DNA of 64,000 nucleotides from an uncultured delta proteobacterium (GTDB lineage: Bacteria > Myxococcota_A > Polyangia > Fen-1088): contig CAWCMR010000025.1 of assembly GCA_963796685.1 (NCBI GenBank), positions 1,344,001 through 1,408,000 of the forward strand. Reading direction: 5' to 3'. The position numbers and the translations under genes were made by a program. The notes under the pieces are model-generated. The model worked only from the letters and a program-made list of their open reading frames with translations, was not told where the DNA came from and did not search any database. Numbering within the stretch: the first letter of the stretch is position 1; each line of letters starts with the position of its first letter. Shown in pieces: positions 1-64,000 of this stretch.

Positions 1-657
1 GGTGACCAACGCACGTGGGGGCCGTTCCCGAGCGACAAGTATCCCGACTGGGAGATCCGCGTGGTCATGCAGCGGTCGACGGTTTCCTCGACGCTGCTGA
101 AGATGGACTACTGGGTAGAGCTACGACCGGTCGGCCAGGGCGATTCGGCCTGGGTCGATTTTCTGACCGGCACGTACACCTCTGGCGGTAGCGCACGCAC
201 GGGCACGGGCGACATCCAATTGCTTGCCAGCACGGCCCGCGCAGCGGGCTACCCCGTCGACGACGATGCCGGGCTCCGCGATCTCGACCACCTCGACGTC
301 ACCTACGACAACGTCGCCTATCCGACCAGTGTGATCATGGACATCGTGAATGTGGCAACAGCCACGACGCGAACCAGGCACTATGAGTACTATCAGAATC
401 AGGACGGGTCGGGCCGCATGCTCTTCAACTGGCAGGGCACGACCGACACCGGCGTGTCGATCACCGCGGCCATGACTTCGCAATGGCTGGGCTCGGGAGC
501 AGGCCGCGCCGATCTGACCGCCGCTCTCACGCCCAACCTTCCCAATCAGTCCACCACCCTCGGCACCGACTGCTGGGGCGTCGACACCGTGGCCACCTAT
601 TCCTATCGCTTGCAAGGCGACACGACGACCGGCTCGCCCGCATCCTGTTTGTTCTAG
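1..657 (+). CDS. Hypothetical protein, 5' end outside the window (Thr/Gly/Asp-rich, probably exported)
   Basis: Frame is open from base 1 (GDQRTWGPFP...) to TAG at 655-657, with GC3-rich codons. No family recognised. Confidence 0.6.
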   Translation, partial: GDQRTWGPFPSDKYPDWEIRVVMQRSTVSSTLLKMDYWVELRPVGQGDSAWVDFLTGTYTSGGSARTGTGDIQLLASTARAAGYPVDDDAGLRDLDHLDVTYDNVAYPTSVIMDIVNVATATTRTRHYEYYQNQDGSGRMLFNWQGTTDTGVSITAAMTSQWLGSGAGRADLTAALTPNLPNQSTTLGTDCWGVDTVATYSYRLQGDTTTGSPASCLF

Positions 658-1475
658 CGCGACTGACAATTGGCGCAGAAGAACGTCGAACGCCCGGAAT
701 CCACCCTGCGGCGCACGCGACCGGCGCAGACGGTGCACGCCTCGTCTTCCCGTCCATAAACGAGCAAGGCCTCGACGTTCTTTCCCGGCGCGCCTGTGGC
801 ATCCACGAAGTCGCGAAACGAGGTGCCGCAATTGGCGATGCCGATTTCCAGGGTTTCGCGAATGGCGCGCAGCAAGACCCCAGCCTTGTCGCGCAGTCGG
901 CGAGCTTGCGTGCGCGGATGGATGCGGGCTCGAAAGAGCGCTTCGCACACGTAGATGTTGCCGAGGCCGGCCAGGCGATGCTGGTCGAGGAGGAACGCCT
1001 TGATGGGCGCGCGTGAGGTCGCGAGCATGGCGTGAAGCTCGTCACCATCGAGCTCGGCGAGCGGATCCAGCCCGAGCGCCCGCATTTCCGGAAGGCGGTC
1101 GAGATCCGTCGCTGCTTGTACCCAGCCGAAACGGCGCGAATCCACGAAGCGCAATTCGCGGCGTTGCGGAAGCGTCCACACCACGTGCGTGTGCTTGGTC
1201 CGTTGCACGCGCTCTTCCGCGACGGTCAACCGTCCGGTCATCCCCAGGTGGACCAGCACCCCACTGTCCGAATCCAGGTCGATGAGGATGTACTTGCCCT
1301 TCCGGCGAACAGCGCGGATGGTCGCGCCGACGCTGGCTTTTCGCAGTCTGCTCTTGTCCAGCTCCCGCGCCATGCGCAGCGCTTGACCACTGGTCCACAG
1401 CGAGCGGATGGTTTGACCCACGATCTGCGGTCGCAAGGTACGAACCACGGTCTCGACTTCGGGAAGCTCAGGCAT
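654..1475 (-). CDS. mutM: Formamidopyrimidine-DNA glycosylase Fpg/MutM
   Basis: MPELPEVET N-terminus, HLGMTG, GLGNIY, C-terminal zinc finger CTVC...CANCQ. Confidence 0.96.
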   Translation of the reverse strand: MPELPEVETVVRTLRPQIVGQTIRSLWTSGQALRMARELDKSRLRKASVGATIRAVRRKGKYILIDLDSDSGVLVHLGMTGRLTVAEERVQRTKHTHVVWTLPQRRELRFVDSRRFGWVQAATDLDRLPEMRALGLDPLAELDGDELHAMLATSRAPIKAFLLDQHRLAGLGNIYVCEALFRARIHPRTQARRLRDKAGVLLRAIRETLEIGIANCGTSFRDFVDATGAPGKNVEALLVYGREDEACTVCAGRVRRRVDSGRSTFFCANCQSR

Positions 1476-2339
1476 GTTCCTCGGCCAAAGCATTCGCCAA
1501 ACGGGCGAAGTCCGCCACCGCAAGCTCCTCGGCCCGGCGCGTTCCAGCGATGCCGGCGGACGCAAGCGCTGCGGCTGCGCGGGCGCCACCGAAGCCCGGT
1601 TCGAGGGCGCGGCGAAGCATCTTGCGCCGGGCGCCGAACGCCTCGCGCACGAGGCGCGCGAAGAGGTCGGCGTCGTCGACAGCAGCCAGCGGCTGTGCGC
1701 GTGGCCGCAGGCGTAGCACCGTCGAGGTCACCGCCGGCGGTGGCAGGAACGCACCCGCCCCCACGTGGAACAGGATCTCCGCGTCCGCCGCCTGCTGGAC
1801 CATCACCGAGAGCCGGCCATAGGTGCGGCTGCCCGGCGGCGCCAGCATTCGCTGTGCGAATTCCTTTTGCACCATGAAGATGGCGCGATCCACCACCCGG
1901 CCCGCGGCGGCGGCCTCGATGGTCGCGAAGAGGACCGGCGAGGTGACGACGTAAGGCAAGTTGCCCACCACGACCAGCGGGCGACCCGCCTTGCGCGCGA
2001 CTTCGCCCAGATCGAGCTCCAACGCATCCCCGAGCACGATCTCGAGGTTGGGTCGGTCCGCCAGCTCGCCACGCAGCACTTCCACGAGGCGGGCGTCGCG
2101 GTCGATGGCGATGACCTTGCTCGCGACGTCGGCGAGGCGGGCGGTGAGCGCCCCCAGCCCGGCACCGATCTCGAGCACCACGTCCGCGGTCTGGAGCTGG
2201 GCCGCGGCCACGATGCGCTCCTGCACGCGTGGGTCGACGAGGAAATTCTGCCCCAGGGACTTCTTGGGCAAAAGGCCGTGGCGCCCGAGCAGCTCGCGCG
2301 CCGTGGCCAGCGGAGAGCGCGCCGCTTTCGAGGCGTCGC

Positions 2340-2343
<4 letters not shown>
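1468..2343 (-). CDS. rsmA: 16S rRNA m6,2A dimethyltransferase RsmA/KsgA
   Basis: KKSLGQNFL, VLEIGAGLGALT, GNLPY, MVQKE, RRKMLR. Confidence 0.95.
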
Positions 2344-3353
<1,010 letters not shown>

Positions 3354-3377
3354 GCGCGGAGCACCGTCGTAGCGCGG

Positions 3378-6152
3378 CTAGAGATTGCTCAAGATGGAGC
3401 GTAACTCGCGGGCAAAGGGGCCCTCGGGTGCCAAGTCGAGATACTTCTGGTAAGCGGCGCGCGCTTCGTCGAGCCGCCCGGCTTCCTGCTCGACGGTGCC
3501 GAGGTAGACGTAGGCGTCGAGGCGCTGCGGGTCGGTGGCCAAAGCCTTCTTGGCCAACGACCGCGCCTCCGTGAGATGGCCACGATCGATCTCCGCGCGG
3601 GCGAGGATCACCATGAGCTGCACATCCTTGGGGTCGGCTTCCAAGGCCGGCCGACAGGCTATCGAGACCGCTCTGGCCTTGCCCTTGCCCTCGGCGTCGA
3701 CCTCCAAACACTTCCGCCGCAAGTCCGCCGCCGCGGGTGACGGGCTGGCAAGCCCAAGCCGAGTCGGGGCCCCGGCCGACTTGGACGCGGCGGGCGAGCT
3801 CGACGCCGCCGAGGGCACTGCGGGCAACTTGTCCGCCACCTTCGGACGCTCCTCTGGCGCGGGTGCCGCTTGGCGTACGCGTGCCTGCTCGGAGGAAGAT
3901 GGGACCACGGCCGATGGCATTTCGGGAGACGACGAGTCTTTTCTTCCCAGCGCCAGATACCCGATCACGCCAAGGGCAAAGGCGCCGCCGGCCATGAGCC
4001 AGATCTGCTGTGACGGAATCGTCTTGCGTGCGGTCCTGCCGCCGGCCTCGGCTTTCGCCTGAAGCCTTGGGCGCGACGGCGCGGGAACCGCCTCGGCCGT
4101 CGCGGACGTGGGAGCCTCGGGATGCTCTTGACCAGGCGAAGCCTGGCGGTCGGCGCCGTCCTCTGCAGGCGAGTTGGGTGGATGGGGCGCAAAAAGGGCC
4201 GGCAGCTCCTCTACGGGGGGCGCCTCCGTGTCTGGCGCCCGGACTTCCTCGGGGGGCGCCAGCTCGAGCGACGGTGGGCGTGGCTGGGCTGCTTCTGTCA
4301 CCGAGCTCGGCGCGCCAGCGATCTGGCGGAGGTTGTCGGTCGCTTCTTCGTTTCGTCTCGGCTCGGTGGCGAGACCGGTGGGCCATGCACCCCAGTCGAC
4401 ATCCTTCGTCGGTCGTCCCGGCTCGTTCGGCACAGGGCTTTCGCGTTTGATGTCGTGGGCCGAGGAGATCACCTCCTGCACCAAAGCCGCGGCGGCTTCG
4501 GCGGCCGGATCGCCATACTCGCGCGTGTTGCGATCGGTTGACTGCGGGCCCTCGACCTTGCCGCCACCGCCGCCGATGGCTTCGTGCATGGCCGAGGCGC
4601 GCACCGCGGAGTCTTCACTGAGTAGACGTTCCGCGAGACCGAGGGGTTTGGTCGATCGGGCCTCCATAGGGTTGCGGACGACGTTGGAGTCCGGCTTTGG
4701 GGGACTCTGGATGGCAAGAGGGGGGACGTCCTTCTTTGGTTCTTGCTTTGGTTCTTGGTCACCACCAAACAAGGTGTCGACGGGAACGCCCTTGAGGGTG
4801 TCGGATGGTGGAGCGAATTCGCTGGCGCCTCCACTGGTCGGGTCAGCTCGGGGCGGGAGCACCGCCCCAAGGGATTCTTCCGCGGAGAGTATCGGCGTGG
4901 GCACCGTCGGCGAGACGTTTGGCGGAGCAGCCAGGGAGAGGTCGAAGTCCGCGTCTGGAGCCGGGACGACGGCCGGCACGGCAGCCACGAATTCCAGTGT
5001 CACCCGCGCGGCGGCGCCAGCGGGCACAGGAGTCCTCTCGGGAACGACCTCACCGTCGGGTGCAAGGTTCTGAGCCGCGGCGAATTCGGAGGAGGCGCTG
5101 GCGTCTTCGGCGGCCGCGCCGTCTTCGGCCCCGCCCTCCGACAGCCAATGCGCCAGGCGTTCGCCAGGCTCGGACTCCCCGCCGCGGTCGGGAGCCTGGC
5201 GGGCAAAGATGATCTGGTTGGTAAACAGTTTGTCGATGAAGGTGAGCGCCTCGAGGTCGGGATGGTCGCTGTCCTCGACGACTTCTTGCAAGGTTCGTGT
5301 GCCGTCGCACAGACGCAGGACGGAGTTCACCTCGTCGGGCAATTCGGCCAGCTCTTCGGCGAGAGCGCGGCAGTCGACCTCTAGCACGCTGCTCGTGGAG
5401 GGAAGCGTGTCGAGCAGGCGCGTGCTTTCATCGAGCCGACGCATGCCTTCCATCAACAGCGGCGCCATGGGTGTGTCGATGACGTCGTGGCGGCGGATTT
5501 GTTTGAACTCGACGGCGAATTGGCCCTCGGACCACGAAAAGAGACGATAGATGGCGTTCGCACCGGAAAGGCGGCCGACCTCGGCATCGATGACCTTGCC
5601 TTCACGGAAGAAGATGGAGCCGCGACGGGTGTCGCGGTTGACGATGTGGATGATGCCGGACTTGCGATTGAGCTCGATGGTCTGTACGAGATCCACGACG
5701 CCGACGTCGGAAAGGTCGCCGGCGAAGCGGGTGCGACCTTCGCGGCGTGATTCCATGCGCTCGCGTTCGGCTCGCTGCAAGGCCGTGCGAACGCGGATGC
5801 CGATTTCCTTGATGTAGATGGGCTTGGTCAGGTAGTCGTCGACGCCAAGCTCCAGGCCGCGGATCTTGTCCTCAATGGATTTGCGACCCGAGACGAAGAG
5901 GAAGGGAATCTTTGCCCATTCTGAGCGGGCCTTGATTTGGCTGCACAGCTCGAAGCCGTCCATCTCGTCGAGATCCGTGTCGGAGATGATCAGATCCGGC
6001 AGGCCTGATTCGAGCAAACCAAGCGCTTCGCGGCCGCTTGTGGCGGTCGTGACATCGAATCCGGCTTTCTTGAGGCTGACGTCCAGAACGCGAAGACTCT
6101 TGGGATCTCCGTCGACGAGAAGAAGCCGATTCTTTGACTGGGCTGTGTCCAT
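3378..6152 (-). CDS. Membrane-anchored response regulator: receiver + DUF4388-like domain + Pro/Ala/Glu linker + TM + TPR
   Basis: LLLVDGD...PDLIISD...DDYLTKP receiver; FAGDLSDVGVVDLVQ...KSGIIHI; one TM (IWLMAGGAFALGVIGYLAL); TPR helices at the C-terminus. Start uncertain (6152/6182/6230). Confidence 0.8.
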   Translation of the reverse strand: MDTAQSKNRLLLVDGDPKSLRVLDVSLKKAGFDVTTATSGREALGLLESGLPDLIISDTDLDEMDGFELCSQIKARSEWAKIPFLFVSGRKSIEDKIRGLELGVDDYLTKPIYIKEIGIRVRTALQRAERERMESRREGRTRFAGDLSDVGVVDLVQTIELNRKSGIIHIVNRDTRRGSIFFREGKVIDAEVGRLSGANAIYRLFSWSEGQFAVEFKQIRRHDVIDTPMAPLLMEGMRRLDESTRLLDTLPSTSSVLEVDCRALAEELAELPDEVNSVLRLCDGTRTLQEVVEDSDHPDLEALTFIDKLFTNQIIFARQAPDRGGESEPGERLAHWLSEGGAEDGAAAEDASASSEFAAAQNLAPDGEVVPERTPVPAGAAARVTLEFVAAVPAVVPAPDADFDLSLAAPPNVSPTVPTPILSAEESLGAVLPPRADPTSGGASEFAPPSDTLKGVPVDTLFGGDQEPKQEPKKDVPPLAIQSPPKPDSNVVRNPMEARSTKPLGLAERLLSEDSAVRASAMHEAIGGGGGKVEGPQSTDRNTREYGDPAAEAAAALVQEVISSAHDIKRESPVPNEPGRPTKDVDWGAWPTGLATEPRRNEEATDNLRQIAGAPSSVTEAAQPRPPSLELAPPEEVRAPDTEAPPVEELPALFAPHPPNSPAEDGADRQASPGQEHPEAPTSATAEAVPAPSRPRLQAKAEAGGRTARKTIPSQQIWLMAGGAFALGVIGYLALGRKDSSSPEMPSAVVPSSSEQARVRQAAPAPEERPKVADKLPAVPSAASSSPAASKSAGAPTRLGLASPSPAAADLRRKCLEVDAEGKGKARAVSIACRPALEADPKDVQLMVILARAEIDRGHLTEARSLAKKALATDPQRLDAYVYLGTVEQEAGRLDEARAAYQKYLDLAPEGPFARELRSILSNL

Positions 6153-6381
6153 CCCGAGGCGAGGAGAGATTGTATCCTTCATTGGCCTGCACAGCCACGC
6201 GTCGGTGGCTTTGCTTTCAAGTTGGGGCACGGATAACGCTGGGCGAGATGCGTGGAAATGCGGCGCGGCTATTCGTAAGGCGCCTTGGGTCGCTCCGATT
6301 TCGGTCGGATTTTGGCTGAGCAGCTTTGTTGCACGACCTTCTGCGGCTATCGCGGGACTGCAGAGGTATAGTGCTTGTCGA

Positions 6382-6993
6382 ATGTCGCTGGAAGCTGCAG
6401 GTATCTTGTCATTGGCCCGGGACTGGTCTCAGTCTCTGGATGCGGGGGTCGCCGAGCGGGTTGTTGTTTACGTAGGCCGACTTCTCGAGTGGAACCAACG
6501 TGTCAACTTGACCGGGGCTCAAACCTTCGCCGATCTGCTACGGGAACACTTGCCCGATAGTTTTGCGATTTCCCGATTGGTTCCTGAGGGATCCACGGTC
6601 ATCGATGTTGGCGCCGGGGGAGGGTTGCCCGGGATCCCCTTTGCGCTGCTGCGACCCGATTGCCGTATCACTTTACTTGAGCCCAGGGCCAAACGCGTTG
6701 CGTTCTTGAATACCGCTGTCAGGGACTGTGCTTGCAGGAATGTGCTCGTCGTTCGTGCCCGACTCGAGGAGGTAGAGTCTCCGCTCTTCGATGTTGCCGT
6801 TTCGCGAGCCACCTTTTCTCCTGAGGAGTGGCTGAGGCTTGCCCAAGGTTTGTTGCGTCCATTAGGGCGCGCGCTTGTTCTTGCAACCAACCCTGTGCAA
6901 CCAGGGGCTGAGAGTGCACGACTCATGGATTCGCTTGCGTATTCGACCGACGGGGGGGCAACGCGCTGGGCCGGATGTTACTGTTTCACGTGA
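6382..6993 (+). CDS. rsmG: 16S rRNA m7G527 methyltransferase RsmG/GidB
   Basis: WNQRVNLT, HLPDS, IDVGAGGGLPGIP, LLEPRAKRVAFL, AVSRA. Confidence 0.92.
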   Translation: MSLEAAGILSLARDWSQSLDAGVAERVVVYVGRLLEWNQRVNLTGAQTFADLLREHLPDSFAISRLVPEGSTVIDVGAGGGLPGIPFALLRPDCRITLLEPRAKRVAFLNTAVRDCACRNVLVVRARLEEVESPLFDVAVSRATFSPEEWLRLAQGLLRPLGRALVLATNPVQPGAESARLMDSLAYSTDGGATRWAGCYCFT

Positions 6994-6997
6994 AACA
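6982..6997. promoter_or_regulatory. parS centromere-like site
   Basis: Perfect palindrome TGTTTCACGTGAAACA matching the bacterial parS consensus; overlaps the rsmG stop codon. Confidence 0.93.
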
Positions 6998-7043
6998 TCG
7001 CTGCGGCCATCGCGGGACTCGGGATCTTCAAGCAGATTGACAG

Positions 7044-8998
7044 GTGGCCACCCTCCACCCAAATTGCTACCCGGTGCTACCGTCACTCGCTCAGCAGCTT
7101 GCCTCCGACCTCGAGGCGCTCCAATCAAAGGGACGTCTCAGAACCTGTCCGCGCTTGGCCGGAAACTCGAGGGTTCATGTCGACCTGGACGGTCACTCCC
7201 TCGTCTCCTTCTGTTCCAACGACTACCTCGGACTTGCCTGCGATCCTCGCTTGCGTATGGCAGCGGCAGATGCGGCTGCCATCCGAGGGTTCGGGGCCAG
7301 CGCCTCCCGCCTTGTCTCCGGCAACTTCCCTGAACATCTCGCCTTGGAGAACGAGCTCTCCTCCTTTCTATCCGTCCCGGCCACGCTCCTATTTCCCACC
7401 GGATATCAGGCCAACCTCGCGGTTCTCACCGCCCTGGCTGGACCCGACAATCTCCATCGTGGCCGACCGCGCTGTTCACGCCAGCCTCCTGGATGGCTGT
7501 CGGCTCTCTCGAGCCAAACTTGCGGTCTATCCCCACCTCGATGTCGAAGTCGCTGACCACCATCTTGCTCGCCTGGGTCCGGATAGGCGCCGACGCTTCT
7601 TGGTCACCGAGTCCCTCTTCAGCATGGACGGAGACGTCGCTCCTCTCGAGGCCCTTGCCGCCATCGCCAAAGCCCACGACGCCGCCCTAATCGTCGACGA
7701 GGCCCACGCCTTCGGCTGCCTTGGACCCTCCGGGCGAGGACTCTGCTCTCACCTCGGAGTTCGCCCAGACGTTCTCACCGCCACCCTCGGCAAGGCCATG
7801 GGAACCGGCGGAGCTTTCGTAGCGGGCACCGAAGGGCTTCGGGCCTACCTCTTGAACCATGCGCGTGGCTTCCTATTCACCACTGCCCCACCCATTCCGG
7901 TCGCCGCAGCTGCACGCACCGCCCTCCAAATAGCTGCCTCCCCAGAAGGCGACTCCCTTCGCGACCACCTTCGTGCTCTCGGGTCTCACCTTCGCGTGCT
8001 TCTTGGCCTTTCCCCCGATCCCTTCACGACGCCCATCATTCCCATCACCCTCGGAGCCGACCAGGACGCGGTCGCCGCATCCACCCACCTCAAAGGTCTC
8101 GGCTTTTTCGTTCAGGCGATCCGCCCTCCAACCGTTCCAGAAGGAAGCTCCAGGCTGCGCATTACCCTCTCCGCTCACCACACCGAGCAGCACATCGCAG
8201 GGCTCACACAAGCCATCCTCACCCTCCCCCAAGCATCTACACCCATCCCAACCCATCCCCCATCCGTCTCCTTCACCCACCCCGCTCCGTCGCCCCATGC
8301 CTTCCGCCCAACCGGCATCTTCATCCTCGGAACCGACACTTCGGTAGGAAAGACATCGGTAGCCGTCGCTCTCTTGCACATCCTTGCTACTCAGGGCGCC
8401 AACCCGGTTCCCTTCAAGCCAGTCGAGACAGGAGCCCGTCCTGTCCCTTCCGACGCCACCAGGTTGCTCCACGCATCGATGCGACAGGACATACCCCTCG
8501 ATGTCGTCTGTCCACTAGCCTTCCCGGATCCGGTCGCTCCAGCAGCCGCCTCCGACAGCCCGCCCATAACGCTTCCAGCGCTCTTGGCCTTTGCTCGCCA
8601 CGCAGCCTCTCTTGGCGGCCCACTCATCGTAGAGTCCGCTGGCGGACTGCTCTCTCCCTACGCCAAGGGACTGACCTCAGCCGATTCTCGCGGCCGCCCT
8701 AGGATTTCCAGTCCTCCTCGTGGCGCGCAACGCGCTCGGCACCATCAACCACACTTCCCTCGCAGTCGCCGAGCTCCGCCGACGCCGCATCCCCTGCCTT
8801 GGCACCGTCCTCGTCACCACCACCCAACATCCGACTGCAGATCAGCACTCCAACGCCGCTCTCATTTCTGCCGCCACCGGCCAGGCAACCCTCGGCACTC
8901 TCCCCTTCCTTGGCACCCTCTCACCTCTCAATCTGGCCGCTGCCCTCGCCGCGAACGTCAATCTCGACGCAATCTTGAAGCACCTCGGCATTACCTAG
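7044..8998 (+). CDS. bioF: BioF (8-amino-7-oxononanoate synthase)-BioD (dethiobiotin synthetase) fusion, with apparent +1 frameshifts at ~7455 and ~8686
   Basis: BioF: FCSNDYLGL, GASASRLVSG, HASLLDG, TESLFSMDGD, VDEAHA, TLGKA, AIRPPTVP. BioD follows in frame after a P/H/T linker: GTDTSVGKT, FKPVETG, VESAGG, then LGTINHT in the next frame. Confidence 0.8.
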
Positions 8999-9479
8999 CT
9001 TCGAGCTCGCTCCCCTTGGGGAATATCACCACGCGACGAGCGGCCCCCTCTCCCTCGGACTCCGTCCTCACCCCTGGGTGCTCGGCAAGTGTCTTGTGCA
9101 CGACCTTTCGGTCCTGCGGGCTCATCGGCTCGACCGGAACCGGGCGACCTGACCGCACCACCTTCTCAGCCAGCCGCCTGGCCAAGTCAGCCAGCGAATC
9201 TTCTCTACGCCCGCGATATCCCTCAGCATCCACAACGATGGGAGAGGATTCCCCGGGCTTCCGAAACACGATTCGGCTCACCAAATACTGCAACGAGTCC
9301 AGCGTGGCGCCCTTCTTCCCAATCACCAAGCCGGATTCGCACCCGTGTGCGTCAAGGATGATCTTCTCGCCATCGTCGAAAGCGCTCACCTCCGCGTCGA
9401 CGCTCATCTTGTCGAGAATCTCTCGCAAGACCTTCGCCGCCTCTTCTCGCTTTTCGGACAGTGTACTTTGCTCGCTCAT
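8991..9479 (-). CDS. jag: Jag/KhpB (EloR) RNA-binding protein, KH + R3H domains, no Jag_N domain
   Basis: VIGKKGATLDSLQYL, DAEGYR, PMSPQDRKVVH, TESEGEG..RRVVI. Confidence 0.9.
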   Translation of the reverse strand: MSEQSTLSEKREEAAKVLREILDKMSVDAEVSAFDDGEKIILDAHGCESGLVIGKKGATLDSLQYLVSRIVFRKPGESSPIVVDAEGYRGRREDSLADLARRLAEKVVRSGRPVPVEPMSPQDRKVVHKTLAEHPGVRTESEGEGAARRVVIFPKGSELEAR

Positions 9480-9940
9480 CTTCTCTCCCTGCCCAACTAT
9501 ATAGTGAAGCTAGCGATCGGCACTGGAAGGGCCGGAGGAACCCCGCTCCGTTCCCTCGCGTACCCCGAACTACCAGCCTCGAACGGCCAGCCTCTTCCAT
9601 CAACCGCTATGCGACCTCTCTCTCCACCCAAATCTCCCTTCCCTACCCCGATGGCCGACGTTCTACCATCAAACTCCACTTTGCCCCGCCCATCGGACTC
9701 TGCCCCTGACTTACCCTTGGCAGATCCCTCCTTTCCGACCCCTTGCGAAGCCGCACCACGTCTTCTCTTTTCGCTCTTCGCCGCTTTAGCCCGCATAGCC
9801 ACGTAGGAGAAAACCCTACCTTTCCGTGCCCAACTTTGTCAATATCAACACAGTCCACCCTGTGAATTCCCAAGTACAATCAACTGCAATACGACCACAA
9901 AAAAGGGCACCACCTTACCCTCTCTCTTCGCGAATACCCA

Positions 9941-9969
9941 TTGACTTAAGCCAAACCGCAGGGTAGAGT
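9941..9969 (+). promoter_or_regulatory. sigma70-type promoter of cdnL
   Basis: TTGACT-N17-TAGAGT, 55 bp upstream of the ATG. Confidence 0.65.
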
Positions 9970-10024
9970 ACGCGCGCCTCGGTTACTGAGGTTTTTTCAA
10001 CAGGACTGATAGGAGAGCACCTAG

Positions 10025-10516
10025 ATGGAGCCCACTTTCCGCGTTGGTGATTTGGCGGTTTACCCGGCGCACGGCGTGGCCCAGATCACCGGCATCGAGA
10101 CCCGAGAAATCTCGTCAAGCAAACAGACATTCTACATCCTCAAGATCTTGGATAACGGGATGAAGATCATGATCCCCACCAAGAATGCCGGGGCGGTAGG
10201 CCTGCGCGAGCTCATCCGCGCGGACGAGGTCGACGAGGTCTTCGAGATTCTCAAGAGTCGCGAGATCTCCGTGGAAGGCCAGACGTGGAATCGGCGCTAC
10301 CGCGAGTACATGGAGAAGATCAAGACCGGCTCTGTCTTCGAGATCGCCGAGGTCCTTCGCGATCTTCAGCGACTCAAGGGCGACAAGGAGCTTTCCTTCG
10401 GCGAGCGCAAGATGCTCGACACTGCCCGCACCTTACTGGTCAAGGAGATTGCGGTCGCCACGAAATCCAACGAAGGCAAGATCGAAGAGAGGCTCAACCG
10501 CATCTTCGCCTGCTGA
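10025..10516 (+). CDS. cdnL: CarD/CdnL family RNA polymerase-binding protein
   Basis: FRVGDLAVYPAHGVA, MIP, QTWNRRYR, LSFGERKML; 163 aa without the CarD AT-hook tail. Confidence 0.92.
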   Translation: MEPTFRVGDLAVYPAHGVAQITGIETREISSSKQTFYILKILDNGMKIMIPTKNAGAVGLRELIRADEVDEVFEILKSREISVEGQTWNRRYREYMEKIKTGSVFEIAEVLRDLQRLKGDKELSFGERKMLDTARTLLVKEIAVATKSNEGKIEERLNRIFAC

Positions 10517-10530
10517 CCTTCGCGTGACTC

Positions 10531-10562
10531 AAGGCCCCTCGGCGAAAGCCTTGGGGCCTTTT
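10531..10562 (+). terminator. Intrinsic terminator between convergent cdnL and gyrB
   Basis: AAGGCCCC-tc-GGC-gaaa-GCC-tt-GGGGCCTT followed by TT. Confidence 0.7.
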
Positions 10563-10623
10563 CCATTTCCGCACGGCTCTCCCACCCCGGCTCTCGCACC
10601 GGCGATCCGGCAAACTCGCGCAG

Positions 10624-13089
<2,466 letters not shown>

Positions 13090-13150
13090 CTAGGACTTTC
13101 AGTTAGATAGCATCAATAACCCGGGGAGTAAAGCAAAACTGCCCGACCCC

Positions 13151-14248
13151 CTAGGCGGGTTCGATATGCCCACCCGAAACCCGCCAGTCCGATCGCTCGG
13201 GCAGCTCAGGCAAGTGCTCCCGCTCCGTCACCGTGATGAGAGTCTGACATGCCATGGCCGAAATGGTCTCGAAAAGACGCGTCCGTCGTTCCTCGTCGAG
13301 CTCGCTGGCCACGTCGTCGAGCAAGAGCACCGGCGTTTCGCCATTTTGCGCCTCTGCGTACCGCAACTCCCCAATCTTGAACGCCAGCACCAGCGACCGA
13401 ATCTGGCCCTGCGAGCCGTGCTCGCGTGCCGGACGCTCCCCGAGCAGCATCTCCATGTCGTCGGTTTGGGGACCGAATCCCGTGAAACCTCGCCTGAGGT
13501 CGTTTCCACGCTCCCCCTCGAGTCCCGAGCGCAGGGCTTGCTCGATTTCAGCTTCGCTTTGCGCTGCCTCGACCTGGTCGTGGCTGCGATAGCGAATCTT
13601 GGCCGGCAGCTCCCCGTGGATCTGCGCAAAGACGCTGGTCACGACGGGCGCGAGCTCCCCCACCAGACTTCGCCGCCGCACCACGATGCGCGCTCCCGTG
13701 CGAGCCAGGGTCTCGTCATAGCTCTCGAGCAGTTCCCGCGAAAACCCTCCTCGGCGAAGCAATCCGTTTCTGGCCTTCAGGGCGCGCTCGAAGTCGAGAG
13801 CCTCGCGAAAATAGGTACGCTGGACCGCGAACACGGCCCGGTCGACGGCACGGCGTCGCTCGGCCGCTGGCGCCTTGGGCAGGCGCAAGTCCTCGGGACC
13901 GAAAATCACGACCCCGGCACCCTGCAGCGATTCCGAATCGCGACGCACCGTCTTTCCATCCAACGTCGTTCGCTTCTTCCCGACCGCGAGCTCCACGCGC
14001 AACGTGCGCTCCAATCCATGCAAGGTGATTCCGGCTTCGATCTCCGATCGCTCCCCGCCCCAAGCAATCACATCGCCCATGCTGCTGGTACGGAAGGAGC
14101 GAAACGTAATCGCATAGTATGCAGCCTCGAGAAAGTTGCTCTTCCCCTGACCGTTCTTCCCGAAGAGAACGGTTACCCGCCGGGCGAGGGCAATCCCCTC
14201 CGCCGCAAGGTTTCTCCAGCCCCTGACCCGTATGTCCCTAAGGAGCAA
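13151..14248 (-). CDS. recF: DNA replication/repair protein RecF
   Basis: GKNGQGKSNFLEA, GSQGQ, LLLDDVASELD; position between dnaN and gyrB. Confidence 0.95.
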   Translation of the reverse strand: MLLRDIRVRGWRNLAAEGIALARRVTVLFGKNGQGKSNFLEAAYYAITFRSFRTSSMGDVIAWGGERSEIEAGITLHGLERTLRVELAVGKKRTTLDGKTVRRDSESLQGAGVVIFGPEDLRLPKAPAAERRRAVDRAVFAVQRTYFREALDFERALKARNGLLRRGGFSRELLESYDETLARTGARIVVRRRSLVGELAPVVTSVFAQIHGELPAKIRYRSHDQVEAAQSEAEIEQALRSGLEGERGNDLRRGFTGFGPQTDDMEMLLGERPAREHGSQGQIRSLVLAFKIGELRYAEAQNGETPVLLLDDVASELDEERRTRLFETISAMACQTLITVTEREHLPELPERSDWRVSGGHIEPA

Positions 14249-14426
14249 GGTCCGTGGCCGCGGGCCTAGTTCCGCCCGTAAGAAGAGCGGCCATGTTTAG
14301 GCCGCCGAGGCGCCAGGTCGGCGAGGCGCGACGAGGGCGCATACTGGACGTATGTAACCGAGGAGCAACGAAGCCGGGCGGGATGCATCGACGACCCAAA
14401 CATGGCTGAAATTCTGACGGGCGGAA

Positions 14427-15530
14427 CTAGAGCCGCATGGGCATGATGACGCCCTGGTAGTCCGTGCCATCGCAGGGCTTGACCAGCGCGGGGTCCAGGT
14501 CGCCGCCGAGCTCGATGCTGACCTCTTTGCCGCCCATCTCACCAAGCAGGTCGATGAAATACCTCGCATTGAAGCCAATCTGCAAAGCCGCGCCTTTGTA
14601 GTCCACGTCCACTTTTTCCTTGGCGTTCCCAAGATCAGGGTTGTCGGCCTCGATGGACAGACTTCCCTTTTCGAGCGAAAAGCGGATCCCCCACGTCTTG
14701 TCCGACGCGATGATCGACACGCGACGAAGCGCCTCCAAGAAGGGCTCGCGTTCGAGCACGACCTTCTTGTCGTTGTCCTTGGGGATCACCTGGTCGTAGG
14801 GAGGAAATTGCCCTTCCCCGAGCTTTACGGAAAGCACCATGTCGTCGGACTTGAGCACGAAGAAGCCTTGATCGACCCCTATTTCGCATTGCCCCTGGTT
14901 CCCTTCCAGGGCGCGCCGAATCTCGGAAAGGCCCTTTCTCGGCACAAGCCCACCCGCCGCAAGCTTGGGACCTCCCGGCATGGGCCGGGAGATCTTGGAC
15001 AAGCGATGGCCGTCGGTGGAAACCATGGTCGCTTTCTCGCCGTCGCTTTCGAAGAGCACGCTGGCCAAGTGGGGCCGGGTCTCGTCCTGAGAGACCGAAA
15101 GAATGGTCTTGCCGATCATCTCTCCCAGCAAGGTCGCTTCCACCTTGCTGCACGAAATCTCTTCCACGCTCGGCAGCTTGGGGAAGTCCCGGTCGCTCAT
15201 CCCGACCACCTTGAACTCCGTCCTTCCGCTCTCGATGTACAGCCAGTTCTGCTCCGTTCGCTGGAGTCGAACCTCGTCACCTCCGAGTCCCTTGACGATC
15301 TCGTAGAGCTGCCGCGCGCCCACCGTGATTCCACCCTCCTCCGCGATCTTCGCCACGCAGCTCACCAGCATCGCCACCTTCAGATCGGTGGCTGCGAAGA
15401 CAACCTTGTCCTTGCCACTGGCCCGAACCAGCACGTTGGCGAGGATCGGAATCGTATTTTTCCTATCCGCGATACCGTGGGTCAGGTAGAGGCCACGCAG
15501 CAGTTCGTTCTTACCAATCCGAAAGTCCAT
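14427..15530 (-). CDS. dnaN: DNA polymerase III beta clamp
   Basis: IPILANV, ATDL, STDGHRL, FPPYDQVIP, IGFNARY, VIMPMRL. Confidence 0.97.
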   Translation of the reverse strand: MDFRIGKNELLRGLYLTHGIADRKNTIPILANVLVRASGKDKVVFAATDLKVAMLVSCVAKIAEEGGITVGARQLYEIVKGLGGDEVRLQRTEQNWLYIESGRTEFKVVGMSDRDFPKLPSVEEISCSKVEATLLGEMIGKTILSVSQDETRPHLASVLFESDGEKATMVSTDGHRLSKISRPMPGGPKLAAGGLVPRKGLSEIRRALEGNQGQCEIGVDQGFFVLKSDDMVLSVKLGEGQFPPYDQVIPKDNDKKVVLEREPFLEALRRVSIIASDKTWGIRFSLEKGSLSIEADNPDLGNAKEKVDVDYKGAALQIGFNARYFIDLLGEMGGKEVSIELGGDLDPALVKPCDGTDYQGVIMPMRL

Positions 15531-15559
15531 CCGTTACCCTCTGGCTGGGGTTTTCATCC

Positions 15560-15790
15560 ATCAACACGGTCTTAGAATCTATAGGTTTTTGATCTACTTT
15601 GGGAGAAGTATTAGGGCCTGTGGTTTTGTGGATAACCTGGTTTCGCCGTCGGTGAGTCGATGCTTAGGTGTGGGGACAAAAAGCCTGGGACAAGGGGGTG
15701 AATTCCGGATAAGTCTGAAGACGCACCCATCAAGGGTGTGACCACATGGTTTCGGGGCGATGTATCCACAGGCTCTTCGAGGTGAGGATC
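15560..15790. other. Chromosomal replication origin oriC (dnaA-dnaN intergenic)
   Basis: Perfect DnaA box at 15627-15635 (TGTGGATAA), near-boxes at 15671-15679 and 15762-15770, adjacent GGCCC plus trio-like tract and AT-rich segment 15570-15612. Confidence 0.85.
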
Positions 15791-15905
15791 CCCGCTCTTC
15801 GGGCGAAGCGGCGCCCGGAACCCGGAGTGGAATCCAAGCCATGGCGAGCACGCAAACCCGTCCAGCGCGCCGCAGGAGTGGACCCAGCTCCCCGACAAGC
15901 GGGAG

Positions 15906-17297
15906 CTAGCGCTGGCGAAGACGGGTGGTCAGCGTCGACACCACGCTACGTAGACTGGCGTCCTCGGCCATCTTCTTTTCGATCTTCTTGACCGCGCTGA
16001 TGATGGTCGAGTGATCCTTACCACCGAAGCGGCTCCCGATCTCGGGATAGCTCATCGAGGTGAGATGGCGCGAGAGGTACATGGCGATCATGCGAGGATG
16101 GGCGACCGCGCGATGCCGCTTCGGACCCTTGAGGTCGTGGACCTTGACCTCGAAATACGACGAAACCTCGCGCTGGATCGATTCGACGCTGAGGCCGGTC
16201 GGGCCGGATGAGGCGAGCGTCTTCAAGATCTCCTCGGCGACTTCCTTGGTGATCGCGCAGCCGGAAAGCGAAGCACGCGCCGAAAGCTGAAGCAAGGCGC
16301 CTTCCAGCTCGCGCACGTTGGACCGAACGTGACTTGCCACCGTCAACGCGACATCGTCCGGCAGATCGAGATGGTCGATCTCGGCCTTGCGCTTGAGGAT
16401 GGCAATCCGAGTCTCGAGATCGGGATGGCCGATCTCGGTGATGAGACCCCAGGTGAAGCGGCTGCGCAGGCGCTCTTCGACGCCGGGCAACTCAGCCGGC
16501 AGCTTGTCGCAGGTGAGGACGATCTGCTTGTGCGTATGATGGAGCGCGTTGAAGGTATGGAAGAACTCGTCCTGGGAGCTGTCCTTGCCCGAGAGGAATT
16601 GAATATCGTCGACCAGGAGCACGTCGGGGGTTTCGCGGTAGCGTTCGCGGAACGCCTCCATCAGGTTCACGCCATTGCCATGACCGTTCCCGGACTGCCG
16701 GCGTTGGTTCAGCATCGAGCCGATGAAGCTCGACACGAACTGCTCGCAGGTCACGACCGTGATGTTCCATTCGGGGTGCTGGCGGTGAATCTCGTGTCCG
16801 ATGGCATGAAGCAAGTGCGTCTTGCCAAGCCCGACCCCACCGTAGATGAACAAGGGGTTGTACTTCGAGGCAGGTGCGTCGGCCACCATGCGCGCCGCCG
16901 CGTGGGCGAACTGGTTGGTTTGGCCGACCACGAACTTGTCGAAGGTGTACCTGCGGTCCAGCCCCTTTGGACAGGGCGAAGGCTCTCGCGGCGCGTCCAC
17001 GGATGGAGGCTCGGCCAATTCTACAGAGCCTTCCGGAGATCTTTCCTGGGCTGCAGTCTCTTCCACCACTTCGATATCCACCGAAAAGGTTGTCTTGGTG
17101 CGCTGCTCAAGGTCTGTGAGAATCGCGGGAAGGTAGTGGTCTTCGAACCATTCCTTCTGGTATCGATTGGGCGCACGCAGGCGAATGTGATTGCCTTCGA
17201 AGCCCACGACAGTGATGGGCCGCAGCCACTGATCTCGCTGCGTCGGCTTGACTCGCTCCTCGACCGATCGTACGGCTTCTCCCCAGAGTGCTAGCAT
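15906..17297 (-). CDS. dnaA: Chromosomal replication initiator DnaA
   Basis: YTFDKFVVG, YNPLFIYGGVGLGKTHL, LLVDDIQF, RLRSRF, NVRELEGAL, GGKDHSTI. Confidence 0.98.
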   Translation of the reverse strand: MLALWGEAVRSVEERVKPTQRDQWLRPITVVGFEGNHIRLRAPNRYQKEWFEDHYLPAILTDLEQRTKTTFSVDIEVVEETAAQERSPEGSVELAEPPSVDAPREPSPCPKGLDRRYTFDKFVVGQTNQFAHAAARMVADAPASKYNPLFIYGGVGLGKTHLLHAIGHEIHRQHPEWNITVVTCEQFVSSFIGSMLNQRRQSGNGHGNGVNLMEAFRERYRETPDVLLVDDIQFLSGKDSSQDEFFHTFNALHHTHKQIVLTCDKLPAELPGVEERLRSRFTWGLITEIGHPDLETRIAILKRKAEIDHLDLPDDVALTVASHVRSNVRELEGALLQLSARASLSGCAITKEVAEEILKTLASSGPTGLSVESIQREVSSYFEVKVHDLKGPKRHRAVAHPRMIAMYLSRHLTSMSYPEIGSRFGGKDHSTIISAVKKIEKKMAEDASLRSVVSTLTTRLRQR

Positions 17298-17300
17298 GTC

Positions 17301-17309
17301 TTATTCACA
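17301..17309 (+). promoter_or_regulatory. DnaA box just upstream of the dnaA start (autoregulation or split origin)
   Basis: TTATTCACA fits TTWTNCACA. Confidence 0.65.
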
Positions 17310-17950
17310 GCTATTGAGCGGACAAAAGTACAGCAAATACAGACATTTACACACACCAATCCCCAATTTGCCAACAGCGATACCTAAGCGCAATCCGGTC
17401 ATCCACGCATGGTCAAAACCGGAAGGCGCTGTCGGCGGGAGGCCTTTACTACCAACCAGGCGTGAGACCGGCAAGGCCAAAATCCACTCTTTGCCGAGGC
17501 CAAGGGGATCTGCGGAGATAGCCGATCATGGCTCGCAATGCACGCCCTTGCAGTCTGCCAGACAAGCAGAGGCAAACCGTTCAACTATTTGTGATCATTG
17601 GACAAACAACCTGCGATTCCGAACGTATTGACGTCCGCCCCGAATTCCACAGCCAAGCCCCATCCCAGCGCGCGCTAACCGCCATGCCATGGGCTTTGCA
17701 GCAGCTCGGTGACAAGAACGTGTCAATTTTCCGTCGGAGGTCTTGCGCGACTGTGACAACAGTCCCTGCAGTGCCGTCGGGCAGAAAGCAATCGATGCGC
17801 GCCATCGGTGTCTTCTCCGACGAGAAAACCATGTCGACCCTCGATCTTTCGCCGGAAATTGGGCCCATTGCGACGATCGATCGAGCGCAACTTCTAAAAA
17901 TCCCCGCGTCCACCCACCTACAAAAAGGCGATGCAAACGCGGACCGGTCG

Positions 17951-17979
17951 TTGACAGCGCCGATCTGGAATGTTAGTTC
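17951..17979 (+). promoter_or_regulatory. Putative sigma70 promoter of the rpmH operon
   Basis: TTGACA-N17-TAGTTC with a TGn extension. Confidence 0.5.
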
Positions 17980-18014
17980 TCCCTGCCCACACCGGGGAAA
18001 GACCGGAGGATCCA

Positions 18015-18164
18015 GTGAAGAGGACGTATCAGCCCCACCGAAGGAGCCGGAAACGCACGCACGGTTTCCGCAAGCGCATGAGCACCCCAGCGGGGCGCGA
18101 AATCATCAACCGTCGTCGCCGCAAGGGGCGCAAGAAGCTCACTGTCAGCGTTCCCAAGAAATAG
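18015..18164 (+). CDS. rpmH: 50S ribosomal protein L34
   Basis: [22 protein letters not shown]; GGAGGA RBS before the GTG. Confidence 0.97.
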
Positions 18165-18170
18165 GTTGAG

Positions 18171-18554
18171 GTGACCGATCGGCGCCTGCACCAAGGATTT
18201 GGCCGCAGCAAGCGACTCCGAAAACGGTCGGGCTTTCTTGCGGTGCAGCGGCGCGGACAGCGCTTTCCTGGCCGAAACCTCGTTCTCTATGCCATGACGC
18301 CGACCGCCGGAAAGTCCGCGAGCGACGCACGTCTTGGTATCACCGTGAGCAAGAAGGTTGGCAACGCGGTGGTACGTAATCGCATCAAGCGCTGGCTGCG
18401 CGAGAGTTATCGCCGTCTGTCCGAGCCACCGCCCGGAGGAACCGACCTGGTGGTCATCGCGAAGCCCGGCGTGGCCAAGATCAGCTATGACGCCACCGCG
18501 CAAGAGCTGCGTCGGCTCGTACTCTGCATCGCGAGGCCATGCGATCGCCGCTGA
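18171..18554 (+). CDS. rnpA: Ribonuclease P protein component
   Basis: [25 protein letters not shown]. Confidence 0.96.
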
Positions 18555-18817
18555 ATAGTCTCGATGCTCTCGGCAAAGCCCCTCTGACGGCGGCTCTGCG
18601 TGTGTATCGATCCGCCATTTCGCCCGCGCTCGGACCAGCCTGCCGGTTCGAGCCCACCTGTTCGGCGTATGCACAAGAGGCCATCGAACGATTCGGCGTG
18701 GTGAAGGGCAGCGCCCTGGCCTTGCGCAGGATCCTGCGCTGCCATCCCTTCGCACGAGGGGGACTGGATCCCGTTCCACCGCCTGCGCCGACAGACGTTC
18801 GCGCGCACTCGACCTAG
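18539..18817 (+). CDS. yidD: Membrane protein insertion efficiency factor YidD
   Basis: [31 protein letters not shown]. Confidence 0.95.
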
Positions 18818-18825
18818 GAGAGAAC

Positions 18826-20499
18826 ATGGACAAGCGGTTGCTTCTCGCGGTGGTTATCTCGATGGCGATCCTCTTCCTATGGATGAAGATCTTTCCGCCC
18901 ACAGCCCACGGCCCGCAGCCCACAGCTCCGGTCGTCAGCTCGTCTTCACAAGGGGTGGATTCCGGTGTTCCCGCCGCCAACCCCGGCCCAGCCCAAACTG
19001 GATCCACAGCCAAGGCCGCCCCGGCGCCCGCCGAGCGGCCAGCCGAAACCCTGGTCACCCTCGAATCGCCCGAGGCGAACTACGTGTTCTCATCGCGGGG
19101 CGCCTCGCTTCGTCAGATCAAGCTCAAGGATCGCCAGTTTCTGCTCGATCCCACGCGGCCCGAGTCGGGCATACAGATCGTCACGACCTCGACGGAAGAC
19201 ACGGCCCCGTTACGCACCACGTTCACCAAAGCGGACTTCGCATGGAACGAGCATATCCCCTGGTCGGTCCAACGACCTGCGGCCGGCGTCGTGGTCTTTC
19301 GTGCCGAGACGGACGATGTGGTGGTCGAGAAACGCTTCACCCTCGAAGCCCAGCGCTATCGCCTACAACTCTCGGTGACGGTGCAGAACAAGAGCCACAA
19401 GCCGCTCGACCATGGACTCGAGGTTCTTCTCTTCGCCGCCCAAGATCCCGCGAAGAAGGGCGGCGGTCTCTTCAGCTACGCCACGGCGAACCTTGCCGAA
19501 ATGGTGTGCTATGTGGGCGACAAAGCCAAGCGCGCAACCGTGGATGCCTTGCTCAAGGAGTCGAAGGACTACGTGGGTTCCGTACTCTGGGCGGCTGCCG
19601 GAGACAAGTACTTCACCATCGCGGCGGTTCCGTTTCCCGAGACGCCGTCGCGTGATCGCGGCTGCAAGGAACAAGCCATCGACGCGAGCACCGCCGAGGT
19701 CGCGCTCTCCTTCGCCACCCGTACCGTGGCGCCGGGCGAGAAGACCGAATACCCCTTCGTCGTCTTTGCAGGACCGAAGTACACGCACGATCTCGACGCG
19801 GTCAGGCCGGGCGGCGAGGACGCTCACCTCGCCGACGACGTGGATGTCACCTTCGCCATTCTTTCGCGTCCCATGCTGGGGTTGCTCAAGCAGTTCTACC
19901 GTCTGTCCGGCAACTGGGGCATCGCCATCATCCTGCTGACCATCTTCGTCCGCCTAGTCACCTTCTATCCGACCTACAAGACCTTGGTGTCGGCCAAGAA
20001 GATGCAGGGACTATCGGGGAAGATCGCGGATTTGCGAAAGAAATACGAGAACGACAAGCAGAAGCTCGGCGTCGAGACCATGAACCTGTACAAGGCGCAC
20101 GGGGTGTCGCCCTTCGGCGGCTGTCTGCCCAGCCTCATCCAGATGCCTATCTGGATCGCGCTGTTCTCGACCCTCAACTATTCCGTCGAGATCTACCACT
20201 CGTCCTTCTTCTGGTACATCACCGACCTGTCGGCCAAGGATCCCTACTACCTGACACCGCTGCTCATGGGCGCGGTCATGTTCCTGCAAATGCGCATGTC
20301 GCCGGCGGGAACCGATCCGCAGCAGCAGAAGATGATGTCGGTGATGATGCCGGTCATGTTCACCGGCTTCTCGCTCTTCTTGCCCGCCGGTCTTTCAATC
20401 TACACGCTGACCAGCTACTTCATCGGCATCCTGCAGCAGCTTTACGTCAATCGTAAGTTCCGCGCGGGCCGCACACCGGCGCTCGCGGTGAAGACCTAG
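18826..20499 (+). CDS. yidC: Membrane protein insertase YidC
   Basis: NWGIAIILLTI, GGCLP.LIQMPI, WYITDLSAKDPYY; canonical synteny. Confidence 0.96.
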   Translation: MDKRLLLAVVISMAILFLWMKIFPPTAHGPQPTAPVVSSSSQGVDSGVPAANPGPAQTGSTAKAAPAPAERPAETLVTLESPEANYVFSSRGASLRQIKLKDRQFLLDPTRPESGIQIVTTSTEDTAPLRTTFTKADFAWNEHIPWSVQRPAAGVVVFRAETDDVVVEKRFTLEAQRYRLQLSVTVQNKSHKPLDHGLEVLLFAAQDPAKKGGGLFSYATANLAEMVCYVGDKAKRATVDALLKESKDYVGSVLWAAAGDKYFTIAAVPFPETPSRDRGCKEQAIDASTAEVALSFATRTVAPGEKTEYPFVVFAGPKYTHDLDAVRPGGEDAHLADDVDVTFAILSRPMLGLLKQFYRLSGNWGIAIILLTIFVRLVTFYPTYKTLVSAKKMQGLSGKIADLRKKYENDKQKLGVETMNLYKAHGVSPFGGCLPSLIQMPIWIALFSTLNYSVEIYHSSFFWYITDLSAKDPYYLTPLLMGAVMFLQMRMSPAGTDPQQQKMMSVMMPVMFTGFSLFLPAGLSIYTLTSYFIGILQQLYVNRKFRAGRTPALAVKT

Positions 20500-20566
20500 G
20501 CCCGGTCGGGAAGGGGCTCTCGCAACGGAGCCCTCGCCGTGCAATCTTTCGCTCGAGTAAGCCGGT

Positions 20567-21199
20567 ATGCGCATTCGCCAGCACGTCAACCCGCTCCGCT
20601 CGGACTATTTGCAGATCCCGCTGGAGCCTCTCGTCCTGCCACCAGATCGCCCGATCGAGGTCGAGCTGGGCTCGGCGGAGGCGTTCTTCCTGATGGAGCG
20701 GGCGGCGGAAGAACCGAGCCGCCACTACGTCGGCGTGGAGATCCGCCGCGAGCTCGTGGCCCAGTCGAACGACCAGTGCAAGGGCAAGGGCCTCGATCAG
20801 GTGCGCAGCGTGTTCGCCAATGTCTCGGTTGATCTGCCGCGGTTGTTCCCCCCCGCCAGCGTGAGCCGTTTCCACATCAATTTCCCCGATCCCTGGTTCA
20901 AGCACCGCCAGCGCAAGCGGCGCGTCGTCGACGAGGACTTGGTCGGCCAGCTGGTGGAGCTGCTCGCGCCGGGTGGCGAAATCCACGTGGCCACCGACAT
21001 CTTCGACATCGCGCTCGACGCCATGACCATGCTGGAATGGGAGGCGCCCCGGCGCTTCGTCAATCTCCACGAACCGTGGAGCTTTCTGCGCAAGAGCCAT
21101 TTCGCCGCACGCTCTTTTCGCGAGCGCCTCTGCGAACGCGAAGGCATCCGCATCTGGCGCCTAGGCTATAGATTGAAATGGGAACCCTCGAAGGGTTAG
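20567..21199 (+). CDS. trmB: tRNA m7G46 methyltransferase TrmB
   Basis: RIRQHVNPL, EVELGS, GVEIR, INFPDPWFKHRQRKRR, ATD. Confidence 0.88.
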   Translation: MRIRQHVNPLRSDYLQIPLEPLVLPPDRPIEVELGSAEAFFLMERAAEEPSRHYVGVEIRRELVAQSNDQCKGKGLDQVRSVFANVSVDLPRLFPPASVSRFHINFPDPWFKHRQRKRRVVDEDLVGQLVELLAPGGEIHVATDIFDIALDAMTMLEWEAPRRFVNLHEPWSFLRKSHFAARSFRERLCEREGIRIWRLGYRLKWEPSKG

Positions 21200-21304
21200 C
21201 TGCGCACTCGGCACCTACACCCCCTACCCCTACCCCCTCGCTGCGCTCGGCCTCGCCAAACCCTCCCGCGCTCTGGCGCAGGCGGGCCAAGCCCTCCTGC
21301 GCCA
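21178..21304 (-). repeat. REP-like family A copy containing an empty intron target site
   Basis: Shares ATGGGAACCCT.GAAGGGTT, CTGCGCACTCGGCACC, CCTCGCCAAACCCTC and CCGCGCTCTGGC with the reverse complement of 37627-37801. Confidence 0.8.
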
Positions 21305-21324
21305 ACGCGATAATTGAAGCCTCC

Positions 21325-21390
21325 GACATTCGGATCCCGCATCCGAATGACCTCTTTCTCAGCGTCCTCCGTTTCCTCTGCGCTCTCTCT

Positions 21391-21392
<2 letters not shown>
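21325..21392. repeat. Family B repeat, partial
   Basis: Central CGGAT-cccgc-ATCCG followed by a pyrimidine-rich CTCTG-type arm, as at 24152, 43289 and 48737. Confidence 0.55.
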
Positions 21393-23391
<1,999 letters not shown>

Positions 23392-23446
23392 GCTGGAATC
23401 CCTGAATCGACGTTTGGCAGCGACTGTGACAGAACCTGGCACTGCC

Positions 23447-24094
23447 ATGACACTGCGGATTCAAGGCTACTACGCAATTTTGGACGTGCCGGGAACTTCG
23501 CTCGATTTGCCGCTGGAGATCCGTCACGCAAGCGAGCTTCTGGCGGCCGGGCCATGTTGCTTGCAGCTTCGGGCCAAGCAGCTCGGCCTTGCGGCGCTGT
23601 GCGAGCTCGGGCATGCCCTTCGGCCGCTGTGTAACCAGCATGGCGTTCCGCTGTGTGTGAACGATCGCTTGGATGTGGCCCTGGCGGTCGGAGCCGACGT
23701 CATCCACCTCGGACAGGGCGACTTGCCTTTGGCAGAAGCCGTGCGGGTGCGAAGCGCGGTGCGCGCGCCCGCACTCGCCATCGGCATCTCGACCCACGAC
23801 ATCGATCAGGCCAGGGCGGCGGTCGCCGGGGGGGCCGATCACATCGGCTTCGGTCCCGTATTCCAGACGCAAACCAAGCCCGACGCGGAGTCCGCGGTGG
23901 GGCTTTCCACCTTGCGCGAGGTCGCAGCCGCGATCCACGTTCCGGTGGTGGCCATCGGTGGCATCACGCTCGACAACGTGGCCGCCGTGGCGCGGGCCGG
24001 GGCCAGCGCCGCTGCCGCGATTGCCGCCGTCGACGGCGCCCCGGACCGAACAATGGCGGGCCGGCGAATCGCTTTGGCCTTTGCCGCCGCGTAG
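23447..24094 (+). CDS. thiE: Thiamine phosphate synthase
   Basis: [40 protein letters not shown]. Confidence 0.93.
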
Positions 24095-24107
24095 GCCGAA
24101 CAGACTC

Positions 24108-24356
24108 CTAGAGCACCGAACGGGTTGAAACCCGAGCAATTTCCGGATTCTAACCACAGAGGACACAGAGGACACAGAGACGGACGAGAAAGGAAGGGTT
24201 CGGATCGAGATCCGGAAACCACTTACTTCTCCGGGCCTCTGTGCCCTCTGTGTTCTCTGTGGTGAAAAAAGGCTTGTGCGCGCTCTGCACAGCGGCCTCG
24301 GCGGCGCCAGGCAATCCCTTGGATTCAGGAGGAATTCAACCCGTTCGGTGTTCTAG
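24108..24356. mobile_element. MITE with 22-bp terminal inverted repeats and CTAG ends, enclosing a family B repeat
   Basis: CTAGAGCACCGAACGGGTTGAA (24108-24129) and TTCAACCCGTTCGGTGTTCTAG (24335-24356), one mismatch; no transposase ORF. Confidence 0.75.
24152..24265. repeat. Family B inverted repeat (CACAGAG...CTCTGTG)
   Basis: ACCACAGAGGACACAGAGGACACAGAG ... CTCTGTGCCCTCTGTGTTCTCTGTGGT around CGGATCGAGATCCG. Confidence 0.85.
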
Positions 24357-25559
24357 GCCTTCACCGCGAGCACGAACTTGAGGTAGTTGCCCTCGGGGAA
24401 ACCGGGGTTGACGGGAAAATCCGCGGGCAGGCCGTGGCGTTCGATGATGCGCAGGTCGTGCCCGAAGGCAGCCGCACCCTCGGCGATGGCGCGGTCGACG
24501 TCGGCGGACGAAACCTTCGCCGCGTTGGTGGCGAAGGCGAGAAACCCGCCGGGCACCAGCACCGAAGCGGCTGTGCCGGCCAGCTGGCCAAGATCCGAGG
24601 TGGCGGAGAACGGTCGGCCCTGGCCGTGCGAAAAGGTTGGTGGATCGCACACCACCAGGTCGAACGTGCGCTTGCGATCGGCGAAGCGTTCCAGCGTCTT
24701 CATGGCGTCCGCGGTGATGAGCCTCTACGTGGCTCGCATCGAGCCCGGACAGCTCGTAGTTGCGGCGGGCGCGCGCGTGGGCTTTGGCCGAGGTGTCGAC
24801 GGCGACCACTTCCGTGGCGCCCGCCTTGGCTGCGCGCACGGAGAAGGCCCCGGTGTAGGAAAACAGGTTGAGCACCCGGCGCTCGGCGGCCCGGCTGGCG
24901 ACGGCATCGCGGCCAAGTCGCATGTCCGGGAAGAAGCCGACCCCGAGCGGCGCGGTCACGTCGACCGCGAAGCGGCAGCCGTCCTCCTCGACCAAGATCT
25001 CCAGGGGCGCCTCGTCGCCCGATACCTTGACCGCGGGTTCGGGTGCAGGCTGACCCGCGAGCGAACGCACGCGTTTCTGGTCGTAGATACCCCGCGGAGC
25101 CACGGAGGCGGTGATGGCCTCATAGAGCTCGTCCCGCCAGGGCAGGGCACCGGCCGAGAGCCACTGCACGACCACGAAGTCGCCGTAGCGGTCGACCGTC
25201 ACTCCGGGCAGTCCTTCGTTTTCACCCGAGAAGAGCCGCAGGGCGGTCGGGCGCTTGCTGCCCAGGACTTGCCAGCGCATGGTCACTGCGCGCTGGAATC
25301 GCGCGGCGATGACACCCGATCCTGGGTGTACCCGCTCGTCCGCATCACGGGTAACGATGCGGACCGCGATGGGGTGCTCTCCATCCACGAAGCCGCGCGC
25401 CAGAAACGTCCGGTTGTTGGCGACCAAATCCACCAGGCTTCCCGTAGCCTCGGTGATCTTGCGCGCGCCAAACGCCTCGCGAAAAACCCAGGGATGACCG
25501 AGCCTTACGCGTCTTGCCACATCATCGGGCAGGCGGTAGACGCCCTGGCGCAGCGACAT
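24353..25559 (-). CDS. RlmI/RlmK-like SAM-dependent rRNA methyltransferase, apparent +1 frameshift at ~24722
   Basis: PUA-like GHPWVF, EGLPGVTVDRYG, GFFPDMR, VLNLFSYTGAFS, then DLVVCDPPTF and YLK in another frame. Confidence 0.85.
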
Positions 25560-25826
25560 TCCAGCGCCGTGGCGCGAATCAGACTGCGATGGCTCCCGCC
25601 CTTGACGGCTTGAGGATGAGACACGACGCGTTGGACGGTGAGCTTGATTGGGCATGGGGTTATCGACCTGTAGCGACAGGGGAGCAACCTTAGTACGCGG
25701 CCGTCAAGTGTCAAACGTAGTGAGCCGTACGTCAGGGATTGACTTTGTAGCCCTCCGACAAGAAACTTCCCTTCTCCCACCTTGCCTCCACGTTTTCGCG
25801 GTGAGGCTGCAGAAAGGAATTACCCA

Positions 25827-26900
25827 ATGTCGACTGGCCCCGGGCCGACACGAAAGGCCGATGGATCCCCTGAGGCATCCGTCGATGACATCGCTGATCT
25901 CCTGGTCGAAGATGAATCCCATCAAGGTCGCATCGAGGGGGATCAGTCCCTGGACGACGGTCTTGACGTCATGTTGGAGACGCCTGGGCCTGCATTGGTG
26001 AGCACGTTCATGCCGCCGCCGCCCTCGCCGGTTGCTGACGATGTGGAAGAGAGCGAAAGTGTCGAGGAACCTGGCGAGGCGACGAACCTCGCCTACGAGG
26101 ATCTGTTGGCCAAGCTGGTGCTTCCGGCCAAGGCTCCCGAGCCCGAGCCTGCCATGCCCGCCCTGGCCGCGGCGCTGCCGCCGCCCGAATCCATGATGCC
26201 ACAGGCGGCTCCCACACCGCCCGCGATGGCGTTTCAGCTCCCGTCTTCGCCCAGCTTCCAGCTTGCCCCGCCCACCGACGAGCGCACGTTGGTGACAGAC
26301 AACCCGCTCGTCGCCGAAGAGCAGGAAGCCGCGTATCGCGAGGGCCGCACGGCCTCTCGCGAGCATGCGCCCATCATCGTGCAAGAGGAGATGCGGCCAG
26401 CGTTCACCGAACCCATGGCTGCGGTGAATGGCGGGGCCAAATCGCGGCTGCTCTACCTGATGCTGGGCGGTCTGTTGGTCCTGGGCGGCATGATCCTCGC
26501 GGTGTTGGTGCTCAAGCTGCTCATGCCCACGCCCGCGCCGCCGCCCACCGTGGTTGTAACGCCGCCGCCACCTGCGCCGCCGCCCGCCCACGTCGAGCCA
26601 CTCCCGCCGAGCGCGCCTATCGCCGTGCCGCCACCGGCGGCCGCCGAACCCGCAGCCGCGGCTGCGGCCCCGGCAGAAGCTCCGGCTCCAGCCATGGCAG
26701 AAGGTGCCGCGCTCGAGAACGAGAGGGTGCAGCCCAAGGTCCATAGGGCTGCGGTTCACAAGGCCCCCTCTGCCCACTCCGCTGCGCCCAGGCCCGCCCC
26801 GAAGGCGTCAGCCGCCACACCCAAGGTGGCGCCCGCGCCGAAGACCACCAAGGCGAAGAAGGTCAAGAGCAGCGGTTACGCGGATCCGTTCGACAACTGA
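25827..26900 (+). CDS. Hypothetical bitopic membrane protein with an acidic N-terminus and Pro/Ala-rich C-terminus
   Basis: One TM (LLYLMLGGLLVLGGMILAVLVL); ends GYADPFDN; good codon bias. Confidence 0.7.
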   Translation: MSTGPGPTRKADGSPEASVDDIADLLVEDESHQGRIEGDQSLDDGLDVMLETPGPALVSTFMPPPPSPVADDVEESESVEEPGEATNLAYEDLLAKLVLPAKAPEPEPAMPALAAALPPPESMMPQAAPTPPAMAFQLPSSPSFQLAPPTDERTLVTDNPLVAEEQEAAYREGRTASREHAPIIVQEEMRPAFTEPMAAVNGGAKSRLLYLMLGGLLVLGGMILAVLVLKLLMPTPAPPPTVVVTPPPPAPPPAHVEPLPPSAPIAVPPPAAAEPAAAAAAPAEAPAPAMAEGAALENERVQPKVHRAAVHKAPSAHSAAPRPAPKASAATPKVAPAPKTTKAKKVKSSGYADPFDN

Positions 26901-27113
26901 TCAGGCCAGTAGACAGGTGCGCGGGCGCCTGTCGCCGCTCTGTCCGCCATCATCTCCGACATCATGGGGTCCGGCCCGAAGGGCCAACCCGCCTGACGCG
27001 TTCTGCGCCTGGTGGTCGATCCGTGAGCGATGATCTTGCCTCGGCGCTGACCCACTGTTACGATCGCTGGCTCAAGCAGCCGTTTCTATCTGCCGACGGT
27101 TCTTAGGGGAAAC

Positions 27114-28814
<1,701 letters not shown>

Positions 28815-28827
28815 AGGAGGAGAGTTT

Positions 28828-29973
28828 TTGGACACGACGCCGGCACCTGCGAGTGGGCTCAACGTCAACCTACAACAGCTGCTGAAGGCGATGGTCGAGC
28901 AAGGGGCCTCGGACTTGCACATCACCACCGGCTCGCCGCCGCAGCTGCGTATCGACGGCGTTCTCGTGCCGCTGCGGGTGAATCAGCTCTCGCCGGTGGA
29001 CACCAAGCAACTGTGCTACTCGGTCTTGACCGACACCCAGAAGCTGCGCTTCGAAGAAGACAAAGAGCTCGATTTTTCCTTTGGCGTGCGCGGGGTCGCG
29101 CGCTTTCGTGCCAACCTCTTCATGCAGCGGGGCGCGGTGGGCGGCGCCTTTCGAACGGTCCCGTTCCAGGTGAAAAGCTTCGGCGATCTGGGCTTGCCTC
29201 CTGTCATCGAAGAGCTGTGCAACAAGCCGCGCGGAATGGTTCTGGTGACCGGCCCCACGGGCTCGGGCAAGACCACTTCGCTCGCGGCCATGATCGACAA
29301 GATCAACTCCGAGCGGCACGAGCACATCATCACCATCGAAGATCCCATCGAGTACCTGCACCCGCACAAGAAGTGCCTGATCAACCAGCGCGAGATCGGC
29401 GCCGACACCGATACGTTCAAGAAGGCGCTCAAGTACATCCTGCGCCAGGATCCGGACGTCGTGCTCATCGGCGAGATGCGCGACCTCGAAACCATCGAGG
29501 CGGCGCTGGTCACGGCGGAGACCGGACACCTGTGCTTCGCCACCCTGCACACCAATTCGGCGGTGCAAACCATCAACCGCATCATCGACGTGTTTCCGCC
29601 GGGCCAGCAGTCGCAGATCCGCGCACAGCTCTCGTTCGTTCTCGAAGGGATCATCAGCCAGGCGCTCTTGCCCCGCGCCTCCGGCCAAGGCCGCGTCCCC
29701 GCGTTGGAGGTCATGATCCCCAACGCCGCCATTCGCAACCTGATCCGCGAGGACAAGATCCACCAAATCTATTCCATCATGCAAATCGGACAGGGGAAGT
29801 CCGGGATGCAGACCATGAACCAAAGTCTGGCCAGTCTGTATTTGCGTCGGTTGGTCTCGCTGGAGGAGGCGATGAGCCACAGCTCGGAGCCCGATGAGCT
29901 GGAGCAGATCATTTCATCTGGCGGTGCATCGCCCGGCAGGCCCGCCGGCAGGCCGCCCATGGGAAGAGGATGA
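28828..29973 (+). CDS. pilT: Type IV pilus retraction ATPase PilT
   Basis: ASDLH, GPTGSGKT, TIEDPIE, AETGHL, AIRNLIRE, GMQTM. Confidence 0.96.
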   Translation: MDTTPAPASGLNVNLQQLLKAMVEQGASDLHITTGSPPQLRIDGVLVPLRVNQLSPVDTKQLCYSVLTDTQKLRFEEDKELDFSFGVRGVARFRANLFMQRGAVGGAFRTVPFQVKSFGDLGLPPVIEELCNKPRGMVLVTGPTGSGKTTSLAAMIDKINSERHEHIITIEDPIEYLHPHKKCLINQREIGADTDTFKKALKYILRQDPDVVLIGEMRDLETIEAALVTAETGHLCFATLHTNSAVQTINRIIDVFPPGQQSQIRAQLSFVLEGIISQALLPRASGQGRVPALEVMIPNAAIRNLIREDKIHQIYSIMQIGQGKSGMQTMNQSLASLYLRRLVSLEEAMSHSSEPDELEQIISSGGASPGRPAGRPPMGRG

Positions 29974-29987
29974 GAGGATAAGGAGCC

Positions 29988-31208
29988 ATGGCAACGCAAA
30001 TGAAAGCCTTCATTTGGGAGGCGCGCACGCGGACGGGTGACGTCAAGAAGGGCGTCATGGAGGCCGAAACCGCCGAGGCCGTCCACAACAAGCTCAAGAT
30101 GCAGCAGCTCTCGCCGGTGACGGTGAAGAAGCAGCCCATCCAGCTCACCCTGCCCACCATCGGCACCGGCGTCACCACCAAAGATATCGTGATCTTCACC
30201 CGCCTCTTCGCCACCATGATCGACGCGGGCTTGCCCATCGTGCAGTGCCTGGAGATCCTGGCGTCGCAGGCGGAGAACAAACGTTTCGGCAAGATTCTGA
30301 GTCAGATTCGCACCAGCGTGGAGGGGGGCCTCACCCTGTCCGATGCCATGCGCCGCTTCCCCAAGATCTTCGACAACCTCTTCGTAAACCTGGTCGCGGC
30401 GGGCGAGGCGGGCGGCATCTTGGATACGATTCTGCAACGCCTTTCCCAGTACATGGAAAAGGCTCAGAAACTACGCCGCCGCGTAAAGGGTGCCATGAGT
30501 TATCCACTCATCGTCCTTTTCATCGCCGGCATCGTCGTCGTCGTTCTGCTCACCAAGGTCATCCCGGTATTCGAGAAGATGTTCAAGGATTTCGGCGGCG
30601 GCAAACTGCCCAAGCCGACCCAATTCGTCATCGATCTCTCCTACGCCATGCGGAACTACCTGCCCTACATCATTGCCGGGCTGATCGCTCTCTACGCGTC
30701 TTGGACCGCGATCCTGAGAACGCGCAAAGGTAGGCTGGCCTGGGACGGGATGCTCCTGAAACTCCCCGTCTTGGGGAGTGTTTTGCGCAAGACCGTGGTC
30801 GCGCGTTTCACGCGCACGATGGGCACGCTGCTTTCGTCTGGCGTTCCCATTCTCGACGCCATGGAGATCGTGGGCAAGACGGCCGGGAACGTCGTGGTCC
30901 AGGACGGCATCATGTTCGTGCGCGCGCGCATCTCGGAAGGCAAGGACATGTCCACGCCGCTCATGGAAACCGGCCTCATGCCGCCCATGGTGGTTCAGAT
31001 GATCAGCGTCGGCGAGCAGACCGGCGCACTCGACGCAATGCTGACCAAGATCGCCGATTTTTACGAAGAAGAGGTCGATGTCGCAGTGGCGTCCATGACC
31101 AGCATGATCGAACCGCTCATGATGGTATTCCTGGGCACCGTTGTGGGCGGTCTGGTCATCGCCATGTACCTGCCGATTTTCGAGATGGCCGGCAACATCA
31201 AGAGCTAG
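29988..31208 (+). CDS. pilC: Type IV pilus platform protein PilC
   Basis: FTRLFATMIDAGLP, AGEAGGILD, AMSYP, VGEQTGALD, AMYLPIF. Confidence 0.96.
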   Translation: MATQMKAFIWEARTRTGDVKKGVMEAETAEAVHNKLKMQQLSPVTVKKQPIQLTLPTIGTGVTTKDIVIFTRLFATMIDAGLPIVQCLEILASQAENKRFGKILSQIRTSVEGGLTLSDAMRRFPKIFDNLFVNLVAAGEAGGILDTILQRLSQYMEKAQKLRRRVKGAMSYPLIVLFIAGIVVVVLLTKVIPVFEKMFKDFGGGKLPKPTQFVIDLSYAMRNYLPYIIAGLIALYASWTAILRTRKGRLAWDGMLLKLPVLGSVLRKTVVARFTRTMGTLLSSGVPILDAMEIVGKTAGNVVVQDGIMFVRARISEGKDMSTPLMETGLMPPMVVQMISVGEQTGALDAMLTKIADFYEEEVDVAVASMTSMIEPLMMVFLGTVVGGLVIAMYLPIFEMAGNIKS

Positions 31209-31249
31209 CTCGCCGTCGGTAGAAGTGCGGCCAGAGGCAAGTCGACACG

Positions 31250-33028
31250 ATGGATGACGCCACGCGAGGCTCTGCGCACGGACCCGCCCGGCCGACCGCG
31301 GATCTTGGGGGGCTTCCCTCGGCCCAGGTCGCTCCGCTCGCTCTCGTAAGCAGCGCCTCCGCGGTGCCCCCACTCGACAAGTCGCGTGCCGAAGGCCTGA
31401 GAATCGTCACCTATCTCATGCTCGTGCGCACCGCGCTCGCCACGGTGCTCATGCTGTCTGTGGTGATCCTGGCGTGGACCCTGGGATCGCCGGAAACGCT
31501 TTCCAGCCCGTTCGGACGCTTCGTCTTTGGCCTCTTGGCCACCACCTACCTCGCCAGTCTCGCCTACGCCATCAGTCTCAAGCGCATTCAGGATCCGATC
31601 CATTTCGCCGACATCCAGATCGGGGTCGATCTGATCCTGGTCACCCTGCTCGTTCACGCCACCGGCGGCGCGCAAAGCGGGTACACCTTTCTCTACCTCA
31701 TTGACGTCGTCGCGGTGTCTGCGTTGCCCAAAGGGGTCGGCGCGGCCAGCGTCTCCCTGGCCAGCGCCCTGCTCTTCGTCAGCATCTCGCTGCTCGGCTA
31801 TCTGAAGATCCTTCCCCCGATCACCGGCCAGACGGTCTTTCCCTGGGATCTCACGCGAGAAGACCTGGTCTTTCGCATCGTGATCTTTCTGGCCGGGCTC
31901 ATCTCGGTTGGCTCTCTCGGTGTCAGTCTGGCGCGGCAGCGACGCAAGGCAGGCGAGCGGCTCGCCAGGCACCAGCAGTTGGTCGGCGATCTTGCGTCGT
32001 TGCACCAGGACACCATTCGCTGTCTGTCGTCGGGCCTCGTCACCACCACGCTCGACGGCACCATCACCACCATGAACGATGCTGCTCGCGACATCTTGGG
32101 AATCACCAACAGCCCGCCGCTCGGTCAGAAACTGGCTACCCACATTCCTTCACTCGACGTGGTGCTGGCCAAGGCCGGCGCGCTCGGACGCGTTCTGCGT
32201 GACGAGGTGGATGCCATCCGAGCCGACGGGGTCGAGCGCCGCCTGGGTCTTTCCGCGACGCCCCTGTCCGACCACTCGGGCCATGTCACCGGACGGGTCA
32301 TCCACTTCCAGGACCTGACCGATCTGCGCCAAATGGAGCAGGCGGTCGCGCGCGCCGAGCGTCTGGCCGGCATCGGTCGCTTGGCGGCCAATATCGCCCA
32401 CGAGATTCGCAATCCTTTGGCCAGCATTTCCGGATCGGTCGAGGTGCTCAAACGGCTTTCCGGGGCGGACGCCGAGACCTGCAACCTGGTCGACATTGCC
32501 GTGCGCGAGGTCGACCGGGTCAACGCGCTCATCAGCAACCTGCTCGACTACGCACGCCCGCGGACGGAGGACCGGCAGCGTCTCGACCTCGGGGAGATGA
32601 TCGCCGAGATCGCCAAGATCTTCGAGCAGGAGCGGCGCACGAAAGAGGTGCACCTGCAACTTCACGCCCAACTCGGCGTGTGGGTCGAAGCCGCCTCGGG
32701 GCAAATGCAGCAGGTGCTATGGAATCTCCTGCGCAACGCCGTGGACGCGATGCCCGACGGTGGGACGATCTATCTGTCCACGGCCAAGAAGAATGCGATT
32801 CGCGCCGAGGCCATTCTCATGGTGCGCGACACAGGCATAGGCATCGCCCGGCAAGACCTCGATCACATCTTCGAACCGTTCTTTTCCAAGAAGGTCGGCG
32901 GGACGGGCCTTGGCCTCGCGACCACGGCGCGCATCGTGGAGGATCACGGGGGCACGATAGACGTGCTCAGCCAGCTGGGCAAAGGCACGACCTTCACCAT
33001 TCGCATGCCCGCGGCGTGCGCGGCGTGA
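31250..33028 (+). CDS. pilS: PilS-like sensor histidine kinase (multi-TM, PAS, HisKA, HATPase)
   Basis: IAHEIRNPL, QVLWNLLRNA, DTGIGI, FEPFFS, GTGLGL; directly after pilC. Confidence 0.85.
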   Translation: MDDATRGSAHGPARPTADLGGLPSAQVAPLALVSSASAVPPLDKSRAEGLRIVTYLMLVRTALATVLMLSVVILAWTLGSPETLSSPFGRFVFGLLATTYLASLAYAISLKRIQDPIHFADIQIGVDLILVTLLVHATGGAQSGYTFLYLIDVVAVSALPKGVGAASVSLASALLFVSISLLGYLKILPPITGQTVFPWDLTREDLVFRIVIFLAGLISVGSLGVSLARQRRKAGERLARHQQLVGDLASLHQDTIRCLSSGLVTTTLDGTITTMNDAARDILGITNSPPLGQKLATHIPSLDVVLAKAGALGRVLRDEVDAIRADGVERRLGLSATPLSDHSGHVTGRVIHFQDLTDLRQMEQAVARAERLAGIGRLAANIAHEIRNPLASISGSVEVLKRLSGADAETCNLVDIAVREVDRVNALISNLLDYARPRTEDRQRLDLGEMIAEIAKIFEQERRTKEVHLQLHAQLGVWVEAASGQMQQVLWNLLRNAVDAMPDGGTIYLSTAKKNAIRAEAILMVRDTGIGIARQDLDHIFEPFFSKKVGGTGLGLATTARIVEDHGGTIDVLSQLGKGTTFTIRMPAACAA

Positions 33029-33158
33029 TCGAAGAGAGCGGCGCAGAGCCGGCGGAGATCGCAGAGCCAGGTTGGCAAGCCTGCAAACTCCCATTACACT
33101 AGACGACTTTGTCGTGAAGAACGAAGTCCACGAACGCAGCGCCGCCCAGACCGCTGCA

Positions 33159-35432
33159 ATGGCCGATACCAGCCCCCCGGCGATTGTCGCCGAAGAGGAA
33201 GCCCTTCTTCGCGTGGTGCTGGCCAAAATCGATTCGCCACAGCAGCGCTCGCGTACGCCCGTCGACGACACGGCATCGCTCATCGAGCTGCGCGATGCCC
33301 TGGCCGAGGCCAAACCCGAGGATCAGGGGCCGTTGCTGGAGCAGATGCATCGAATCGAGGCGCTGTCGCGCCAGCGCGGCCGCGGCGAAAGCGTTCCCGT
33401 GGACCGGCGGTCACCCTATTTCGGACACCTCCGTCTGCTGCAGGACGGACGCCGCCGGGACGTCCTCATCGGTCAGCGCGGATACGTAGAGCCTGGCGGT
33501 GGCGTGCAGATCGTCGACTGGCGAAACGCGCCCGTTTCCCGTCTGTACTATCGCTACGACGAGGGTGACTCCTTCGAGGAGAGGCTGGGTGAACGTGAAG
33601 TGGCGGGCGAGGTGCTCGCGAGACGAACGGTGACCATCGTGGACGCGGAGCTCCGGCGCGTTGCTTCCGCACGCGGGATCTTTTCCCGCGAGCCCCCGGA
33701 CACCACTTGGCGCAGCCTGGATCTCGACAAGGTCCGGCTTGGGGTTGCGGCGTGGGCCGGCTCGTCGGTGCCCGGGCCGCGGGCCGAACAGCGATCGCGT
33801 CTTGGTTTCGAAAGCCACGGGCAGCGCCGGGCGGATCGCTTTCTGCCCGCCATCGCCGCGCTCATCGACCCTCGGCAGTTCGAGCTGATCTCTCGGCCAA
33901 GCTCGGGCGTCATCGTGGTACAGGGCTCGGCGGGCAGTGGCAAGACCACCATCGGTCTGCACCGCATCGCCTACCTGAATTTCACCGAGCCCGGATATTT
34001 TCGGGCGGAAAGCATGCTGGTCATCGTCTACCAGCGCGCGCTTGCGACCTATGTCTCGCGGGTCTTGCCCGAGCTGCAGGTGCCGGGCGTGAAGGTTCGG
34101 ACCTTCGCCCACTGGGCCGAGGAGGTGCGGCGTTCTTCGCTGGCGGGTCTATCCTGCGACATCACAGAGGACACGCCGCCGCTCGTGATGCGCGCGAAAT
34201 CGCACGGGGCGATGCTGGCCATCTTGGCCGACCGTCAGGAAGAGATGGCGCGCTGGTGCCGGCACACGTTGGAATCGCAGCTCGACGGCGGGCCCGAGGC
34301 CCTTGCCCTGCTCGCGATCTGGGATCGGAGTCGCGGGCCGGTGGACGCCCGGGTCACCGAGCTGGCTCGCTGGGTGAAGCAGGCCGCGCTGCCGCCTCTT
34401 TTGCGCACGCGTATCGAAGCCAGCGGCGCGCGACTGCGCGAGCGCACGCGCGACGTGATCGGAGAATGGGCCTCGTTGCTCACCGATCGCCAGGCGCTTG
34501 CGCGTGGATTCGCCAAACACGCCCCAGGGCTGCTTTCCGACGGCCAGATCGAAAGCCTTCACCGCTGGTGCGTGGATCGCGAACGCTTGCGAACCGGGGC
34601 GCCAGGCGCCCAGGATGACGGCGAGTCCTACGCCCTCGATGCCGAGGACGAGGCCCTGCTTCTGCGCATCCACCAGCTTCAGCGCGGACCCTTGCAGGGC
34701 TCCCAAGGCCCGCTCGACTATCGCCACCTGATGATTGACGAGGTGCAAGACTTCGCTCCCGTGGAGCTGGCGGTGCTGCTCGACTGCACGACGGCGCGCC
34801 GATCGATCACCCTGGCCGGCGACACCAACCAGGGCATCGCACCCGAACATGGTTTCGTGAGCTGGACCGAGATGCTCGAACGTCTGGGCCTACCGCACGC
34901 CTGCGTGGAGCCCCTGCGCATCAGCTATCGCTCCACCCGGCAGATCGTCGACTGCGCCCTGCATGTGCTCGGCCCGCTCCTGGGCGACGAGCGGCCGCAA
35001 GTTCCGCGTCAGGGCGCCGAGGTCGAGAGCTTTCGTTTCGGCTCTTCGGGCGAGGCATGCGAGCTCCTCGTGCGTGTCCTGCGCGATCTCATGCACCGAG
35101 AGCCCTTGGCGTCGGTGGCCCTGATCGCTCGCCATGCCGAGCAGGCGAGTTTGTACTTCGAGGCGCTCTCGGCGGCGGAGGTACCCGGGTTGCGGCTCGT
35201 GGCCGATCAGGACTTTTGTTTCCGGCCCGGTATCGACGTGACCGACGTCAAACAGACCAAGGGGCTCGAATTCGACATCGTGATTCTGCTCGATGCGAAT
35301 GAGGAGTCGTATCCGGACAGCGAGCATGCGCGCAGGCTTTTGCACGTGGCCATGACCCGCGCAGCCCACCAGTTGTGGATCACGTACACGGGATCCCCTT
35401 CGCCGCTCTTGCCCGAATCGCTCCGGCGATAG
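33159..35432 (+). CDS. HelD-like superfamily 1 (UvrD-type) ATPase/helicase
   Basis: SPYFGHL, IVDWRNAPVSRLYY, QGSAGSGKTT.GLHRIAYL, IDEVQD, GDTNQ, SYRST, KGLEFD, HVAMTRA. Start uncertain (33072-33159). Confidence 0.85.
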   Translation: MADTSPPAIVAEEEALLRVVLAKIDSPQQRSRTPVDDTASLIELRDALAEAKPEDQGPLLEQMHRIEALSRQRGRGESVPVDRRSPYFGHLRLLQDGRRRDVLIGQRGYVEPGGGVQIVDWRNAPVSRLYYRYDEGDSFEERLGEREVAGEVLARRTVTIVDAELRRVASARGIFSREPPDTTWRSLDLDKVRLGVAAWAGSSVPGPRAEQRSRLGFESHGQRRADRFLPAIAALIDPRQFELISRPSSGVIVVQGSAGSGKTTIGLHRIAYLNFTEPGYFRAESMLVIVYQRALATYVSRVLPELQVPGVKVRTFAHWAEEVRRSSLAGLSCDITEDTPPLVMRAKSHGAMLAILADRQEEMARWCRHTLESQLDGGPEALALLAIWDRSRGPVDARVTELARWVKQAALPPLLRTRIEASGARLRERTRDVIGEWASLLTDRQALARGFAKHAPGLLSDGQIESLHRWCVDRERLRTGAPGAQDDGESYALDAEDEALLLRIHQLQRGPLQGSQGPLDYRHLMIDEVQDFAPVELAVLLDCTTARRSITLAGDTNQGIAPEHGFVSWTEMLERLGLPHACVEPLRISYRSTRQIVDCALHVLGPLLGDERPQVPRQGAEVESFRFGSSGEACELLVRVLRDLMHREPLASVALIARHAEQASLYFEALSAAEVPGLRLVADQDFCFRPGIDVTDVKQTKGLEFDIVILLDANEESYPDSEHARRLLHVAMTRAAHQLWITYTGSPSPLLPESLRR

Positions 35433-35446
35433 GGGAGGGTTCGCGA

Positions 35447-35770
35447 CTAGCCTTGAAAGAAGCGATTCAGTGCCCAGACTTCGCGGGCGCGTAAACCTTG
35501 AAAACGAATGCCCATGCCGCTGGGCTGGCCAGCGCCGCCAGGTTCGACCCAGCGTACCTCGCCGCTGACCATGATCGGCTCGGGCTGGGTCGGGATCTGG
35601 AAGCGAACTTGCAGCCGAGTTTGCAGCGGAAAAATCTCGCTGGTCTCCACGAAGAGACCACCCAGAGAAATATTGACCGTGGTAGCCGCGCGTATTTGGT
35701 CGCCAGCGATGACCTCGACGTCCAAGCGACGCGCATAGCGGGGATCTGTTCGACGAAAGTTATCTGACAC
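35447..35770 (-). CDS. Single PilZ domain protein
   Basis: RRTDPR (RxxxR), NISLGG, GEVRW, GMGIRF. Confidence 0.85.
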   Translation of the reverse strand: MSDNFRRTDPRYARRLDVEVIAGDQIRAATTVNISLGGLFVETSEIFPLQTRLQVRFQIPTQPEPIMVSGEVRWVEPGGAGQPSGMGIRFQGLRAREVWALNRFFQG

Positions 35771-36032
35771 CTAGTTTGCCTCTCGGGTAGCGTGAGCCGA
35801 TTGCCGCCCGGCCCTTGAGTTTAAGGACTGTTGGCCGGCGAATCAATTGCTTCCAAGGCCTTCGGGGGGTTCCATGGGTTCAACACCCGCGGCGCACCGT
35901 GCCTCGCGAGAATGAAGGAGCCAGGCCGCTAGGCAGTGTCTTTCCTTTGAGAATTGGGTAGTATGTGCGACATCCGGCGGCGGCAGTCAGTCGCCAGCCA
36001 CTTGCCAACCATTTTCTCGCCCCAACACGACC

Positions 36033-36623
36033 ATGGACAAGGACCAAGAGCGCAGTTTCCTGGAAACACTTGCGCGGACCTTGGTTTCGCTGCCCTTCGA
36101 TCTCAAGGTTCTTCTCGAGGCGGTGTCGGATCCGGACCTCGAGCACGACGCTCGCGAAATCGCGGCCGCCGCAGCGGTGTACATCATCACGCCGCGTGAA
36201 GGGAACGTCGAGCCCTATCTGCGTTACGGCGAGGATGCCATCGTGCTCCGCCTCGCGGCGAAACACGTGCTGGCAAGCGGGGGCGAAAGCGCGCCCCTGT
36301 TCAAGGAGCGCTTCGAGGAAGAGTTCGGCCGCTTTTCCAGCGAGTTGGCAGTATTCGAGCGCGCATGCGGCCAACCCTTGATGGCTTGGTTCGACGGCCG
36401 CTGGGCCACGCTGCGCAAGGCAGCGTATGCACGCAAGAAGATCTCGCAGTTCGTCGACGACCAAGAGGTCGGGACATTCCTTTACGACGAAGGCCTCAAG
36501 TTCGGCACCAACTACCCCATTTCGGAAAAAAGCCTGGCCGGTCGTCTCAAGCAGGCCCAACCGACCCTCGACCACTTACGGAAGAAGTGGGACCAAGACA
36601 AGAAGAAGATCCCCCAAGCGTAG
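36033..36623 (+). CDS. Hypothetical protein, weakly DUF1232/YkvA-like
   Basis: AAAAAVYIITP...YGEDAIVLR resembles a degenerate YxxxP..DD motif; good codon bias. Confidence 0.6.
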   Translation: MDKDQERSFLETLARTLVSLPFDLKVLLEAVSDPDLEHDAREIAAAAAVYIITPREGNVEPYLRYGEDAIVLRLAAKHVLASGGESAPLFKERFEEEFGRFSSELAVFERACGQPLMAWFDGRWATLRKAAYARKKISQFVDDQEVGTFLYDEGLKFGTNYPISEKSLAGRLKQAQPTLDHLRKKWDQDKKKIPQA

Positions 36624-36699
36624 GGTATTACGGCTGGCGTAGGTTCAAGCGAACGTAGGTTCATTCAGGCTCAGGTTTTGCGAGATCGGGTTTTGATCC

Positions 36700-37623
36700 A
36701 TGCGTGAGGACGCAGTGCCGTTCGGCGCCGGCGCGGAGGCGATTCTGGATGTGGCGGTCCACTTGTCGAGCTCTGGCGCGGACGTGGCGCCCGAGGTGAC
36801 CCAGGCCGCACGACTCGCTGCTAAGGATTTGGCAGCCTTGCCGCCGGCTCGCCAGCGCCAGGCAATCGAGCTCGTCATCATGGGGCCGTTCGTGGCGCAA
36901 GCGCTGCAATGGCTCCACGATGCCGGGGTGCTGGCCGCGCTTTTACCCGAGCTCGAAGCCACGGTCGACTTCTCGCAGGAGGCCGGGCGCAGACACAAGG
37001 ATGTCTGGGAGCACACCAAACAGGTCGTGATGCAGGCGCCCGAGCGACCGCTGGTGCGCTGGGCTGCCTTGCTCCACGACATCGGCAAGGTTTCCACACG
37101 CGAGTTCCTGCTCGACGGTCGCGTGACCTTCCACCGTCACGCCGAGCTCGGGGCACGCATGTTCGGCCCCATCGCCCGCCGCCTCGGTTTCGAGCGCGCC
37201 GATCGGCAGAAGATTCAGGCGCTCATCCTGCATCACCTGCGCGCCAACGCCTACGAGCCCGAATGGACCGACGCTGCGGTGCGTCGATTCGACCACGAGA
37301 TGGGAGACCTCCTCGAGGATTTGGTCGGCCTCTCTCGCGCCGATGTTACCTCGGCCCGTCCCGGCCGTCGGCAAGAGGCCGCTCGCAACATCGAGGCTCT
37401 CGTGCAAAGGATCTTCGCCGTACGCGAGCTCGACGCGCGCGTGCCGCCCCTGCCACCGGGTGTGGGCAACGCCATCATGCAGGCCTTCAACCTTGCGCCG
37501 TCCCGCCGGGTGGGTGAGCTGCGCAAGCTGTGCGAGGATGCCATCGAGCGCGGCGAGCTCAGCGAGCGTCAACCCTCCGAGTACTACGTGGACTATCTGC
37601 GCCGACAAGGCATCACCGGATAG
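36700..37623 (+). CDS. HD-domain protein resembling the C-terminal half of CCA-adding enzymes
   Basis: LLPEL, HKDVWEHT, AALLHDIGK, TFHRHAELGA, HHLR, WTDAAVRR, RADVTS; no nucleotidyltransferase head. Confidence 0.8.
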   Translation: MREDAVPFGAGAEAILDVAVHLSSSGADVAPEVTQAARLAAKDLAALPPARQRQAIELVIMGPFVAQALQWLHDAGVLAALLPELEATVDFSQEAGRRHKDVWEHTKQVVMQAPERPLVRWAALLHDIGKVSTREFLLDGRVTFHRHAELGARMFGPIARRLGFERADRQKIQALILHHLRANAYEPEWTDAAVRRFDHEMGDLLEDLVGLSRADVTSARPGRRQEAARNIEALVQRIFAVRELDARVPPLPPGVGNAIMQAFNLAPSRRVGELRKLCEDAIERGELSERQPSEYYVDYLRRQGITG

Positions 37624-37626
37624 AGC

Positions 37627-37801
37627 GCGTAGGCGGAGGCCGGCTTTGCCGGCCGTAGCCAGAGCGCGGGGCCGAGCGCAGCGAGCGGGGTGGTGGGTGT
37701 CGGGTAGGGGCCGAGGGTTTGGCGAGGCCGCGCGAAGCGCGGGGGAGGCAGGGCGGGCTGGCGGGTGCCGAGTGCGCAGGGAACCCTTCCAGGGTTCCCA
37801 T
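37627..37801 (+). repeat. REP-like family A copy containing an empty intron target site
   Basis: GCGTAGGCGGAGGCCGGC-TTT-GCCGGCCGTAGCCAGAG|CGCGGG ... GGGAACCCTTCCAGGGTTCCCAT. Confidence 0.85.
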
Positions 37802-37812
37802 GATCGATGATT

Positions 37813-37850
37813 GCGTAGGCGGAGACGGGCTTTGCCCGTCGTAGCCAGAG
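37813..37850 (+). repeat. Family A repeat, left part (5' exon of the intron)
   Basis: GCGTAGGCGGAGACGGGC-TTT-GCCCGTCGTAGCCAGAG, near-identical to 37627-37664. Confidence 0.85.
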
Positions 37851-39927
37851 GTGCGTCCGGCATGGACGCAGAACAAGAGGTGAAGCCATGAAATAGCCAA
37901 GTCCTCTGGGGACCCTGACGGAGGGAACCTCCCACCTACGAGACAAGGGCGCCGGTCTGGAGCACCAGGCCAGACGGGCCGCAAGGCCCGTCTCCCGCGA
38001 GGAGGTGTCTGGTGGAAGTCTATGGTGCAGCGCCGAACCGAACGAAAGTGAAGCGCCGTAAGGCGTGGGTACCGCTGGGCAAGCTGGCCTTCGGCGGCAA
38101 AGCCCAATATTCGTCGGGCGGCCCGCGTAGTGGCGACGGAGTCGGTGCGAAGTTCTGCGTTCTTACCCGGAGAGACCTCTTGGCCTCCGCGGCGAGGAAT
38201 CGCAAGCGGAATTCATCGAGAACGAAAGGACGAGATGAAGAAGGGACAAGAGGAGTCGGATGGTCGCGTAATACCGGAAGGCCGGCGAAAGCCGGTTCCA
38301 ACCGCCAGAAGGCGGGGAGGGAAGGCGACCACGGCCAGCAAAGAGGCAAGGCAGCTCGGACTGTTTCCCGAGACAGCCGACAACCCGAAAGGGTCCACCG
38401 CCCAAGCGGATCCGGGCCAACCCGTGCCTGCGCGGAGCGAGGTGCCGAAGTCGGGGAACGAGGAAGAGAGGACCTTGCCGCCCATGACGATGGAGGAGGT
38501 AGCGAGCGAAGGAAACCTGAAAAGAGCGTTCGAGCAAGTGAAGGCCAACAAAGGCGCACCTGGACCGGACCGGCAAAGCGTGGGGGAAGTGGCGAAGGGG
38601 TTGGGGACGCTGATACCGGCGCTGTCGCGGTCGCTGCTCGACGGGACATACCGAGTCGGAGACATCCGGCGGGTATGGATACCGAAGAGCGGTGGCGGGC
38701 GGCGGGGCCTTGGCATACCGAACGTGGTGGACCGCGTGGTTCAGCAGGCCGTGCACCAAGTGCTCGGTCCGCATTATGAGCCGACGTTTCACCCGTCGAG
38801 CCACGGTTTCCGACCTGGGCGCAGCCTGTCACACGGCCATCGCCGAGGCCAAGCAGTATCTGGAGGAAGGGTACGAATGGGTGGTCGACCTCGACCTGGA
38901 AAAGTTCTTTGACTGGGTCCACTGGCAACGGCTGGTGGCGCGGCTAGAACAGAGGGTTAAGGACCGGCGGCTCATCGAGCTCGATCTGGCAGATGCTGAA
39001 AGCCAAGGTGGTGATGCCCGACGGAGTGGTGGTGGCGACGGAAGAAGGAGTGCCACAAGGTGGTCCGCTTTCGCCGTTACTGAGCAATATCGTGCTGGAC
39101 GAGCTCGACCGCGAGCTTGCCCAACGCGGTCACCGCTTCGTGCGCTATGCGGACGACTGCAACATCTACGTCGGAAGCGAGCGCTCGGGTCAGCGTGTGA
39201 TGGCCAGCGTGGTCAAGTTCATCGAAGGCCGGATGCGGTTGAAGGTGAACTTGGCCAAGAGCGCGGTGGCCCGACCGGAAGAGCGGCACTTTCTGGGATT
39301 CCGGCTGCGGCGCGAGCCGCTGACGGGGGAAGCGGAGGTGCTGCTGTCGGCGCGGAGCAAAAGCCGCATTGACGAGAAGGTCCGAGAGCTGACGCCGCGA
39401 AACCTTGGGCAGTCCCTCAAGGGCTGCATCAAACAGGTCAACGCGTATTTGCTCGGATGGATCGGCTTCTTCTGTATCTGCACGGCCGCGGAAGAGCGGA
39501 CGCTGCAGGCACTCGACGCACACATCAGGCGGCGGCTGCGAGCGATAGTGCTACGGCACTGGAAACGCAGACGCTTCATCGCACGACACCTCATCAGCCT
39601 GGGGGTGAGACCGAAAACCGCGTGGCAAGGGGTCTACAAGGGGCATCGCTCCTGGTGGGCGCTGAGCCACACATCGGTAGTTGAACGAGGACTGCGCAAC
39701 GCATATTTTGCCGAACGCGGGCTTGTCAGCCTGGCCGAGCGGTGGAAGGACCATCACGCCTTGGACTTCATGGACCCGGCCCTGGAGCCAGGATAGCTGC
39801 GGGCAGCAATGCCGGCGCTGGACTACGGGTCGCTCCCGAACGCCAGCGTCCCGAAGAGCCGGATGTGAGGCCCACAAGTCCGGTTCTGTGAGAGCTGGGG
39901 GAGGGTAACCTCCCCTGGCTACTCGAC
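37851..39927 (+). mobile_element. Group II intron, class IIC-like, with RT/maturase ORF
   Basis: 5' GTGCGTCCGGCATGG; DI/DII junction CTTACCCGGAGAG; short domain V GAGCCGGATGTG-AGGCC-CACAAGTCCGGTTC; domain VI and 3' end CTACTCGAC; flanks rejoin into an intact repeat. Confidence 0.92.
38484..39796 (+). CDS. ltrA: Group II intron reverse transcriptase/maturase without endonuclease domain; apparent +1 frameshifts at ~38826 and ~38981
   Basis: NKGAPGPD, IPKSGGGRRGLGIP..DR, SHGFRPGRS, VDLDLEKFFD, GVPQGGPLSPLLSNI, FVRYADD, FLGF, GWIGFF. Alternative start at 38235. Confidence 0.9.
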
Positions 39928-39963
39928 CGCGGGAGGGTTTGGGAACCCTTCCAGGGTTCCCAT
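39928..39963 (+). repeat. Family A repeat, right part (3' exon of the intron)
   Basis: CGCGGGAGGGTTTGGGAACCCTTCCAGGGTTCCCAT; the first 15 nt are identical to the minus strand at 21270-21256. Confidence 0.85.
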
Positions 39964-40011
39964 CTTAGTTGGCTCATTGGCACTGGCGATTCGGCTCCGG
40001 TTGTGGGAAAA

Positions 40012-40107
40012 GGAGGGCGGTCCCGGGCGACGGAACACTTGCGAACCCCGCCAGGCCTGGAAGGGAGCAACGGTAGCTTGTCGACTGGGTGCTCGGGACC
40101 GTTCCTT
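40012..40107 (+). ncRNA. ffs: Signal recognition particle RNA (4.5S)
   Basis: Conserved helix-8 core GAACCCCGCCAGGCCTGGAAGGGAGCAACGG, closed by the GGGCGGTCCCGGGC / GCTCGGGACCGTTC stem. Confidence 0.9.
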
Positions 40108-40236
40108 TGTCCTGGCGGCGCTAAAGAGCGCGCGACCGACGGGATGCCCGCCGCACGCGGCGCGGCTACCAGATAGAGACGTGGTGGGCGAAAGACCTGC
40201 TAAGATCCTCCCGATGATCGCCATCAAGGAGGGCCG

Positions 40237-40500
40237 ATGCCTCGCCTAGTCAAGTGCGCCAAGTTGGGGCAGGAGCTGCCCGGGATGAGCTACAAGCCCT
40301 TCAAGAACGAGCTCGGGCAACGGATTTACGACAACGTCTCGCAACAGGCGTGGATGCAGTGGATTGAGTTCTCCAAGCGCATCGTCAACGAGTTCCGCTT
40401 GGACCTCGGCACAGAGGCCGGCCAGAAGCTTCTCTTCGAACAAGCCGAGCAGTTCTTTTTCGGCACGGGCGCGAGCAATCCTCCCGACTTCGTGCCCTAG
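40237..40500 (+). CDS. yggX: Fe(II)-trafficking / oxidative damage protection protein YggX
   Basis: VKCAKLGQE, ELGQRIYDNVSQQAW..W, IVNEFRL. Confidence 0.88.
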   Translation: MPRLVKCAKLGQELPGMSYKPFKNELGQRIYDNVSQQAWMQWIEFSKRIVNEFRLDLGTEAGQKLLFEQAEQFFFGTGASNPPDFVP

Positions 40501-40518
40501 ACGCACCCATTCGGATCC

Positions 40519-41379
40519 ATGGCGGAAGCAAAGGGCAGCAAAGAATCCGGTTCGATTCCGGGGGCTCTGGCGAGTGGCCGGCCATCCAGACCTTACTCGA
40601 TCTCCGACTCCGGTCCCCTGTCCACCGGAGAGATCCCTCGCGATCGACGTGTGCCTGTCGTCGCGCAGGTGAAGGTTCGCTACAGCAGTATCCTCGACTT
40701 TCATGACAGCCAATCGCTGAACATCAGTCGCACCGGGATGTTCCTCGCCTGCGACAACCCCGGCTCCGTGGGCTCCATGGTCGAGTTCGAGCTCGCGCTC
40801 GAGGACGGGCTCTCGTTGCTCAAGGGCAAGGGCGACGTGGTGAGGGTCACCCGCAGTCCGTTTCCCGGCATGGGCGTGAGATTCCGCGAGCTCGACAACG
40901 ACAGCCGCAAGTGCCTGGAAGGAATCGTGGCCACCAACGAGAAGGAAGGTCGGACGCCGAAGGTCCCGCTCGACTTCGTCAGCGACACTCGGCCCGCCGA
41001 GGGCAAGCCGGTTACCCCTTCGCCCATGCGCGCGTCGCACCCGCTCCACGGCGCCACGCGGCTTCAGCCGGGACTCTCGGTCGTCGGTAAGGATATGCAC
41101 GTCCGCCTGACCCCGCTCACGGTCGGCTACTTCACCAACAACCCGCTCATCAATATTCGCTTGGGCGGGTTCGTGATACCCATCGAGGAAGAGGCTTCGC
41201 TGGGCGCGGCCTTCGACGTGGCCATCCTCGACAACGACGGAGTTTCGCTCTTTCACGGCAAGGGCAAGGTAGTGGCCAAGGACGGGCACCGCATCGGCAT
41301 TCGCCTGGCCGACATCGACAAGGGCGTGCTTTCGCGCTTGCAGGCCGAGGTTGCCAAGCTGAGCCCGGGCGGCCGGTAG
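40519..41379 (+). CDS. PilZ-domain protein with a second, degenerate PilZ-like domain
   Basis: RDRRVP, NISRTGMF, GDVVR, GMGVRF; second domain NIRLGGF...GKVV...IGIRL. Confidence 0.75.
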   Translation: MAEAKGSKESGSIPGALASGRPSRPYSISDSGPLSTGEIPRDRRVPVVAQVKVRYSSILDFHDSQSLNISRTGMFLACDNPGSVGSMVEFELALEDGLSLLKGKGDVVRVTRSPFPGMGVRFRELDNDSRKCLEGIVATNEKEGRTPKVPLDFVSDTRPAEGKPVTPSPMRASHPLHGATRLQPGLSVVGKDMHVRLTPLTVGYFTNNPLINIRLGGFVIPIEEEASLGAAFDVAILDNDGVSLFHGKGKVVAKDGHRIGIRLADIDKGVLSRLQAEVAKLSPGGR

Positions 41380-41441
41380 GGGCGCATCTTCGCCGCGTCT
41401 TCGCCGTCGACTGTGGTGGCCAGAGTGGATACACTGGGCGC

Positions 41442-42401
41442 GTGACTGGAAAGCAAGCGAAAGAGACAGCTGCGAGCGAAGACAAGGCCGACCAGGCGCG
41501 CGCGCGCCTGGCCAGCACGGGAAGGAACGATCCCTGTCCTTGCGGTTCGGGCAAGAAATACAAGAAATGCCACCTCGTCGAGGACGAAGGCGCCACGGTG
41601 GCCCCGCCGCAAGCGCCCGATCCCGACCAGATGCTCGCCTCGGGCTGGCGACTTTTCGAGCAGCGTCGGCCAGGTGCTGCCGAGAAGCAGTTCCGCGCGG
41701 CCCTTGCGTTGCGGCCGGCTTGGGCCGACGCCCTGGCCGGGATCGGGCTGGCCCGCCTGCAGACCGGCGACAACGAAGGTGCGCGCAAGGAGTTTCGCGA
41801 GGTCCAGCGCGTGTCCGAGGCCGTTGCGGCCGAATTGCGCGCGTCGGGCGCCAAGGACGCGTTCACGCGCAAGGAAGCCCAGTCCTTCGTTCGCTCGTGC
41901 CACGCGCTCGGCTGCCTTGAATTCGACGAGAAGAAATACGACGAGGCCCTCGTAGAGCTCGAGCGGGTCTATGCGGTGGACGAGGGACCCGTCGGCACCG
42001 AGGCACGCCTCATCGCCGGTATCGCGCTCATCAAGCTGGACCGCGCCGCCGAGGCGGCCACGGTGCTCGAGATCGCGACCAAGTCCGAGGCCGGCGCCGG
42101 TCGGGCCTTGATGAGCCTGGCGCTGGCGTATTTCCTGGCCGGCAACGCCCAGGCTGCCGAAGAGGCTTTGGGCAAGGCCCTGGCCGCCAACAGCAGCCTC
42201 GGCAAGGTTCTGCTCGGCCGCATCCCCAAGCACGCCGCCAACCTTAGCGCCGCGACGCCGGGCAGCCGCGAAGAAGCCTTCGGCTACGCGCAAACCTATG
42301 GCGATGCGTGGGAGGCGCCGGCCAAGAAGTTCCTGGAAGAGTACATGGACGGCAAGGCATCGCCGCACAAGGCGAGCGACGGCGAACCGGCCGCCGGCTA
42401 G
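41442..42401 (+). CDS. SEC-C motif + TPR protein
   Basis: GRNDPCPCGSGKKYKKCH followed by TPR-like helices. Confidence 0.85.
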   Translation: MTGKQAKETAASEDKADQARARLASTGRNDPCPCGSGKKYKKCHLVEDEGATVAPPQAPDPDQMLASGWRLFEQRRPGAAEKQFRAALALRPAWADALAGIGLARLQTGDNEGARKEFREVQRVSEAVAAELRASGAKDAFTRKEAQSFVRSCHALGCLEFDEKKYDEALVELERVYAVDEGPVGTEARLIAGIALIKLDRAAEAATVLEIATKSEAGAGRALMSLALAYFLAGNAQAAEEALGKALAANSSLGKVLLGRIPKHAANLSAATPGSREEAFGYAQTYGDAWEAPAKKFLEEYMDGKASPHKASDGEPAAG

Positions 42402-42431
42402 CGGAAGACCGGGCGTGGTGAGGTCACCAGG

Positions 42432-42851
42432 ATGAGCCCCAAGGAACCGGTTCCGAGCTCGGCCCGTGAGCGACGATCCTCACGTCGCAACCCGATCCAT
42501 GTTCGCGTGAATCTGTCCGACACGCAGGGAAGCTTTCTCGGTCGCAGCGTGGACGTCAGTCGCGGCGGACTGTTCGTGCTCAGCAGCGAGACGCGCAGGG
42601 TGGGAACGCTGTTGCGCATTCGCGTGCTGGGCGCGCAGGGCGAGGCGGTGTTCGCCGTCGGGGTGGTGGTCCGCTGCTTCTCCGATCTGGAGGGAAGCAC
42701 CGAGGGAAGCACCTCGCCGGCCATGGCCATCGCGTTGACCTCGACGAGCGAGGCCTGGGATCGCTTCTGGGACGACATCAACGCCAGCGACGACGGCGAG
42801 GGCGACGACGAGCCCGCGGGAGGGGCGGGCGAGGGCGGAGGTCTGCCGTGA
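42432..42851 (+). CDS. PilZ domain protein
   Basis: ERRSSRR, DVSRGGLFV, GVVVR. Confidence 0.75.
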   Translation: MSPKEPVPSSARERRSSRRNPIHVRVNLSDTQGSFLGRSVDVSRGGLFVLSSETRRVGTLLRIRVLGAQGEAVFAVGVVVRCFSDLEGSTEGSTSPAMAIALTSTSEAWDRFWDDINASDDGEGDDEPAGGAGEGGGLP

Positions 42852-43279
42852 GCGGCGGCCTGGTCTTTCCCGTTTCGTCGGAGAAGCTCGCGGCGCTGCG
42901 CAGCCGCATGCTTGGGCTTGGCATTCGCGAGAAAGACTTGCAGGAGTCTTTCGTGACCTCACAAGGCAAGGGCGGCCAAAACGTGAACAAGGTCGCTACC
43001 TGCGTCGTGCTCTTCCACGCCCCGAGCGGCTTGCGCATCAAGTGCCAGCAGGAGCGCTCGCAAGGCCTCAACCGCTACATCGCGCGCAAGTTGCTCGCGG
43101 ACAAGCTCGAAGAGGCGAAGCTGGGCGCGGAGAGCCAGCGGGTGCAGGAGATCGAACGCATCCGACGGCAAAAACGCCGCCGTTCGCGGCGCGCGAAGAA
43201 CCGCATGCTCGCCGACAAGCACGCCCGCTCGACCGTGAAGAACCTGCGCGGCAAGGTCGGCCGCAGCGACGGCGAATAA
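42848..43279 (+). CDS. Stand-alone GGQ peptidyl-tRNA hydrolase (ArfB/YaeJ-like ribosome rescue factor)
   Basis: GKGGQNVNKV, CQQERSQ..NR, basic C-terminal tail. Confidence 0.85.
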   Translation: MSGGLVFPVSSEKLAALRSRMLGLGIREKDLQESFVTSQGKGGQNVNKVATCVVLFHAPSGLRIKCQQERSQGLNRYIARKLLADKLEEAKLGAESQRVQEIERIRRQKRRRSRRAKNRMLADKHARSTVKNLRGKVGRSDGE

Positions 43280-43288
43280 GAGCGGGAA

Positions 43289-43390
43289 CGACACGGAGGA
43301 CACAGAGAAACGGAGCCCGGAAGGGAAGGGGCTCTCGGATCCTGGATCCGAACTACTTCTCCCTTTGCGTCCTCTGGGTCCTCTGTGTTG
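43289..43390. repeat. Family B inverted repeat
   Basis: ACACGGAGGACACAGAG ... CGGATCCTGGATCCG ... CTCTGGGTCCTCTGTGTT between convergent genes. Confidence 0.8.
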
Positions 43391-43396
43391 TTCTTC

Positions 43397-43759
43397 TCAG
43401 CCGCCGTCGCGCTGCATGCGCACGGCCGCGTAGGCGGGGTGGCCGGGACAGGCGGGCGGGTTGAGCTTGCGCAGCTCGAGGCGGAAGGAGGCCGCCGGAA
43501 ACTTCATGGCCAAGGCGTCAAGCATGCGACGCCCAAGAGATTCCAGCAGGTGGTGCGTTTCCAGGGTGCCGAGCTCGACGACGATCTCGGCCACGCTTCG
43601 ATAATCGATCGTGTCGTGGAGATCGTCGCTTTTGCTCGCCTGTTCGAGCGACGCGTCGATCTCCACGTCCACCTCGAACGTACGCAGGCTCCTGCGCTCG
43701 CTTTCGGTCGCTCCATGGCGGCCCTCGAAGGTGATACTGGAAAGGATCAGCGTAGGCAT
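43397..43759 (-). CDS. folB: Dihydroneopterin aldolase
   Basis: GRHG...ER, DDLHDTIDY, HLLESL, LRKLNPP. Confidence 0.9.
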   Translation of the reverse strand: MPTLILSSITFEGRHGATESERRSLRTFEVDVEIDASLEQASKSDDLHDTIDYRSVAEIVVELGTLETHHLLESLGRRMLDALAMKFPAASFRLELRKLNPPACPGHPAYAAVRMQRDGG

Positions 43760-43781
43760 GGCGGGTCGAAGCGAAGGCGGG

Positions 43782-44315
43782 CTAGGTTGCCTCGGCTTCG
43801 TCTTCCTTCTCGTTTTCCTTACGCATCTTGCGCTTGATGATCTGACGCTTGACCGGTCCCACCATGTCGACCAGCAGCCGGCCGGTCAGGTGATCGTTCT
43901 CGTGTTGCAGGGCGCGCGCGAAGAGCCCCTCGCCCTCGACCTCGAAGCTCTTGCCATCCACGTCCTGGGCGCGCACCCGCGCCCGCTGGCCGCGCTTGAC
44001 CGGAACGAAGATGCCGGGGAAGGACAGGCAGCCCTCGTCTCCGGTCTGCTCCTCCTCGGAAATCCACACCAGCTCGGGATTGGCCAGCACCAGCGGCGGG
44101 TCGTCGTCGTTGCCTCCGGTGACCTCGGGATCGATGATGAACAGGCGCAACGCTTCGCCGATCTGGATGGCCGCCAGCCCGGCGCCCTCGGCCAGATACA
44201 TGGTGTCCTTCATGTCTGCAACCAACTGGCGCAAGGTCGCGTCGAAGGCCGTCACCGGCTTCGAAATCTGACGCAGGCGCGGGTCGGGGAAACGCAGAAT
44301 CGGACGAACTGGCAT
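43782..44315 (-). CDS. def: Peptide deformylase
   Basis: GAGLAAIQIG, EGCLSFP, QHENDHL. Confidence 0.96.
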   Translation of the reverse strand: MPVRPILRFPDPRLRQISKPVTAFDATLRQLVADMKDTMYLAEGAGLAAIQIGEALRLFIIDPEVTGGNDDDPPLVLANPELVWISEEEQTGDEGCLSFPGIFVPVKRGQRARVRAQDVDGKSFEVEGEGLFARALQHENDHLTGRLLVDMVGPVKRQIIKRKMRKENEKEDEAEAT

Positions 44316-44416
44316 GGAAACTACAGAATGACACCCGACGAGAAAGCAAGCAAGCCGGTCCGATGACTTGTCCATGAATTGGACACGTCTTGAGTCGTGG
44401 CGGTTTTCCGTGTGCG

Positions 44417-44445
44417 TTGACAAGCAGGGATCGGACCCGTACGTT
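44417..44445 (+). promoter_or_regulatory. sigma70 promoter of ribA-trpS
   Basis: TTGACA-N17-TACGTT, 23 bp before the ATG. Confidence 0.65.
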
Positions 44446-44468
44446 TAGCCGCAGAAGCGGCATTCTCG

Positions 44469-45128
44469 ATGAACCTCGAGCGCTATTCCGAAGCAGATCT
44501 ACCAACGGTGCACGGGCCGTTCCGGCTCGTCGTGTATCGCGAGCCCCAGGAGAATCCCACCTGCCAAAACTCCGTGTGCGCGCGCGAGCACATGGCGGTG
44601 GTGCGTGGTCGCATTCGCGGGAAAGCCAACGTGCTCGCGCGGGTGCACTCGGAATGCTGGACCTCGGAGGTCATGGGCTCGCTCAAGTGCGATTGCCGCG
44701 AACAGTTCCATACCGCCATGGAGCGCATCGCGGCCGAGGGATCGGGCGTGGTGGTCTACCTGCGCCAGGAAGGTCGCGGAATCGGGCTCGGCAACAAGGT
44801 TCGCGCCTACGCCCTGCAAAATGGCGGTGCAGACACGGTCGAGGCGAACCTGGCCCTGGGATTCGAGGCCGATGCGCGTAACTACGACATCGCTGGCGCC
44901 ATCCTGCGCGATCTCGGGGTCGAGTCGGTGCGTCTGCTCACCAACAATCCCCTCAAGGTCAAGGGTCTGGAGGATGCGGGCGTCGTGGTCGCGGCGCGCG
45001 TCGCGCACTGGGTGGGCGAGAACCAACACAACGCCGGCTACCTCGCCGTCAAGCGGCGCAAGATGGGCCATCACGCCGACCTCGAGGTCGAGCCACCTTC
45101 GCTGCTCAAAGCCGCACGCAAGCGCTGA
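44469..45128 (+). CDS. ribA: GTP cyclohydrolase II
   Basis: RVHSEC, SLKCDC, QEGRGIGL.NK, LLTNNP.K, KMGH. Confidence 0.95.
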   Translation: MNLERYSEADLPTVHGPFRLVVYREPQENPTCQNSVCAREHMAVVRGRIRGKANVLARVHSECWTSEVMGSLKCDCREQFHTAMERIAAEGSGVVVYLRQEGRGIGLGNKVRAYALQNGGADTVEANLALGFEADARNYDIAGAILRDLGVESVRLLTNNPLKVKGLEDAGVVVAARVAHWVGENQHNAGYLAVKRRKMGHHADLEVEPPSLLKAARKR

Positions 45129-45187
45129 AGTAGGCCAGCGCGCGCGGCCTTGACCGCCCCCGTCGCGCCGACTACAACCCAGACGAC

Positions 45188-46207
45188 ATGCCTGCTCAAG
45201 AACCTGCGCCGCGCGAAACCATCTTTTCCGGAATCCAGCCCTCGGGTGAGCTCCACCTCGGCAACTACCTCGGGGCCATCCGCAACTGGGTTGCCTTGCA
45301 GTCGTCCTACCGCTGCTTCTTCTGCATTGTCGACTACCACGCCATCACCCAGCCCTTCGAACCGGACGCCTTGGGCCGTCGCGTGCGCGAGATGGCGTGC
45401 GATCTCATCGCGTGCGGCATCGATCCCGAGAAATCCGCGCTGTTCGTGCAATCGGCCGTGCGCGAGCACACCGAGCTGGCGTGGGTGCTGGCCTCGGTCA
45501 CGAGCTACGGCGAGCTCGGTCGCATGACCCAGTTCAAGGACAAGGCCGAGAAGAATCCCGACAACATCAACGCGGGGTTGTTCACCTACCCCGTGTTGCA
45601 AGCTGCGGACATCTTGGTCTACCACGCGACCAAGGTTCCCGTGGGCGAGGACCAACGCCAGCATCTGGAGCTGGCGCGCGAAATCGTGCGCAAGTGGAAC
45701 GCGCGCTTCGGCGAGACCTTCCGCGAGCCCGAAGCACTTTACTCGTCCACGCCGAAGATCCTGGGCCTCGACGGCCAGGCCAAGATGTCGAAGAGCCTGG
45801 GCAACACCATCTCGCTGCGCGAGGACGACGACTCGGTTTGGAACAAGCTGCGCACCGCCGCCACCGATCCGGCACGCGTGCGGCGCACCGATGTCGGCGA
45901 TCCCGACAAGTGCAACGTCTTCACGTTGCACAAATTCTTCAGCACCGGGGAGCGCCAGGCCGAGGTTCGCCAGGGTTGCACCACGGCCGGTATCGGCTGC
46001 ATCGACTGCAAGAAATGGCTGTTCGAAGGGGTCAAGTCGGATCTCGATCGCATCCGTGCCCGGCGTGCCGAGCTTCTGGCCAAGCCTGAGGCCGTCGACG
46101 ACATCCTGGCCGAGGGAGCTCGGCGCGCGCGCGCGGTCGCTTCGCAAACCATGACCCTGGTTCGCGATCGCCTGGGCGTCGAACGTCTGCCCGGCAATCG
46201 ACCTTGA
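45188..46207 (+). CDS. trpS: Tryptophanyl-tRNA synthetase
   Basis: SGIQPSG, HLGNYLG, YPVLQAADI, VPVGEDQ, KMSKS. Confidence 0.97.
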   Translation: MPAQEPAPRETIFSGIQPSGELHLGNYLGAIRNWVALQSSYRCFFCIVDYHAITQPFEPDALGRRVREMACDLIACGIDPEKSALFVQSAVREHTELAWVLASVTSYGELGRMTQFKDKAEKNPDNINAGLFTYPVLQAADILVYHATKVPVGEDQRQHLELAREIVRKWNARFGETFREPEALYSSTPKILGLDGQAKMSKSLGNTISLREDDDSVWNKLRTAATDPARVRRTDVGDPDKCNVFTLHKFFSTGERQAEVRQGCTTAGIGCIDCKKWLFEGVKSDLDRIRARRAELLAKPEAVDDILAEGARRARAVASQTMTLVRDRLGVERLPGNRP

Positions 46208-46209
46208 CC

Positions 46210-46605
46210 ATGCGCACGTGGAGCGTCCTGCTGGCGTTTCTCCTGGTTGCCTGCTCGAGCCAAGAGCGTGCCGACAATCCCGAGGGCGCTGTCCACTTGT
46301 TCATCGTGGCGGCGCGCAGCGGGGATCGCGCCTCCGTATACCAACGCCTTGGCCCGCAAACACGCGCCCGCATCGAGTCCATGCTGTCGTCGAGTCGCCA
46401 CCAGGGCGGCCGACTCATCGCCCGACCCGAGGACTTCTTCTCAGTGGGCTGGGCGCCGCCAGCCTGGGAGCCCGCGGGCATCCGCACGGTCCAGCGCGAC
46501 CGGGACCACGCCCAGGTCGAGGTCTACTCGGCCGCTGGCGACAGGCAGACGCTTTCCCTCGTACGCGAGGGAAAGGAGTGGAAGATCGAATTGCCCGGAA
46601 GCTAG
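46210..46605 (+). CDS. Hypothetical lipoprotein
   Basis: Lipobox LLVAC; C-terminal LVREGKEWKI is typical of NTF2-like lipoproteins. Confidence 0.7.
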   Translation: MRTWSVLLAFLLVACSSQERADNPEGAVHLFIVAARSGDRASVYQRLGPQTRARIESMLSSSRHQGGRLIARPEDFFSVGWAPPAWEPAGIRTVQRDRDHAQVEVYSAAGDRQTLSLVREGKEWKIELPGS

Positions 46606-47111
46606 CGCCTCGCCTGCTCGCGCACCAAGGTCTGTTCGACGATCTCGATGTCGGATTCCTGGATCTCGATCTCGATATCCTCGAATTCCGGCATGGTGAA
46701 TCCGGGATTGGTGTTGTCGCTGGCGCTGGCGCGCGGCGGCCCCCGGCGGTCGCCCACGCGGCGCTCGCGCGGGAAGATGCGGCGCTCTTGCCCGTCTCCT
46801 CGCCGATCTTGAGCGCGACGATCGCGCAGCAGCAACTGGCGTAGTCCGTCGATGCTGCTCGGGACCTTGGCGAGCTTGAGGGTGCGCGCGGCGCAGATGT
46901 GACAGAAGGTCAAGGAGCGACCGTGGACCTCGATGAGGCGCAGGTTATCGCGACGACGTTCTTCGCAAATGGTGCATGATGCGCCGCGTGGCACAGGCCG
47001 CATGTCGGCCCACTTCGAATAGCAGCCCCAGCAGCGGCCGCGACGAAGCTCGGTGACCATGGCACCGCATGAACCACAGGGGATGGTGGCGCGTTGGATT
47101 TCGATGCTCAT
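46602..47111 (-). CDS. Hypothetical double zinc-ribbon protein with (D/E)RR repeats
   Basis: CGSC, CWGC, CTIC, CHIC; DRR/ERR x5; acidic tail. Confidence 0.7.
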   Translation of the reverse strand: MSIEIQRATIPCGSCGAMVTELRRGRCWGCYSKWADMRPVPRGASCTICEERRRDNLRLIEVHGRSLTFCHICAARTLKLAKVPSSIDGLRQLLLRDRRAQDRRGDGQERRIFPRERRVGDRRGPPRASASDNTNPGFTMPEFEDIEIEIQESDIEIVEQTLVREQARR

Positions 47112-47277
47112 CCCATGTAGGTAACTCGACTACGTGTAAGTAGCAATTTTTCGATCTTCTTTTTTGTCAGGGAAGATGTGTCCAGAAATTGCTGATCAGG
47201 GCGCGGGTCGAACGCGTGACGACTGGTAGCGGCGAGTCCCGCCGGCCCGGGACGGAGAGGAGCCGGAATAAACGTCT

Positions 47278-47385
47278 GAGGAAGCCAGGAAGGGGGGAAG
47301 AGAACAAAGCCGGCAGCGTCGTCGGCGTTGGGAGGCAAAGACGCGCTCGATTTCCATTCCTGGCTTCCTGGCTTCCTGGCTTCCT
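47278..47385. repeat. Family C repeat (tandem TTCCTGGC with a complementary arm)
   Basis: (TTCCTGGC)x3+TTCCT at 47357-47385; GGAAGCCAGGAA near 47280-47291. Confidence 0.6.
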
Positions 47386-47516
47386 TAGCGCGTGTCTGAG
47401 AAGTGCTGCCCACGGAGAGGAATAGGGACGAGGAACCAGGTGTGCAGCCAGCAGCAACGACCACGGGAAGAATCGACCTCACTTCCAGCCCGATTTCTGG
47501 ATACCTCTTGGGTTCG

Positions 47517-48659
47517 TCAGGCACCGACCGCGACGACCTTGGGCAGGGGCATGCCGTTGAAATTCGTGCCGCTGGCGATGGTGTACGCGCCGATCTTCTC
47601 GCTGTAGAGCCGATCGCCGAGCTGCAGTCCGACGGGCAGATCCTCGGCCACCGAAACCACGTCCAGGGCGTCGCAGGTGGGACCGAAGACGGAGGCTATC
47701 TCGGTGGGGCCCTTCTTGAAGGCCTTGAAGTGGTACTGGCAGTGATCGAAGAGCACGCCGGAGAAGGTTCCGTACACGCCGTCGTTGACGTAGTAGCACT
47801 GCTTGCCGCTGCGTACGGCCTTGCCAATGATCTCGACCACCAGCGTGGCCGCGGTCGCCACCATGAAACGGCCCGGCTCGGCGATGATCTCGATGTCGGG
47901 GCCGAAAAGCCGGTCGAGCTCCGCGTTCAGGGTCTTGGCCAGCTCGGCGAAAGGCTGCACGTGGGGGTCGTAGGGCGCCGGAAAACCGCCGCCGATGTCG
48001 AGGATCTTCACCTGCTTGTGGCCGCGCTCCCAGGCCTCCTTGAAGATACCGTCGGCGATGCCAAGGGCCTGCACGTAGTTCTGGTAGTTCGTACATTGAC
48101 TGCCCACGTGGAAGGACAGCCCCTCGACGACCAGGCCGGCCTTGAAGGCGGCCTCCATCAGGTCTACCGCCTCGCCGGGCGAGGCCCCGAATTTCGACGA
48201 CAGCTCGACCATGGAGCCGGTGTTGGGCACGTTCACACGCAGAACCAGCCCCGCGTGTGGGGCGAACTTCTTGATCTTGCCCACCTCGGCCAGGTTGTCG
48301 TAGGTGACGAGTGGCTTATAGGGGTCGAGCTCGGCCAGGGTGCGATTGTCCTTCACCGGGTTGGCGTAGACGATTTTGTCCCAGATGAAATCTTGCCGCT
48401 TTTTCGGCGGCCAGTCCTCGATGTTCTGGTGCACGATGTTGAATTCCGGCATGGACGCCACGTCGAAGCTGGCTCCCGCGCGAAAGAGCGTGTTGACGAT
48501 GGCCGGATCGGGGTTGGCCTTGACCGCGTAGTAGGCCTGCACGCGCGGCAGGTACTTGCGAAACATGGCGAAGTTGCGCCGGATCTCGCCGTGGTCGACG
48601 ACGAAGAGCGGCGCGCCGTGCTGATCGGCCAGTTGCTTGAGCTGCCTGGGTGAAACCAC
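47517..48659 (-). CDS. Fold-type III PLP ornithine (lysine) decarboxylase
   Basis: YYAVKANP, FDVAS, YANPVK, KFGA, SFHVGSQ, DIGGGF, AEPGR, GPTCDALD, GAYT. Confidence 0.92.
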   Translation of the reverse strand: MVSPRQLKQLADQHGAPLFVVDHGEIRRNFAMFRKYLPRVQAYYAVKANPDPAIVNTLFRAGASFDVASMPEFNIVHQNIEDWPPKKRQDFIWDKIVYANPVKDNRTLAELDPYKPLVTYDNLAEVGKIKKFAPHAGLVLRVNVPNTGSMVELSSKFGASPGEAVDLMEAAFKAGLVVEGLSFHVGSQCTNYQNYVQALGIADGIFKEAWERGHKQVKILDIGGGFPAPYDPHVQPFAELAKTLNAELDRLFGPDIEIIAEPGRFMVATAATLVVEIIGKAVRSGKQCYYVNDGVYGTFSGVLFDHCQYHFKAFKKGPTEIASVFGPTCDALDVVSVAEDLPVGLQLGDRLYSEKIGAYTIASGTNFNGMPLPKVVAVGA

Positions 48660-48736
48660 GTGCGGACCTCCGGGAATGAAGGCCGAGAGTCTACAACAGA
48701 GTGCCGCCAGGCGCGGGTGCCGACTTCAAGTGGAAA

Positions 48737-48845
48737 GAGCACAGAGAATGCGGAGGGCACGGAAGAAGAAGGAATTCGGATACAAGATCCGGACAGAACC
48801 TTTTCCGCTCTGGCCTCTGTGCCCTCTGTGCTCTCTGCGGTGAAA
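48737..48845. repeat. Family B inverted repeat
   Basis: GAGCACAGAG...GGGCACGGA ... CGGATACAAGATCCG ... CTCTGTGCCCTCTGTGCTCTCTGCGGTGAAAA. Confidence 0.8.
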
Positions 48846-48924
48846 ATCCGTCTCAAGACCCTCGTAGTTTCTTGGACGCAGGAATTCGGACGAACCCTCC
48901 CAGGGTTCCTTCATAGAGGTGGAG

Positions 48925-49608
48925 CTACTTCTTGCCCTTCTTGGCGTTTTTGGCCGCCTTGGGCGCTTTGGCGTCTTTGGACGCCTTGACCTCGTCGAGC
49001 CACGACTCCATCTTCTTGAAGCGCTTGTCGAGCTCTTTGCGCACTTCGGCCAGTGGCTTGTCGTCGCCCGCCGCAGCGGCGGCCAACGCGGCCGGGTAGT
49101 CGTTGGCGAGGAGATTGAGGGTCACGTCGTGATCCGTGCCGATGTTCGAGCTGCCGCCCGTGGGATCCATCTTGCGCAGAACCTTGGCTTGCGCCTCGAT
49201 GGCCTTGCGCTGCTTGTCCGCGATCTTTTCCATTTGCGCGGCCGCATCGGGCTTGCCCTTCAGGCTCTGGGCCGCGTCGTCGAGTACCTTGCGCGTCTTC
49301 TTTTCGAACGCGAGCAAGGCCAGGTGGGTGGCCATCTTGCTCTTGTCGAACTTGCGCAAACGGGCCTCTTCCTCGGAGGCAAGCTCCTTGGCCAGCTTTT
49401 CGTCGGCCTCCTTCTTGGCTTTCCAGATGGCGTATTTCTCCATCATGCCAAGGTGCGCGTCGGCGGCACCCGCATCGACGGGCTTGGCGGCTTCGGCCGC
49501 CGGCGCGGGCTTGGCGGGTGGCGGCGTGGGCTTGGCCGGCTCTTGGCTGGTGCAGCCAGCGGCGCTAACGACGAATGCGAGTCCGAAAAAGGTGACGATT
49601 CGCTTCAT
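48925..49608 (-). CDS. Hypothetical Lys/Ala-rich helical lipoprotein
   Basis: MKRIVTFFGLAFVVSAAGC signal/lipobox; strong codon bias. Confidence 0.75.
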   Translation of the reverse strand: MKRIVTFFGLAFVVSAAGCTSQEPAKPTPPPAKPAPAAEAAKPVDAGAADAHLGMMEKYAIWKAKKEADEKLAKELASEEEARLRKFDKSKMATHLALLAFEKKTRKVLDDAAQSLKGKPDAAAQMEKIADKQRKAIEAQAKVLRKMDPTGGSSNIGTDHDVTLNLLANDYPAALAAAAAGDDKPLAEVRKELDKRFKKMESWLDEVKASKDAKAPKAAKNAKKGKK

Positions 49609-49745
49609 GGGTCTACCTATACAACGGAATACCGCATGCGATGAGCGCGAAACCTCGAAAGTTATTGGCATTAACGGTTGTATTTAAACTTACGTCATAT
49701 TAGTATCAATCTGTTGTACCGCATCGGAAGTACTCGATATGTTGT

Positions 49746-50183
49746 GTGCCAATCAAACGCGTGACACCCAGCCGCGAGGTGAGCGGCGCTCGACTAGGGG
49801 GTAGCGTGTCGGCAAAGGTGAAAGGCGCCAATGGGAACCACGAAGGATCCGTGGCAACCCCGCGAGCGGACCCCGTCCCGAAATCGAATGAGGAGTTGGC
49901 CGTCGAGCTCGTCGATGTGGCTGCGGCGCTCGCGGAAGACGACGACGCCTTCAGCGAAATTCCGACGGTCGCCAATCGTGCCAACCCGACGACACAGGCA
50001 AGCGAACCGGCAAGCGAAAACGACCAGGCGAATGGCCAGGGCTTGACCGGGGCGGGTGCCTACCGCATGGTCCGGCCCGCCACCTCCGACCGCATCGATG
50101 TTCCGGCGCCTGCCACCCACGAGCGGCCAGCTACCGATCGCGCGATCAACCGCGTGATCATCGGCGTGGCTCGCAAGTCCTAG
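49746..50183 (+). CDS. Hypothetical protein
   Basis: ORF after an AT-rich divergent promoter region; start uncertain. Confidence 0.5.
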   Translation: MPIKRVTPSREVSGARLGGSVSAKVKGANGNHEGSVATPRADPVPKSNEELAVELVDVAAALAEDDDAFSEIPTVANRANPTTQASEPASENDQANGQGLTGAGAYRMVRPATSDRIDVPAPATHERPATDRAINRVIIGVARKS

Positions 50184-50324
50184 CCGCATCGCCAGCGCAA
50201 ATCGCCTCCGTCAAGTGGCGATGATCCGTGGTTGAACTCGTACGGCCGAGTCCTCTACTATGCCATTCGGCCAGGACGCTCCGCGATTTCCGACGGGGGT
50301 CCTTCATGCCAAAGGATGGACAAC

Positions 50325-51716
50325 ATGGACAACGTGAAGATTCAGCTCTCCGAGAACGAGATCCCTCGCAAGTGGTACAACCTCGCCGCGGACTTGCCGA
50401 CGCCCATGCTGCCACCGCTTGGTCCCGATGGCGGACCGGTCAAGCCCGAGATGCTCGCCCCGGTCTTTCCGATGAACCTCATCGAGCAGGAGGTCAGCAC
50501 CGAGCGCTGGATCGACATTCCGCCGGAGGTCCTGGACATCCTCTACCGGTGGCGTCCGTCGCCCCTGCGCCGCGCCGTCTACCTCGAACGCTACCTGAAC
50601 ACGCCGGCCAAGATCTACTACAAGGACGAGAGCGTGAGCCCGGCCGGCAGTCACAAGCCGAACACGGCGGTGCCGCAGGCCTGGTACAACAAACAATTCG
50701 GGATCAAGCGCTTGACCACCGAGACCGGCGCGGGCCAGTGGGGCAGCGCCCTCGCCTTTTCGTGCAACCTCATCGGCCTCGAGTGCAAGGTCTTCATGGT
50801 GCGCATCAGCTTCGACCAGAAGCCCTTCCGCAAGCTGATGATGCAGGTGTGGGGCGCCAACTGCGTGGCCAGCCCGTCGAGCGAAACCCAGGCCGGCCGC
50901 ACCATCTTGGCCCAGATGCCCGACACGCCGGGGAGCCTCGGCATCGCCATCAGCGAAGCCATCGAGGCCGCGGTGACCGACGGGTCGGGACAGACCCGTT
51001 ATGCCTTGGGCAGCGTGCTCAACCACGTGATGCTTCACCAGACCATCATCGGGCTCGAAGCCAAGGAGCAGCTCAAGAAAGCCGGCGAACGTCTGCCCGA
51101 CGTGGTGATCGCCTGCGCCGGCGGCGGCAGCAACTTCGCCGGCCTCGCCTTCCCCTTCGCCTACGACAAGATCCACGGCGCGAAGATCAAAATCATCCCC
51201 GTCGAGCCGCAGGCTTGCCCCAAGATGACCAAGGGCAACTTCGTGTACGACCATGGCGATGTCGCCGGCATGACGCCGCTTTTGCCCATGCACTCGCTTG
51301 GCCACACCTTCGTACCCAAGCCCATCCACGCCGGCGGACTTCGCTACCACGGCATGGCGCCGCTCGTGTGCCAGGGCATCGTCGAGGGACTGTTCGAGCC
51401 CAAGGCCTACGGCCAGCTCAAGTGTTACGAGTCGGCCATGATCTGGGCCAAGACCGAGGGCACGATCTGCGCGCCGGAGACCAGCCACGCCATCGCGGCG
51501 ACCATCGACGAGGCCATCGCCTGCCGCGAGAGCGGCGAAAAGAAGGTGATCCTCTTCAACTACAGCGGCCACGGCCTGATGGATCTGGCGGGTTACGACG
51601 CGTATCTCGGCGGCAGGCTCACGGATTACGTCATGCCCGAGTCCGAGATCCTGGAGAACCTGGCCAAGCTGGCCGGCATGCCCAAGGCCGAGGCGCGCAA
51701 GTCCGGCAAATGGTAG
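50325..51716 (+). CDS. trpB2: TrpB2-type tryptophan synthase beta-like enzyme
   Basis: IPRKWYNL, WRPSPL, SPAGSHKPNTA, TETGAGQWG, GSLGIAISEA, GGGSNF, HAGGLRYHG, SGHG. Confidence 0.93.
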   Translation: MDNVKIQLSENEIPRKWYNLAADLPTPMLPPLGPDGGPVKPEMLAPVFPMNLIEQEVSTERWIDIPPEVLDILYRWRPSPLRRAVYLERYLNTPAKIYYKDESVSPAGSHKPNTAVPQAWYNKQFGIKRLTTETGAGQWGSALAFSCNLIGLECKVFMVRISFDQKPFRKLMMQVWGANCVASPSSETQAGRTILAQMPDTPGSLGIAISEAIEAAVTDGSGQTRYALGSVLNHVMLHQTIIGLEAKEQLKKAGERLPDVVIACAGGGSNFAGLAFPFAYDKIHGAKIKIIPVEPQACPKMTKGNFVYDHGDVAGMTPLLPMHSLGHTFVPKPIHAGGLRYHGMAPLVCQGIVEGLFEPKAYGQLKCYESAMIWAKTEGTICAPETSHAIAATIDEAIACRESGEKKVILFNYSGHGLMDLAGYDAYLGGRLTDYVMPESEILENLAKLAGMPKAEARKSGKW

Positions 51717-51720
51717 CGGG

Positions 51721-53139
51721 CTAGGCGCCCACGACCAAGATCACGCGGATGTCCTTCGTGCCGAGGCCGTTGCCCACGTCTACGCCCACCAGGGGAATGG
51801 CCACGGTTCGCAGGTAGAAACGGAGACCAGCACCAGCCGAGGTGTGGATATCCCGGCTGGCGCGAAATCCCTGCTCCAGGAACGCGGGGGGCAGGAACTG
51901 GCGTCCATCTTCGCGCGGGAGATAGGCCGTGCCCGCGCCGAACGAGTATTGCGGCGGTAGCTTGCGAAACCAAATCGCCGCGGCGTCGTTGAAGATGAGC
52001 CCGCGAACGTCGATGCTCCACAGACTGAAAAGCGGAAAGTGGTACTCGACCTGGCTGCGCAGGTGGGTATCGCCCTGGAATTGTCGATAGAGGTAACCGC
52101 GCAGGTTCGTGCCGCCGGCGGAGTTTTCGGACCACAGTGGCAAGTTCTCTCCCGTGATGCCGCCGACACGGATGATGAGATTGTGTTCGTGGAAGAAACG
52201 GACGCCGTGCTCGTAGGAAGTGCTGGCCTTCCAATACCAAAGGCCGGACTGGCTGCCCCAGCGCGGGGCCGCGTATTCGAAGGTGAAGCCGAGTGCATTG
52301 CCGTACATGACGGCGCGCTCGCGGGCGCGGAAGTCGAACGTCAGGTTGGCCGTGGCGTTCCCTCGCCGGGCGCTCGTGTCGGCCAGGGGCGGAGGGTTGC
52401 CGAGAGTTTGTGCGAGGGTCTGATTACCCAGCGCCGGGAAGACAGTCGGGTTATCGGGATCGGCCAGGCTCGACCACAACACGTCGTTCTGATCCAGATT
52501 CCAACCGAACGAGGTGCGGACCTTGCGAAACCACGCTACGCCGACGTTGACCTCGAAGCCATACGAGCGGAGCTTGGTGTTGCGGATGGGTTCGAGCGGC
52601 AGACCTGCAAGCTTCGTGTTGCCGTATTCGGGGATGATCTGCGATTGGTATCTTCCTTTGACGGTGAAGAACCCCCACGAGCCGAACACGGCGGGGTCGT
52701 CGTAGGCGACGAGGGCCCCCGAATCCACGTTCGAGATACGCCCCCCGATGAGCCCGCGTTTGCCGCGGCCAAAGAGGTTGCCGTGCGCGACCACGCCTCC
52801 CGCCGAGATGTTGCCGGGGGCATAGGAGAACGTGGGCACCGGCGCCCAAGGGAACTTCTCGGTGACCACGATGACGACGCGAACGCCTTCGCCGTGCGGC
52901 TCCCAGTACACGTTGACGTCCGCGAACATGCCCGAGGTGTGCAGGCGCTCGCGCGCGATATCGAGGGTGTCGGAGAGCAGCGGATCGCCGATGGAGATCC
53001 CCGCGATGGAGCGAACGGTTTCCTCGTTGGTGCGTACGGCATTCACGACGCGCACATCGGTGATGATCTCTTGCTGGGCCAGCGCACGCGAGGAAGCGAA
53101 GACGCCAAGGAGCACGAAGGCACAAGCGATGCGGCGCAT
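51721..53139 (-). CDS. Omp85/BamA-TamA family outer membrane protein with one POTRA domain
   Basis: Signal peptide, POTRA (ITDVRVV..RT...LHTSGMFADV), NLFGRG, GGTNLRGY, SAGAGLRF. Confidence 0.8.
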   Translation of the reverse strand: MRRIACAFVLLGVFASSRALAQQEIITDVRVVNAVRTNEETVRSIAGISIGDPLLSDTLDIARERLHTSGMFADVNVYWEPHGEGVRVVIVVTEKFPWAPVPTFSYAPGNISAGGVVAHGNLFGRGKRGLIGGRISNVDSGALVAYDDPAVFGSWGFFTVKGRYQSQIIPEYGNTKLAGLPLEPIRNTKLRSYGFEVNVGVAWFRKVRTSFGWNLDQNDVLWSSLADPDNPTVFPALGNQTLAQTLGNPPPLADTSARRGNATANLTFDFRARERAVMYGNALGFTFEYAAPRWGSQSGLWYWKASTSYEHGVRFFHEHNLIIRVGGITGENLPLWSENSAGGTNLRGYLYRQFQGDTHLRSQVEYHFPLFSLWSIDVRGLIFNDAAAIWFRKLPPQYSFGAGTAYLPREDGRQFLPPAFLEQGFRASRDIHTSAGAGLRFYLRTVAIPLVGVDVGNGLGTKDIRVILVVGA

Positions 53140-53242
53140 GAGTGGGCGCGAGTCTATCAGGCAGTCGCCTGCGTTTGCACATTCACGTACCAAGGGCGCC
53201 CCTGGCTCGGGAGCGTCTATTGCGGCCGGCCACCGAAATCCC

Positions 53243-55363
53243 TCACCGGACGGCGCGCCGCTGTTCGACGTACTTGCGCGCGGCGGCCAGATCCGCGTCG
53301 TCCGCGGAAGCGCGCTCGACGAACTTCTCGTAGGCCACGGCAACCTTCGGGGTGTAGGCGGGATCGGTGCGTGAAAGGATCTCGTAGCCGATGCCCAGAT
53401 CCTTCCAGACATTCGGTCCGAGATAGATCTGGCGCAGCCCGGGCAAGCCGGAGATACCAAGCCTCTTGTCCCCGCCCGCCTTGGCGACGAGATCCTCGAG
53501 CAGGGACACCGCGACGCGCGCCGGAGCCGGTGCGTTGCCCGACTCGTTGCTGTAAACCAGGGCCAGGTGGGCGCGGCCACCCTGGGTCGTCATGACCAAC
53601 TTGGCGAGCGCGTATTCCCACGACCCCTCGGGCGCGCGCAGCGCGGGCATCACGTCGTAGTGGTCCAGGGCCTTGCCATCGCGCGCGGCCCATTGCTCGA
53701 AGGTCGGAAACTGGCTGGCGGGCACCAGGGGATGAACGAGACCGTTGGTGGCGAGCTTGTAGCCGTCCTTCCAGCTTTGATCCCAAGGGTCCAGGCGGTC
53801 GATGACCACCAGGGGCCTCGTGGGATTGCCATCGAGCAGCTTCTTGATGTTCCAACCCGTCTTGCCGTATGGGCCGAGGGGCACATGGAGGTCGGGGTAG
53901 AGTTTGCGCTTGCGCTCGCCATACCAGGAGGTGCCAAGCAGCTCGCGGTCGAGGTGGATGACGTCGGTGCGCAGCTTCTCGACCTCGCGAAAGTAAAACA
54001 CCGAGCCGGTCAGGTGATCGCCCATCGTGACCACCATGGCACTGGGTGGAAGCGAGGCAAAGGCCGTGGTCACGAAATCGGCGAAGACCCGGTTGTGGCG
54101 CTGGTTGCATTCGCCCGCGTGGGCCGTCGCACCGGCCGCGAACACCAGCAAGGCGATCACGGGCGCCCAGCGCGCGTGACGCTCGCATGCGCTCCAGCGT
54201 GCCCGTGCCAAGCGCAAGAGCTCGGCCACACCCAGGCCGGCCGCGACGGCCAGCATGAGATCGGATTGGATACAAAAACGGACAAGAACGGTCAGGTAAA
54301 GCCCCTGCGACGTCGACAGGTTGGACAACATGCAGAAGCCGAGCACGTACAAGCCAAGAACGAGGGCGAGAAGCTGCGACTGGTACTTTTCCCGGCGGTC
54401 CTTGGCCCCGAGGTAGAGCCCCAGAAAGGCCAGCGGGGGTCCAATCCAAAGAAAGCGTGGAAAGGCGTGCCCAAGCATCTGCCAAAGGGTCGGGAAAAAC
54501 GTGCCTTCGCTCACGAAAGCGCCGTCCTTGCTGGCTTGCCCCATGCTGAACGTGCCGTAGTTTCGGCGCAGGACGTGGGTCAAGAACCCGCCGAGGGTGG
54601 TTTCGTCGCCCCACGACACCGCGGCCGACGAGGCCGAGGCGTGGACGAGGTAGGCGTAGGGCAGAAGCCCGAGAAGACCGAGGGCGCAGGCGAGCACGAG
54701 GCCGCGAGTCCGCAGCGCGCGTCTCGCCACCCAGAACGATCGCAACAGGAGGGGCGCCCCCACGAACGCGAAGGTGTGGTGATTGCACATGGCGAGGCCG
54801 CAAGCGAGGCAGAGCGCGAAGACATGGCGACGGGCGGCGGTGCGCTCGACGCGAAGCCAGAGCAAGAACGCGAGCCCCACGAACATGGCGTTGAGGCCGA
54901 ACACCTCGGCCGAGACGGCGTGCAGCCAGACCACGGAATTCGTGCCGAAGAGCGCCGCCGCCGCGAGGCCCGCCGCCCTCTCGCGGGTCCATAGGGCAAC
55001 CGTGGCGCACACGAGAGCGCCTGCCGCTGCCGTCGAGGTTGCGGAGAGCAGGTTCACCCGCCACGCCGGCGAGTGTCCGAGCGGCAAGGCCGCGAACAGG
55101 CGCGCGAGCAGGGCGAAGAGCGGATAGCCGGGAGGATGGGGCACGCCGCCGGTCAACGCCGAGGCCGTCAGCTCGCCGCTGTCGCCGCCCATGATCGAAG
55201 GCGCCAGGGTGGCGACATAGAGCGCGAGCAGCGCGACGAAGGCAACAGCGGGTGCGATCCATCCTTGGGGATCCGCTGGCGCCGCTTGCCGATCCGGTGC
55301 GGAAACGTTCTTCACGGCCCCACTCTGCCGGGGCTTGCCCCGCTGACCCCTGCGCTGGCCCAT
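53243..55363 (-). CDS. DUF2723 / TMEM260-like GT-C membrane glycosyltransferase
   Basis: TLAPS..GDSGEL, GVPHPPGYPLF, RVNLLSA, AEVFGLN, NHHT; many TM segments. Confidence 0.85.
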   Translation of the reverse strand: MGQRRGQRGKPRQSGAVKNVSAPDRQAAPADPQGWIAPAVAFVALLALYVATLAPSIMGGDSGELTASALTGGVPHPPGYPLFALLARLFAALPLGHSPAWRVNLLSATSTAAAGALVCATVALWTRERAAGLAAAALFGTNSVVWLHAVSAEVFGLNAMFVGLAFLLWLRVERTAARRHVFALCLACGLAMCNHHTFAFVGAPLLLRSFWVARRALRTRGLVLACALGLLGLLPYAYLVHASASSAAVSWGDETTLGGFLTHVLRRNYGTFSMGQASKDGAFVSEGTFFPTLWQMLGHAFPRFLWIGPPLAFLGLYLGAKDRREKYQSQLLALVLGLYVLGFCMLSNLSTSQGLYLTVLVRFCIQSDLMLAVAAGLGVAELLRLARARWSACERHARWAPVIALLVFAAGATAHAGECNQRHNRVFADFVTTAFASLPPSAMVVTMGDHLTGSVFYFREVEKLRTDVIHLDRELLGTSWYGERKRKLYPDLHVPLGPYGKTGWNIKKLLDGNPTRPLVVIDRLDPWDQSWKDGYKLATNGLVHPLVPASQFPTFEQWAARDGKALDHYDVMPALRAPEGSWEYALAKLVMTTQGGRAHLALVYSNESGNAPAPARVAVSLLEDLVAKAGGDKRLGISGLPGLRQIYLGPNVWKDLGIGYEILSRTDPAYTPKVAVAYEKFVERASADDADLAAARKYVEQRRAVR

Positions 55364-55365
55364 GG

Positions 55366-55851
55366 CTAGTTGGCCGAGAAAAGCCGGCACCCGAGTCGCT
55401 CGGCGAGCTCGCGCGGGGTCACGCCCTCGTGATTGGCCAGATCGTCGCGACCGCCGTTTTCCAACAGGAAGCGCGCGATCTCATCGCGGCCAGCGGCCGC
55501 GAAGATGGCCCGCCAAAGTGGCGAGTTGCCATCCTCGTCGCGCGCGTTCACGTCCGCGCCCTTGCCCACCAGGATGCGCGCGATCTCGGGCAGATGTTCC
55601 TGGGCCGCGAAATGCAAAGGCGTGAAGCCTTGCGTGTCCTTGGCGTCGAGGTCGGCCCCGGCTTCGATGAGTAGGCCGACCAGTCCCACGCTGTTGCCGA
55701 GCACAGCCTGGTGTAGCGGCGTGCGCAGGTCCTCGTCGCGCACGTTGGGGTTGGCGCCCTGGGCGAGCAGCTCGCGCACCCGCACGAAGTCGCACACGAA
55801 GGCCGCGCGACAAAGTTGCGCATCGAGATCACCGAGCTTGCTGGATTCCAC
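55366..55851 (-). CDS. Ankyrin repeat protein
   Basis: GANPNVRD..RTPLH, GADLDAKD..GFTPLHFAA, GADVNARD..GNSPL. Confidence 0.92.
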   Translation of the reverse strand: MESSKLGDLDAQLCRAAFVCDFVRVRELLAQGANPNVRDEDLRTPLHQAVLGNSVGLVGLLIEAGADLDAKDTQGFTPLHFAAQEHLPEIARILVGKGADVNARDEDGNSPLWRAIFAAAGRDEIARFLLENGGRDDLANHEGVTPRELAERLGCRLFSAN

Positions 55852-55972
55852 CCGGCTGTTATTAGCAGGAGCCGCGATTCCTCACCACCCGTGATCGTGG
55901 AGACCGGTCGATGCCAGGGAAGGATAGGATGTCACGCCTCAATCCGCGCCGGGTAGGCTAGGATGGCCGGCG

Positions 55973-56551
55973 ATGATCATCCTGCTCGCGCTCGTCTTGG
56001 CCTTCCTCGTCGGCTCCATTCCGACCGGCGTCATCGTCGCGCGGGCCAAGGGCGTGGATCTGCGCAAGGTAGGCAGCGGAAACATCGGCGCAACCAATGT
56101 GAGCCGCGCGCTGGGCGGAAAGTGGGCGGCCGTGGTGCTGGTGGCCGACGCCGCCAAGGGCGCCCTGCCCGTGCTGGTGCTTGGCCGGCTGCTTGAAGAT
56201 CCATGGTTGCCGGCCTTGGGTGGACTGTTTGCGGTGCTTGGGCAGATCTTTTCCGTCTTCCTGCTCGGGCGCGGCGGCAAGGGTGTCGCCACCTCCCTCG
56301 GGGCGGGGCTCGCCTTGGCGCCCCTGCCTGCCCTGGCCTGCGCCCTGGTTTTCGCGGTCTTCTTTCTCTTGTTTCGTATCGCCTCCATCGGATCCCTGGC
56401 AGGCATCGCCTGCTACCCGCTTTTCTTGTGGGTGTTTCACCTCGCTACCTGGCCGCGCTTGACCTTCGCCCTCTCCGTCTTCGTGCTCGTCGTCGCCCGC
56501 CACAAAGACAACATGCTCCGCCTCGCGCGTGGCGAAGAACACCGCGCGTGA
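55973..56551 (+). CDS. plsY: Glycerol-3-phosphate acyltransferase PlsY
   Basis: GSIPTG, GSGNIGATN, DAAKG, GGKGVATSLG, RHKDN.RL..GEE. Confidence 0.95.
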   Translation: MIILLALVLAFLVGSIPTGVIVARAKGVDLRKVGSGNIGATNVSRALGGKWAAVVLVADAAKGALPVLVLGRLLEDPWLPALGGLFAVLGQIFSVFLLGRGGKGVATSLGAGLALAPLPALACALVFAVFFLLFRIASIGSLAGIACYPLFLWVFHLATWPRLTFALSVFVLVVARHKDNMLRLARGEEHRA

Positions 56552-56564
56552 GAGGGCACGGAGA

Positions 56565-56736
56565 CTAGGAGCCTGTTGCACATAGCCTCCAAGCGTCGCA
56601 GGACGGGCGGGGCGGGGCCGTCTGCGGCGTCGCCGCTCGCTTGAATACCGCCAGTATTCGGCGCTTCGCTGCTCCTTGCATCCGGCCCCGCCGCGCTCCG
56701 TCCCGCTCGGTCCGGCTATGCGCAACAGGCTCCTAG
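56565..56736. mobile_element. MITE with 23-bp inverted ends including CTAG, inserted into a family B repeat
   Basis: CTAGGAGCCTGTTGCACATAGCC / GGCTATGCGCAACAGGCTCCTAG (one mismatch), flanked by GAGGGCACGGAG and GAGGGCACAGA...CTCTGTGTTCTC. Confidence 0.8.
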
Positions 56737-56828
56737 GGAGGGCACAGAAGGCTCCGTGTCCTCCTCGCTCTCTGTGTTCTCTCCGACCGCCGTTGCGCGC
56801 AGCCACGAGGAATGGCAGTCTGCCGGCC

Positions 56829-57158
56829 ATGTCGAGCACTTTTCCCACGGAATTCGCCAACGTCACCGCTGTCTGCAAGGCCAACGTCTATTTTGGCGGT
56901 AAGGTGGTCAGCCACACCCTGCTATTTGCCGATGGATCCAAGAAGACCCTCGGCCTCATTTACCCGGGCGAGTACCACTTCGGAACCGGCGCCCCCGAGA
57001 AGATGGAGATCGTAGCCGGCGCGTGCCGCGTAAAGCTCGATGGAGGCGAGACCTGGCAGGGCTACGCCGCGGGCACGCTGTTTCGGGTTCCGGGGAAGAG
57101 CGGCTTCACCATCACCGTCGAAGCCGACATCGTCGAATACATCTGCTCCTTCGAATAA
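56829..57158 (+). CDS. ppnP: Pyrimidine/purine nucleoside phosphorylase PpnP (YaiE)
   Basis: KANVYFGGKVVS, KTLGLIYPGEY.F.T.APE.M, F.VPG.S.F, EYICSF. Confidence 0.9.
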   Translation: MSSTFPTEFANVTAVCKANVYFGGKVVSHTLLFADGSKKTLGLIYPGEYHFGTGAPEKMEIVAGACRVKLDGGETWQGYAAGTLFRVPGKSGFTITVEADIVEYICSFE

Positions 57159-57217
57159 ATGCCGAGGGCGCAGAGGCCGTGGAGGCACCGAACGGGTTGA
57201 AACCAACGTGATTTCAG

Positions 57218-57303
57218 GTAGGGGCGGGTTTCAAACCCGCCCCACTAGCCCGATCCGGCAGCGACGACAGCCACCTGAGGGCGGGTTTCAAACCCGCCCC
57301 TAC
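57218..57303. repeat. GTAG-type REP doublet (REPIN)
   Basis: GTAGGGGCGGGTTTCAAACCCGCCC ... GGGCGGGTTTCAAACCCGCCCCTAC. Confidence 0.85.
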
Positions 57304-57360
57304 AGAATCCGCCATAGGCATCAGCCACCCCCCGGCTCCCCCCGCGCCTCTGTGGTTCAA

Positions 57361-58309
57361 TCACTGCATGGGCGGGGCGGCCCGCATGCCGGCGTCGCGC
57401 AGCAGCTTCTGGTCGGCGTCGATGTCGGGGTTGCCGGTGACCAGGAGCTTCTCGCCGAAGAAAAACGAGTTGGCCCCGGCCATGAAACACAGCACCTGGG
57501 CCTCGCGCGAAAGCGCGGTGCGGCCGGCCGACAGACGTACCTGCGACCTCGGCATCACGATGCGCGCGGTGGCGATCATGCGCACCATTTCGAGCGGCTC
57601 CACGGGGGGCTGGTCCTGCAAGGGCGTGCCCTTGACGGGAACCAACCCGTTGATGGGCACGCTCTCGGGCGGCGGTTCCAGATTGGCCAGCGTGACCAGC
57701 ATGGCGCAGCGGTCGTCTATGGATTCGCCCATGCCGATGATGCCGCCGCTACACACCTTCATGCCCGCTTTGCGTACGCGCGCGAGGGTGGCCAGGCGAT
57801 CGTCGTAGGTTCGCGTCTTGATGATGTTTCCGTAGAACTCGCGCGAGGTATCGACGTTGTGGTTGTAGACGGTGAGGCCCGCCTCGGCCAGCCGTCGGGC
57901 TTGCTCGTCGCTGAGCATGCCGAGCGTGATGCATGCCTCCAGGCCCAGGCCGCGCACGGCGCGCACCATGGCCAGGATGTTTTCGAAGGCTTCGCCGTCA
58001 TGTGGGCTTCGCCCTGCGCTGCCCATGCAGAAGCGGGTGGCGCCCGCGGCCTGGGCGCGCGTGGCTGCCGCGACAACATCGGTTACGGACATCTGACGTT
58101 CGCGCTGCACGCCGGTGTCGTAGTGGCTCGACTGCGGGCAGTAAGAGCAGTCCTCGGGGCAACCGCCCGTCTTGACCGACAACAGCGAGCACAGGCTGGA
58201 CCTCGTTCGGGCGATGGTGCTCGCGGTGTACCTGCTGCGCGCGGAAGAGGAGCTCTGGAAGCGGGAGATCGTGGATCGCCCGCACGTCGGAAAGGGTGTA
58301 TTTGGGCAC
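57361..58309 (-). CDS. bioB: Biotin synthase, apparent +1 frameshift at ~58196
   Basis: [15 protein letters not shown], then [49 protein letters not shown]. Confidence 0.93.
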
Positions 58310-58319
58310 GGCCCTTGTC

Positions 58320-59439
58320 TTAGTTGATTTTTCGTAGCACGACCAGGACGCGTAAGGTCAGACCAATGGCCTCGACCACGTCCTTGGCGTCCCTGGGCGT
58401 CTTGGCCGAAGCCCGGGCCGGGGTACGGGAGATCGCGCTGTCGCCCTTGACCGGCATGCCGGGATACCACAGTCCGTCCTTGGCCTGGCGCGAGCGCAGG
58501 TAGGCCTCGGCCGTGCGCACGCCCGAGTTTTCCTTGCCGAGTCCGATGCTGGTGATGGTGTCGAGGGCGTCGAGGACGTCGGTGTAGAAACGCGGCTCGG
58601 TCAGGACTTCCCAGAACGATGGAGCCTTGCGGTCCTCGTAGCGATCAGGCTGCAGGAAGCGCGTGGCGAGAAGCTCGGCGGCCCGACGTGCCTCGCGCGA
58701 GCCGCGTCGAATCCTTCGACGAGGCGAAGGCACGCAACACCATGCCCGTGATGAGGTGGCTCGACGGGCGCGCGGCCGAATCGGTGCGCACGCCCCGCCA
58801 GGCCCAGCCGCCGTCGTCTTGGCGCAAGGACAGAAGGAAGCGAAATCCCTTTTCGACGCGTGCATCGGCCTCGAAACCCGCGCGACAGAGAGCCGACAGC
58901 GCCCAGCCTTGGAAATGCACGGCCACGACCTTGCCGCGCCCCTTGGGGGGTTCGGCCAGGTTCAAATCGCCGATCCCGCCATCGCTGTCCTGCGAGGCCA
59001 GGATGAAATCCGCGATCTTGTTCAGCTGCTGGGCGATGGCGCCCTTGCCCTCGACGCGCAGGCCATAGTCGGTCAGGCGATCCAGGGCGCGCAGCGTGGC
59101 CAGGCACTTGACGAACTTCGCCCCGCCCAGCTCCTTGTCGCTCGCACGCGGAGCGAAGCTGCCGTCCTTCTCCACTTTGCGCAACAGCGCCTTGACTTCG
59201 GGGTAGCCCGCGATCTCGTCGGCGTCCGGGGCTTCGCTGTCATCGATGAGATCCCGACGCACGCGGGCGAGCACGCTGGGCGCACCTTCTCGCAGAAGTC
59301 GCGGGATGGGATCGCTGGCCAGCCGGGCACGCCAGCCAGAAAGCGCCCGCGGTGGGGGTTGGGCGGGGGGCGCCGATGGCGCAAACAGACTCGGGCGGTT
59401 CATATCAGCTGCCAAGATAGACGCATTATATAGACTCAA
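58320..59439 (-). CDS. Prenyltransferase/squalene-cyclase-like alpha-barrel protein, apparent +1 frameshift at ~58714
   Basis: QxxDG-type repeats [22 protein letters not shown]; start uncertain. Confidence 0.65.
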
Positions 59440-59629
59440 ATGCCTCGCGTCCGGAGTTCTTCGTTGCCGGATCGCCGAGGCGGCTTGGTCGAAACCGGAT
59501 TGACTCTGCCGACGAGGCCATATGACGCCAGGCGCTCATGGTAAGTCGGGGCCAACTTGGCCTGGAAAGCCAGAGGGATGGGCGGTACAACAGGGGACCG
59601 GCAATTACTTGTCTGGGTGGGGCCGAGCA

Positions 59630-60152
59630 ATGGACGATAGCGAAAGACCGCCAAAGAGAGACACCTTTCTCGCACTTCTTCAAGCAGGATGGGCCTCGTT
59701 GCACCTGGATGCTCGATGCTCTGGTGTGGTTGTGCCGGCACCATTTTCTTCGCAGGCTCATTTGGTGCTGCAGTACGGGCGGAACATGCCGATCCCGATA
59801 ACCGACCTCGAGGTTACCGAGGCAGGCGTCAGCGCCACCCTTTCGTTTTCGCGTGTTTCCCATCGCACCTACATCCCCTGGCACGCGGTTTATGCGGTGA
59901 CGTGCACCAACGGCTGCGGGGTTCTCTACCGCGAGGACATGCCCGCCGACGTGGCCCTGGCCACGCCCACCGACGTCGGAGCAGAGGAGCTGCAGTCTGC
60001 GGGGGCAGGAGCGCAAACAGTCCGCCTACGCCATGTGCGACGATGGGCCCGGGTTGCGGGCCGTGCCCGCGGAAGATGATCTCGCGGCGGGAGAGCTGGC
60101 CATCCACCTCCATTCCCGTCGCCGCCGTCCGCAGTTGCGGGTGGTCAAGTAA
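59630..60152 (+). CDS. sspB: SspB-like ClpXP adaptor, apparent +1 frameshift near 60000-60045
   Basis: LHLDAR..GVVVP, LVLQYG..PIPITDL, ATLSFS, IPWHAVYA; ClpX-binding-type tail RPQLRVVK* in the next frame. Confidence 0.8.
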
Positions 60153-60155
60153 AGC

Positions 60156-61938
60156 TCACGGCTCGCTCGTGTTCCGCGCGTCGCTCACCTGCACGGTGAT
60201 TTCCTGCCGTCCGGTGACTGGGTGCGCCCCCGGGAAGGCCGTGCGTTTGACGACGCGGAAGGAATCCGCGCGGCGGCTCTGGTTCACGGGCCTCAGGGTG
60301 TCCAAGGCCGATCCAGGTAGATCGCGAATCAAGTGGCCGCCCAGGGAGGCACCATCGTCACGGGTGGTGAGACTGACCACGAGGCTGGACGCGGGATAGT
60401 ACACGCGCAGGTTTTCGATGAAGCCGCGCAGATCCTCGGCTCGCGGCAACTCGGGTTTCGTCTGGGCACCACTCGCGACCTCGATCTTCATCGCCTTGCC
60501 CGCGAGCGCAGGGGGTACGTCGACCTCCAAGGTCCGGGTGTACTCGGCGCCGGCGTAGGGCCGCAAGGTCACGCGCAAGGGGAGGCGCCCGCCCGCTCGT
60601 ACCTTGCCGTCCGGCGCCGATAAGGCGACGAGCACGGCCCTGTCGGAACGAAACTCCACGCGCACGTTCACCTCGATCTTCTCAATCACGGCCGGGGCGA
60701 ACGGGTTGTCGAGCAGACTGGCCGAGAGCGTGCATGCCGTGCGACATCGCCAGGACCTTGGGAGCCAAGGTCTCGTCCGAGAAAAGACAATCGCGAAGCT
60801 CGATGGGTGAAAATCCGCGCACGTGAAAACGCGTGGTCACGTCGGCGACCATGTCGGTGACATCGAGAACCGCCTCGGAGAGCGCGGTGGAAACCGCCAT
60901 GGTGGCGAGCAGTGGCATGAGCCGACGGTGCCGCGCGATGGTCACGGCGAAGGTCGGCTTGCTTACGCCCTGGCTGGTTATCTTTACCAGTACCGGGACC
61001 GTGCCCGCGTGCCCACCGACGAACCCCACCACGCCATTCTTGGTATCGTCGGTGATGCTGCCGATTTCGGCGATGGGCGACGACATCTTGAGCGACGATG
61101 AAAGACTGGGAATGATGGCGTGAATCTCGCCGAGCACCATGGGCAGGTTCACGGCGCCGATGCCCATCATGGGATGGCCAAATGCGAGCACTTGCTTTCC
61201 CTCGGCGAAGGTCAGGGTTCCCATCGCGGTCGCGCTCATGTCCCCTTGCATAAGGGCGACGCCGACCGCGGCGCCCGGAATCAGGGCCTTGGGGGGTGGC
61301 GTCCCCGCGGGCTTTCCGCCCGTCCCCCCTGCGCGAACGGGGTGAAGGCCGAAGGGTTGCAATTCCTCCCCCAGGTAGGCGAGCGAGGCGTCCGAGGCCC
61401 CGGACACCGACAGAGGAATCGCCACCGCTTGCAAGCGCGTGCTGGTCGCGTCCGCGAGCCCCGGCGGTGCGGGCTCCCAGGACTCGGCCTGATAGGGATC
61501 GGACGGCGGACGATCCGGGCGATGGCGCTCGGCGAGCATGTATTCGATGGGCGTGACCCCGGCCAGTGGTTCCTTGGCGAATGACCAGCCGTAGGCGATG
61601 GCCCCCAGCAGCTTGCCATCGACGTACACCGGGCTACCACTCATGCCTGCGGCGATGCCGGTGAAAGCCAGGCGCGGATCCTCGGCACGAACCAGAATGA
61701 GGTCCTGCTTGGGCAGGAACTTGCGCAGGATGGAGACCACGCGGATCTTGAACGGCTCGGGCGTCGTGCCTTGGAACACGGTGCGCGCCTCGCCGACCAT
61801 GCCGGCCTTGACCTCGGACAGCGGGAGGATGGCGGATTGCGCGGTCGCTGTGGCTGGCGCGAGCGTGGAAGCGGCCAGCGCCGAAAGGCAGGGCACGAGG
61901 AAGGGATGCTTCACGATCGGCCAAGCGTAGGGACACAC
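60156..61938 (-). CDS. SpoIVB / peptidase S55 family secreted protein, apparent +1 frameshift at ~60718
   Basis: Signal peptide, EVKAGMVG..RTVFQG, GIAAGMSGSPVY, GTLT, AFGHP; start uncertain. Confidence 0.85.
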
Positions 61939-61990
61939 CCTTGCGCTGTCAAACCCGGTTACGTCACCCTAATCGCGCGATAGCCGCAGA

Positions 61991-62047
61991 AGGTCGTGGT
62001 CGTGGCTCGAGCCATCGACCAGGACCACGACGACGACCACCACCAGG
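61991..62047. repeat. GTCGTG/CACGAC imperfect palindromic repeat in a divergent intergenic region
   Basis: GGTCGTGGTCGTGGCTCGAGCCATCGACCAGGACCACGACGACGACC. Confidence 0.5.
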
Positions 62048-62115
62048 ATTCTTCAGGCCGGGGCCAACCTTCTCCTTGACGGGGGGCGACCTGGGGACAA
62101 GGATCCCACCGCCTC

Positions 62116-62778
62116 ATGGTCAATGCCGACGTCTTCGTTTCCGAGCTCGAATTCAAGAACCAGGAGTCCTTTCGCGGTCTGGTGGCCTCGGGCTACTTGC
62201 CAGCTCTGGCCGGCGACGGCGCCAGCGTGTCGGACATGCTGCGCCTCGAGACCAAATTCGCCATCGAGTTCATCGAGGCCGCCGCCATCTGGATCGCCGA
62301 TTCCGAATCGCTGGAGATGAAGATCCTGCTCGGCATCCAGTGTGGTGTTCACGCCAGGCAATACCAGAGGTTGCAGGATCGTCTCTCGGCCCTCGGGCTC
62401 GCGCCTGGGTCGTACGATCCGCGCCAGGGCGGCTATTCGAAGCTTTTCGCGTTCCTTCGCTCGCTGCAAACCAGCGAGGAGCGAGCGGCCACGGGCCTTC
62501 TGACCCTGGGCGGATCCGCGGTGGCCAGGCTGGGCGCGCTTGCCGCGGTTTGCGAAGAGAAGGGCGACGCGGACACCCGGGATCTGCTCGGAAACGAGCT
62601 GATCCCGGAGGAGCAACGTCGCACCGACGAGGGCCGAGACCGGTTGGTTCTGCTCGCCACCGCCGAGGACAGCCAGTCGCGTGCGCGCAGGGCCATCTAC
62701 AAGACCATCGAATTGCTCGGCGAGCTCTACGAGCCAGGAGCGCTCAAACGGGTGCTCGGCCGCGCGGCGCGCAAGTAA
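62116..62778 (+). CDS. Ferritin-like four-helix bundle protein
   Basis: Helical pattern with E..AA.W, HARQY..L..RL, IPEEQR; metal ligands look degenerate. Confidence 0.55.
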   Translation: MVNADVFVSELEFKNQESFRGLVASGYLPALAGDGASVSDMLRLETKFAIEFIEAAAIWIADSESLEMKILLGIQCGVHARQYQRLQDRLSALGLAPGSYDPRQGGYSKLFAFLRSLQTSEERAATGLLTLGGSAVARLGALAAVCEEKGDADTRDLLGNELIPEEQRRTDEGRDRLVLLATAEDSQSRARRAIYKTIELLGELYEPGALKRVLGRAARK

Positions 62779-62818
62779 GTCGCCGCTCAAAGATAACTTT
62801 AGCAGGCTCGCGGCCGAT

Positions 62819-63580
62819 TCATCCCGCGTCGAGGACGTCGCAGACCACGACGGTGATGTTATCGCGGCCGCCGCGCTCGTTGGCCAGCTCGATGAGTCGG
62901 TTGGCCACAGCCTCGCGCTCGCCCTTGAGCAGTCCATCGACCTCGCCATCGAGGAGATAGCCGTGCAGCCCGTCGGAGCAGAGCATGAACCGATCGCCGG
63001 CTTGGATTTCGAGATCGAGGGTGTCGACCTCGACGTAGTCTTGGTGCCCGACGGCGCGGGTAATGACGTTCTTGCCCGGCGAGTTGGCGGCCTCCTCGGC
63101 GGTGATGAGCCCCAGCTTCAGCCGGAAATTGACCAAGGTGTGGTCCTCGGTGAGCTGGGCCGTCTTGCCATCCCGGGTGAGGTACACGCGACTGTCGCCC
63201 ACTTGCGCGATGTAGGCGGTGCCCGCGCTGATGAGCAAGGACGACAGCGTGCTCGACATGCCCTTTTGCCGCGGGTCGAGCTGACCCATGCCGAAGACCA
63301 TGTAGCAGGCGGATTGCACGGCGCTTTCCAGCAGACGGCGGACCATCCCGGAATTCTCGGGCGATGGATCCGCCACATGGGCGGCGAGTGTCTTGCGCCA
63401 GCGTTTGACCCAGGAGTGCACCAACTCGACGGATTCCGCGCTGGCCACCTCGCCCTTGGCGTTTCCGCCCACGCCGTCCGCGACGATGTAGAGCCTGAGC
63501 TCGTCGTCGAATAGCATACTGTCTTCGTTGTGCGGCCGCCGTCGGCCGACATCCGACTTCCCTGACGAGAGAGTTCGCAT
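62819..63580 (-). CDS. PP2C-type Ser/Thr protein phosphatase
   Basis: DVGRRR.HNED, VADGVGG, GMSST, VGDSR, TEDH, ITRAVG, LCSDGL, GGRDNIT. Confidence 0.95.
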   Translation of the reverse strand: MRTLSSGKSDVGRRRPHNEDSMLFDDELRLYIVADGVGGNAKGEVASAESVELVHSWVKRWRKTLAAHVADPSPENSGMVRRLLESAVQSACYMVFGMGQLDPRQKGMSSTLSSLLISAGTAYIAQVGDSRVYLTRDGKTAQLTEDHTLVNFRLKLGLITAEEAANSPGKNVITRAVGHQDYVEVDTLDLEIQAGDRFMLCSDGLHGYLLDGEVDGLLKGEREAVANRLIELANERGGRDNITVVVCDVLDAG

Positions 63581-63670
63581 GCGAATCGATTCATGGTACT
63601 ACGAAACCTCTGCCCCGGCACCGGGGAACAAGGTTCTTTTGACCCGACAACGTGCTAAAATGAGGATCTG

Positions 63671-64000
63671 ATGCCTGTCGAGGGAAAGGAGGCGGGATTT
63701 CCCTCGCAGTTCGGGCGCTATACCTTGGTTCAGCGCCTCGCGACTGGAGGGATGGCCGAGGTCTTCAAAGCGAAGATCCTCTCGACCCACGGGTTCGAGA
63801 AGCTGCTCGTCATCAAGCGCATCCTGCCCAATTTGGCGGCTGACAAGACCTTCGTGTCGATGTTCATCGATGAGGCCAAGCTCACCGCGCAGCTCATCCA
63901 TCCGAAGATCGTCCAGGTCACGGATTTCGGCGAGGAAGGTGGGCAATATTTCATCGCGCTCGAATTCGTGGACGGCTTCGATGGTCTGGCCTTGTTGCGT
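63671..64000 (+). CDS. Hanks-type Ser/Thr protein kinase, runs off the window end
   Basis: Translated by hand (not in the ORF track): [21 protein letters not shown]...VIKRILP...FIDEAKL...[11 protein letters not shown]. Confidence 0.92.

What the first reader, a model, noticed from the sequence alone, without database searches (positions are those of the whole stretch)
37813..39963. Group IIC-like intron inserted in a dispersed REP-like repeat, with two empty targets in the same window
Seen: removing 37851-39927 rejoins GCGTAGGCGGAGACGGGC-TTT-GCCCGTCGTAGCCAGAG|CGCGGGAGGGTTTGG. The same hairpin-CCAGAG|CGCGGG junction is unoccupied at 37664/37665 (+) and 21271/21270 (-). Insertion is 4 nt after the extended stem. 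Known: IIC introns recognise a DNA hairpin plus a short IBS1, classically at intrinsic terminators or attC sites, and lack the endonuclease domain, as this ORF does. Inference: this lineage uses an abundant intergenic repeat family as a renewable, low-cost homing site, a parasite-on-repeat system. I do not know it to be described for this group, but cannot confirm novelty.
Basis: partly seen in the sequence, partly recalled or inferred. Interest (0 to 1): 0.85.

Follow-up and report, generated by a model that had tools for sequence, protein, structure and literature searches.

The report
Class C intron in palindromic repeats
This is an ordinary hairpin-seeking (class C) bacterial group II intron present in 11 near-identical copies, which lands in several different families of short palindromic repeats, not in one dedicated family.

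Summary
A 2077-nt group II intron lies at 37851-39927 (+). Removing it restores a repeat unit whose empty form occurs at 37664|37665 (+) and 21271|21270 (-).

It belongs to class C (IIC). Its protein has RT and maturase domains and no endonuclease. Its best solved relatives are the GsI-IIC and E. rectale IIC RTs. A 4-nt EBS1 loop covaries with the 5' exon in 8 of 8 related introns.

The genome holds 11 copies at 99.8-100% identity. All 10 readable 5' exons end 0-4 nt after a stem-loop. The other 8 lie in at least five other hairpin sequences. Nine of the 10 sites lie in clearly repeated DNA; the C12 site has a single empty paralogue.

Enrichment for repeats over other intergenic hairpins is weak. 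Orientation follows replication in 11 of 11 copies.

The window copy carries two 1-nt insertions that break its ORF; 7 of 11 copies are intact.

Verdict: a new member of a known kind. The "dedicated repeat family" reading is not supported. "Repeat palindromes as the main available landing sites" is.

The parts
37851..39927 (+). Group IIC (class C) intron, 2077 nt. This copy has a frameshifted ORF.
   Evidence: Rfam RF02001 and RF00029. The ends are shared with 10 other full-length copies at 99.76-99.90% identity.
37813..37850 (+). 5' exon: family A head hairpin. Inner stem GACGGGC/GCCCGTC with loop TTT, outer GGC/GCC. IBS1 = AGAG at 37847-37850.
   Evidence: Sequence. RNAfold -19.8 kcal/mol for the 45-nt 5' exon. 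nhmmer family A hit C25:1381813-1381850.
39928..39963 (+). 3' exon: the rest of the repeat unit, CGCGGGAGGGTTTGG plus the tail hairpin GGGAACCCTTCCAGGGTTCCC.
   Evidence: Sequence. The tail hairpin at 39940-39962 scores as terminator-like, but 2 such sites were found in the region against 2.7 expected from shuffles.
38089..38092 (+). EBS1 (CUUC) in the loop GCCUUCGG of domain I.
   Evidence: In an alignment of 8 related IIC introns, the loop at this place is complementary to the last 3-4 nt of each intron's own 5' exon in 8 of 8 (flanks).
38235..39798 (+). Intron-encoded RT/maturase ORF. It is broken here by 1-nt insertions at 38825 and 38983. The intact form is 519 aa (P0001, taken from copy L003).
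   Evidence: ORF list. Copy alignment: 7 of 11 copies are 2075 nt with an open frame, 3 carry one insertion, and this one carries two. Pfam, NCBIfam and PDB matches.
39854..39927 (+). Domains V and VI. The A at 39921 is the likely bulged branch site (inference from the sequence).
   Evidence: RF00029, 46.6 bits, model positions 1-77.
37625..37802 (+). Neighbouring composite repeat unit with an unoccupied family A target, junction 37664|37665.
   Evidence: Sequence. Pattern match at 37655-37670. BLAST finds paralogues genome-wide.
21160..21312 (-). Third repeat unit with an unoccupied junction, 21271|21270.
   Evidence: Sequence. nhmmer hit C25:1365308-1365267.
40014..40108 (+). Context: SRP RNA gene 87 nt downstream of the intron, on the same strand.
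   Evidence: RF00169, 59.7 bits.
36700..37623 (+). Context: upstream ORF with PolyA_pol_RNAbd and HD domains. Its stop codon lies 2 nt before the first repeat unit.
   Evidence: ORF list. Pfam.
16437..16961 (-). Context: dnaA, at the minimum of cumulative GC skew. This is the probable replication origin and sets the fork direction at the intron.
   Evidence: PF00308 at G000:C25:1360437-1360961, 211 bits. Cumulative skew minimum of C25 at about 1.36-1.38 Mb.

Best explanation
A class C (IIC) group II intron retroelement that entered this genome recently and multiplied to 11 copies.

Proposed mechanism. The intron RNA, bound to its RT/maturase, reverse-splices into single-stranded DNA wherever a stable stem-loop is followed within 0-4 nt by a purine-rich IBS1 (RRAG or RAGG). 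IBS1 pairs with EBS1 (CUUC), and the next base is usually C. The strand attacked is the template of the lagging strand at replication forks, where hairpins can extrude and where Okazaki primers can replace the missing endonuclease.

Why the repeats. In this genome a large share of intergenic stem-loops belong to mosaic palindromic repeat modules: family A and at least four others. The intron therefore ends up in them. The repeats are tolerated landing sites, not a co-adapted homing site.

The window copy has lost its own ORF. If it is still active, it would depend on protein from the 7 intact copies.

Shown here: class, boundaries, copy number, flanks, EBS1-IBS1 covariation, strand bias, repeat membership.
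Inferred: reverse splicing into single-stranded DNA, lagging-strand priming, complementation in trans. These rest on published work on IIC introns (PMC10190682 and PMC4424553, passages read).
For: Class.
- Best PDB matches are the GsI-IIC RT 6ar1 (E 5.7e-109), the E. rectale IIC RNP protein 7uim (4.5e-87), and 5hhj and 5hhl. LtrA scores 3.3e-37 and 6me0 scores 1.5e-22.
- TIGR04416 at 369 bits.
- Pfam finds RVT_1 and GIIM only.
- RF02001 and RF00029 match.

Copies. 11 full-length copies at 99.76-100% identity, with 7 variable columns in 2077.

Targets.
- 10 of 10 readable 5' exons fold into a stem-loop that ends 0-4 nt before the junction.
- The last four bases are AGAG, ATAG, GAAG (2), GAGG, GGAG (4) and TAGG.
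- The base after the junction is C in 8 of 11 copies.

EBS1. The loop covaries with IBS1 in 8 of 8 related introns.

Repeats. Every one of the 10 sites has empty paralogues: 112-118 for family A, 10 for family B, 106, 97-98, 51-59, and 2 BLAST hits at one locus for the C12 site.

Not terminators. The head hairpin has no T-run and is not called terminator-like (sequence).

Strand.
- 9 of 11 copies have their sense strand on the G-rich strand at the 25, 50 and 100 kb scales.
- The other two lie to the right of dnaA and of the skew minimum, on the + strand. That makes 11 of 11, one-sided sign test 0.0005.
- By crude gene calls, the upstream gene is co-oriented in only 5 of 10.

Recent arrival.
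- No near full-length copy in the 12 same-genus genomes searched. The best relative is 78% identical DNA in another family of the same class.
- The IEP lies in a 100/100-supported clade apart from the IIC introns of sister species.
Against: Nothing here shows activity. There are no raw reads, no spliced-exon evidence and no empty allele at this locus; one search gave only contigs, confounded by the multicopy repeats.

Copy pairs in the same family (family B, family C, the two adjacent units of the C8 tandem array) could be duplications of repeat plus intron. Independent insertion events may then be as few as 6 or 7.

The strand-bias count treats copies as independent. On contigs other than C25 it rests on GC skew alone.

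The hairpin census used only perfect stems of at least 7 bp with 3-4 nt loops, which captures 8 of the 10 sites. The gene calls were crude, covering 53% and 68% of the genome, so the true background share of repeats among intergenic hairpins is uncertain.

The genome is a bin: 88.6% complete, 6.5% contamination.
Confidence: 0.8

Rival explanations
1. One reading: this intron lineage has specialised on repeat family A as a renewable homing site, a parasite on one repeat family.
For: - Two independent loci of family A are occupied: C25:1381851 and C25:483477, with different outer flanks.
- About 100 empty copies carry the same junction, 70 of them ending in AGAG.
- The family is conserved across the genus.
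- 2 of 8 hits against a 3.7% share of all competent hairpins gives P = 0.034.
Against: - 8 of 10 readable copies sit in other hairpins, with different stems, loops and 3' exons.
- Against hairpins outside crude gene calls, P rises to 0.14.
- Occupancy is about 2 in 100.
- Relatives in the same IEP clade sit after unrelated hairpins.
Confidence: 0.07
2. A real but broader preference: the intron, and perhaps its whole IEP clade, favours dispersed palindromic repeat modules without U-tracts over unique hairpins. It might recognise a shared feature such as the GCGTAG / CGNAG mismatched outer stem, or a palindrome that runs across the junction.
For: - By the census criterion, 7 of 8 sites are in repeats, against 24.5% expected from all competent hairpins: P = 0.0003.
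- Family A, family B and the C8 array share a GCG(T/C)AG ... CG(N)AG frame around a 6-7 bp stem with a 3-nt loop.
- Four of 4 copies of a related intron in a Planctomycetota genome share one upstream repeat motif.
- The 3' exon extends the palindrome more than 95% of random 12-mers do at 4 of 10 sites.
Against: - With coding DNA roughly removed, the expected share of repeats is 39-46%. P becomes 0.008-0.02, or 0.08-0.14 when each family is counted once.
- The C12 site has a single paralogue.
- The palindrome extension is no better than random at the family B sites and at C25:485921 (60-66 of 200 random 12-mers do as well).
- Selection against insertions elsewhere would give the same picture.
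Confidence: 0.2
3. Most copies arose by duplication or movement of the host repeats, or by recombination between them, carrying the intron as a passenger; few arose by retrotransposition.
For: - Two copies occupy adjacent 80-bp units of one tandem array and are identical at all 7 variable columns.
- The family B pair shares about 75 nt upstream and 60 nt downstream. Eight empty family B copies are 100% identical over 100 nt, so that module may have spread recently.
Against: - At least six unrelated 5' exon hairpins are occupied.
- The outer flanks of the family A and family C pairs differ.
- Every junction is exact to the base, with an IBS1 that fits EBS1.
Confidence: 0.1

Closest known systems
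Terminator-targeting class C (IIC) introns such as B.h.I1 and GsI-IIC
   Same: - En-less RT/maturase, most similar to the GsI-IIC RT.
- Small ribozyme that matches the same Rfam models.
- 3-4 bp IBS1-EBS1 plus an upstream stem-loop.
- Many near-identical intergenic copies.
- The published description is 'downstream of terminator motifs or other inverted repeats' (PMC1702495, abstract read).
   Different: - The occupied hairpins have no T-run and belong to dispersed repeat families.
- By crude gene calls, the upstream gene is co-oriented in only 5 of 10.
- The IEP is about 46% identical to Geobacillus and Bacillus relatives and lies in another clade.
Group IIC-attC introns (S.ma.I2 lineage)
   Same: - Class C.
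- Targets a folded imperfect palindrome, not a terminator.
- Sister species of this genus carry IIC introns inside clustered, co-oriented sites that start next to integron integrases.
   Different: - None of the 10 flanks here is such a site, and no attC-like motif hit in G000 lies at an intron copy.
- The IEP is about 42% identical to the sister-species introns and sits in a separate 100/100 clade.
- No named IIC-attC reference sequence could be included, so placement against that lineage is untested.
REP-associated mobile elements, as tabulated by Tobes and Pareja 2006 (includes the P. putida KT2440 group II intron, 2 of 9 copies)
   Same: A mobile element found inside short, abundant, extragenic palindromic repeats. 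The precedent for a group II intron is one table row (PMC1525189, passage read).
   Different: - Here all 10 readable copies are in repeated palindromes, spread over several families.
- No Y1 / RAYT transposase was found in this genome, which is 88.6% complete. The repeats are therefore REP-like in form only.

Membership tests
Group II intron, class C / IIC | The intron-encoded protein groups with class C RT/maturases | tested here: met
   PDB: GsI-IIC RT at E 5.7e-109, the E. rectale and R. intestinalis IIC proteins next, LtrA (IIA) at 3.3e-37 and 6me0 at 1.5e-22. In the tree it groups with Geobacillus and Bacillus IIC-type proteins; no outgroup from another class was included. That these PDB entries are IIC is partly from their titles and partly recalled.
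Group II intron, class C / IIC | No endonuclease domain in the IEP | tested here: met
   Pfam gives RVT_1 and GIIM only. After GIIM, 73 residues remain with no match.
Group II intron, class C / IIC | Ribozyme with group II domains V/VI and an IIC-type domain I | tested here: met
   RF00029 at 46.6 bits and RF02001 at 79.7 bits, both full-length model matches. That RF02001 is the IIC-type model is recalled, not shown by a call.
Group II intron, class C / IIC | 5' exon recognised by a short IBS1-EBS1 pairing (3-4 bp), with no EBS2 | tested here: inconclusive
   EBS1 is located, and covaries with IBS1 in 8 of 8 introns. In this genome it forms 2-4 pairs with each of the 10 exons (pairs counted by eye). 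The absence of an EBS2-IBS2 pairing was not examined.
Group II intron, class C / IIC | Insertion just 3' of a DNA stem-loop | tested here: met
   10 of 10 readable copies. Also seen in 8 related introns of other genomes.
Group II intron, class C / IIC | Splicing and retromobility | not testable with these tools
   Only contigs of public runs could be laid. The multicopy repeats make joints uninformative.
Group IIC-attC lineage | Inserted in an integron attC site | tested here: not met
   None of the flanks carries the clustered attC-like motif. The G000 hits for that motif lie elsewhere.
Group IIC-attC lineage | IEP inside the monophyletic IIC-attC clade | tested here: inconclusive
   It lies apart from the attC-site introns of sister species. 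No published IIC-attC reference was in the tree: two plasmid searches did not surface one in an integron context.
REP elements in the strict sense (RAYT-associated) | Short, imperfect, extragenic palindrome in many copies | tested here: met
   126 nhmmer hits. 73 of 100 parsed copies have a perfect 7-bp stem. There are 7 fully paired stem variants, i.e. compensatory changes. The family is found in 11 of 12 same-genus genomes.
REP elements in the strict sense (RAYT-associated) | A cognate Y1 (RAYT) transposase in the genome | tested here: not met
   PF01797: 0 matches in G000, which is 88.6% complete. The control genomes matched.
Intrinsic terminator as target | GC-rich stem followed by a T-run | tested here: not met
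   The head hairpins are followed by purine-rich sequence. The scan calls none of them terminator-like. Only the separate tail hairpin at 39940-39962 is called, and that is within chance expectation.

The most novel reading that the evidence does not exclude
This intron clade has shifted its target from terminators to dispersed, U-tract-free palindromic repeat modules read on the lagging-strand template. That would be a fourth habitual target class for group II introns, beside homing sites, terminators and attC sites. In the same genus a second IIC lineage sits in attC-like sites of chromosomal integrons, apparently co-oriented with the cassette ORF, which differs from the bottom-strand arrangement described for IIC-attC introns.
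Probability: 0.25. Interest if true: 0.55.

Novelty: new member of a known kind. Interest (0 to 1): 0.35.

Why it matters
It gives a clean natural data set for how IIC introns choose DNA. One genome holds 11 almost identical copies in at least six different hairpin contexts, with hundreds of matched empty sites. Orientation tracks replication in 11 of 11 copies, whereas co-orientation with the upstream gene holds in only 5 of 10 by crude calls.

That supports, from genome data alone, the structure-plus-IBS1 and replication-fork model built on a few laboratory introns. It also shows that in GC-rich genomes poor in canonical terminators the same mechanism fills repeat palindromes instead.

It does not reveal a new kind of element.

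Tried and rejected
Public runs. Only Logan contigs were available.
- Joints that skip the intron (for example 37847>39928 and 37664>39928) carry other letters or short sides. They are explained by other family A copies in the metagenomes, so they show neither spliced exons nor an empty allele.
- A 2076-nt contig from an RNA library matches the intron exactly end to end at about 95% identity. Contigs break at repeat borders, so this is not evidence of excised intron RNA.
- The contigs of all four runs lack the extra bases at 38825 and 38983. Because 11 copies collapse into one contig, this shows only that the majority form is intact. It does not show whether the window copy's frameshifts are real or assembly errors.

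Palindrome across the junction. RNAfold drew the junction inside a longer helix at 10 of 10 sites. The control shows the energy gain beats 95% of 200 random 12-mers at only 4 of 10 sites, and 90% at 6 of 10. I therefore do not claim it as a general feature.

Enrichment tests. These depend on my crude GC3-based gene calls and on a narrow hairpin definition. I report them as weak, not as support for a preference. For the census I dropped the two family C sites, which do not have a perfect 7-bp stem with a 3-4 nt loop.

RAYT link: no Y1 transposase found.

IIC-attC references: tblastn of two IEPs against plasmids gave rhizobial, Burkholderia and IncL/M plasmid introns. The two hits whose annotation I opened (H24 and H1) were not in an integron context. 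Placement relative to the published IIC-attC lineage therefore stays open.

Literature. Searches found no paper devoted to IIC introns in REP-like repeats, only the table row in PMC1525189. Robart 2007 (PMC1871835) and Mohr 2018 (PMC6082379) are not held. Supplements are closed. Either source may list non-terminator or repeat targets that I could not see.
Full report
**What is there**

The stretch 37851-39927 (+) is a complete group II intron. It begins GTGCG and ends CTACTCGAC. It matches Rfam RF02001 (domain I to IV model 3; 79.7 bits against a gathering score of 32) at 37991-38161. It matches RF00029 (domains V and VI; 46.6 bits against 40) at 39854-39927. The same hairpin-CCAGAG|CGCGGG junction lies unoccupied at 37664|37665 on the + strand and at 21271|21270 on the - strand.

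**Class**

The ORF of the window copy is split over three frames. An alignment of all genomic copies shows why. This copy has single-base insertions at alignment columns 975 and 1133, which are window positions 38825 and 38983. Seven of 11 copies are 2075 nt with one open frame, and three carry only the first insertion.

The intact 519-aa protein (P0001) has these properties:
- It has Pfam RVT_1 and GIIM and nothing else, so it has no endonuclease domain.
- It passes TIGR04416 at 369 bits.
- Its best solved relatives are the GsI-IIC RT (E 5.7e-109), the protein of the E. rectale IIC RNP (4.5e-87), and two further IIC maturases. LtrA scores 3.3e-37 and the 6me0 maturase 1.5e-22.

Class C and IIC are the same set of introns, according to a passage of PMC7306698.

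In an alignment of the RF02001 region from eight related introns, the hairpin loop at window 38089-38092 (CUUC) changes together with the last 3-4 bases of each intron's own 5' exon. It is complementary in 8 of 8 (flanks). This fixes EBS1 and confirms both the splice boundary and the short IIC-type pairing. I did not test for the absence of EBS2.

**Copies and targets**

The genome holding the window is a bin of 7.3 Mb in 26 contigs, 88.6% complete with 6.5% contamination. It contains 11 full-length copies at 99.76-100% identity, plus one 141-nt 3' fragment of a more distant relative. One copy abuts a contig end, so 10 have readable 5' exons.

All 10 end in a stem-loop followed by 0-4 nt. The last four bases are AGAG, ATAG, GAAG (twice), GAGG, GGAG (four times) and TAGG. 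Each can form 2-4 pairs with CUUC when G-U pairs are allowed.

Only two of the ten are family A. The others are:
- two in a module I call family B,
- two in family C,
- one in a related GCCCCGCG palindrome,
- two in adjacent units of an 80-bp tandem array on C8,
- one after an AT-richer 9-bp hairpin on C12.

Ligated-exon queries built in a script find empty paralogues for every site: 112-118, 10, 106, 97-98 and 51-59 junction-spanning hits. The C12 site gives 2 hits, both at one locus. Family B is a module of about 170-260 nt that often lies beside family A units, so these repeats form mosaics.

**Family A itself**

Three rounds of nhmmer give 126 hits. Of these, 100 parse with the junction, 73 have a perfect 7-bp inner stem, and seven different fully paired stem sequences occur. 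The hairpin is therefore maintained through compensatory change. Seventy copies end in AGAG. Many copies stand in tandem arrays with a period of about 80 bp.

A 32-nt pattern with up to 3 mismatches matches 70 times in this genome. It is found in 11 of 12 same-genus genomes and in one genome of another genus. It is found in none of the other 27 genomes searched, and the reversed control pattern gives no hit anywhere.

No Y1 (RAYT) transposase was found. The head hairpin has no T-run and is not called terminator-like. Occupancy by the intron is 2 in about 100.

**Is there a preference for repeats?**

I listed all perfect hairpins with at least 7 bp and a 3-4 nt loop, strand by strand. There are 5150, of which 1558 lie in DNA with three or more BLAST hits.
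- Among those followed within 11 nt by RRG and then C or A, 466 are repeated and 1435 unique.
- Eight of the ten occupied sites fit this hairpin definition, and seven of those eight are in repeats. That gives P = 0.0003, or 0.015 if each family counts once.
- Most unique hairpins lie in genes. Outside my crude GC3-based gene calls, the repeated share rises to 39% when 53% of the genome is called coding, and to 46% when 68% is called coding.
- The P values then become 0.008-0.02, or 0.08-0.14 per family.
- For family A alone, P is 0.034 or 0.14.

I conclude that the data fit an intron taking any suitable intergenic hairpin, in a genome where a large share of such hairpins belong to repeats. A true preference is not excluded, but it is not shown.

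**Orientation**
- dnaA lies at window 16437-16961 (-), at the minimum of cumulative GC skew of the 2.1-Mb contig. The three copies to its left are on the - strand and the two to its right are on the + strand.
- On the other contigs, local skew at 25, 50 and 100 kb puts the sense strand on the G-rich strand every time.
- Taken together, 11 of 11 copies are co-oriented with fork movement. The strand that received the intron RNA is therefore the lagging-strand template.
- This agrees with the published view that En-less introns use replication forks for priming (passages of PMC4424553 and PMC10190682).
- By contrast, the upstream gene is co-oriented in only 5 of 10 cases by my crude calls.

**Relatives**

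No near full-length copy of this intron was found in the 12 same-genus genomes searched. The best match is 78% identical DNA in a genome of another family of the same class.

In a maximum-likelihood tree of 31 IEPs, the protein falls in a clade with 100/100 support. Its partners there are that relative, MAGs labelled Polyangium, Gemmatimonadales, Bdellovibrionota and Planctomycetota, and a Sinorhizobium plasmid intron. The relatives with a readable 5' end also follow hairpins. In the Planctomycetota genome, four of four copies share an upstream repeat motif.

Sister species of the window's genus carry a different IIC lineage, about 42% identical at the protein level and forming a separate 100/100 clade. 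Several of its copies sit inside sites that begin with a conserved 17-mer. These sites occur in co-oriented clusters that start just after integron integrase genes scoring above the TIGR02249 cut-off. They look like attC sites of chromosomal integrons, and the window's genome has three such integrases. None of the ten flanks studied here is such a site.

**Comparison with what is known**

The element works like, and is a member of, class C / IIC. Papers I could read say the following:
- IIC introns lie after terminator motifs 'or other inverted repeats' (PMC1702495, abstract).
- They lie 'usually after palindromic sequences' (PMC3001079, introduction passage).
- Three target specificities are listed: homing sites, terminators and attC (PMC4424553, passage).
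- One table scores the P. putida KT2440 group II intron as REP-associated in 2 of 9 copies (PMC1525189, table passage).

Five full-text searches found no paper devoted to IIC introns in REP-like repeats. Two key papers are not held and supplements are closed.

**Verdict**

The idea of a dedicated repeat-family homing site is not supported. The intron uses many palindromes, and family A is one of them. It is a new member of a known kind and makes a tidy natural illustration of hairpin-plus-IBS1 targeting on the lagging-strand template. Interest is moderate to low.

Noticed in passing
window 16437-16961 (-) and surroundings: dnaA lies at the minimum of cumulative GC skew of the 2.1-Mb contig, so the window probably contains the chromosomal replication origin.
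   Followed up: partly
G000, e.g. C25:2111448-2112049, C25:1799270-1799631, C5:113881-114258, C21:64141-66408: Family A units stand in tandem arrays of 3 to 8 or more units, with periods of about 80 bp (also 129 and 372 bp). Each unit is a head hairpin plus a GGGAACCC..GGGTTCCC tail hairpin. The function is unknown.
   Followed up: partly
G000:C22:232551-233489, C9:33503-34444, C6:1518-2459; G010:C15:282618-328585; G004:C17:93644-109223: Integron integrases score above the TIGR02249 cut-off. Each is followed by co-oriented clusters of a conserved 17-mer spaced 0.3-3 kb apart, i.e. chromosomal integron cassette arrays. In G010 about 45 sites lie within 44 kb.
   Followed up: partly
L097 (G004:C17:96643-99756), also L094, L107, L108, L111: A second IIC lineage in sister species sits near the 3' end of these attC-like sites. 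In L097 it has the same orientation as the next cassette ORF, and a GTTAGCC core-like motif follows 8 nt into the 3' exon. Published IIC-attC introns are described as bottom-strand, i.e. opposite to cassette genes.
   Followed up: partly
G000:C25:1550098-1550238 (+): A 141-nt 3' fragment of a diverged relative of the intron (87.7% identity) lies about 0.8 kb from an attC-like cluster at C25:1551056-1566325.
   Followed up: no
G000:C12:29103-35208, C11:5049-9550, C10:129284-131330 and 146010-150510, C25:679372-683843: Groups of adjacent tyrosine-recombinase matches recur at five loci, possibly recombinase-in-trio-type elements. Two of the groups lie 0.6-3 kb downstream of intron copies C12:26453 and C11:2.
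   Followed up: no
window 37850-39927, run X11 record 14 and run X8 record 27: Contigs from soil metatranscriptome libraries carry a variant of the intron about 95% identical. One contig is 2076 nt and ends exactly at both intron borders. Contigs break at repeat borders, so this does not show excised RNA.
   Followed up: no
L011-L014 (Planctomycetota MAG chromosome): Four copies of a related IIC intron (IEP 54% identical) each follow a shared repeat motif and a long-range palindrome. Repeat residence may therefore be common in this IEP clade.
   Followed up: partly
window 36700-37623 (+): The upstream ORF has only PolyA_pol_RNAbd and HD domains. The nucleotidyltransferase head expected in CCA-adding or poly(A) polymerase-type enzymes was not seen in this frame.
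   Followed up: no
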